35,137 nucleotides of DNA, from the NCBI GenBank assembly GCA_944358725.1, contig CALVRS010000019.1:1-35137 (forward strand), read 5' to 3'. Shown here piece by piece: positions 1 through 35,137 of this stretch (position 1 is its first letter; each line of letters starts with the position of its first letter). The stretch comes from an uncultured Bacilli bacterium. GTDB taxonomy: Bacteria > Bacillota_I > Bacilli_A > RF39 > UBA660. The notes under the pieces were generated by a model. That model was not told the origin of the DNA and did no database searches. It worked only from the letters and a program-made list of their open reading frames with translations. The translations under genes were made by a program, and so were the position numbers.

Positions 1-96
1 GATATAAAGAGATTAGGATATGGATATAAGAATTTTGAATTTTTTAGATTACGACTTTTATATATATTAAATCAAAAAATTAGGGGAAGAAAATAG
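1..96 (+). CDS. Transposase C-terminal end (ISL3-family-like); the 5' part lies outside the window
   Basis: Frame 1 is open from base 1 to TAG 94-96: DIKRLGYGYKNFEFFRLRLLYILNQKIRGRK. The GYGY.NF..FR.R.L tail is characteristic of the extreme C-terminus of ISL3-type transposases. Recognised from memory, no search possible. Confidence 0.55.
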   Translation, partial: DIKRLGYGYKNFEFFRLRLLYILNQKIRGRK

Positions 97-309
97 GAAA
101 AAAGGGATATAGTTTTTATGAAAAAAAGAAAAATTTCTATTTATATTTCACTAATATTTCACGGTTTATAAATTGAAACAATTTTAAAAATGGAAATCAA
201 AAAAATGTGAAAAAAACAAGCAAAAAATATATAAATTTTTTACGCTTGTTTTTATATTGATTTAAAAGGCAAACATTAAATTTAGCTCCCCACTAGAAAT
301 TGAAGAACC
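1..309 (+). mobile_element. Right-hand end of an IS element (ISL3-like); proposed terminal inverted repeat ends at 309
   Basis: The reverse complement of 278-309 reads GGTTCTTCAATTTCTAGTGGGGAGCTAAATTT, similar to GGCTCTT-type ISL3 termini. The boundary abuts the terminator of the neighbouring U32 gene. The left end is not in the window, so IR pairing cannot be verified. Confidence 0.35.
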
Positions 310-331
310 AAAAAAGCAATTAAACTGCTTT
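310..331 (-). terminator. Rho-independent terminator of the U32 peptidase gene
   Basis: On the minus strand: AAAGCA stem (326-331 complement), 7-nt loop, TGCTTT, then a T-run (A-run 310-315 on +). It sits just after the stop at 333. Confidence 0.6.
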
Positions 332-332
332 A

Positions 333-2426
333 TTATATCTTAAATTTCTTCATTAATTTATCTATATCCTCATGCTCTGATAAAATAATTCTTCCAACAC
401 CTTTTTCAAAAATATTTTCATGATTTAAAATCGTTGTATAATCTCCATGAATAATTTGAAAATAGTCATCCAAATGTTTTAAAAATTTTCCATCTTTTCT
501 AAAATCCTTTAAAATCATTAAATCAGCCTTGCCATAAATAATCCTCTCCGCATGTTTAGAATACTTTAAAATAACATCTGTATTTTTAACCTCAGGAGAA
601 ATAGTCGCCCCCTTAACACCTAAACTATATAGAAAATTAATCGTCTCACTATTTGTAATATTTAAAGGATAATCCGCAATCACTATATTATCTTTAGAAT
701 ACTTGTAAACACTGCCAAGCTCACTTACTAAAAGCTTCTCACCTTTAAAATTTGGATATTCATGCATAATTCGTGGTAATTTATAATAAACATCATAATC
801 CTTGTACTTTTTATATAAATCATAATCCTCTGTATAAATCCGTACTTTGCCTAAAAAATATTTTAATTGAACCATATTTCGCACCAAAACACTAAAACCA
901 TCATATGAACCATTATAAAGTTTTTTCTTGTAATCAAAATGAACCTTTCTTTCACATTTACTTCTCTTATAAGCCAAAAGAGAAATAACCTCTCGTCTAA
1001 GCTCATTTAAAGCACTCATAGGAATAAACGCCTTGTCAATAACAATATCACACTCGTTTAAAACAAAAGGCGTTCCTCCAAGCTTATTAAGCTTATCTAA
1101 AACCTCATTAACACTAGTTGGTCGGTCAATCGCCTCATCCAATAAAATTGATTTTTTGCTCACTTCATACATCCCATCAGATGCTGTCAAAGTCAAATAA
1201 TCATGTGCTATGGCACTCACTTTAAAATCAACCTTAATTTTTTTATTTAAAGCCTTTTCCATCATTAAATGCCTATCTAAAGTCTTACTAACTATACATT
1301 TCCTATTTAAGCCAATTTTATTATCTAAAATAGCAACCTCGCCCTTAGATATATGATTTACAAGTAAACCTTGCTCATTATAAAGTAAATTAACAATCAT
1401 ACCCTTATTTAAAGAATTAAATCTAATACCATCTTCTTGATTCAACTCATAATCAAGCTTAATATAAATCTTTCTTTTATTAAAACGAACCACTTTCCCA
1501 ATCGGATAACCTAAATGATTTGGACTTTTAATATTGTAAATATCGTCATTAAATAAATATCCACTTGTAAACTCTCTGTTATATAATTTATATAAATTAA
1601 TCATCTCTTCTTCCGTAACTAAAGCCTCTTCGCCCGCATAAACAGCATCAATAAGCCTTCTGTAAACCTTAGTCACATATCCTACATACTCGGGACTTTT
1701 CATGCGTCCTTCAATTTTTAAACTGTCTACACCACTTTGAATAATCTCTTTAATATAATTAACTGTACATAACTCCTTTGTACTAAGTAAATAATTCCCA
1801 TCAGTATTAATTTTATCATCATCATATAATTCAAATTTCCATCTGCAACATCCTACACAGCTTCCACGATTGCCACTTCTACCACCATTTAAAGCACTGA
1901 AAAGACACTGCCCACTATATGAAACACATAAAGCACCATGAATAAAAATCTCCTTCTCGATAGGACATTTTAACTTTTTAATCTCATCAATACTCATCTC
2001 TCTAGCTAAAACAGCCCTCTTAACACCTAAAGACTTTAAAAAATATAAACACTCATCATTATAACAGTTCATTTGTGTCGAAGCATGAATCTCTAAATCA
2101 GGAATTAACCTTCTTACTAAACTAATCATTCCCAAATCTTGCATAATAACCGCATCTACACCATTTTCATATAAAAACTTCATGTAATTTAAAAAATCTT
2201 TAATCTCATCTTCGAAAATAACCGTATTTGCCGTAACATAAAGCTTAACTTTGTATAAATGACAAAAAGAAATAGCCTTAATAATCTCCTCATTTGTAAA
2301 ATTTTTTGCAAAAGCACGCGCCCCAAAAAACTTCCCGCCAATATAAACCGCATCCGCCCCATTATCGATAGCCGCAATTAAAGTATCCATATCGCCAGCT
2401 GGAGCAAGTAATTCAACTTTGCACAT
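333..2426 (-). CDS. U32 family peptidase (long form with C-terminal DUF3656-like extension)
   Basis: 697-aa ORF. The N-terminus LLAPAGDMDTLIAAIDNGADAVYIGGKFFGARAFAKNFT and the Cys-rich segment GALCVSYSGQC...GNRGSCVGCCRW are typical of the U32/PrtC/YrrN-YrrO family. Confidence 0.85.
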   Translation of the reverse strand: MCKVELLAPAGDMDTLIAAIDNGADAVYIGGKFFGARAFAKNFTNEEIIKAISFCHLYKVKLYVTANTVIFEDEIKDFLNYMKFLYENGVDAVIMQDLGMISLVRRLIPDLEIHASTQMNCYNDECLYFLKSLGVKRAVLAREMSIDEIKKLKCPIEKEIFIHGALCVSYSGQCLFSALNGGRSGNRGSCVGCCRWKFELYDDDKINTDGNYLLSTKELCTVNYIKEIIQSGVDSLKIEGRMKSPEYVGYVTKVYRRLIDAVYAGEEALVTEEEMINLYKLYNREFTSGYLFNDDIYNIKSPNHLGYPIGKVVRFNKRKIYIKLDYELNQEDGIRFNSLNKGMIVNLLYNEQGLLVNHISKGEVAILDNKIGLNRKCIVSKTLDRHLMMEKALNKKIKVDFKVSAIAHDYLTLTASDGMYEVSKKSILLDEAIDRPTSVNEVLDKLNKLGGTPFVLNECDIVIDKAFIPMSALNELRREVISLLAYKRSKCERKVHFDYKKKLYNGSYDGFSVLVRNMVQLKYFLGKVRIYTEDYDLYKKYKDYDVYYKLPRIMHEYPNFKGEKLLVSELGSVYKYSKDNIVIADYPLNITNSETINFLYSLGVKGATISPEVKNTDVILKYSKHAERIIYGKADLMILKDFRKDGKFLKHLDDYFQIIHGDYTTILNHENIFEKGVGRIILSEHEDIDKLMKKFKI

Positions 2427-2469
2427 AATATCACCACCAAAATTCCAAAAATATTATACCATGTGTCAG

Positions 2470-2498
2470 TTGACTTTGCACTCCATTTACATTATAAT
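2470..2498 (+). promoter_or_regulatory. SigmaA-type promoter of the pilin-like gene
   Basis: TTGACT (2470-2475), 17 nt, TATAAT (2493-2498). AGGTGAG RBS at 2510-2516 precedes the ATG at 2520. Confidence 0.7.
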
Positions 2499-2519
2499 TT
2501 AAATAAAGTAGGTGAGAAT

Positions 2520-2939
2520 ATGAAAAAAGGTTTTACCTTAATCGAATTAATAGCCGTCGTAGCCATATTAGGACTCATAGCCTTAGTAGTCTATCCAGCC
2601 ATAGGTTCAGTCATAAAAAATGCTAGAGAAGAAACTTATAACGACCAAGTAGATGTAATCATAAATGCCGCTAAAGAGTGGAGTACTGATATTAAAAATG
2701 TCGCTAAACTAACATCTGATGGCTCAGCCTATGAACTAACCGTTCAAACCTTAATCGATGAAGGATATATCAAAAACAATGAAATAAAAGACCCAAGAAA
2801 TAGTGAAAAAAACATGGATGGCACCGTTTTAATAAGATATAACAAAGAAATAAAAAGTTATGATTATACCTATAGAGAAAATGAAAAAAATACCATTAGT
2901 ATGCGTATATATCCTAAAAAATCTCTGAAATACCTATAA
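2520..2939 (+). CDS. Type IV prepilin / pseudopilin-like protein with N-terminal cleavage-methylation motif
   Basis: MKKG|FTLIELIAVVAILGLIALV gives the G|FTLIE prepilin-peptidase site with Glu at +5, followed by a hydrophobic helix. Start moved from the track's 2463 to ATG 2520 because of the RBS and promoter position. Confidence 0.85.
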   Translation: MKKGFTLIELIAVVAILGLIALVVYPAIGSVIKNAREETYNDQVDVIINAAKEWSTDIKNVAKLTSDGSAYELTVQTLIDEGYIKNNEIKDPRNSEKNMDGTVLIRYNKEIKSYDYTYRENEKNTISMRIYPKKSLKYL

Positions 2940-3012
2940 TCAAATAATAAAAATAAATATCCATAAAAAATTAAAACTTCATACATAAAAATTCCCATAT
3001 CATAAACGAAGT

Positions 3013-3041
3013 TTGAAAATAAAAATAAAATATAGTATAAT
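3013..3041 (+). promoter_or_regulatory. SigmaA-type promoter upstream of the 3059-6393 gene string
   Basis: TTGAAA (3013-3018), 17 nt, TATAAT (3036-3041). GAGGTGA RBS precedes the GTG at 3059. Confidence 0.65.
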
Positions 3042-3058
3042 ATTTGAGGTGATTAAAA

Positions 3059-3526
3059 GTGAAAGAATTTGTCAAAAATCATAAAAAGCAGTGCCTAATT
3101 GGAGGCTTAATTTTTCTAGTTATCTTCTTAATAATATTAGTTTGGCTCTTTATAGTACCACTTTTCGGTAATAATAAATATGGTGATCGTTTAGATGGAA
3201 TCGAAAATCATAAAATATCTGATAGTGTAGTCGAAAAAACCATAAACACCATGAAAGAAAATAAACAAGTAAATGAAGTTGAATACCATAACGAAGGACG
3301 TATTTTAAACTTCATAGTTACTGTAAGTACCGATATGAAAAAAGAAGATGCCCAAGCCTTAGGTAAAATCATATTAGATAACCTAAAAGATAAAGATAAA
3401 GAATATTATGATATTCAAATACTAATTGACACCGAAGAAGAAAACGAAAACTATCCAATTGCCGGTTATAAATCAAAATCAAAAAAAGACTTCGTATATG
3501 GAAATGAGGTTGTAAGCAGTGAATAA
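3059..3526 (+). CDS. Membrane-anchored hypothetical protein
   Basis: 155-aa ORF with a GTG start after GAGGTGA. There is one N-terminal TM helix (CLIGGLIFLVIFLIILVWLFIVPLF) and an acidic extracellular part. No recognisable family. Confidence 0.6.
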   Translation: MKEFVKNHKKQCLIGGLIFLVIFLIILVWLFIVPLFGNNKYGDRLDGIENHKISDSVVEKTINTMKENKQVNEVEYHNEGRILNFIVTVSTDMKKEDAQALGKIILDNLKDKDKEYYDIQILIDTEEENENYPIAGYKSKSKKDFVYGNEVVSSE

Positions 3527-5537
3527 AAAAATAGGCATAATTGTAACCATAATTGTCATAATATTAGGTTCTATCGGCGTAGTCCGTTTTTTTACTAAAG
3601 AAGACCAAAAAACAACATTAACCGTTACTGAAAAAAAATGGATAGAAGATAATAAAAATAACGTCATCGACTTTGCTACTTTAAATAATATCCCCATCAT
3701 CAGTAATAACGGAAACGGTATCTTCTTTGATTTTATAAACGCCTTAGAGACAGATACTGAACTAGAATTCAATAAAGTTCCTTATGAAGATGCTTCTAAA
3801 ATAACTGCCGATTACGCTTTAATCAAAAAAGAAAATCTAGATAAAAATGACATATTATTATACCAAGATAACTATATTTTAATTACCAATGACAAAACAA
3901 CATATACTGATATAAGTGAAATAAAAAATTTAAAAATTGGAACCCTTAAAAACGTATCAAAAAAACTAAGCGAATATTTGACCGGATCTTTAAACCTTAA
4001 CTATATAGAATTTGAAACTGAAACAAACTTGTTTGAAGCCCTTCAGTCTAAAACCATCAGTGCCATTGCTTTACCAAAATTAGACTACTTAGAAAATATA
4101 TTAACATCAAATCTTCATATTGCCTATAATATAACAGATTATAAAATAAACTATACAATAAAATTAGGTCAAAATGAAAGATTAAATAAAATTATTACTA
4201 AATATTTAAAAAAATGGCAAAAAGATAACTATCAAACGTCATTTGGGACATCCCTAGCTGCAAGCTACTTTGATTATAAAAAAATATCTGAAAAAGACCA
4301 AACTGATTTTCGAAGTCGTAGATATAAAGTAGGCTTTGTTGCAAACGCACCTTACGATATTACCATAAATGGTGCCTTAAAAGGATTTAATCAAGCCATA
4401 ATTAATAACTTTATAAATTCATCAGGCATCGAAGTCGATTATAAACAGTATTCATCTGTCAATAATCTTCTTAAAGATTTCGAAGAAGGTAAAATAGATC
4501 TTACCTTTGGAAACTTTACAGCTAATATTCAAAATGTCTATAAAACAATTCCAATTTATGATAGTAAAGTAGCTATCATAACCAATAATGATACAAATTT
4601 AACAGTAAATAGTGTTACATCCCTAAAAGATACCGAAGTATTAACCGTTAAAAATAGTAAAATAGCTGAATACTTAAAAGAAAATAATATAAAAATCAAA
4701 GAATATGATAACACAAAAGACTTAATCAATAACCTAAAATCAAATAGTGTTGCTGCCATCGACGAATATACCTATGATTATTATGTTAGATATGATCTTA
4801 AAAATTTCAAAAACCTTCATACCATCGATATTGAAAATAACTATAATTACATTGCCAAAAAAAATAAAACTTTAAACGAATTTTTTGATTTCTATCTATC
4901 ATTTATAAACACTAAAGAAATCATCGGTGAAAGTTATAAAGATTTACTTTTAATCAATAATAGTAATAAGAACTTGCAATTAATTTTAGCATCTATAGCT
5001 ATATTTTTACTAGCCGTTGCCGGTATAATTACAAAAATAATTTTCACAAAAAAGAAAGATATAAATAGTAAACTATCTAAAACAGATAAACTTCGTTATG
5101 TTGATAACCTTACTTCATTAAAAAATCGAAACTACCTAAATGATAACATTGAAAAATGGGATAGTAGTGAAGTATATCCACAATCAGTTATCGTAATTGA
5201 CTTAAATAATGTAGCCTATATAAACGATAACTTTGGTCATACTGAAGGAGATAAAGTAATCGTCGAAGCTGCAAGTATACTCATAAACCATCAACTAAGT
5301 AGTAGTGAAATTTTAAGAACCAATGGTAATGAATTTCTAATCTTTGCCCTAGGCCATGACGAAAAAACCATCGTTACCTATATCCGTAAACTAAATAAAG
5401 AATTTAAAGAACTATCTCATGGTTTTGGTGCAGCTATCGGTTATAGCATGATAAACGATGAAATTAAAACTATCGATGATGCCATAAATGAAGCAACCCT
5501 AGATATGCGTAGCAATAAAGAAGAAATAAAAAAATAA
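3519..5537 (+). CDS. Sensor protein: N-terminal TM, two periplasmic solute-binding-like repeats, TM, C-terminal GGDEF-type domain with degenerate active site
   Basis: 672 aa. The C-terminal block VIVIDLNNVAYINDNFGHTEGDKVI...ILRTNGNEFLIFA aligns to the GGDEF fold (D.D.FK.iND.yGH..GD ... R.GGDEF), but the signature reads NGNEF (5322-5336). TM helices lie near residues 5-25 and about 490-510. Confidence 0.75.
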   Translation: MNKKIGIIVTIIVIILGSIGVVRFFTKEDQKTTLTVTEKKWIEDNKNNVIDFATLNNIPIISNNGNGIFFDFINALETDTELEFNKVPYEDASKITADYALIKKENLDKNDILLYQDNYILITNDKTTYTDISEIKNLKIGTLKNVSKKLSEYLTGSLNLNYIEFETETNLFEALQSKTISAIALPKLDYLENILTSNLHIAYNITDYKINYTIKLGQNERLNKIITKYLKKWQKDNYQTSFGTSLAASYFDYKKISEKDQTDFRSRRYKVGFVANAPYDITINGALKGFNQAIINNFINSSGIEVDYKQYSSVNNLLKDFEEGKIDLTFGNFTANIQNVYKTIPIYDSKVAIITNNDTNLTVNSVTSLKDTEVLTVKNSKIAEYLKENNIKIKEYDNTKDLINNLKSNSVAAIDEYTYDYYVRYDLKNFKNLHTIDIENNYNYIAKKNKTLNEFFDFYLSFINTKEIIGESYKDLLLINNSNKNLQLILASIAIFLLAVAGIITKIIFTKKKDINSKLSKTDKLRYVDNLTSLKNRNYLNDNIEKWDSSEVYPQSVIVIDLNNVAYINDNFGHTEGDKVIVEAASILINHQLSSSEILRTNGNEFLIFALGHDEKTIVTYIRKLNKEFKELSHGFGAAIGYSMINDEIKTIDDAINEATLDMRSNKEEIKK

Positions 5538-5550
5538 AAGGGGAAAAAAT

Positions 5551-6393
5551 ATGATAAAATCTTACTTAAGAAGAATAATCGACATAATAACAAGACCAGA
5601 AATGAAAATTTTGCCAGGTCAACTGGCCTTTTTCCTTGTTCTTTCCATTTTCCCTCTTTTAACCCTATATGGCTATATAGGATCCAAAATGTTATTTTTT
5701 GTAATCCCATTTACAGACATCATAGAAAAACTAATTCCAACCAGTATTTTGCAAGTAATCTTACCATTTATCGAAGAAAGCCATATAACCGGAAATGTCA
5801 TATTTTTCATGATAGTAGGCTTTATCCTTGTCTCAAATGGTACATACTCAATAATAATTACTTCAAATGAACTGTATGGCATCAAAAAAAATGACTACAT
5901 CAAAGACCATGTCAAAGCCCTTTTCATGATAATTCTTCTCATGTTTCTATTTGTCTTTATCTTTATCGTTTTAGCCTATGGTAATATCATTGTCGATGAA
6001 ATATTAAAAATAAGTGTATTTCAAAAAATATCCTCTCATATATATTTCATCTTCATGCTCTTAAAATGGCCCATTGCTTTCATATTAATATTCTGGCTTT
6101 TAAAAATAATATATACCATATCTCCAGATAAAAAAATATCAAGTAAATATATGAATAACGGTGCCTTATTCACAACCATAGGTTGGATAATAACTACCGC
6201 CATATATTCATATTACGTATCGAATCTAGCTAACTACACCTTATTTTATGGTAGTATATCTGGTATCATTGCCATGATGATTTGGATATACATTCTCTCA
6301 TACATCTTCGTCATGGGCATAGCTATAAATACCGATGACTATAATGCCTATAAAAATGTGCATAAAAAAGAAAAAATAGAAAAAAATAATTAA
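5551..6393 (+). CDS. YihY/BrkB (virulence factor BrkB / former RNase BN) family membrane protein
   Basis: 280 aa, polytopic. The N-terminal LPGQLAFFLVLSIFPLL motif is typical of the YihY family. Confidence 0.75.
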   Translation: MIKSYLRRIIDIITRPEMKILPGQLAFFLVLSIFPLLTLYGYIGSKMLFFVIPFTDIIEKLIPTSILQVILPFIEESHITGNVIFFMIVGFILVSNGTYSIIITSNELYGIKKNDYIKDHVKALFMIILLMFLFVFIFIVLAYGNIIVDEILKISVFQKISSHIYFIFMLLKWPIAFILIFWLLKIIYTISPDKKISSKYMNNGALFTTIGWIITTAIYSYYVSNLANYTLFYGSISGIIAMMIWIYILSYIFVMGIAINTDDYNAYKNVHKKEKIEKNN

Positions 6394-6492
6394 TGGGCAT
6401 ATATTTATTACCGGTATATGCTTACCCCAAGACTACTAGTACTTAGAAAGATTAAAACAATCTTTAAAAGTATTAAAGGTAATAGTCTCCTA

Positions 6493-6515
6493 GTGGCTCA
6501 AAAAAGCCACTTTTT
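6493..6515 (+). terminator. Rho-independent terminator after the yihY-like gene
   Basis: GTGGCT (6493-6498), loop CAAAAA, AGCCAC (6505-6510), TTTTT. Confidence 0.7.
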
Positions 6516-6592
6516 CTTTACAAATAAAAAATCATACTACTTTTTTTTATAAACAAAACGTGTTATAATGTTAGAAGTAATTGAGGTGGAAT

Positions 6593-8641
6593 ATGCAAAA
6601 CTTTATAGAGAAACTAGGTGACATCTTAAAAAAATCTAAAAAAAGTGTCATATATTTTTTCAAAAATAATGTCTTATTTTCAGTATTTATTATTACATCT
6701 TTAATTAATGGCTGTTTAGTACGTTTTTTTACCGTTAAAAACTATAACGCTTTATCGCCAGTTTTAGCTGATTTAGCTTTTATATTAATAATAGGTGCTT
6801 TCGCTTATTTCTTTAAGCCTAAAAATAGATTTAAATATTTTATAACTTGGTCAGTAATATTGACCCTTGTTTGTCTAATAAATTCTATATATTATACAAA
6901 CTACGTTTCATTTACATCATTTTCGCTTTTGGCCACATCGCTTCAGCTAGGTGGTGTAACCGGTGCATTAAAAACCATTATGGAACTCAAAGACTTCTGC
7001 TATATATGGGCTCCATTATCCTTAATATTTGTACACCGTAAACTATTAAAACAAAACTACTATAGTAAAATAAAAATCAAAAATAAACCAAAAGTAAGCG
7101 TTCTAAAAGCCCTAGTTGCTGCTGTAATAGTCTTAGGTTTCTTTGTATCTGGTTTAACTGGAACTGATATCAGTAGACTTTATAAACAGTGGAATAGAGA
7201 ATACGTTGTCATGAAATTCGGTATTTACGTTTATCAAGGAAATGACCTAATCGCTAGCTTAAAACCACAAATAAGTCCATTATTTGGCTATGACCAAGCC
7301 GCTAAAGAATTCCGTGATTATTATAAAGAAAACAAAATAGAAGATAAAACTAATGAATATACCGATATATTTAAAGGAAAAAATGTCATTGCCATACATG
7401 CTGAAAGTATTCAAAATTACCTTTTAGATACCGAAATAAATGGTAAAGCTATCGCGCCTAACTTAAAGAAATTAGCCGACGAAGGAATGTACTTTTCTAA
7501 CTTCTATTCACAGGAAAGCGTTGGAACAAGTAGTGATACTGAATTTACTTATAGCACCTCACTCTTGCCCGCATCAAGTGGTACTGTCTTTGTTAGTTAC
7601 TGGGATAGAGAGTACCCATCAATTCAAAAACTTTTAAAAGAAGAAAACTATTACGTCTTCAGTATGCACGCCAATAAAGGAAACATGTGGAATAGAGAAG
7701 TCATGCATAAACAGTTAGGCTATAATCGTTTCTATAACTATGATAATGATTATAAACTAGATGAAAATATTGGCCTAGGTCTTTCCGATAAATCATTCTT
7801 CAAACAGTCCGTTCAAAAAATTAAAAATATCGCTAATAAAAATGAAAAATTTTATGGACTATTAATCATGTTGACCAATCACACACCATTTGAAGGAGTA
7901 GAAGACCAAACAGACTTAGATCTAACATACCACTATACTAAAAAAGATGATATAACTGGAGAGGAAACAACAGTTACTAATAATTACTTAAAAGATACAA
8001 CCTTAGGCAAATATTTTACAACCGCGCATTATGCCGATGAAGCCATTGGCGAATTTGTCGAAGAGCTAGATAAAGAAGGATTATTAGAAGATACCATCTT
8101 AGTCATTTATGGTGACCATGACGCTAAAATAAAAAGATCTGAATATGATTATTATTATAACTATGATCCACAAACCGATTCTAAAAGAGATAAAAACGAC
8201 CCAGAATATAAAGAATTTACTAAATACGATTATGAATTAAACCGTAAAGTCCCATTCATAATTTGGACTAAAGATGAAGATCTAAGAAAAAAAATAAATA
8301 AAGAAATCACTACTATAACTGGTATGTATGATGTCTTACCAACCTTAGGAAATATGCTTGGTATCTACGATGAATATGCCTTAGGTCATGATATATTCTC
8401 AGAAGAAGATCACTATGTTGTCTTTCCAAATGGTAACTGGATAACCGATAAAATGTATTATGATAGTCAAAATGGCCAGGCCATCGTCTTTGACGAAGAA
8501 TCTGTAATAAGTAAAGACTATATTGCAAAATACACAGAAATTGCTGAAAAAGAAATTGCTGTTTCTAATGACATAATCGTTCACGATTTAATCAAAAAAA
8601 CCAAAGAAACAGATGAAGTAATAAAAGGAGGGCAAAAATGA
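6593..8641 (+). CDS. ltaS: LTA synthase family protein (polyglycerolphosphate transferase, sulfatase-fold)
   Basis: Five N-terminal TM helices plus an extracellular sulfatase-like domain with NVIAIHAESIQ and NFYSQESVGTSSDTEFTYSTSLLP motifs typical of LtaS. Start set at ATG 6593, 4 nt after GAGGTGG, rather than TTG 6581. Confidence 0.85.
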   Translation: MQNFIEKLGDILKKSKKSVIYFFKNNVLFSVFIITSLINGCLVRFFTVKNYNALSPVLADLAFILIIGAFAYFFKPKNRFKYFITWSVILTLVCLINSIYYTNYVSFTSFSLLATSLQLGGVTGALKTIMELKDFCYIWAPLSLIFVHRKLLKQNYYSKIKIKNKPKVSVLKALVAAVIVLGFFVSGLTGTDISRLYKQWNREYVVMKFGIYVYQGNDLIASLKPQISPLFGYDQAAKEFRDYYKENKIEDKTNEYTDIFKGKNVIAIHAESIQNYLLDTEINGKAIAPNLKKLADEGMYFSNFYSQESVGTSSDTEFTYSTSLLPASSGTVFVSYWDREYPSIQKLLKEENYYVFSMHANKGNMWNREVMHKQLGYNRFYNYDNDYKLDENIGLGLSDKSFFKQSVQKIKNIANKNEKFYGLLIMLTNHTPFEGVEDQTDLDLTYHYTKKDDITGEETTVTNNYLKDTTLGKYFTTAHYADEAIGEFVEELDKEGLLEDTILVIYGDHDAKIKRSEYDYYYNYDPQTDSKRDKNDPEYKEFTKYDYELNRKVPFIIWTKDEDLRKKINKEITTITGMYDVLPTLGNMLGIYDEYALGHDIFSEEDHYVVFPNGNWITDKMYYDSQNGQAIVFDEESVISKDYIAKYTEIAEKEIAVSNDIIVHDLIKKTKETDEVIKGGQK

Positions 8642-9285
8642 AAAAGAAACGTAAATTAAATATCAAAAGAATAGTATTAGTATTAATCTTACTCGCACTA
8701 ATAATCGTTGGAAGTGTTTTAGCTATTCAAAAATTAACTCATAAAGAAGAAAAAGTAAAAGAGGTAAAAGAAGTGGCTGCCATCAAAGCATATGGTTATA
8801 CCTTAAAAGAAAACGCCACAGATTATTATAAAAAACTTTTCAAAAATCTAGAAAAAACCTTAAATGAAAAAGAAGTCGATGAAGAAAAATATGCTAGTCT
8901 AGTTGCTCAAATGTTTATCGCCGATTTCTTTAACTTAGATAATAAAGAAAGTAAAAACGATGTTGGTGGTAAACAGTTCGTCTATTCAAACTTTCAAAGC
9001 GACTTCGAAAAACTTGCCATGGACGCTGTATATAAATCAGTTGAAAGCAATGTCTATGGTGAGCGTAAACAAGAACTTCCTGAAGTAACAAATGTCACCG
9101 TCACTAAAGTAAAAAATGAAAATTATAAATATGGCGAAAATAATGATGAAAATGCTTATATTTATAACTTTGAAATTGAATATAAAAAAGATTTAGGTTA
9201 CCAAAAAGAAGGAAGCTTAACCTTGATCCATAATAGTCAAAAAATAGAAATTGCCTCTATGAGCGAAAAAACAAGTGCCGTCTAA
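8638..9285 (+). CDS. Membrane-anchored hypothetical protein, translationally coupled to the ltaS-like gene
   Basis: 215 aa. ATGA start/stop overlap with the upstream gene and a single N-terminal TM helix. No recognisable family. Confidence 0.6.
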   Translation: MKKKRKLNIKRIVLVLILLALIIVGSVLAIQKLTHKEEKVKEVKEVAAIKAYGYTLKENATDYYKKLFKNLEKTLNEKEVDEEKYASLVAQMFIADFFNLDNKESKNDVGGKQFVYSNFQSDFEKLAMDAVYKSVESNVYGERKQELPEVTNVTVTKVKNENYKYGENNDENAYIYNFEIEYKKDLGYQKEGSLTLIHNSQKIEIASMSEKTSAV

Positions 9286-9296
9286 GCACTTTTTTC
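9273..9296 (+). terminator. Rho-independent terminator
   Basis: AAGTGC (9273-9278), 7-nt loop containing the stop codon, GCACTT (9286-9291), then a T-run. Confidence 0.6.
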
Positions 9297-9342
9297 TTTA
9301 TAAAAAACAAGTAGTGTGATATAATCAAAATAGGGTGATGAT

Positions 9343-9822
9343 ATGAAAAGAAAATATATACTTATCATACTTTTAATTGCTGTAACATGTATAATTTTAA
9401 TCGGTTATACAGCCTTTCAAATAAGAATAAAAATAAATCCAGAAAATAACAATTGGAATATAGAAATCACAAATATAACCGTTAAAACTGTAAAACAAAA
9501 TGCCAAAAAAATAATCGACCCCATCATCTCGGAAACATCTGCCACATTTAAAACTAAACTTCAAACCAAAGGCGATAGTATGACATATGAAGTAACTGTT
9601 GCAAATAAAGGCACCATCCCAGCTAAAGTAGAAAAAATCGAAATGACTAAATCAAATAATAAAAACGTAAACTTTACATCAGATAAAATAAATAAAAATG
9701 ATCTCCTAGAGCCAGGAGAAAAGCAAAAATTTACGGTAACCGTCTCTTATGACGAAAACGCTGAATTAGAAGAAGCTATCGATACAACCTTCTCAATAAA
9801 ATTAGATTATATTCAAAATTAA
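9343..9822 (+). CDS. Membrane-anchored / secreted hypothetical protein (probably beta-sandwich)
   Basis: 159 aa with an N-terminal TM/signal anchor (YILIILLIAVTCIILIGYTAF). The beta-rich body has a WNIEITNI...GDSMTYEVTVANKGTIPAKV pattern. Family not recognised. Confidence 0.6.
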   Translation: MKRKYILIILLIAVTCIILIGYTAFQIRIKINPENNNWNIEITNITVKTVKQNAKKIIDPIISETSATFKTKLQTKGDSMTYEVTVANKGTIPAKVEKIEMTKSNNKNVNFTSDKINKNDLLEPGEKQKFTVTVSYDENAELEEAIDTTFSIKLDYIQN

Positions 9823-9911
9823 AAGGCTTTAAGTCTTTTTTTTGTGCTTTTTTATTAAATAAAGAATATATATTAATATATAAAAGTATCAAAAAAGGAG
9901 TGATAACTCAT

Positions 9912-10250
9912 ATGGAAACCAAAGAAAAATTTAAAGATTTTGTAAAACATAATCCAATTTTATTAAAACATGTTAAAGAAGGTAAAATGAACTGGCAACA
10001 ATTCTATGAAATTTATGATCTATATGGCGAAGATAAAGAAGCTTGGAAAGACTATCTGCAAAATAACATCCCAAAACAAAATAACTTTGACCTTTCAAAT
10101 CTTATCAAAGGTCTAGATTTAGATGGTATTCAAAATGGTGTAACTAGTCTTCAAAGAGTCCTAAGTCTTCTTCAAGATATGTCCAATAATAAAACATCTA
10201 ATCAAAATAGCTATAGACCAAGACCAATATATAAACACTTTGATGATTAA
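9912..10250 (+). CDS. YlbD-like protein
   Basis: EKFKDFVKHNPILLKHVKEGKMNWQQFYEIYDLYGEDKEAWKDY resembles Bacillus YlbD, and the position upstream of ylbE-like and rsmD matches Bacillus ylbD-ylbE...ylbH synteny. The start could be GTG 9900 or ATG 9912; AGGAG is at 9896-9900. Confidence 0.6.
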   Translation: METKEKFKDFVKHNPILLKHVKEGKMNWQQFYEIYDLYGEDKEAWKDYLQNNIPKQNNFDLSNLIKGLDLDGIQNGVTSLQRVLSLLQDMSNNKTSNQNSYRPRPIYKHFDD

Positions 10251-10471
10251 TGAACTTACATCTGCAATTTAAAATCAAAGAAAATCCAAACTACCTAAGA
10301 TATCTTCGTCAAAACTCTTACTGGTATAAAATTTTAAATAGAAATCCTAATCAATTTAAAAAATTTGAAGAAGAAGCTAAAAAAGCATATCATCTTTTTA
10401 AAATAGATCGACTAGAACAAGCTATAAACACCTTCGAAATGTTAGAAAAAATTTTGGGAACTTTAAAATAA
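10250..10471 (+). CDS. YlbE-like protein
   Basis: 73 aa. ENPNYLRYLRQNSYWYKILNRNPNQFKKFEEE matches the YlbE-like pattern. TAATG one-base overlap with the upstream gene. Confidence 0.6.
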   Translation: MNLHLQFKIKENPNYLRYLRQNSYWYKILNRNPNQFKKFEEEAKKAYHLFKIDRLEQAINTFEMLEKILGTLK

Positions 10472-10498
10472 TGTGGTAAAATATAACTGGTGATTGAA

Positions 10499-11020
10499 AT
10501 GCGTATTATAAGTGGAAAATATAAAGGAAAAAAATTAAAAGGTTTTAATATAGAAGGCACTAGACCAACTATGGATCGGGTAAAAGAATCTCTATTTGCC
10601 ATTATCCAAAACAAATTAAAAGAAAGCACTATCTTAGACCTTTTTGCCGGAAGTGGCGCATTAGGTCTTGAAGCCATCAGTAATGGCGCTAAAACATGCT
10701 ATCTAATTGATAACTCTAAAGAAGCTATAAATATAATTAAAGAAAATAGTCAAAACATCGAAGAGGATCTTTATATAATTCAAACCGACTATAAAAAATT
10801 TCTAAAAGAAACAAATTTAAAATTTGATATTATCTTTTTAGATCCTCCATATAAAACAAATCAGTTAAATAAAGCCTTAAAAATAATTGAAGAAAAAGAT
10901 CTCTTAACTAAGCATGGCATAGTCGTTTGTGAATATGAAAATATAAATCCTATCACCAGTTTAAAACTCATAAAAGAAAAAAGTTATGGACCAAAAAATA
11001 TTAAGATTTTTGGAAAATAA
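10499..11020 (+). CDS. rsmD: 16S rRNA (guanine966-N2)-methyltransferase RsmD (YlbH)
   Basis: MRIISGKYKGKKL...TRPTMDRVKESLF...LDLFAGSGALGLEAISNGA...FLDPPY are the RsmD hallmarks. Start at ATG 10499, 5 nt after GGTGA. Confidence 0.9.
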   Translation: MRIISGKYKGKKLKGFNIEGTRPTMDRVKESLFAIIQNKLKESTILDLFAGSGALGLEAISNGAKTCYLIDNSKEAINIIKENSQNIEEDLYIIQTDYKKFLKETNLKFDIIFLDPPYKTNQLNKALKIIEEKDLLTKHGIVVCEYENINPITSLKLIKEKSYGPKNIKIFGK

Positions 11021-11084
11021 TTTTTTTTTTGCAAAATTTTAAAATAAAAAAAGGAAATCGTAAAAAAAAGTCGTATGTTAATAT

Positions 11085-13082
11085 ATGAGGGAGGTGAAAA
11101 ATATAAAAAAATATCCATATATCAAACAAAAAGGTTTAAAAGAATGTGGACCCGCTTGTGTGCAGATGATATTAAAATACCACGGTGGATATGTAAACAT
11201 TGATAAACTAGGAGAAATGATGAATACAAATCAAAATGGCACCACCGCTTATAACATTTGTGAAACCTTAAAAGACTTAGGCTTTAATAGTGTAGGTATA
11301 AAAACCACTGACTTTTCAAAAATAATTCTGCCTTGTATAGCTCACGTCATAGTAAATCACTCCTATGGACATTATGTCGTGATATATAAAGTAGATTATA
11401 AAAATAATATATTTTTGATTGCCGATCCGGCTACTTCCTTCAAAAAAATAACTTTTAAAGAATTTTATCAAATGTATAGTGGCGTTGTTATTCAAATGTA
11501 TCCCATAAAACCAATTGTCTGTGAAAAAAAACCAAATATACCTAAATTTATTTGGCATTATATGAAAAACAATATAAAATTAGTTTTATTAACAAATATT
11601 ATATCCTCAATCGTAAGTTTACTGTCTTTAGCGTCCATATTAAGTTTAACATCACTTTTAACAACCTTTAATAAAAAAACATTTATTTTTATGATTCTGT
11701 TCCTTTTTATAAAAGAAATCTTTATATTATTTAAAAATATTCTTTATACAAAATTCAATCTAAAGTTAGACCAAACATTAACTATGGATATTTTTAAAAA
11801 AATTATAAACCTCCCTTATCGTTATTATCGCCGTAAAACAACAGGAGAAATAACTAATTATTTAAACGACCTTTATATAGTAAAAAACACTATTAGTCGC
11901 ATCAGTGAAATAATCTTCATAAAAATTCCATATCTTGCTATTTTATTAATTATTTTGTTATCCATAAAAGCTGAACTTCTGCTTTTTATAGTTTTATATA
12001 CTTTTGTATATATTATCTTTTATAAAAAAACAAATACTATCTTAATTGATAAAATGACTAGAGAAAAAAATAAAGTAAACTCATATGTCATAGAATCTAT
12101 TAATGGCTTTGAGACAATCAAAAATCTAAATATAACTAAAAAAATACAAGAAAAATTTAAAAGCTATTATCAATCTTTAATAAGTATAACTAAAAAAATA
12201 TATCAAAATTCATATTATCTCTCTTTTATTAATAGCATTTTAAAAATAGTAATTATAATAATTGTATTTTTATATGCCAATAATAACCTTAATAATTTTA
12301 TTATACTTTATATCATAATTTCAAACATAATAGCTATTATTCAAGATTTTTTTGATTTTAATTATAATTTAGAAGAACTCAAATATTCTTTTTTAAGTAT
12401 TATCGAATTAGATTATCAACTTCAAAAAAGAAAAATAGCCCAAGCTACTACCGAAGAAATTATCATAAAAAATCTTAGATATTCTTATGATAGGCAAACT
12501 GAAATTTTAAAAGGAATAAACCTAACCATTAAAAATAAAAGTAAAGTTTTAGTAACCGGCTCATCAGGTAGTGGTAAAAGTACTTTGTTTCAAATATTAA
12601 AAGGATACTATAATGACTATAGTGGTACCATAACCATCGGTCAAAAAGATATAAAAAATTACTTTTTTGAAAATATTTTATATTTATCCTCCAAAGAATA
12701 TCTTTTTACCGGCACCTTAGCTGATAATTTAAATTTAAAAGAAAAAAATCCAAATAGTCCATATATATGTCAAATAGAAGATATGGTCAAAAATAACTAT
12801 TATCAACTAATAGAAGAAAATGGTTTCAATCTATCAAGTGGTCAAAAGCAAAGAATAACTTTAGCTAGAGCTCTTTCAAATTTTAATATTTTAATTATTG
12901 ATGAAGGGCTTAATCAAGTAAGTGTTGATATGGAAAGAAAAATTTTAAAAAATCTTTTCAAAAATTATAAAGATAAAATCATAATTTATATTTCTCATCG
13001 TTTAGATAATTTAGATCTATTTGATCAATTTATTAAAATTGAAAAAGGACATATTGTTTTAAATCAAAGGCGAAATAACTAG
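11085..13082 (+). CDS. Peptidase-containing ABC transporter (C39 double-glycine peptidase + 6-TM permease + ATPase): bacteriocin/peptide exporter
   Basis: C39 triad context: Q-x5-C (KQKGLKECGPAC), GHYVVIYK, IADPA. ATPase motifs: Walker A GSSGSGKST, signature LSSGQKQR, Walker B ILIIDEG, H-loop SHR. The exact start is uncertain (see findings). Confidence 0.9.
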   Translation: MREVKNIKKYPYIKQKGLKECGPACVQMILKYHGGYVNIDKLGEMMNTNQNGTTAYNICETLKDLGFNSVGIKTTDFSKIILPCIAHVIVNHSYGHYVVIYKVDYKNNIFLIADPATSFKKITFKEFYQMYSGVVIQMYPIKPIVCEKKPNIPKFIWHYMKNNIKLVLLTNIISSIVSLLSLASILSLTSLLTTFNKKTFIFMILFLFIKEIFILFKNILYTKFNLKLDQTLTMDIFKKIINLPYRYYRRKTTGEITNYLNDLYIVKNTISRISEIIFIKIPYLAILLIILLSIKAELLLFIVLYTFVYIIFYKKTNTILIDKMTREKNKVNSYVIESINGFETIKNLNITKKIQEKFKSYYQSLISITKKIYQNSYYLSFINSILKIVIIIIVFLYANNNLNNFIILYIIISNIIAIIQDFFDFNYNLEELKYSFLSIIELDYQLQKRKIAQATTEEIIIKNLRYSYDRQTEILKGINLTIKNKSKVLVTGSSGSGKSTLFQILKGYYNDYSGTITIGQKDIKNYFFENILYLSSKEYLFTGTLADNLNLKEKNPNSPYICQIEDMVKNNYYQLIEENGFNLSSGQKQRITLARALSNFNILIIDEGLNQVSVDMERKILKNLFKNYKDKIIIYISHRLDNLDLFDQFIKIEKGHIVLNQRRNN

Positions 13083-13093
13083 AAGGAGACAAC

Positions 13094-13225
13094 ATGTATT
13101 TAAAAAATAGTGAACTTATGCAAGTAAAAGGAGGAGGCCAAGGTCTTTGGGCTGCCATAGGAGGAATTATTGCCTTCATAATTGGCCTAGCTGATGGCTT
13201 TTTAAACCCAATCAAATGCAATTAA
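13094..13225 (+). CDS. Double-glycine-leader peptide A (43 aa; predicted mature 29 aa, hydrophobic, glycine-zipper)
   Basis: AAGGAG at 13083-13088, then ATG 13094. Sequence MYLKNSELMQVKGG|GQGLWAAIGGIIAFIIGLADGFLNPIKCN. The leader fits EL..[IV].GG. Not in the ORF track because it is under 60 aa. Confidence 0.8.
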   Translation: MYLKNSELMQVKGGGQGLWAAIGGIIAFIIGLADGFLNPIKCN

Positions 13226-13377
13226 AAGATTGTGAATTAAAAACTATAAGCGGTGGCGCTCTTACTTCAACCCTTATTAACGCTATCGTCAAAGGTTTTA
13301 ATCTTATAATTGAACTTGGTAAAAGCTTAGGCTCGACCATAAGACGTGCCATCTCCGGTAAATCTTGCAGTATTTAA
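13216..13377 (+). CDS. Double-glycine-leader peptide B (53 aa; predicted mature 39 aa, cationic amphipathic)
   Basis: ATG 13216 lies inside the last codons of peptide A (10-nt overlap) and is the only start after the in-frame stop at 13192. Sequence MQLKDCELKTISGG|ALTSTLINAIVKGFNLIIELGKSLGSTIRRAISGKSCSI. Same leader architecture as peptide A. Confidence 0.75.
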   Translation: MQLKDCELKTISGGALTSTLINAIVKGFNLIIELGKSLGSTIRRAISGKSCSI

Positions 13378-13399
13378 GTAAGCGAAAGCTTGCTTTTTT
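13378..13399 (+). terminator. Rho-independent terminator closing the exporter/peptide operon
   Basis: GTAAGC, GAAA tetraloop, GCTTGC (one G-U pair), then TTTTTT. It starts 1 nt after the peptide B stop. Confidence 0.75.
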
Positions 13400-13421
13400 A
13401 CTATTTAATGTTCTAATTTAC

Positions 13422-13450
13422 TTGCAAACACAACCTCTCCGTGTTATAAT
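13422..13450 (+). promoter_or_regulatory. SigmaA promoter of rpsU (extended -10)
   Basis: TTGCAA (13422-13427), 17 nt, TGtTATAAT (13442-13450). Confidence 0.75.
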
Positions 13451-13478
13451 ATCATTAGCCAAGAAGGGAGGGATTTTT

Positions 13479-13682
13479 ATGACAAAAGTAGTAGTTAGAA
13501 ATGGCAATGTCGATGGTGCACTTAGAAACCTAAAAGCTGCCAATAGTAAAGATGGCTCCCTAGCACAGTTAAGAGAAAAACAAGATGGATATCTAAAACC
13601 AGGAGTTAGAAGAAGAAACGCTAAAAAAGAAGGCATTAAAAATGCTCGTCGTCGTTTCCGTCGTGAAAATCGTGATTATTAA
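13479..13682 (+). CDS. rpsU: 30S ribosomal protein S21
   Basis: MTKVVVRNGNVDGALRNLKAANSKDGSLAQLREKQDGYLKPGVRRRNAKKEGIKNARRRF, with RBS GGGAGGG upstream. The track ORF (13365) is over-extended upstream through the promoter. Confidence 0.92.
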   Translation: MTKVVVRNGNVDGALRNLKAANSKDGSLAQLREKQDGYLKPGVRRRNAKKEGIKNARRRFRRENRDY

Positions 13683-13707
13683 AGGCCATATTATAATGGC
13701 TTTTTTC
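13682..13707 (+). terminator. Hairpin/terminator (or attenuator) after rpsU
   Basis: AAGGCCAT, 6-nt loop, ATGGCCTT, then a T-run. Confidence 0.65.
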
Positions 13708-13729
13708 TAAAATTAAAGGGGGAAAAATT

Positions 13730-14170
13730 ATGCGTAATCAAATTTTAGAAGATTTAAAAACTGCTATGAAAAATCAAGACAAAGAAAAACTCTCAGTAAT
13801 AAGAATGGTCAAAGGATCTATTCAAATGAGTGAACTAAATAAAAAACATGAGCTTTCAGATGATGAAGTAATAGATGTTATAACTAAAGAAATAAAATCA
13901 CGTAAAGATTCTATCAATGAATTTCAAAAAGGTGGTAGAGAAGACTTAATAACTAAAACCCAAAGAGAAATAGATATTTTATCAGAATATTTACCTAAAC
14001 AGTTAACCAAAGAAGAAATAACTTCTATAATAAATGATGTTTTTAATGAAGTAAAACCCGAAAGTTCAAAAGATATGGGAAAAGTAATGAAAGTTCTAAC
14101 ACCTAAAATTAAAGGAAAAGCGGACATGGGTTTAGTTAGTCAAATTGTTAAAGAAAAAATAAATAGATAA
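13730..14170 (+). CDS. yqeY: GatB/YqeY domain protein
   Basis: The 146-aa sequence ILEDLKTAMKNQDKEKLSVIRMVKGSIQ...EIKSRKDSINEFQKGGREDL is typical of YqeY. rpsU-yqeY adjacency matches Bacillus. Confidence 0.88.
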   Translation: MRNQILEDLKTAMKNQDKEKLSVIRMVKGSIQMSELNKKHELSDDEVIDVITKEIKSRKDSINEFQKGGREDLITKTQREIDILSEYLPKQLTKEEITSIINDVFNEVKPESSKDMGKVMKVLTPKIKGKADMGLVSQIVKEKINR

Positions 14171-14172
14171 TT

Positions 14173-14197
14173 AAAAGAACCACAAAATGGTTCTTTT
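14173..14197. terminator. Bidirectional terminator shared by yqeY (+) and the collagen-like gene (-)
   Basis: Perfect 10-bp stem AAAAGAACCA / TGGTTCTTTT with a 5-nt loop, flanked by A/T runs on both sides. Confidence 0.8.
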
Positions 14198-14203
14198 AAA
14201 AAA

Positions 14204-15094
14204 TTATGGTCCAGTAGGTCCTGTTGGTCCGGTAGGTCCAGTTGGTCCAGTAGGTCCCGTCGCACCTTCAGTGCCTTGTGGTCCGGTAGGTCCAGTCGCA
14301 CCTTCAACACCTTGTGGTCCAGTAGGTCCCGTCGCACCTTCAGTGCCTTGTGGTCCGGTAGGTCCCGTCGCACCTTCAACACCTTGCGGTCCAGTAGGTC
14401 CAGTCGCACCTTCAGCACCTTGTGGTCCGGTAGGTCCCGTTGCCCCTTCAGTGCCTTGTGGTCCAGTAGGTCCCGTCGCACCCTCAGTGCCTTGTGGTCC
14501 AGTAGGCCCAGTCGCACCCTCAACACCTTGCGGTCCGGTAGGTCCAGTTGGACCTGCAATAGTACTTGCTGCTCCAGTCGGTCCAGTAGGACCTGTTGCT
14601 CCAGTAGGTCCAGTTGGTCCAATAGCTGTACTTGCTGAACCAGTAGGACCAGTAGCTCCTGCAGGAATTGTTAAATTTAAAAATAAATTAGGTGCTGTTC
14701 CGGTTATACTTGCTAAAGCTGCACTACCCGGTGCTCCTGTTGTTACTGTTCCAATAGTTATGTTAGGTGTTGCACCAGTCGCACCAGTCGGTCCCGTTGC
14801 GCCAGTAGCTCCACTTTGACCAGCAGGTCCAGTAGGTCCAGTCGCTCCAGCAGGTCCAGTAGGTCCAGTTGCCCCCGCAGGGATGCTAAAAGTAAATACT
14901 GCATCTTGATTAGTACCAGTATTAGTAACTGAAGCCGCACTACCCGGTGCCCCAGTTCTAGTTACGCCAACAGCTACAGTTGTTGGCCCTGCAGGCCCAG
15001 TAGGTCCTGTTGGACCAACATTGCCAATTTTAGCTTGACAACGGCGACCTTCAGCTAATATCTGTTCTATTTTATTACATTTATTATTGTTCAT
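14204..15094 (-). CDS. Collagen-like triple-helix repeat protein (GXT/GPQG repeats) with two short non-collagen beta modules
   Basis: 296 aa. RBS GGAAAGGAGTG lies upstream of the ATG (15092-15094 complement). It has long runs of GPT, GAT and GPQG.EGAT triplets. The other long ORFs across 14140-14940 are repeat artefacts. Confidence 0.85.
14244..14531. repeat. Eight tandem 36-nt repeats inside the collagen-like gene (each encodes [10 protein letters not shown][VTA]E)
   Basis: Units start at 14244, 14280, 14316, 14352, 14388, 14424, 14460 and 14496. The consensus on + is GGTCCnGTAGGTCCnGTCGCACCTTCAnnnCCTTGy, with only a few substitutions per unit. Confidence 0.9.
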
Positions 15095-15190
15095 TTTCGC
15101 ACTCCTTTCCTTAATATTTTATGTTTTTAATTCAATAATGATTAGTATCTTTTAATAAAAAAATAAAATTATTTAAAACATCAATTATTT

Positions 15191-15218
15191 GTTGTAAAAT
15201 CATATAATTATGTTATAA
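15191..15218 (+). promoter_or_regulatory. SigmaA promoter of rpsB-tsf (extended -10)
   Basis: TTGTAA (15191-15196), 16 nt, TGtTATAAT (15210-15218). This leaves a leader of about 100 nt before ATG 15328. Confidence 0.65.
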
Positions 15219-15327
15219 TATTATTGGCTTTTTTAAAACACATGAATATGGATTGGTGTGCCTAGTGCCTAATTTGGTGGTGCACTTGTTAAAATATTCA
15301 GAGGAAATAACAAAAGGAGGAATGAAT

Positions 15328-16341
15328 ATGGCCGTTGTGTCAATGAGTTATTTATTAGAAGCTGGTGTTCATTTTGGACATCAAACTAAAAGATGGAACC
15401 CTAAAATGAAAGAGTACATCTTTACAGCTAGAGATGATATTTATATTATCGATTTACAGAAAACTGCAAAAAAAATTGAGGAAGCTTATGCTGCTTTAAA
15501 AGAAATTGCCGCAGCTGGTGGAAAAGTTCTATTTGTTGGAACTAGAAAACAAGCTTCTGAAGCGGTAAAAGAAGAAGCTTTACGCTCTGAGTCTTATTAC
15601 GTTAATGAAAGATGGTTAGGTGGAACATTAACTAACTTCAAAACCATTAGAAAAAGAGTTAAAAGATTAGAACAAATCGAAAAAATGGAAAAAGATGGTA
15701 CATTTGAACTTTTACCAAAGAAAGAAGTTGTACATATCAAAAAAGAATATGCTAAATTAAATAAATTATTAGCTGGTATTAGAGATATGTATAAATTACC
15801 ACAAGCAATGTTCATTGTTGACCCATCTAAAGAAGAAATCGCAATTAGAGAAGCTCATAAATTAAATATTCCAGTATTTGGTATTGTTGATACTAACTGT
15901 GATCCAGATATGGTCGATTATGTAATTCCTGGTAATGATGATGCCATTCGTGCCGTTAAACTAATCGTTGGTGTTATGAATAATGCTATCGTTGAAGCTA
16001 ATGGTGGAAAAATAGTTGATTACACAAGTGAGGCTCGTAAAGATGAAAAAGGCGAAGACATTATGCAAAAAGCCTTAGAAACAGTTAAACGTAAAGAAGA
16101 TAGAAAACCAAAATTTGAAGTTAAATCTGATAAAAAGAATTTTAATAAGTCATCTGAAAAAGTAGAAAAAAATCCAAAAGAAGAAGAAAAAGCTAAAGAA
16201 GTTAAACCTGAACCTAAAAAAGCCGAAAAAGAAGATTTAACTACTAAAACAGTTGCTGAACTTCGTGAATTAGCTAAAGCTAAAGAAATAAAAGGATATT
16301 CTACTATGAAAAAAGCTGAATTAATTGAAGCTTTAAAATAG
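15328..16341 (+). CDS. rpsB: 30S ribosomal protein S2 with long C-terminal extension
   Basis: [32 protein letters not shown]..., with RBS AAGGAGG at 15314-15320. The product is 337 aa, against roughly 230-260 aa for typical S2 from memory. The tail is K/E-rich and ends [30 protein letters not shown]. Confidence 0.92.
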
Positions 16342-16347
16342 TAAATA

Positions 16348-16371
16348 AAGATGGCCTAAAGCCATCTTTTT
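16348..16371 (+). terminator. Hairpin between rpsB and tsf (attenuator/terminator)
   Basis: AAGATGGC, loop CTAAA, GCCATCTT, TTT. Confidence 0.6.
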
Positions 16372-16394
16372 AAAAATAAAAAGGAGAGAAAAAT

Positions 16395-17264
16395 ATGATT
16401 AGTGCAAGTTTAGTAAAAGAATTAAGAGAAAAAACCGGAGCAGGTATGCTTGATTGCAAAAAAGCTCTAGAAGCTACTAACGGTAATATCGATGAAGCTA
16501 TTGACTGGTTAAGAGAAAAAGGAATTTCAAAAGCCGCTAAAAAAGCTGACAGAATTGCCGCTGAAGGACTAGCTGCCATCTTAACTGAAGGAAATGACGC
16601 TGTTATTTTAGAAATGAACTCAGAAACAGATTTCGTAGCTAAAAATGAAGAATTTCAAGAATTAGTAAAAGAAACTTTAAAAACTATTATCAAAAGTAAT
16701 GCCAAAACATTAGAAGAAGCATTAGAATTACCATATGAAGAAGGTACAATTAATGATTTTATCGTTTCAAAAACAGCTAAAATTGGCGAAAAATTATCAT
16801 TAAGAAGATTTGCTAAAGTAACTAAAAAAGATTCAGAAAGCTTTGGCGAATATATCCATATGGGTGGTAAAATTGCCGTTTTAATTGTAACAGAAGGAAC
16901 TGATAGCCTAGTAGCTAAAGATATCGCAATGCATGCTGCTGCTATGCGTCCAACATACGTAAGCATCGAAGATGTTCCAGCAGATGTTTTAGAAAAAGAA
17001 AAAGCTGTTTTAAAAGAGCAAGCTATGAATGAAGGAAAACCAGCTGAAATAGCCGAAAAAATGGTTCAAGGTAGAATTAATAAATTCTATAAAGAAATTT
17101 GTCTAGAAGAACAACCATTTGTTAAAGACGGAGATATTAACGTTAAAACATATGCTAAAAATAATGGCGGAAAAATTACTGCTATGTATAGATATGAAGT
17201 AGGCGAGGGAATGGAAAAGAAAGAAGAAAACTTTGCCGAAGAAGTTGCTAAACAAATGAAATAG
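16395..17264 (+). CDS. tsf: Elongation factor Ts
   Basis: [43 protein letters not shown] is the UBA-like N-terminus of EF-Ts. 289 aa. Confidence 0.95.
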
Positions 17265-17271
17265 CATCAAA

Positions 17272-17297
17272 TTTGATGCTATTTTTTAAATGAAATT
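17272..17297 (+). terminator. Terminator after tsf
   Basis: Palindrome TAGCATCAAATTTGATGCTA followed by TTTTTT. Confidence 0.75.
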
Positions 17298-17331
17298 TAT
17301 AAATATAAAAAATAAAGCTCAAACTAAAGCT

Positions 17332-17547
17332 TTATTTTTTCTTTTCAAAAATTATATTAATATTATTCTTCTTACATATTTCCATCAAAGTTTTAAAAGT
17401 ATAATTTCTTTTTCCTTGCTCGTAATTTTGAACTGTTCCCTTAGAAACATTAATTTTTTTAGCAAACTCTTCTTGTGTAAGTTCAGTCCATTCTCTAATT
17501 ATTTTAAATAATTCCTTCGAATTATAATCCAAGCCATTTATTTTCAT
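17332..17547 (-). CDS. XRE-family helix-turn-helix transcriptional regulator
   Basis: 71 aa. LTQEEFAKKINVSKGTVQNYEQGKR is a classic Cro/C1-type HTH. Confidence 0.85.
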   Translation of the reverse strand: MKINGLDYNSKELFKIIREWTELTQEEFAKKINVSKGTVQNYEQGKRNYTFKTLMEICKKNNINIIFEKKK

Positions 17548-17581
17548 AGCTCACCCCACATAAAATTATTAATTATAGTCA

Positions 17582-17611
17582 TTGACAGTATATACCAAAT
17601 TGTTTTATAAT
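17582..17611 (+). promoter_or_regulatory. Near-consensus sigmaA promoter reading away from the XRE gene
   Basis: TTGACA (17582-17587), 18 nt, TATAAT (17606-17611). Confidence 0.7.
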
Positions 17612-17652
17612 TATTATTTTTATCGGTCAATACGACCGATAAAAATAATAAT
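17610..17652. promoter_or_regulatory. Perfect 19-bp-arm inverted repeat (candidate operator) overlapping the -10/+1 region
   Basis: ATTATTATTTTTATCGGTC, spacer AATAC, GACCGATAAAAATAATAAT. The arms are exact reverse complements, checked base by base. Confidence 0.7.
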
Positions 17653-17696
17653 AGCAACACACTATAAAAACAAAATATTAAAAGAAAGGATAATAA

Positions 17697-17777
17697 ATGG
17701 AAAATAAAATAATCGAACTTATAAAAAGTTATCTTATTGGTTTTGTATTAGCCATAATGCTTGCTTATTTTATTTAG
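17697..17777 (+). CDS. 26-aa hydrophobic micropeptide (candidate)
   Basis: AAAGGA lies 7 nt before ATG 17697. Sequence MENKIIELIKSYLIGFVLAIMLAYFI with stop TAG 17775-17777. It sits 15 nt upstream of the next gene in the same transcription unit. Confidence 0.4.
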   Translation: MENKIIELIKSYLIGFVLAIMLAYFI

Positions 17778-17792
17778 AAAAGAGGGGAACAA

Positions 17793-18695
17793 ATGAAAAA
17801 GAATTATTTAAAAACAAATTTAATAAGTTTTATAACAGGAGTTTTAATCTTTAGTTGTATTGGGGTGTATGCCATTGTAAATTTTTCTTCTAATGATGTC
17901 ACATATGATAACAAAGAAAGTGGACTTTCAAGTACAAATGTCAAAGGAGCAATCGATGAGCTTTATATAGAATGCACAAAAGAACCAACAGCTGGAGAAA
18001 CTATTATAGAAAATGCTGGTTTAGAAAAAGATCCTTATGAGTGTAGATATTTCTTTACAGGAGCTGATCCTAATAATTATATAACTTTTAATGATGAAAA
18101 AGCCGGCTGGCGCATAATATCAGTAGAGTGTGATGGGACAATTAAAATAATGAAAATATCGAATATAAATCTTATGACATGGAATACTGATGGAGATGGA
18201 AATTGGGATGGGCCAACAACACTTAATACTTACTTAAATAGCACCTATTATAATCAATTAGATAGTGTTGCTAAAAGTCAAATTATCGATGGTAATTTTA
18301 GCATAGGAGAAATAACAGAGGACAATACCAACTTATTCGAACAAATAAATGATGAAAATAGTAAAAAATGGAAAGGAAAAATAGCATTACCAACAGTAAG
18401 CGAATATCTAAGAACAAATAGTAATAAAAGTAGCTGTGGAACATTTAGTTTAAATAATAACAATTCTAATAGTTGTAAAAACACAACTTGGATGTTTACA
18501 TCAAATGTTTATAATTGGTGGGCATTATCGCGTCCTTACAACGGTTTCTCTTCTATTGGTATTGAAATAATAAATGGTAGAATTGATTCTGGCAATCAAC
18601 CTTCTTTGGTTAGGCCAACCCTCTATCTTTCATCAAATATTAAAATCATAGGAGGTACAGGAACTTCTTCTGACCCATATCAAATTTCACTATAA
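17793..18695 (+). CDS. Signal-anchored secreted hypothetical protein
   Basis: 300 aa with RBS AGAGGGGA and an N-terminal TM helix (LISFITGVLIFSCIGVYAIV). The motif TNVKGAIDELY is followed by a C-terminal WWALSRP...LVRPTLYLSS signature, which is reminiscent of DUF6273-type domains. Family assignment is from memory and uncertain. Confidence 0.65.
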   Translation: MKKNYLKTNLISFITGVLIFSCIGVYAIVNFSSNDVTYDNKESGLSSTNVKGAIDELYIECTKEPTAGETIIENAGLEKDPYECRYFFTGADPNNYITFNDEKAGWRIISVECDGTIKIMKISNINLMTWNTDGDGNWDGPTTLNTYLNSTYYNQLDSVAKSQIIDGNFSIGEITEDNTNLFEQINDENSKKWKGKIALPTVSEYLRTNSNKSSCGTFSLNNNNSNSCKNTTWMFTSNVYNWWALSRPYNGFSSIGIEIINGRIDSGNQPSLVRPTLYLSSNIKIIGGTGTSSDPYQISL

Positions 18696-18702
18696 AAAAT
18701 TT

Positions 18703-18739
18703 AAAGAACTTTTAAAACTATCTATAAAAGTTCTTTTTT
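18703..18739 (+). terminator. Rho-independent terminator
   Basis: 12-bp stem AAAGAACTTTTA / TAAAAGTTCTTT followed by a T-run. Confidence 0.75.
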
Positions 18740-18816
18740 GTAAAGTAAATCATTAATTCCATTGTTTTAAACCTAAAAATATATTATAATTATTAATGGA
18801 ATAGTGAGGTAGTAAA

Positions 18817-19539
18817 ATGGATTATTCAAAATTAAAAATCCCAACTCATGTCGCATTTATTGTCGATGGTAATGGTAGGTGGGCTACTGAAAAAGGAAAA
18901 ATTAGAAGTGAAGGACATAAACAAGGTTTTTTAAATCTAAAAAAATTAACAGCTTATATTTTTTCAAAAAACATAAAATATATCAGTGCTTATCTTTTTT
19001 CAACTGAAAACTTTAAAAGAAGTGAAAAAGAAGTTTCATTCATTATGAATTTATTAACTAATCAGTTAAAAGATATTTTAAATTTTTGCCATGAAAATCA
19101 AATAAAAGCTTTTTTCTCAGGAAGAAAAGAAAATCTTTCTAAAAATGTTTTAAAAGCCATGAAAGAAATAGAAGACGAAACAAAAAAATATAAAAATAGA
19201 ATATTTAATATTTGTTTTAACTATGGAGGCCATACCGAAATAATCGATGCAACAAAAAAAATAGTCAAAGATGTACAAAATGGTAATTTAGATATAAATA
19301 CTTTAGATGAAAACATCTTTAATAAATATTTGTATCAAGACCTTCCGCCTGTTGACCTCATGATAAGAACTAGTGGAGAACAAAGACTTAGTAACTTTAT
19401 GCTTTGGCAAAACTCATATGCTGAATTCTATTTTCCAAAAACATATTTCCCAGACTTTGATGAAAATGAATTTGATAAAGCCATATTAGAATATACTAAA
19501 CGTGATAGAAGATTTGGAGGTATAGATTATGAAAATTAG
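18817..19539 (+). CDS. uppS: Isoprenyl transferase (undecaprenyl diphosphate synthase)
   Basis: HVAFIVDGNGRWA, IRTSGEQRLSNFMLWQ and YAEFYF motifs. Confidence 0.92.
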   Translation: MDYSKLKIPTHVAFIVDGNGRWATEKGKIRSEGHKQGFLNLKKLTAYIFSKNIKYISAYLFSTENFKRSEKEVSFIMNLLTNQLKDILNFCHENQIKAFFSGRKENLSKNVLKAMKEIEDETKKYKNRIFNICFNYGGHTEIIDATKKIVKDVQNGNLDINTLDENIFNKYLYQDLPPVDLMIRTSGEQRLSNFMLWQNSYAEFYFPKTYFPDFDENEFDKAILEYTKRDRRFGGIDYEN

Positions 19540-20329
19540 AATTATAAGTGCCATAATAGCACTTGCTATCATAATCCCATTAATATTAACTGGTGGCACT
19601 ATCTTTAACGTTGGAGTGTATGCAATTTCAATTCTAGCACTCAAAGAATTTTTAGATATAAAAGCAACAAAAAAACAAATACCAATTTTTATACAACTAA
19701 TCGCATATATTTTTATAACAATATTAATAGCCTTTAATTCAAAAGACTTGTCTAATGTTTTTACTTTAGACTATAGAATTTTATCCGCATTATTTATGGC
19801 ATTTTTGATACCAACAGTCTTTTATCATGAAAGAGCTAAATATAGTATTAACGATGCCTTTTATCTAATAGGTGGCTTGCTTTTCTTAGGAATTTCAATG
19901 TCGCTATTAATCCTAGTGCGTTCAGTAGATTTAAATCTATTAATATTCTTACTATTAATACCAATGATTACCGATATATTCGCCTATATAACAGGTATGC
20001 TTGTAGGTAAACATAAACTATTAGAAGAAATATCACCTAAAAAAACCGTCGAAGGTATGATAGGAGGAACCCTTATGGGTGTCTTCGTCAGTGCCATGTT
20101 CTATCATACAGTAATTGATCCAACCTTTTCTAAAATAGAATTACTAGCTATATGTACATTTTTATCATTGCTAGGTCAGTATGGCGATTTAGTATTCTCA
20201 GCCATCAAACGTTACTTCGGTAAAAAAGACTTTTCAAATCTTATTCCAGGCCATGGTGGTATTTTAGATAGATTAGACAGTATTATCTTTGTACTATTAG
20301 GATTTATGTTTTTCATAACAATTATATAA
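19529..20329 (+). CDS. cdsA: Phosphatidate cytidylyltransferase
   Basis: Polytopic, with SPKKTVEGMIGG and GHGGILDRLDS motifs. It overlaps uppS by 11 nt. Confidence 0.9.
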   Translation: MKIRIISAIIALAIIIPLILTGGTIFNVGVYAISILALKEFLDIKATKKQIPIFIQLIAYIFITILIAFNSKDLSNVFTLDYRILSALFMAFLIPTVFYHERAKYSINDAFYLIGGLLFLGISMSLLILVRSVDLNLLIFLLLIPMITDIFAYITGMLVGKHKLLEEISPKKTVEGMIGGTLMGVFVSAMFYHTVIDPTFSKIELLAICTFLSLLGQYGDLVFSAIKRYFGKKDFSNLIPGHGGILDRLDSIIFVLLGFMFFITII

Positions 20330-20341
20330 AGGGGAGATTTT

Positions 20342-21379
20342 ATGACATTAATTTATTTCATATTAGTATTAGGAGTAATAATTTTAATTCACGAATTTGG
20401 ACACTTTATCTTTGCTAAAAAAGCAGGTATTTATGTCTATGAATTTTCAATTGGCATGGGTCCGAGAATAATAAAATGGAAAAGAAAAAATGACGAAACA
20501 GAATATTCAATTAGATTAATTCCAATAGGCGGCTTCGTCCAAATGGCTGGCGAAGAAATAGATGATGATCCAAACGTTCCTAAAGATAAAAAATTCAGCG
20601 TAAAAACATTCGGTCAAAAATTTATGACCGTCATTGCCGGAATTATGAATAACTTTATCTTAGCTATTATTCTTTTCTTTATCATAGCCATATTCAATGG
20701 CGCACCGCAAAATAAAGCCATCGTCGGCGAAATAAGTAAAGATTATCCAGCATATTCATCAGGTCTGCAAGAAGGAGATAGAATATTAAAAATAAATGGA
20801 AAAGATGCTAGTACATATGATACACTTGCCTTAGAACTTCAAGTAAATACTGGTGAAAAAATAAAAATGGAAGTTGAAAGAAATGGAAAAACAAAAACAA
20901 TTAATTTAACTCCAAAAAAAGTCAAAGAAAATGGCGAAGAAGTTTATAAATATGGCTTTGCCATAAATGATGAAATTCAAACAGGTTTCTTTGCATCTAT
21001 AAAATATGCCTTTTCAAAAACCTTTAGCTTAGTTCATCAAATGATATTAATAATCTTTTATTTAGTAACTGGTAACTTAAATATTAATGCATTATCAGGA
21101 CCTGTAGGTATATATAATATCGTTGGTACTGCCGCTGATAGTGGTATTTGGTCAATATTAAGCCTAACCGCTTTGTTAAGTGTTAATGTTGGTTTCATTA
21201 ACTTCCTGCCAATACCAGCCTTTGATGGTGGTAGATTATTATTCATAATAATAGAAAAAATCAAAGGAAAACCAGTTGATCCAAGATTTGAAAATACAAT
21301 TCACTCCATTGGTTTCTTCTTATTGATGGCTCTAATGATTTTAATAACCTATAATGATATAATCAGACTAATTAAATAA
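20342..21379 (+). CDS. rseP: RIP metalloprotease RseP/RasP (M50 site-2 protease with PDZ domain)
   Basis: HEFGHF zinc motif in TM1, a PDZ-like middle region and NFLPIPAFDGG near the C-terminus. Confidence 0.92.
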   Translation: MTLIYFILVLGVIILIHEFGHFIFAKKAGIYVYEFSIGMGPRIIKWKRKNDETEYSIRLIPIGGFVQMAGEEIDDDPNVPKDKKFSVKTFGQKFMTVIAGIMNNFILAIILFFIIAIFNGAPQNKAIVGEISKDYPAYSSGLQEGDRILKINGKDASTYDTLALELQVNTGEKIKMEVERNGKTKTINLTPKKVKENGEEVYKYGFAINDEIQTGFFASIKYAFSKTFSLVHQMILIIFYLVTGNLNINALSGPVGIYNIVGTAADSGIWSILSLTALLSVNVGFINFLPIPAFDGGRLLFIIIEKIKGKPVDPRFENTIHSIGFFLLMALMILITYNDIIRLIK

Positions 21380-21395
21380 GAAAGGACTAAATATA

Positions 21396-21791
21396 GTGAA
21401 AAAACAATCAAAAAATAAAATATTTATAATTATAATTGTCATATTAATAGTAGCTTTACTTTCAGTAACTATTATTAGTAATAATCAAAAATCTGTAATT
21501 CAAATGCCAACAACTCAAGAAATATCACAAATTCTCAAAGATGAAGATTTCATAATAATTGATGTCAGAACTGAAGAGGAATATAAAACAGGTCATATAA
21601 AAAATGCCATCAATATTCCAAATAGCGAAATAAATAAAATTGATTATCCTAAAAATCAACCTATCGCCGTCTATTGCAAAACAGGCAAACGTAGTCATGA
21701 AGTAGCTAAAGAATTGGAAAAAATGGGTTATACACAAATCTATGACCTAGGAGGTATTCAAAGTATGGATGAAAATTTAATTACTGATTAA
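21396..21791 (+). CDS. Membrane-anchored rhodanese-domain protein
   Basis: 131 aa with a GTG start, one N-terminal TM helix, IIDVRTEEEYKTGHIKNAINIP and the active-site loop CKTGKRS. Confidence 0.8.
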   Translation: MKKQSKNKIFIIIIVILIVALLSVTIISNNQKSVIQMPTTQEISQILKDEDFIIIDVRTEEEYKTGHIKNAINIPNSEINKIDYPKNQPIAVYCKTGKRSHEVAKELEKMGYTQIYDLGGIQSMDENLITD

Positions 21792-22061
21792 AAAGCGCAT
21801 ATTTACAAAATTAAGTCCATACAATAAATAAATCACATGAAGCTAAACTATACAAAACCACTTAAAAAAATCATTAATATTTTTTTGCTCGCAAATTTTA
21901 CATAGATAATTTGAGATTTTAATGAGTGCCAAAAGTGGTGCCATAATATGTATAAATGTTAATATAGAAACTGATAAAAATGTTAAAAAATAATTTTCCC
22001 ATAAAAGCGCCTAGAAAAAGGGGCTTTTCTTTTTTGAAAAATTGTTTTATAATAAGGCTAT

Positions 22062-22146
22062 GCATGGGTGGCGGAATGGTAGACGCGCTACTTTGAGGGG
22101 GTAGTGGGGTAAACCTGTGCGAGTTCAACTCTCGTCCCATGCACCA
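22062..22146 (+). tRNA. tRNA-Leu (anticodon GAG, 22095-22097), type II with long variable arm, CCA encoded
   Basis: Acceptor GCATGGG/CCCATGC, 3-bp D stem, anticodon stem CTACT/GGTAG with loop TTGAGGG, T arm GCGAG-TTCAACT-CTCGT, discriminator A plus CCA. Folded by hand. Confidence 0.85.
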
Positions 22147-22264
22147 GTTGATATTTAAAAACCGTTGATTTTTGGCGGCTTTATCATGTTATAAATCTAA
22201 AAAACTCCCAAAAATGGAAATATAGGAAAACAAAATAATCGATAATTACTTTATTAGAGATTTA

Positions 22265-22513
22265 ATGATTGATTTAGATAGAATATTATTCCAAATGAGT
22301 AATGATAATGATGTAAACGGTACAAATTATTCTAAAAATGATATAAAAGATGTTATTGATGAAAAAAAGTATGAAAGTAAAACAGGAGATTATAATTACT
22401 TTATCGACTTTATCAAAACTTATTTAAAAGATAGATACCCATTTGATTTTTATAGAGGATCAATGGATAATAATATAGCACAAGATTTAAATGATATGAA
22501 AAAAAGTCGATAA
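22265..22513 (+). CDS. Hypothetical acidic protein (weakly supported ORF)
   Basis: 82-aa ORF with no convincing RBS, in AT-rich orphan sequence downstream of tRNA-Leu. Confidence 0.3.
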   Translation: MIDLDRILFQMSNDNDVNGTNYSKNDIKDVIDEKKYESKTGDYNYFIDFIKTYLKDRYPFDFYRGSMDNNIAQDLNDMKKSR

Positions 22514-22613
22514 TTATTGTAAATCAATTATATATTACATACCTTAAAATAAGCCTTTTTAACATAAATATTGTCAAGATAATATACATTTTATTAAAAA
22601 ATCAAAAAATATA

Positions 22614-22642
22614 TTGACACCATAAAAAATACATGTTATCAT
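22614..22642 (+). promoter_or_regulatory. Strong sigmaA promoter (extended -10) with no ORF behind it
   Basis: TTGACA (22614-22619), 17 nt, TGtTATCAT (22634-22642). Confidence 0.65.
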
Positions 22643-22645
22643 GAA

Positions 22646-22949
22646 ATTACTTAATAGGATAGCGAAAAAAAGTTTATTGCTTATCTCATAATCTAAATTT
22701 TTAATCTGTTTTATCACTTATTAAAATATTTCTCATTATGAATTAAAAGCATTTAACTGTTCTTTACTTACCTTATATGTGGAAGTTATAGTATAAGGGA
22801 AGAGAGAACCGCCATATCAATCAAGCTATTAAGTAATATGTACATATATGGGATCTTGATAAAATTATAAATTATAACTGTCAATATAATTCTATAATTA
22901 CTTTTAAACCCATCCAAAAACATGCTTTATGACAGATAGCATGTTTTTT
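22646..22949 (+). ncRNA. Candidate structured RNA / long leader (about 300 nt, promoter to terminator, no ORF)
   Basis: There is a 12-nt perfect long-range complement, ATTACTTAATAG (22646-22657) with CTATTAAGTAAT (22826-22837). Local hairpins are CCTTATA/TATAAGG (22771-22798) and TCATAAT/ATTATGA. The unit ends in a 10-bp-stem terminator. Confidence 0.35.
22917..22949 (+). terminator. Rho-independent terminator 75 nt upstream of the dfx start
   Basis: AAAACATGCT (22917-22926), 11-nt loop, AGCATGTTTT (22938-22947), then TT. Confidence 0.75.
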
Positions 22950-23024
22950 GGTAGAAAAACATGTATTCCCATAAAATGTATAAATTAAAAGAAGTAAAAC
23001 TTCTTAAAAATAGGAGATGTAAAA

Positions 23025-23396
23025 ATGAGAAAATTTTATGTATGTAAAAAATGTGGCAACACTGTATCACTTTTAGTAGAAGGCAAAGGCACATTAACAT
23101 GTTGTGAAAAACCAATGGAACTTTTAAAACCATCTGCATCAGATGCGGCTTTAGAAAAACATGTACCAAACTGTGAAGTTAGAGACGATAAAATAATTGT
23201 TAAAATAGGCGAAGTAATGCATCCAATGGATGAAGATCATTATATAAACTTTGTGGCTTTAGAATATAATGGCAATATTCAAATTCATAATTTCAAACCA
23301 AAGGATGATCCAATTTGGGCCTTCGATTATGTTGAAAATTCTGTAGTATATGCATATTGTAATAAACATGGATTATGGAAGACAAATATTAATTAA
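23025..23396 (+). CDS. dfx: Desulfoferrodoxin (class I superoxide reductase)
   Basis: N-terminal desulforedoxin site CKKC...CC, plus centre II residues EKHVP, HPMDEDHYI and YCNKHGLW. RBS TAGGAG. Confidence 0.9.
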   Translation: MRKFYVCKKCGNTVSLLVEGKGTLTCCEKPMELLKPSASDAALEKHVPNCEVRDDKIIVKIGEVMHPMDEDHYINFVALEYNGNIQIHNFKPKDDPIWAFDYVENSVVYAYCNKHGLWKTNIN

Positions 23397-23436
23397 AAAA
23401 GTACCTAATTTGTACCTAATTAAATTAAAATATAAT

Positions 23437-23467
23437 AAAACCCTTGATTTTCAAGGGTAATTTTTAT
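23437..23467. terminator. Bidirectional terminator between dfx (+) and tRNA-Thr (-)
   Basis: ACCCTTGA, loop TTT, TCAAGGGT, with an A-run upstream and a T-run downstream. Confidence 0.75.
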
Positions 23468-23469
23468 TA

Positions 23470-23545
23470 TGGTGCTGGAAACAGGACTTGAACCTGCGAC
23501 CTGCTGATTACGAGACAGCTGCTCTACCAACTGAGCTACTCCAGC
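23470..23545 (-). tRNA. tRNA-Thr (anticodon CGU; ACG at 23510-23512 on +), CCA encoded
   Basis: The reverse complement is GCTGGAG-TA-GCTC-AGTTGGTA-GAGC-A-GCTGT-CTCGTAA-TCAGC-AGGTC-GCAGG-TTCAAGT-CCTGT-TTCCAGC-A-CCA. Cloverleaf folded by hand. Confidence 0.88.
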
Positions 23546-23682
23546 ACATCAACAATATTATTATATAATATTTTCACATATTTGACTAGTTTTTTATAAA
23601 TTTTATTTAAAGCATATATTTAATCACTGTTTTTTATTCCCAAATAATGGTATAATCTAATAAGAAGATTAAAGGTGATATC

Positions 23683-25503
23683 ATGGCAGTTATAAAAATA
23701 ATGGATGAACTTTTAGCAAATAAAATAGCCGCTGGTGAAGTCGTTGAAAAATGCGCATCAGTTGTGAAAGAACTAGTTGAAAATAGTATCGATGCTGGCA
23801 GTACAGAAATAAAAGTAGAGTTAGAAGATGCTGGCACTAGACAAATAAAAGTAATTGATAATGGAAAAGGTATGGATAAAGACGATGCCGTTTTAGCTTT
23901 CTCAAGACATGCTACGAGTAAAATCAAAGATGAAGATGACCTTTATAGATTAACAACCTTAGGTTTTAGAGGCGAAGCCCTAGCATCAATAGCCGCTGTC
24001 AGTAAAGTAGATTTAAAAACATGTGCAAGCGATATAGGTACCCATGTTATCATAAATGGTGGACAAATCAAAGAAATAGGTTTAGGCGACGCTAGAAAAG
24101 GAACAACCATAACTGTAAGTGAACTTTTCTATAACACACCAGCTAGATTAAAACATATGAAAAGTCTATATACTGAACTTGCTAATATAACAGATTATAT
24201 AAATAAATTAGCCTTGTCTAAACCTAATATCAGATTTACTTTAAAAAATAACGATAATATAATTTTAACAACCGATGGGTCTGGCAATATTTTAAAAGTT
24301 ATTCAAAGCATCTATGGAACCGATGTCGCTAAAAAAATGGTTCCTATAAAAGGAGAAAACCCTGACTATGAAATATCTGGATATATTTCTCTTCCTGAAG
24401 TTCACCGCTCAAGCAGAAATAATATGGTAACAATTGTCAATGGTAGAGTAGTTAGAAACATGGATATCAATAGAACAGTAAATGATGCCTATCACTCATA
24501 TAAACCAGATAATAGATATCCAATAACCGTAATAAACATAGAAGTAGATCCAAGTGTAATTGATGTCAATATTCATCCAACTAAAATGGATATCAAATTT
24601 AGTAAAATGGACACATTACTTGAACTAATAAAAGTAACCATATTTGCTGCCATTACTAATAGAAACCTCATACCAGAAGTTTCTATTAGAAAAGAAAAAC
24701 CAAAAAGAGAAGAACTTAGATTTGACTTAGAAAGACATACTTATAATAAACCAAAAATAGAAAGCGAAATATTTAATGAACAAAAGCCGGAAATTCCTGT
24801 AAACGATACCATCTATGAAGATGAAAAAACAGGTGACATCGTCCATGAAGTTGTTATGGAAAATGATGAATATAAAATAACCACCCAAGAAGAAATAAAA
24901 CAAACAATGCCTGAAATGTATCCTGTTGGACTTGTACACGGAACCTATATAATCTGTCAAAACGAAAAAGGTATGTATATCATTGACCAGCACGCTGCTA
25001 AAGAAAGATGTAACTATGAAAAATTCAAAAAAGCAATGGGTAAACCAAATATCGCTTCAACCGCTTTATTGTTTCCAATTACCATTGAACTTTCTAATGA
25101 CGAATATATTATTCTAAAAGAAAATATGCATATCTTAGAAAACTTAAAATTTAAAATAGAAGAATTTGGTATTAACTCCATAATTGTTAAACAGCACCCA
25201 GCTTGGATACCGCAAGGCCATGAAGAAGAAACAATCAGAAAAATAATTGAAATAGTTATAACAACAAAAAAAGACTTCAACATTGAAAAATTTAATGAAA
25301 AAGTAGCCATCATGATGAGTTGCAAACATGCCATTAAAGCAAACACTAATATAACCATGGAAGAAATGGAAGCCCTAATAACTGATTTAAGAAATTGTCA
25401 AAATCCATTTAATTGTCCTCATGGAAGACCAACAATGATATTCTATTCTAATTATGACCTAGAAAAACTTTTCAAACGTAGTGGTTTTGATACCATCAAA
25501 TAG
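23683..25503 (+). CDS. mutL: DNA mismatch repair endonuclease MutL
   Basis: GHKL ATPase N-terminus (LANKIAAGEVVE...VKELVENSIDAG), endonuclease motif DQHAAKER and C-terminal CPHGRP. An extended -10 TGGTATAAT lies at 23648-23656. Confidence 0.95.
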   Translation: MAVIKIMDELLANKIAAGEVVEKCASVVKELVENSIDAGSTEIKVELEDAGTRQIKVIDNGKGMDKDDAVLAFSRHATSKIKDEDDLYRLTTLGFRGEALASIAAVSKVDLKTCASDIGTHVIINGGQIKEIGLGDARKGTTITVSELFYNTPARLKHMKSLYTELANITDYINKLALSKPNIRFTLKNNDNIILTTDGSGNILKVIQSIYGTDVAKKMVPIKGENPDYEISGYISLPEVHRSSRNNMVTIVNGRVVRNMDINRTVNDAYHSYKPDNRYPITVINIEVDPSVIDVNIHPTKMDIKFSKMDTLLELIKVTIFAAITNRNLIPEVSIRKEKPKREELRFDLERHTYNKPKIESEIFNEQKPEIPVNDTIYEDEKTGDIVHEVVMENDEYKITTQEEIKQTMPEMYPVGLVHGTYIICQNEKGMYIIDQHAAKERCNYEKFKKAMGKPNIASTALLFPITIELSNDEYIILKENMHILENLKFKIEEFGINSIIVKQHPAWIPQGHEEETIRKIIEIVITTKKDFNIEKFNEKVAIMMSCKHAIKANTNITMEEMEALITDLRNCQNPFNCPHGRPTMIFYSNYDLEKLFKRSGFDTIK

Positions 25504-25515
25504 AAGGGAGATAAT

Positions 25516-26631
25516 ATGACATACTTAGATTATAGTGCGACAACACCAGTCGATAAAGAAGTCCTAAATAGTTTCATAAAAGCATCAGAATATATTGGTA
25601 ATCCAAACTCGCTTCATGACCTTGGAGTAAAATCTAAACATTTAATCGATGCTAGTACAAATCAAATTGCCAACATCTTAAATGTAAAACCATCAGAAAT
25701 TATTTATACATCAGGCGCTAGTGAAAGTAATAATACCATAATCAAAACCGTAAGAGCTTTTAAAAATAGAGGTAAACATATAATAACCACAAAACTAGAA
25801 CACTCCTCAGTCTATGGCCCATTAAAACAATTAGAGCAAGAAGGTTTCAAAATAGATTATGTCCCACTTGAAAATGGAATAGTCCAAATAGATAAGTTAA
25901 AACAAATGATAACAGATAATACCGTTTTAGTAACCATCAGTATGGTAAATAGTGAAACAGGTCTTCGCCAGCCCATTGAAGAAATAGGAAAACTTTTAAA
26001 AAACTATCCTAAAATAATATTTCATAGTGATATAACTCAAGCCGTAGGCAAAATAAAAATCGATTTAACCAATGTTGATGCAGCTAGCTTCTCCGCCCAT
26101 AAATTCTTTGGCTTTAAAGGAATAGGAGTTTTGTATAAAAAAGAAAATTTAATTATAGAGCCACTTATCGCTGGTGGTAAAAGTACAACCACATTTCGTA
26201 GTGGAACACCACCTTTAGAGCTAATAGTATCCATGGCTAAAGCCTTAAGATTAAGTCATGAAAATATTGAAAGTGATTATCAAAAAGTACAAAAACTAAA
26301 CGAAATTTTAAAAGAAAACTTAAAAAAATATCCAGACGTATCTATAAATAGTAATGAAAATTCAATCCCACATATTTTAAATATAAGCATCAAAAATATC
26401 AAACCAGAAACCATGCTTCATAGCTTAGAAGAAAATCAAATTTATATCTCAACCCAAAGCGCTTGCGCCTTAGGAAATATATCACAAGCTGTAAAAGCCT
26501 TAACGCAACATGAAAAGTTAGCTCAAACCAGCATTCGTATAAGTATATCTAAAAAAACAACCCAAATAGATATTGAAAACTTTATTAAAGCTTTCAGTAA
26601 AAGTTATAAAAATTTAGGAGGAAAACTATGA
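25516..26631 (+). CDS. Cysteine desulfurase (class V aminotransferase, NifS/IscS-like)
   Basis: YLDYSATTP N-terminus, PLP lysine context SFSAHKFFGFKGIG and catalytic Cys loop STQSACA. Confidence 0.88.
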   Translation: MTYLDYSATTPVDKEVLNSFIKASEYIGNPNSLHDLGVKSKHLIDASTNQIANILNVKPSEIIYTSGASESNNTIIKTVRAFKNRGKHIITTKLEHSSVYGPLKQLEQEGFKIDYVPLENGIVQIDKLKQMITDNTVLVTISMVNSETGLRQPIEEIGKLLKNYPKIIFHSDITQAVGKIKIDLTNVDAASFSAHKFFGFKGIGVLYKKENLIIEPLIAGGKSTTTFRSGTPPLELIVSMAKALRLSHENIESDYQKVQKLNEILKENLKKYPDVSINSNENSIPHILNISIKNIKPETMLHSLEENQIYISTQSACALGNISQAVKALTQHEKLAQTSIRISISKKTTQIDIENFIKAFSKSYKNLGGKL

Positions 26632-27764
26632 AAAAAATACTATTAATATTAAGTTTATTTTTAATCATACCATTTGCAAAAGTAAACGCTGAAGAAGTTG
26701 ATATAACATTATTTTATGGAAATGGTTGCCCACACTGCGCCGAAGAAGAAAAATACTTAAAAACCTTAAAAAGTGAGCTCGGAAAAAATATCAATATAAC
26801 AACATATGAAATATGGGATAATAAAGAAAATCAAGATCTATATGAAAAAGTTTTAACCACATTATCCATCGATAACGACAAAACAAGCGTTCCTTTTACC
26901 ATAATTGGAAATACAACTTTTGAAGGTTATAACGATGAAATTTCCGGTAAAATAAAAAAGACCATTTTTGAAAACTTAAAACAAAAAAACTTAAACGTTG
27001 TAAAAGAAATTGAAAATGGCAATCCAGTGCCAACCAGCTTAACCTTAGATCCTAATCCAACAATCCATTTTACCTTTCTAGGTAAAACCGACATAAAAAA
27101 AACAAACGCCTTAACCATTTCAACAACTGAAGGTATAGCTGATGCTATAAATCTTGGCTCCCTTTGGATAATTCTTTTTCTAGCCGGTATTATGCTCGCT
27201 ATTTATAACAATAAAAAAAGATTGCTTCTAGGTGGTCTGTTTGTAATTACCAGTAGTATAACTTATATGATAATAACCCTAACAGGTGCGGAATTTACCA
27301 TAAATCAAACCGTATTCATAAGAACATTTATCAGTATAGTTACTATAATTGCTGGAGCCATAAGCGTTGATGCATATATCAAAATAAACGTTCCAAAAAA
27401 AAGTATTCTCCAAATACTTCAAGAACTATTTGGAAATAAACAAATGTTGCTTTATTCGGCAGGAATTATAATAGCAAGTATAATTGCTACATTCACTTTA
27501 GTAAATCAAGCCCATAGCTCTCCAGCACTAGTTCAAACCGCTTTGGAAATTCAAGGGATAAATAATCAAATGCCATATATGTTCTTGTATTTCTTCATGT
27601 ATCTAATAACAAGCTTAATATTAGTTGGTATTGTCAACATAATAATAAAAGAACTTGTTATCGAAAATACAATTGGCACCTATAATAGATTAATAGCTGG
27701 TATAACAATGTTAGTTGCCGCTTTTATCTTAATATATTTCCCATCAGTATTCATGATGGCATAG
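26628..27764 (+). CDS. Secreted thioredoxin/glutaredoxin-like domain (CPHC) fused to a polytopic membrane domain
   Basis: Signal peptide ...FAKVNA|EE, then LFYGNGCPHCAEEEKYLK, then about 6 TM helices containing no cysteines. ATGA overlap with the desulfurase gene. Confidence 0.75.
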   Translation: MKKILLILSLFLIIPFAKVNAEEVDITLFYGNGCPHCAEEEKYLKTLKSELGKNINITTYEIWDNKENQDLYEKVLTTLSIDNDKTSVPFTIIGNTTFEGYNDEISGKIKKTIFENLKQKNLNVVKEIENGNPVPTSLTLDPNPTIHFTFLGKTDIKKTNALTISTTEGIADAINLGSLWIILFLAGIMLAIYNNKKRLLLGGLFVITSSITYMIITLTGAEFTINQTVFIRTFISIVTIIAGAISVDAYIKINVPKKSILQILQELFGNKQMLLYSAGIIIASIIATFTLVNQAHSSPALVQTALEIQGINNQMPYMFLYFFMYLITSLILVGIVNIIIKELVIENTIGTYNRLIAGITMLVAAFILIYFPSVFMMA

Positions 27765-27765
27765 C

Positions 27766-27793
27766 AAAAAGAGTTCAAAAATGAACTCTTTTT
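27766..27793 (+). terminator. Rho-independent terminator
   Basis: 12-bp stem AAAAAGAGTTCA / TGAACTCTTTTT with a 4-nt loop. Confidence 0.8.
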
Positions 27794-27880
27794 AAATATC
27801 CTTTCTTAAAATATCTTTGCTTTCAAAAACTTCCTTATTTTTTATATCCTTAAAATAAATTTTAATCTCACATTTTTCTA

Positions 27881-27988
27881 ATAGCATTATTAATTATCTT
27901 ATTTATCTTTATCGTAATAATATTAAGAGCATTTTATATCCAAGTCATCGATTATCAAAAACTGAATAAAAAAGCCAGTGAACTTTGG
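27881..27988 (+). pseudogene. Fragment of a class B PBP paralogue (equivalent to codons ~12-47 of the intact gene at 29994)
   Basis: It translates to IALLIILFIFIVIILRAFYIQVIDYQKLNKKASELW, against IALLIILFVFMVIILRVFYIQVFDYQKLNKKASDLW at 30027-30134. Identity is roughly four-fifths of bases by eye. There is no start codon and a stop follows shortly after. Confidence 0.8.
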
Positions 27989-28000
27989 CCTAGTATAACA

Positions 28001-28078
28001 AAGTCTTGATTACATGAGTTTTCAACTACTTGCATAAATGTTTCTTTGCCGTGTCCACCATGTTTTCAATAATGAACT
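28001..28078 (-). pseudogene. Inverted internal fragment of a class B PBP paralogue (equivalent to about 30972-31049)
   Basis: The reverse complement translates to IVHY*KHGGHGKETFMQVVENSCNQDF, against TIHCWKHGGHGKETFMQVVENSCNPGF. The Trp codon is replaced by TGA, and the fragment directly abuts the + strand fragment above. Confidence 0.8.
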
Positions 28079-28279
28079 ATGTATGAACATATTTGTTTTA
28101 TAGAAATATAGGGAAGATACACAGAAATGTGTTTTTTTCATGTTATAATAACTAATTAAGTAGTTGTATTATTAGCTATTTTAAGAAAATCAAAAAAGTA
28201 AAAATTATTATTAGTAAATAACTGAAATTAATCCATTTTTCATTATTAAACTAATAAAAATCATATAAGGAGGTACATT

Positions 28280-28342
28280 ATGCCACATTATAATGTTTAT
28301 GATAGTTTTAAAACAAAAAAAGTATTGAAAAAACAGAGCTAA
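28280..28342 (+). pseudogene. Short SD-led ORF, probably the decayed 5' end of a former gene
   Basis: AAGGAGGT (28268-28275) then ATG 28280 gives MPHYNVYDSFKTKKVLKKQS*. Poly-A tracts occur within the ORF, and the other two frames continue briefly (ELKKKLLEREMTQ*, KEKALGKRNDTVVNFVIDYSDNYDKRKNKKRC*). Confidence 0.3.
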
Positions 28343-28480
28343 AGAAAAAGCTCTTGGAAAGAGAAATGACACAGTAGTTAATTTTGTTATAGATTACTCT
28401 GATAATTATGATAAAAGAAAAAATAAAAAGAGATGCTAATGAATTATAACATAAACAAAATCTGACCCATATAAAATTGA

Positions 28481-28593
28481 ATAAACTTGGATAAAAATAA
28501 CCAAGTTTTTTTGTAAGCAAATAAACATCATAATCATATATTTAAATGGTGAATAATATGTTCTTCAAAAATATACACAAAAGAATAAAAATA
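28481..28593. repeat. Direct repeat copy A (terminator hairpin + PBP upstream region/RBS + first 12 PBP codons)
   Basis: 110 of 113 bases are identical to 29917-30029 by hand alignment. It contains hairpin AACTTGG/CCAAGTT plus a T-run (28484-28512) and ATG 28558. That ATG opens a truncated 19-codon ORF, MFFKNIHKRIKITLLIIFI*. Confidence 0.9.
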
Positions 28594-28670
28594 ACATTAT
28601 TAATTATTTTTATTTAATAAAAAATAATTAAATAACGTGTAAGAAAACATGTAAGATATAGACAAGATAA

Positions 28671-28699
28671 TTGATATTATATTTAGACGGTGGTATAAT
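28671..28699 (+). promoter_or_regulatory. SigmaA promoter of the Fic gene (extended -10)
   Basis: TTGATA (28671-28676), 17 nt, TGgTATAAT (28691-28699). Confidence 0.7.
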
Positions 28700-28727
28700 A
28701 TTATTAGAAAATTAAGAGGTGATTTTA

Positions 28728-29723
28728 ATGAAAAAATATGTACCGCCATTTACTATTTCAAATAAAATGTTAGAACTTGTTGGTAGTATAATGGAAAAAG
28801 TTGGAAAATTAGATAATTTTAGTAATTTAAATAAAATGCCAGTACTAAGAAGAAATAATCGCATTTATTCAATACATTCGTCTTTAGCTATTGAAAAAAA
28901 TTCATTATCGTTTAATCAAGTTAGAGATGTTATTAATGGTAAATTAGTACTTGGAGATCAAAAAGAAATACAAGAAGTTAAGAATGCTTATAAGGCTTAT
29001 GAAATGATAAGTGAAACTAATCCATATAATATTAAAGATTTATTAAAAGTACATGGAACTATGACATTTTTAACTGTAGAAGAATCTGGCGTATTTAGAA
29101 AAGGAGAAGAAGGTGTATTTGATGAAAATGGTAATTGCATTTTTATCGCACCAAAACCTGAATATGTAGAAACTTTAATGAATGACTTATTTAATTGGAT
29201 GAAAAAATCAAAAGATGAAATTCATCCATTAATATTATCTTCTATTTTCCATTATGAATTCGTATTTATTCATCCATTTAGTGATGGAAATGGTAGGACT
29301 GCTAGACTTTGGCAAAATATAATTTTATCTAAATGGAAAGAGCTATTCGAATACGTACCTATAGAATCGCAAATAAAGAAATATCAAGAAGAATATTATA
29401 AAGTGATTAATAATTGTAATAAAACAGGTAATTCTAATGAATTTATAGAATTTATGTTAGATATGATTGATCGAGAATTAGGTAATTTACTATCAAATAC
29501 TGAAAAAGAAATAACTCATATAAATAAATATGTAAATAAATTACTTGAAGTAATGGATTATAGTATTCCAATGAGTGCATTTGAAATAATGGAAAAGTTA
29601 GGGCTAAAATCTAAAGATTCGTTTAGAGATAATTATTTAAATCCAGCCCTTAAGTGTGGATTAATTAAAATGACTTTACCAGATAAACCAACAAGTAAAA
29701 ATCAAAGATATTATAAAGATTGA
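28728..29723 (+). CDS. Fic family protein (canonical HxFx[DE]GNGRxxR motif) with C-terminal winged-helix-like region
   Basis: HPFSDGNGRTARLW Fic motif, N-terminal helix HSSLAIEKNS (a variant of the [ST]xxxE[GN] inhibitory motif) and RBS AAGAGGTGA before ATG 28728. Confidence 0.88.
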   Translation: MKKYVPPFTISNKMLELVGSIMEKVGKLDNFSNLNKMPVLRRNNRIYSIHSSLAIEKNSLSFNQVRDVINGKLVLGDQKEIQEVKNAYKAYEMISETNPYNIKDLLKVHGTMTFLTVEESGVFRKGEEGVFDENGNCIFIAPKPEYVETLMNDLFNWMKKSKDEIHPLILSSIFHYEFVFIHPFSDGNGRTARLWQNIILSKWKELFEYVPIESQIKKYQEEYYKVINNCNKTGNSNEFIEFMLDMIDRELGNLLSNTEKEITHINKYVNKLLEVMDYSIPMSAFEIMEKLGLKSKDSFRDNYLNPALKCGLIKMTLPDKPTSKNQRYYKD

Positions 29724-29916
29724 CAATTAGTAAGTATTGAATTTGTAGTAAAAGCAATTACTAAAAAAATTGGATTATGAAATATATGGTATTGATTTAT
29801 ATTCAAAGTGGTAACAAGATGATTAAGAAGAAAAAAATAAGCATAATTAATACGAATAAAAAAACATAAACTTGATTCACTAGTATTATAATCATTTTTA
29901 TCAGTATTCTACCAAT

Positions 29917-30029
29917 ATAAACTTGGATAAAAATAGCCAAGTTTTTTTGTCAACAAATAAACATCATAATCATATATTTAAATGGTGAATAATATGTTCT
30001 TCAAAAATATACACAAAAGAATAAAAATA
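29917..30029. repeat. Direct repeat copy B (terminator hairpin + upstream region/RBS + first 12 codons of the intact PBP gene)
   Basis: Pairs with 28481-28593. Hairpin AACTTGG/CCAAGTT plus a T-run at 29920-29948. Confidence 0.9.
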
Positions 30030-31898
30030 GCCTTACTAATAATTTTGTTTGTTTTTATGGTAATCATTTTAAGAGTATTTTATATACAAGTCTTTGACTA
30101 TCAAAAACTAAATAAAAAAGCTAGTGATCTTTGGAGTAGAAATCTACCAATAAAAGCCGATAGGGGACTAATCTATGACAGAAATGGTGTAGTTTTAGCT
30201 GATAATGAAACAACCACCTCACTAGTAGTCATACCAAACCAAATAAAAAATAAAAAAGAAACAGCCACTAAACTAGCTGAAATTTTAAATGTCAGCTATG
30301 AGACAATGTATAAACATATCAATAAAAACACCTCAATTGAAAGAGTACATCCAGAAGGAAGAAGACTATCATATGAAATTGCCGATAAAATAAAAGCTTT
30401 AAAATTAGATGGTGTATATTTAGTAAAAGAATCTAAAAGAATATATCCCTTCGACACATCAATGGCTCACACTTTAGGCTTTGTTGGTATCGATAATCAA
30501 GGATTAAGTGGTATTGAACTAACATATGATAAATATCTGACCGGTAAAGATGGAGCCATCAAATACTTTAGTGACGCTAAAGGAAATAAACTTGCCCTAA
30601 GCGAAGTCTATGAGCAACCCCAAGATGGTATGAACATCACTCTAACAATTAATAATGAAATACAAACATCTTTAGAAAGAGAATTAAATAATGCTGTAAC
30701 TAAATATAATCCAGATAGAGCCATTGGCCTTGTCATGGATCCTAATAATGGAGAAATCTTAGCCATATCCGCAAGACCTAACTTCTCGCCCGTAAATTAT
30801 CAAGACTATAGCATAGAACAAATAAATCAAAACCTGCCAATATGGGCAACTTATGAACCAGGTTCAACATTTAAAATAATAACCTTAGCTGCCGCCTTAG
30901 AAGAAGGAAAAGTCGACTTAGAAAAAGACACCTACTATGATAAAGGAAGTATAAAAGTTGAAAATGCTACAATCCATTGCTGGAAACATGGTGGTCATGG
31001 TAAAGAAACATTCATGCAAGTAGTAGAAAATTCTTGTAACCCAGGATTTGTCATATTAGGGCAAAGACTTGGAACAAATACATTATTTAACTATATCGAT
31101 AAATTTGGTTTTGGTCATAAAACAGGCATCGACTTAAATGGAGAAGCTACCGGAATAATTTTCAAAAAAGAAAACGTTGGACCAGTTGAACTTGCCACAA
31201 CAGCCTTCGGACAAGGTGTGTCTGTAACACCAATCCAGCAAGTCACTGCCGTATCAGCCGCCATAAATGGAGGAACTTTATATAAACCTTATATAGTCAA
31301 AAGTATCAATGAACCAGAAACAAATACCGTCATCAAAGAAACAAAACCCACCAAAATAAGAAATGTCATCAGTGAAGAAACTAGTAAAAAAGTAAGAGAA
31401 GCTTTAGAAAACGTCGTCGCTAATGGTAGTGGCCGAACATCGTATATTGATGGATATAGAGTAGGTGGTAAAACCGGAACAGCTCAAAAAGTAGAAAACG
31501 GAAAATATCTTTCTAATAACTATATTCTCTCCTTTATAGGCTTTCTTCCAGCCGATGATCCAAAAGTCGTTGTATATATCGCAATTGATAACCCTAAAGG
31601 AACAGTTCAGTATGGTGGCACCACTGTAGGTCCTATCTCTAAAGCCGTTTTAAAAGATTGCATAAAAGCTTTGAATATTCCCAAAAGTGAAGGAGGAAAA
31701 GATAAAAAATATAAATGGCCAGACCCTAAAACATATACCGTTCCAAACGTAGAAAATAAAAGCTTAAAAGATGCCAAAAAAGAACTCAAAAACTTTCAAG
31801 TAATAACCGAAGGAAATGGCGATACCGTAACTTATCAATCTCCAGAAGCTGGGACAAAATTAGAAGAAGGAAAAACCATTAAACTGTTTACAGAATAG
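29994..31898 (+). CDS. Class B penicillin-binding protein (PBP2B/SpoVD-like transpeptidase) with one C-terminal PASTA domain
   Basis: N-terminal TM helix, STFK, SCN and KTGT motifs, and a PASTA-like C-terminus (YTVPNVENKSLKDAKKEL...). Start probably ATG 29994, after GGTGA; the track uses ATG 29982. Confidence 0.9.
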   Translation: MFFKNIHKRIKIALLIILFVFMVIILRVFYIQVFDYQKLNKKASDLWSRNLPIKADRGLIYDRNGVVLADNETTTSLVVIPNQIKNKKETATKLAEILNVSYETMYKHINKNTSIERVHPEGRRLSYEIADKIKALKLDGVYLVKESKRIYPFDTSMAHTLGFVGIDNQGLSGIELTYDKYLTGKDGAIKYFSDAKGNKLALSEVYEQPQDGMNITLTINNEIQTSLERELNNAVTKYNPDRAIGLVMDPNNGEILAISARPNFSPVNYQDYSIEQINQNLPIWATYEPGSTFKIITLAAALEEGKVDLEKDTYYDKGSIKVENATIHCWKHGGHGKETFMQVVENSCNPGFVILGQRLGTNTLFNYIDKFGFGHKTGIDLNGEATGIIFKKENVGPVELATTAFGQGVSVTPIQQVTAVSAAINGGTLYKPYIVKSINEPETNTVIKETKPTKIRNVISEETSKKVREALENVVANGSGRTSYIDGYRVGGKTGTAQKVENGKYLSNNYILSFIGFLPADDPKVVVYIAIDNPKGTVQYGGTTVGPISKAVLKDCIKALNIPKSEGGKDKKYKWPDPKTYTVPNVENKSLKDAKKELKNFQVITEGNGDTVTYQSPEAGTKLEEGKTIKLFTE

Positions 31899-31908
31899 AG
31901 GTGTTCAC

Positions 31909-32901
31909 TTGCTTATTTTAACAAAGTCTATTATGGCAATGATGATAGGTTTTATATTTGCTACAATTACTGGACTAGTCATTATTCCATTATTAAAAAA
32001 AATCCATGCCTCTCAAAGCTTAAGCATCTATCTAAAACGTGCTCATAAATCTAAAGAAGGAACACCAACCATGGGCGGCATAATATTTATAATACCAGCC
32101 ATAATTATAACTATAATATTTGCACTTTTAAATAAAATAAAAATCACTTATAACTTAATCATAATAATCTTCACCTTTGTAAGTTATGCTATTATCGGTT
32201 TTATAGATGACTATCTAATCATAAAAAGACATAATAATAAAGGTTTAACTAAAACTCAAAAATTTACCATGCAAATTATAGTCGCCATAATTTTTTTCTA
32301 TCTTTTCATGAAATCAGGTAGTGAACCACTACTTTGGGTGCATAGTTTAAACTTCAAACTAAATATTGGCTGGCTATATGGTATATTTATTTTATTTGTA
32401 TTAGTCGCAAGTAGTAACGCCGTAAACTTAACAGACGGTCTAGATGGTCTTGCCGGTGGACTTTCGGTCATAAGCTTTTTAACATTTGGTATAATCGCTT
32501 GGAACTCAGGTTGGCTCGAAGGATATGAAGACATTGCCACCTTCGCTTTTACCTTAGTAGGTACACTTTTAGGTTTTCTCATGTATAACACCAATAAAGC
32601 AAAAATCTTCATGGGCGATACCGGTTCACTTTGCTTAGGTGCCACTTTAGGAGCTTATGCCATTTTAACTAGACATGAATTACTATTAGTAGTAATTGGA
32701 TTTGTCTTCGTTATAGAAACATTAAGCTGCGTCATTCAAATAATCGTCTATAAACTCATAAAAAAAAGAGTATTTCCAATGACACCAATTCATCATACCT
32801 TTGAAAAAATGGGAATGAAAGAAACAGATATTGTTAAACTATTTTGGACAGTCGGCTTAATTGCTTCTATGTTCGCATTAGTATATGGGGTGTGGTTATG
32901 A
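31909..32901 (+). CDS. mraY: Phospho-N-acetylmuramoyl-pentapeptide transferase
   Basis: KEGTPTMGG, NAVNLTDGLDGLA, FMGDTGSL and PIHHTFE motifs. TTG start after AGAGGTG. Confidence 0.93.
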   Translation: MLILTKSIMAMMIGFIFATITGLVIIPLLKKIHASQSLSIYLKRAHKSKEGTPTMGGIIFIIPAIIITIIFALLNKIKITYNLIIIIFTFVSYAIIGFIDDYLIIKRHNNKGLTKTQKFTMQIIVAIIFFYLFMKSGSEPLLWVHSLNFKLNIGWLYGIFILFVLVASSNAVNLTDGLDGLAGGLSVISFLTFGIIAWNSGWLEGYEDIATFAFTLVGTLLGFLMYNTNKAKIFMGDTGSLCLGATLGAYAILTRHELLLVVIGFVFVIETLSCVIQIIVYKLIKKRVFPMTPIHHTFEKMGMKETDIVKLFWTVGLIASMFALVYGVWL

Positions 32902-33971
32902 AAAAAATTAATTTAAGCTTATTCATAAGTGTCATAATATTATCACTTTTTGGCCTGTTAATGGTCTATTCTTCTTCAAACATCTGGGCCGAATATAAAT
33001 TCTCTGATCCATTAAAATATGTTAAAAATCAAGGACTATTCTTAATATTAGGAATCATAATCATGTATATAATAAGTAAAATAAACTATCAAAAATACTA
33101 TAAATATGCAAACAAAATATTTTTAATATGCTTCATCTTAATCATCTTAGTTTTATTTATAGGAACTGAAAGAAATGGTAGTAAAAGTTGGTTTGGCATT
33201 GGCTCATTTGGCATCCAGCCAAGTGAATTTATGAAACTTGCCATGATAATTTTTACAAGTAAATATCTATACAACAATAAAAAAGACATCGGTAATATCA
33301 AAAAAGGTGTGATACCAATTTTAGGCCTCACCTTAATCGTCTTCTTACTCATAATGCTGCAGCCAGATTTTGGTACAGGCGTCATCCTTGTCATGGGTGT
33401 CGTCGGCCTTCTATTTGTTGGAGGAGTAGATTTAAAATTTTTCTTTAAAATAGCTGTATTAGCCATAATAGGTATAATAGGACTTATAATAGCCGCACCT
33501 TATAGATTAAAAAGAATACTATCATATCTAAACCCATGGAGTGACCCCTTAGGTAGTGGCTTTCAAATCATTCAGTCACTATATGCTATTGGCCCAGGTG
33601 GGCTGTTTGGATATGGCCTAGGTGGTTCAAGACAAAAACACTTCTACCTGCCAGAACCCCAAACCGATTTCATCTTCTCAATCATAAGTGAAGAATTTGG
33701 CTTTATGGGAGTAATTATCGTCTCATCACTTTTTGTATTTATTATCTATCAGTCCATTAAAATTGCTTTAAAATGCGAAAACCTCTTTGGTAAATACTTG
33801 GCCTTTGGCATAATATTCATGCTAGCCTTTCAAGCCTTGTTAAACTTATGTGTAGTAATTGGCCTAATACCAGTAACCGGAGTAACCTTGCCGTTTTTAT
33901 CATATGGTGGCTCTAGTTTATTAATAACTCTAGCCTCCATCGGTATAATTTTAAATATATCAAAACATTAA
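32898..33971 (+). CDS. ftsW: SEDS family peptidoglycan glycosyltransferase (FtsW/SpoVE/RodA-like)
   Basis: QPSEFMKLA, PDFGT, LPEPQTDFIFS and LPFLSYGGSS motifs. ATGA overlap with mraY; start at ATG 32898 rather than the track's 32844. Confidence 0.9.
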   Translation: MKKINLSLFISVIILSLFGLLMVYSSSNIWAEYKFSDPLKYVKNQGLFLILGIIIMYIISKINYQKYYKYANKIFLICFILIILVLFIGTERNGSKSWFGIGSFGIQPSEFMKLAMIIFTSKYLYNNKKDIGNIKKGVIPILGLTLIVFLLIMLQPDFGTGVILVMGVVGLLFVGGVDLKFFFKIAVLAIIGIIGLIIAAPYRLKRILSYLNPWSDPLGSGFQIIQSLYAIGPGGLFGYGLGGSRQKHFYLPEPQTDFIFSIISEEFGFMGVIIVSSLFVFIIYQSIKIALKCENLFGKYLAFGIIFMLAFQALLNLCVVIGLIPVTGVTLPFLSYGGSSLLITLASIGIILNISKH

Positions 33972-33987
33972 AATAATATTATAAAAA

Positions 33988-34013
33988 AACATTTGAGATA
34001 AAACCCAAATGTT
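33988..34013. terminator. Bidirectional terminator between ftsW (+) and the symporter gene (-)
   Basis: AACATTTG (33988-33995), 10-nt loop, CAAATGTT (34006-34013), with A/T runs on both sides. Confidence 0.65.
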
Positions 34014-35137
34014 ATTTATTTTTAGAAACCCAATCTTTACCATCGACAACTCTAGAAACAAGTAAAGAGCAGCTTGTATCGCCAACCGCATTTAACATCG
34101 TTGCTGGAGCATCAATAACCGTTGCAATCATAGTTAAAACAGGAAGCGCCGCAATTGGATAACCAAGCATCGAAATAATAAGCATCTCACTAATAGTACC
34201 ACCGCCAATAGGAACAGCACTAATTAAAACAGAAGCAATTAAAGCAACTAATAAAATCTGTAAAATAACGCCCCCATCTGCAATATTCGTACCAAATAAA
34301 CATACTAAAAACATAATCTTAAATACACTACCAATCATCGAACCATCTTGATGAAGATTAGTCGCAAGTGAAATAGTTGTATCAGCAATATCTTCAGATA
34401 CATTCATTTTCTTAGCTGAATCAATATTAATCGGAATACATGCAGCAGAAGAACATGTAGCTAAAGCCGTAAAAGTCGAAGGTAAAATATTTTTCCACCA
34501 AACCTTAACCGCCTTAGTACCTCCAGCAATAAAAGCATATAAAGTATAAACAATGATATAATAAGCAAATGCTACTAAAGCATATAAAATTGCCGTCTTA
34601 AGAAAACCAGTCGCAATACTCGCACCAAACGAACCGACATATGTTGCAAAATAACAACCAATACCAATTGGAGCATAATACATTGTAAGTTTAATAAAAT
34701 TAAAAACAACACTGTGAGCACTTTCAAAAACACTAATTAATGGCTCAGCTTTCTTGCCACTCATTCTCATAGAAAAACCAATAAGTAAGGCAAAAACAAG
34801 TATAGCAACCACATTTTCCTTAGAAAGTAATAAATTAAAATCTTCGACACTAACTAATGATACAGTTCTTTCTAAAAGATTTAAATCATCATCATTAGTC
34901 GTCTTACTATCAAAAAGTTCTTGAATAGCCGAATTATCTCCCGCATCTACAAGCGGGGTAAAATAAGTACTTGCAAACCCAATCGCCACCGCAATTATTG
35001 AAGTAATCAAAAACACAATAACCGTTGTAACCATAATCTTTCCAAGCCTTTTTGGATGCTTAACCTTCGCCACCGCTAAAGTAATTGTTAAAAACACAAG
35101 CGGAACAATAATTACAAACATTAAATTTAAAAATAAA
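34012..35137 (-). CDS. Dicarboxylate/amino acid:cation symporter (DAACS) family transporter; N-terminus probably beyond the window edge
   Basis: SSAACIPI, NLHQDGS, PIGGGT and DAPATMLNAVGD motifs. The reading frame stays open upstream of the first Met (35121) to the window end. Confidence 0.85.
   Translation of the reverse strand, partial: LFLNLMFVIIVPLVFLTITLAVAKVKHPKRLGKIMVTTVIVFLITSIIAVAIGFASTYFTPLVDAGDNSAIQELFDSKTTNDDDLNLLERTVSLVSVEDFNLLLSKENVVAILVFALLIGFSMRMSGKKAEPLISVFESAHSVVFNFIKLTMYYAPIGIGCYFATYVGSFGASIATGFLKTAILYALVAFAYYIIVYTLYAFIAGGTKAVKVWWKNILPSTFTALATCSSAACIPINIDSAKKMNVSEDIADTTISLATNLHQDGSMIGSVFKIMFLVCLFGTNIADGGVILQILLVALIASVLISAVPIGGGTISEMLIISMLGYPIAALPVLTMIATVIDAPATMLNAVGDTSCSLLVSRVVDGKDWVSKNK

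What the first reader, a model, noticed from the sequence alone, without database searches (positions are those of the whole stretch)
11085..13399. Unannotated pair of double-glycine-leader peptides behind a C39-peptidase ABC exporter: a compact, apparently novel two-peptide bacteriocin-like locus
Two small genes invisible to the >=60 aa ORF track begin 11 nt after the exporter stop and end 1 nt before a GAAA-tetraloop terminator.

- Peptide A: MYLKNSELMQVKGG|GQGLWAAIGGIIAFIIGLADGFLNPIKCN.
- Peptide B: MQLKDCELKTISGG|ALTSTLINAIVKGFNLIIELGKSLGSTIRRAISGKSCSI.

Both 14-residue leaders have the canonical double-glycine architecture: Glu at -8, Leu at -7, Ile/Val at -4, Leu at -12 and GG at -2/-1. 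That is the substrate signature of C39 peptidase domains. The adjacent exporter retains the Q/C/H/D peptidase residues.

Mature A is neutral and very hydrophobic, with a G9-A13-G17-G21 small-xxx-small zipper. Mature B is amphipathic, about +4 in charge, and carries GKSLG. A hydrophobic plus a cationic partner, each with GxxxG, is the class IIb (lactococcin G / plantaricin EF type) pattern. I do not recognise either mature sequence as a known bacteriocin.
Basis: partly seen in the sequence, partly recalled or inferred. Interest (0 to 1): 0.85.

Follow-up and report, generated by a model that had tools for sequence, protein, structure and literature searches.

The report
Conserved exporter-linked secreted peptide pair
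Two real but unannotated small genes sit behind a peptide-cleaving exporter and form a new, widespread family that resembles a two-peptide bacteriocin, yet it is chromosomally fixed next to a ribosomal protein gene in uncultured gut Bacilli and has no immunity gene beside it.

Summary
A 665-aa C39-peptidase ABC exporter (11085-13082) is followed after 11 nt by two overlapping small genes, A (13094-13225, 43 aa) and B (13216-13377, 53 aa). Both carry 14-residue double-glycine leaders, and a hairpin terminator overlaps the B stop codon.

Both are genuine genes:
- They are intact in 13 distinct orthologous loci whose exporters are only 43-58% identical.
- dN/dS is 0.07-0.41.
- They are the only GG-leader ORFs in all six frames of the window.

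The pair belongs to a large unnamed family: at least 115 A clusters and 350 B clusters at 50% identity. All come from uncultured Bacilli or Mycoplasmatota MAGs, and every source name seen is "hypothetical". Mature B matches no curated family. Mature A sits at the edge of the lactobin A/cerein 7B class IIb family.

The best reading is a processed, secreted, equimolar, membrane-active two-peptide bacteriocin-like system. It departs from classical class IIb loci in four ways:
- No immunity or accessory gene in this clade.
- Deep vertical inheritance directly upstream of rpsU.
- No plasmid or phage copies.
- One near-universal C-terminal Cys in each peptide, which suggests a disulfide-linked heterodimer.

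Function is inferred, not shown. Interest is moderate to high, and I file it as a new variant of a known kind.

The parts
11070..11084 (+). Conserved upstream motif GTCGTATGTTAATAT just before the exporter's ribosome-binding site. It may be an extended -10-like element (TGT-TAATAT). Its function is unknown.
   Evidence: The motif aligns across 11 orthologous loci while the rest of the rsmD-exporter spacer diverges. The consensus scan calls no sigma-70 promoter in this spacer.
11089..11096 (+). Strong Shine-Dalgarno sequence GGGAGGTG for the exporter.
   Evidence: It is invariant in 9 of 11 orthologs, and reads GGAGGTG in the other two.
11085..13082 (+). Peptidase-containing ABC exporter (PCAT), 665 aa as listed. 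The functional start is probably the near-cognate ATA at 11103, 6 nt after the Shine-Dalgarno sequence. Domains: C39 roughly nt 11109-11501, transmembrane domain roughly 11586-12275, nucleotide-binding domain roughly 12507-12908.
   Evidence: Pfam gives C39 1.4e-30, ABC_membrane 6.4e-19 and ABC_tran 1.2e-19. The protein aligns over its full length to PCAT1 (4RY2), E 1.6e-61, and to ComA (8HF7). Q15/C21/H100/D116, Walker A and B, the signature motif and the H-loop are conserved. At the homologous start position the orthologs carry ATA, ATC or ATT in 8 of 11 and ATG in 3. L005 has no in-frame ATG, GTG or TTG upstream.
13083..13089 (+). Shine-Dalgarno sequence AAGGAGA of peptide A.
   Evidence: Read directly from the sequence. 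An equivalent AAAGGAG or AAAGGGG is conserved in the orthologs.
13094..13225 (+). Peptide A precursor, 43 aa. Leader 13094-13135; mature 29-aa hydrophobic peptide 13136-13222.
   Evidence: Listed as an ORF. Intact in 13 distinct orthologous loci with dN/dS 0.09-0.41. The profile search finds 115 family clusters. AlphaFold2 predicts a helix over residues 17-37, pLDDT 82. F14, D/E20, G21 and C28 (mature numbering) are invariant and P25 is present in 75 of 76.
13216..13377 (+). Peptide B precursor, 53 aa. Leader 13216-13257; mature 39-aa cationic amphipathic peptide 13258-13374. Its start overlaps the end of A by 10 nt and has no Shine-Dalgarno sequence of its own, which implies translational coupling.
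   Evidence: Listed as an ORF. Homologs are 60-79% identical. dN/dS is 0.07-0.20. The profile search finds 350 clusters at 50% identity with E<=1e-3. AlphaFold2 predicts a helix over residues 16-49, pLDDT 70. A and B overlap by 1-14 nt in every ortholog.
13376..13401 (+). Intrinsic terminator: 8-bp stem, GAAA loop and U-run. It overlaps the B stop codon.
   Evidence: Found by the terminator scan. RNAfold gives -13.3 kcal/mol, z -2.97. A hairpin plus T-run sits at the same place in the orthologs, with different stem and loop sequences.
13422..13450 (+). Promoter of the downstream rpsU gene (TTGCAA, 17-nt spacer, TG-n-TATAAT). It marks the 3' boundary of the peptide operon and is not part of it.
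   Evidence: Found by the promoter scan, 10/12 matches plus the TG extension. CTTGAAAAC...GTGTTATAATAT is conserved in the orthologs.

Best explanation
This is a three-gene operon for a secreted peptide pair.

Proposed mechanism:
1. The exporter is a homodimeric peptidase-containing ABC transporter. It recognises the amphipathic 14-residue leaders of A and B.
2. Its C39 domain (Cys21/His100) cleaves after Gly-Gly.
3. It pumps the mature 29-aa A and 39-aa B out at the cost of ATP.
4. A has a strong ribosome-binding site. B is translated by coupling to A, because the two genes overlap. The exporter appears to start at a weak AUA codon. The cell would therefore make a little exporter and much peptide, with A and B at about 1:1.
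5. Outside the cell, the two helical peptides are proposed to pair through their conserved small-xxx-small and GxxxG faces.
6. They probably also join through a disulfide between their single C-terminal cysteines. The complex would then insert into a target membrane and permeabilise it, as class IIb two-peptide bacteriocins do.

What is shown and what is inferred:
- Shown: gene reality, leader and exporter features, operon layout, conservation, helicity (predicted), and family size.
- Inferred: processing, export, 1:1 pairing, the disulfide, the membrane target, and antimicrobial activity.

Producer immunity is unexplained in this clade. It may be encoded elsewhere, or it may be intrinsic, for example through lack of the receptor.
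For: Exporter:
- It has intact catalytic and ATPase motifs and aligns over its full length to PCAT1 and ComA.

Leaders:
- Both have the GG-leader consensus positions. Several orthologs match GG-leader bacteriocin models: TIGR01847 at 18.4 bits against a cut-off of 15.7, and TIGR03949 at 25.1 against 21.5.

Linkage of the three genes:
- Exporter, A and B are contiguous in this order in every locus examined, 19 distinct B variants in all. In the window's clade there is a 10-13 nt gap and a 1-14 nt overlap. In four more distant lineages a 126-149-aa gene sits between exporter and A.
- Natural single-ORF A-B fusions that keep both leaders exist (P0155, P0275). This is Rosetta-stone evidence that A and B act together.

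Selection and structure:
- Both peptides are under purifying selection.
- Both are predicted helical.
- Small-xxx-small and GxxxG motifs and conserved charged residues are present (A D/E20; B D/E19, K/R22, R29, R30).
- A is hydrophobic and neutral. B is amphipathic with charge +4.

Cysteine:
- A C-terminal Cys is present in 92/93 A sequences and 121/122 B sequences.

Other points:
- One distant locus (L036) has a 56-aa transmembrane ORF coupled after B, the usual form of a class II immunity gene.
- The exporter, and above all its transmembrane domain (38% identity), evolves faster than the flanking housekeeping genes (70-90%). That is what one expects of a competition-related function.
Against: - No immunity gene and no accessory gene lie in or next to the operon in the window or in its 12 closest orthologous loci.
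- The locus is vertically inherited at a fixed site beside rpsU over deep divergence. It is single-copy and absent from plasmid, phage and viral collections. Bacteriocin loci are typically accessory, variable and mobile (general knowledge).
- Mature B has no detectable relationship to any characterised bacteriocin.
- There is no expression or activity data.
- The organism is an anaerobe (desulfoferrodoxin). Extracellular disulfide formation is therefore not assured.
Confidence: 0.6

Rival explanations
1. The peptides have a physiological, self-directed role. After GG-leader processing, A and B would stay in or on the producer's own membrane. There they would serve as small subunits or regulators of an envelope, division or sporulation process. 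They would not be a weapon. The exporter would act as their dedicated processing and insertion machine.
For: - The module sits immediately upstream of rpsU, 97-271 nt away, in 14 of the 17 loci with enough downstream flank. This holds across lineages with S21 at 49-62% and YqeY at 44-60% identity.
- It is single-copy and under purifying selection, and this clade has no immunity gene.
- It is absent from plasmids, phages and viral contigs.
- The host genomes are small, 1.3-1.5 Mb. Retaining the module there implies sustained value.
- A is essentially a transmembrane helix, with a conserved acidic residue and a Pro kink.
Against: - I know of no precedent for PCAT substrates acting as resident membrane subunits (own knowledge).
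- The exporter and peptides evolve faster than the neighbouring housekeeping genes: 50-67% against 70-90% identity.
- B is a cationic amphipathic helix, typical of membrane-attacking peptides.
- One distant locus carries an immunity-like small transmembrane ORF.
Confidence: 0.2
2. One or both peptides are secreted signals, that is, quorum-sensing or induction pheromones of the ComC, BlpC or EntF type. The PCAT would export them and a receptor encoded elsewhere would sense them.
For: - GG-leader peptides exported by PCATs include pheromones (PMC7018657 and PMC7595303, abstracts).
- There are weak sub-threshold matches to the ComC, BlpC, VP1 and EntF models. These are driven by the leaders.
- B is cationic with a C-terminal Cys, as in some induction factors (own knowledge).
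Against: - No histidine kinase, response regulator or Rgg-type gene appears near the locus, in the window or in any related locus whose genes were listed.
- A is a very hydrophobic 29-mer (GRAVY +1.07) and a poor diffusible signal.
- Two obligatorily coupled peptides, natural A-B fusions and conserved helix-packing motifs all fit a heteromeric membrane complex better.
Confidence: 0.12
3. The small ORFs are chance ORFs or decaying remnants and make no product. The exporter would then have another substrate.
For: - Gene callers often skipped B. It was not called in L001-L004.
- The source names seen are only 'hypothetical protein' or are missing.
Against: - The ORFs are intact in all 13 distinct orthologous loci, where synonymous divergence is near saturation, with dN/dS 0.07-0.41.
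- The Shine-Dalgarno sequence, the overlap architecture and the terminator are all conserved.
- There are hundreds of family clusters.
- They are the only GG-leader ORFs in the window.
Confidence: 0.01

Closest known systems
Class IIb two-peptide bacteriocins (lactococcin G, enterocin 1071, plantaricin EF/JK)
   Same: - Two adjacent co-transcribed genes encode GG-leader prepeptides.
- One peptide is hydrophobic and the other cationic and amphipathic.
- Conserved GxxxG or small-xxx-small helix-packing motifs are present.
- A C39-ABC exporter is dedicated to them.
- The expression layout implies an equimolar ratio.
   Different: - No adjacent immunity gene and no accessory protein in this clade.
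- Mature B has no detectable homology. The PDB profile searches, which cover whatever two-peptide bacteriocin structures have been deposited, return only chance hits at E<=10.
- Scores against the lactococcin G models stay far below cut-off: at most 26.6 bits against 37.
- Each peptide has one near-universal C-terminal Cys.
- The locus is chromosomal, vertically inherited and fixed next to rpsU.
Lactobin A/cerein 7B class IIb family (NCBIfam TIGR03949)
   Same: Peptide A shares the GG leader followed by a Gly/Ala-rich hydrophobic N-terminal stretch. Eleven of 13 A orthologs hit the model, and one (L007) passes the curated cut-off at 25.1 bits against 21.5.
   Different: - The window's own A scores 16.7 bits, below the cut-off.
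- The match covers the leader plus roughly the first half of the mature peptide.
- The invariant C-terminal module F-x5-(D/E)-G-F-x-(N/R)-P-x-x-C lies outside the matched stretch, so the model does not account for it.
PCAT1 of Clostridium thermocellum (PDB 4RY2) and ComA of Streptococcus (PDB 8HF4-8HF7)
   Same: The domain order C39-TMD-NBD is the same. The catalytic Gln/Cys/His/Asp and the ATPase motifs are present. The alignment covers the full length: E 1.6e-61 for PCAT1 and 4e-53 for ComA. From my own knowledge, PCAT1 also works without an accessory protein.
   Different: - It scores below the curated TIGR01193 cut-off, 240 bits against 524.
- The Q-loop Gln is replaced by Ser in this lineage.
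- It probably starts at a near-cognate AUA/AUU/AUC codon.
- ComA exports a pheromone and works with ComB (own knowledge). Here there is no ComB-like gene.
Mbov_0121-family peptidase-domain ABC transporters of mycoplasmas (NCBIfam NF045998)
   Same: These are also PCAT-type exporters in genome-reduced relatives of the Bacilli. The window exporter hits the model at E 1.5e-54.
   Different: The score of 185 bits is far below the 500-bit cut-off, so this exporter is not a member. I know of no described substrate for that family, so it gives no functional guidance.

Membership tests
Peptidase-containing ABC transporter (PCAT / bacteriocin ABC exporter) | N-terminal C39 domain with the catalytic Gln, Cys, His and Asp (not a Cys-less C39-like domain) | tested here: met
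   Pfam Peptidase_C39 scores 1.4e-30. Q15, C21, H100 and D116 align to the PCAT1 residues and are conserved in the orthologs.
Peptidase-containing ABC transporter (PCAT / bacteriocin ABC exporter) | ABC transmembrane domain plus a nucleotide-binding domain with Walker A, Walker B, signature motif and H-loop | tested here: met
   ABC_membrane and ABC_tran are both found. The motifs GSSGSGKST, LSSGQKQR, ILIIDEG and ISHRL are conserved. The Q-loop Gln is Ser in this lineage.
Peptidase-containing ABC transporter (PCAT / bacteriocin ABC exporter) | Score above the curated NCBIfam TIGR01193 cut-off | tested here: not met
   The score is 240.4 bits against a cut-off of 523.85. This is a divergent member of the superfamily, not of the curated subfamily.
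Double-glycine (GG) leader peptides | A leader of roughly 14-30 aa ending in GG/GA/GS, with hydrophobic residues at -4, -7 and -12 and an acidic residue at -8 | tested here: met
   Both leaders fit this pattern. It is conserved in the orthologs. Against the 15-position TIGR01847 model, B scores 13.6 bits against a cut-off of 15.7 and A gets no hit. The L021 A ortholog passes at 18.4 bits.
Double-glycine (GG) leader peptides | Cleavage after GG by the cognate C39 domain | not testable with these tools
   This needs an in vitro cleavage assay or mass spectrometry of the secreted peptides.
Class IIb two-peptide bacteriocins | Two different GG-leader prepeptide genes adjacent in one operon | tested here: met
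   A and B overlap by 10 nt and share one terminator. The same layout appears in all 19 distinct loci.
Class IIb two-peptide bacteriocins | Immunity gene in the same operon or adjacent to it | tested here: not met
   Between the exporter stop and the rpsU promoter, the only + strand ORFs of 25 aa or more are A, B and an in-frame TTG extension of rpsU itself (13365-13682). The neighbours are rsmD and rpsU-yqeY in the window and in its close orthologs. Only one distant locus (L036) has an immunity-like 56-aa transmembrane ORF.
Class IIb two-peptide bacteriocins | GxxxG-type helix-helix motifs in both peptides | tested here: met
   In A, mature positions 9/13/17/21 are small in 96-100% of 76 sequences. 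In B, G21xxxG25 is present at 100%/94%. Helices are predicted for both.
Class IIb two-peptide bacteriocins | Antimicrobial activity that needs both peptides in about equal amounts | not testable with these tools
   This needs synthetic peptides and killing assays. The gene overlap only implies coupled, roughly 1:1 synthesis.
Class IIb two-peptide bacteriocins | Sequence homology of the mature peptides to a characterised two-peptide bacteriocin | tested here: not met
   B has only leader-driven, sub-threshold hits. PDB profile searches with A and B return only chance hits. A is borderline to TIGR03949 only.
Lactobin A/cerein 7B family (TIGR03949) | Score at or above the curated cut-off of 21.5 bits | tested here: not met
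   The window's A scores 16.7 bits. Orthologs score 16.9-25.1 bits, and only the L007 peptide passes.
Peptide-pheromone systems (ComC/BlpC/EntF type) | A cognate histidine kinase and response regulator, or an Rgg-type receptor, encoded with the peptide and exporter | tested here: not met
   No such domains occur in the genes flanking the locus, in the window or in the related loci whose genes were listed.

The most novel reading that the evidence does not exclude
The PCAT-A-B module is an ancient core trait of a deep clade of uncultured, genome-reduced gut Bacilli and Mycoplasmatota. It has stayed anchored upstream of rpsU for a very long time. Its product would be a covalent heterodimer, A-S-S-B, joined through the conserved C-terminal cysteines. 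I know of no two-peptide bacteriocin with such a link. Its primary role would be self-directed or kin-directed, not classical interference competition: for example envelope or sporulation physiology, fratricide, or interaction with the host membrane. Immunity would then be intrinsic.
Probability: 0.2. Interest if true: 0.8.

Novelty: new variant of a known kind. Interest (0 to 1): 0.6.

Why it matters
These organisms are abundant, uncultured, small-genome members of human and animal gut communities, and almost nothing is known about how they interact with neighbours or host.

- **A family missed by annotation.** The peptide family is large, and in the samples examined it either was not called or carries only the name "hypothetical protein". 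Defining it gives a ready-made model for finding it. Its signature is: GG leader; A ending in F-x5-(D/E)-G-F-x-(N/R)-P-x-x-C; B carrying N-A-I-V-K-G...G-K-S-L-G-S-x-x-R-R...C.
- **If it is antimicrobial.** It would be a new two-peptide scaffold from unculturable gut bacteria, possibly the first with an inter-peptide disulfide. It can be made by chemical synthesis; the predicted reduced average masses are 2943.5 Da for A and 4046.8 Da for B.
- **If it is not a weapon.** Deep, site-fixed conservation in reduced genomes without an immunity gene would point to a new physiological use of the PCAT/GG-leader export route.

Tried and rejected
- **Same-species contigs for dN/dS.** L001-L004 are 99.7% identical to the window and carry no information, so I used more distant loci instead.
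- **AlphaFold2 on a concatenated A+B paired alignment.** The aim was to test A-B helix packing and Cys proximity. Only single-peptide models were obtained.
- **Metagenome scan with the broad B alignment.** The narrow alignment gave only 5 loci, so the architecture statistics rest on 19 distinct loci.
- **First GG-leader regular expression.** It was too strict and found nothing. A corrected version found exactly A and B.
- **Sequence-motif literature search.** It returned nothing. The RF39 + bacteriocin search and the disulfide + two-peptide bacteriocin search returned nothing relevant.
- **Rfam.** No known RNA element lies in 10300-14300.
- **Lanthipeptide, sactipeptide or glycocin (S-glycosylated C-terminal Cys).** I considered and rejected these. 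No LanM/LanBC, radical-SAM or glycosyltransferase gene lies in or beside the operon, either in the window genes I scanned or in the close orthologous loci whose gene lists I have.
- **Match of B to EF-G/TetQ.** The NCBIfam EF-G2 model gives E 0.002 and PDB 7UVP gives E 0.04. I judged this a short motif coincidence, GG-x-I-x-A-x-F-I/L-x-A-I-x-KG, and did not pursue it.
- **The 126-149-aa protein found between exporter and A in distant loci.** It matches no Pfam family and has no homolog anywhere in the window (tblastn).
- **Fold search of single-helix models.** I did not run it, because the result would be meaningless.


Full report
**1. Observation**

The region reads as the first-stage reader described.
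- An ORF at 11085-13082 encodes a 665-aa protein with Peptidase_C39 (E 1.4e-30), ABC_membrane and ABC_tran domains.
- Eleven nucleotides after its TAG stop, behind the Shine-Dalgarno AAGGAGA, starts peptide A (13094-13225, 43 aa).
- Peptide B (13216-13377, 53 aa) starts at an ATG inside the last codons of A, a 10-nt overlap.
- An 8-bp hairpin with a GAAA loop and a U-run follows (13376-13401; dG -13.3 kcal/mol, z -3.0).
- Both leaders are 14 residues, with G-1, G-2, V/I-4, L-7, E-8 and L-12.
- Mature A (29 aa) is neutral and very hydrophobic, GRAVY +1.07.
- Mature B (39 aa) has net charge +4 and a helical hydrophobic moment up to 0.64.
- A pattern scan of all six frames of the 35-kb window finds only these two GG-leader ORFs.

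**2. Are they genes?**

Exact and near-exact copies occur in four metagenome contigs that are 99.7% identical to the window. These are uninformative.

A scan of species-representative genomes with the exporter, plus look-ups of B homologs, gave 13 distinct orthologous loci. Sources include 'Firmicutes bacterium CAG:822' and uncultured Bacilli MAGs of 1.3-1.5 Mb.
- In these loci the exporter is only 43-58% identical to the window's.
- Every locus nevertheless has exporter, a 10-13 nt gap, A, a 1-14 nt overlap and B, with no frameshift or stop.
- Nei-Gojobori estimates show synonymous sites near saturation (pS 0.34-0.74).
- dN/dS is 0.09-0.41 for A, 0.07-0.20 for B and 0.14-0.37 for the exporter.
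- The Shine-Dalgarno sequence of A is conserved. So are the absence of a separate Shine-Dalgarno sequence for B, the overlap, and a terminator with varying stem and loop sequence.

The small ORFs are real, translated genes.

**3. The exporter**

- It aligns over its full length to PCAT1 (4RY2, E 1.6e-61) and ComA (8HF7, E 4e-53).
- Q15, C21, H100 and D116 of the C39 domain are conserved, as are Walker A, the signature motif, Walker B and the H-loop. The Q-loop Gln is Ser in the window's lineage but Gln in six orthologs.
- The transmembrane domain is the fastest-evolving part: 38% identity, against 61-65% for the C39 and nucleotide-binding domains.
- It scores below the curated cut-offs of TIGR01193 (240 bits against 524) and of the mycoplasma NF045998 family (185 against 500).

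A detail emerged at the 5' end.
- All orthologs have an invariant strong Shine-Dalgarno sequence, GGGAGGTGA or GGAGGTGA.
- This is followed 5-7 nt later by ATA, ATC or ATT in 8 of 11 loci and by ATG in 3.
- Upstream reading frames are inconsistent between loci.
- One locus (L005) has no in-frame ATG, GTG or TTG at all upstream.

The listed ATG at 11085 overlaps the Shine-Dalgarno sequence. The functional start is more likely the ATA at 11103. A conserved weak start for the exporter, a strong Shine-Dalgarno sequence for A and coupled translation for B together imply little exporter and abundant A and B at about 1:1. This is an inference.

**4. The family**

- A profile of 13 A sequences retrieves 115 clusters (90% identity level). 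Every source name seen is missing or 'hypothetical protein [Bacilli bacterium]'.
- A profile of 13 B sequences, run against 1.84 billion 50%-identity representatives, finds 350 clusters with E<=1e-3 and 43 with E<=1e-10. They are almost all 49-57 aa.
- The few names recovered are 'hypothetical protein' from Bacilli or Mycoplasmatota MAGs. One variant is seen on 525 contigs. One related contig is labelled human gut metagenome.
- Two representatives (P0155, P0275) are natural A-B fusions in one ORF with both leaders retained. This is Rosetta-stone evidence that the two act together.

Conserved positions:
- In A: small residues at mature positions 9/13/17/21 (96-100% of 76 sequences); invariant F14, D/E20, G21 and C28; P25 in 75 of 76.
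- In B: small residues at 4/5/9, D/E19, G21xxxG25, R29, R30 and C37.

A Cys within 0-5 residues of the C-terminus is present in 92/93 A sequences and 121/122 B sequences, usually as the only Cys.

AlphaFold2 predicts a short leader helix plus one long helix in each peptide. For A the helix covers residues 17-37 (pLDDT 82) with a kink at the conserved Pro. For B it covers residues 16-49 (pLDDT 70).

**5. Genomic context**

In the window and its close relatives the order is brkB, ltaS, two unknown genes, ylbD, ylbE, rsmD, [exporter-A-B], rpsU, yqeY, ..., rpsB, tsf.
- The flanking proteins are 70-90% identical between loci.
- The exporter is about 50% identical, mature A about 60% and mature B about 67%.
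- The module is therefore vertically inherited in place, but evolves faster than its neighbours.

More distant loci (L031 from a Mycoplasmatota MAG, L033/L034, L035, L036) have S21 at 49-62% and YqeY at 44-60% identity to the window's.
- The module is still present there. In L031, L035 and L036 it still sits directly upstream of rpsU.
- Over 19 distinct B variants the exporter is always directly upstream.
- rpsU starts 97-271 nt after the B stop in 14 of the 17 loci with enough flank.
- These distant loci carry an extra 126-149-aa single-transmembrane protein between exporter and A. It has no Pfam match and no homolog in the window.
- L034 also has a second ABC half-transporter after B. L036 has a 56-aa transmembrane ORF coupled after B, which looks like an immunity gene.
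- The window's clade has none of these extras.

No histidine kinase, response regulator, Abi/CAAX protein, modification enzyme or mobile-element gene lies near the locus. B has no tblastn match in plasmid, phage or viral-contig collections. Rfam finds nothing in the region.

**6. Comparison with known families**

- The NCBIfam and Pfam hits of B cover the leader only and stay below the cut-offs.
- A hits TIGR03949 (lactobin A/cerein 7B class IIb family) in 11 of 13 orthologs. The window's A scores 16.7 bits against a cut-off of 21.5, and only one ortholog passes, at 25.1. Scores against the lactococcin G alpha and beta models reach at most 26.6 bits against 37.
- Profile searches of all PDB sequences give only chance hits.
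- The conserved motifs occur in no paper in the searchable library.

**7. Interpretation**

The best-supported mechanism (about 0.6) is a PCAT-processed, secreted, coupled peptide pair. It would act as a helix-helix heteromer in a membrane, so it works like a class IIb two-peptide bacteriocin. The paired C-terminal cysteines suggest parallel packing and an inter-peptide disulfide.

It should not be filed as a class IIb member. The adjacent immunity gene and homology to characterised members were tested and not met, and activity is untested.

The deep, site-fixed, single-copy conservation in small genomes without an immunity gene keeps another reading alive: a self-directed or kin-directed physiological role (about 0.2). 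A pheromone role (about 0.12) lacks a receptor and fits the very hydrophobic A poorly. A non-coding artefact is excluded.

**8. Verdict**

This is a new, large and so far unnamed family: a new variant of a known kind, the PCAT plus GG-leader two-peptide system. Interest is 0.6. A bacteriocin or microbiome specialist would find the family size, the rpsU anchoring, the missing immunity gene and the paired cysteines noteworthy and directly testable. The general logic of the system is familiar.

Noticed in passing
window 11085-11105; orthologs L005-L029 at the homologous site: The exporter probably starts at a near-cognate codon. This is ATA at 11103 in the window, ATA/ATC/ATT in 8 of 11 orthologs overall (the window included) and ATG in 3, placed 5-7 nt after an invariant strong Shine-Dalgarno sequence. 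The listed ATG at 11085 overlaps that sequence, and upstream frames are inconsistent between orthologs.
   Followed up: partly
window 11050-11084: Two conserved motifs of unknown function lie between rsmD and the exporter's ribosome-binding site: AAAGGAAA and GTCGTATGTTAATAT. The consensus scan finds no sigma-70 promoter in this spacer, so the operon's promoter is unidentified. It may be an extended -10 element, or the operon may be read through from rsmD.
   Followed up: partly
window 12681-12707 (exporter residues about 533-541): The Q-loop glutamine of the ABC ATPase is Ser in the window and in four orthologs, and Gly in one. It is Gln in the other six. Both sites of the homodimer would carry the substitution.
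   Followed up: partly
window 13252-13296 (peptide B residues 13-27): The junction of leader and mature B (GG-x-I/L-T-x-T-L/F-I-N-A-I-V-K-G) gives weak repeated hits to a segment of EF-G2 and TetQ. NCBIfam gives E 0.002 in 12 of 16 members, and PDB 7UVP gives E 0.04. This is probably a coincidental short motif.
   Followed up: no
L031 7507-7887; L034 7399-7842; L035 5819-6232; L036 4986-5435: Distant relatives of the locus carry an extra 126-149-aa single-transmembrane protein between exporter and peptide A. It matches no Pfam family and is absent from the window's clade. It could be an accessory or immunity protein.
   Followed up: partly
L036 5738-5908; L034 8257-9987: One distant locus has a 56-aa hydrophobic ORF translationally coupled after B, which looks like an immunity gene. 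Another has a second ABC half-transporter directly after B.
   Followed up: no
window 14204-15094 (- strand): This ORF encodes a collagen-like protein with long GPT/GAT triplet repeats (Pfam Collagen, 1.3e-23). It resembles exosporium or surface-filament proteins. Its length varies between orthologous loci.
   Followed up: no
window 8638-9285 and 9343-9822: Two conserved genes of unknown function lie downstream of ltaS. Each has an N-terminal hydrophobic segment, judged by eye. The second has a weak Ig-like (HYDIN/VesB) match and is only about 47% conserved between orthologs.
   Followed up: no
window 2463-2939: A small protein with a prepilin-type N-terminal methylation motif (N_methyl, 1.2e-7). 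It suggests a type IV pilus or competence pseudopilus component in this small genome.
   Followed up: no
window 23025-23396: A desulfoferrodoxin (superoxide reductase) gene. It indicates an anaerobic lifestyle, which bears on whether an extracellular disulfide between A and B could form.
   Followed up: no
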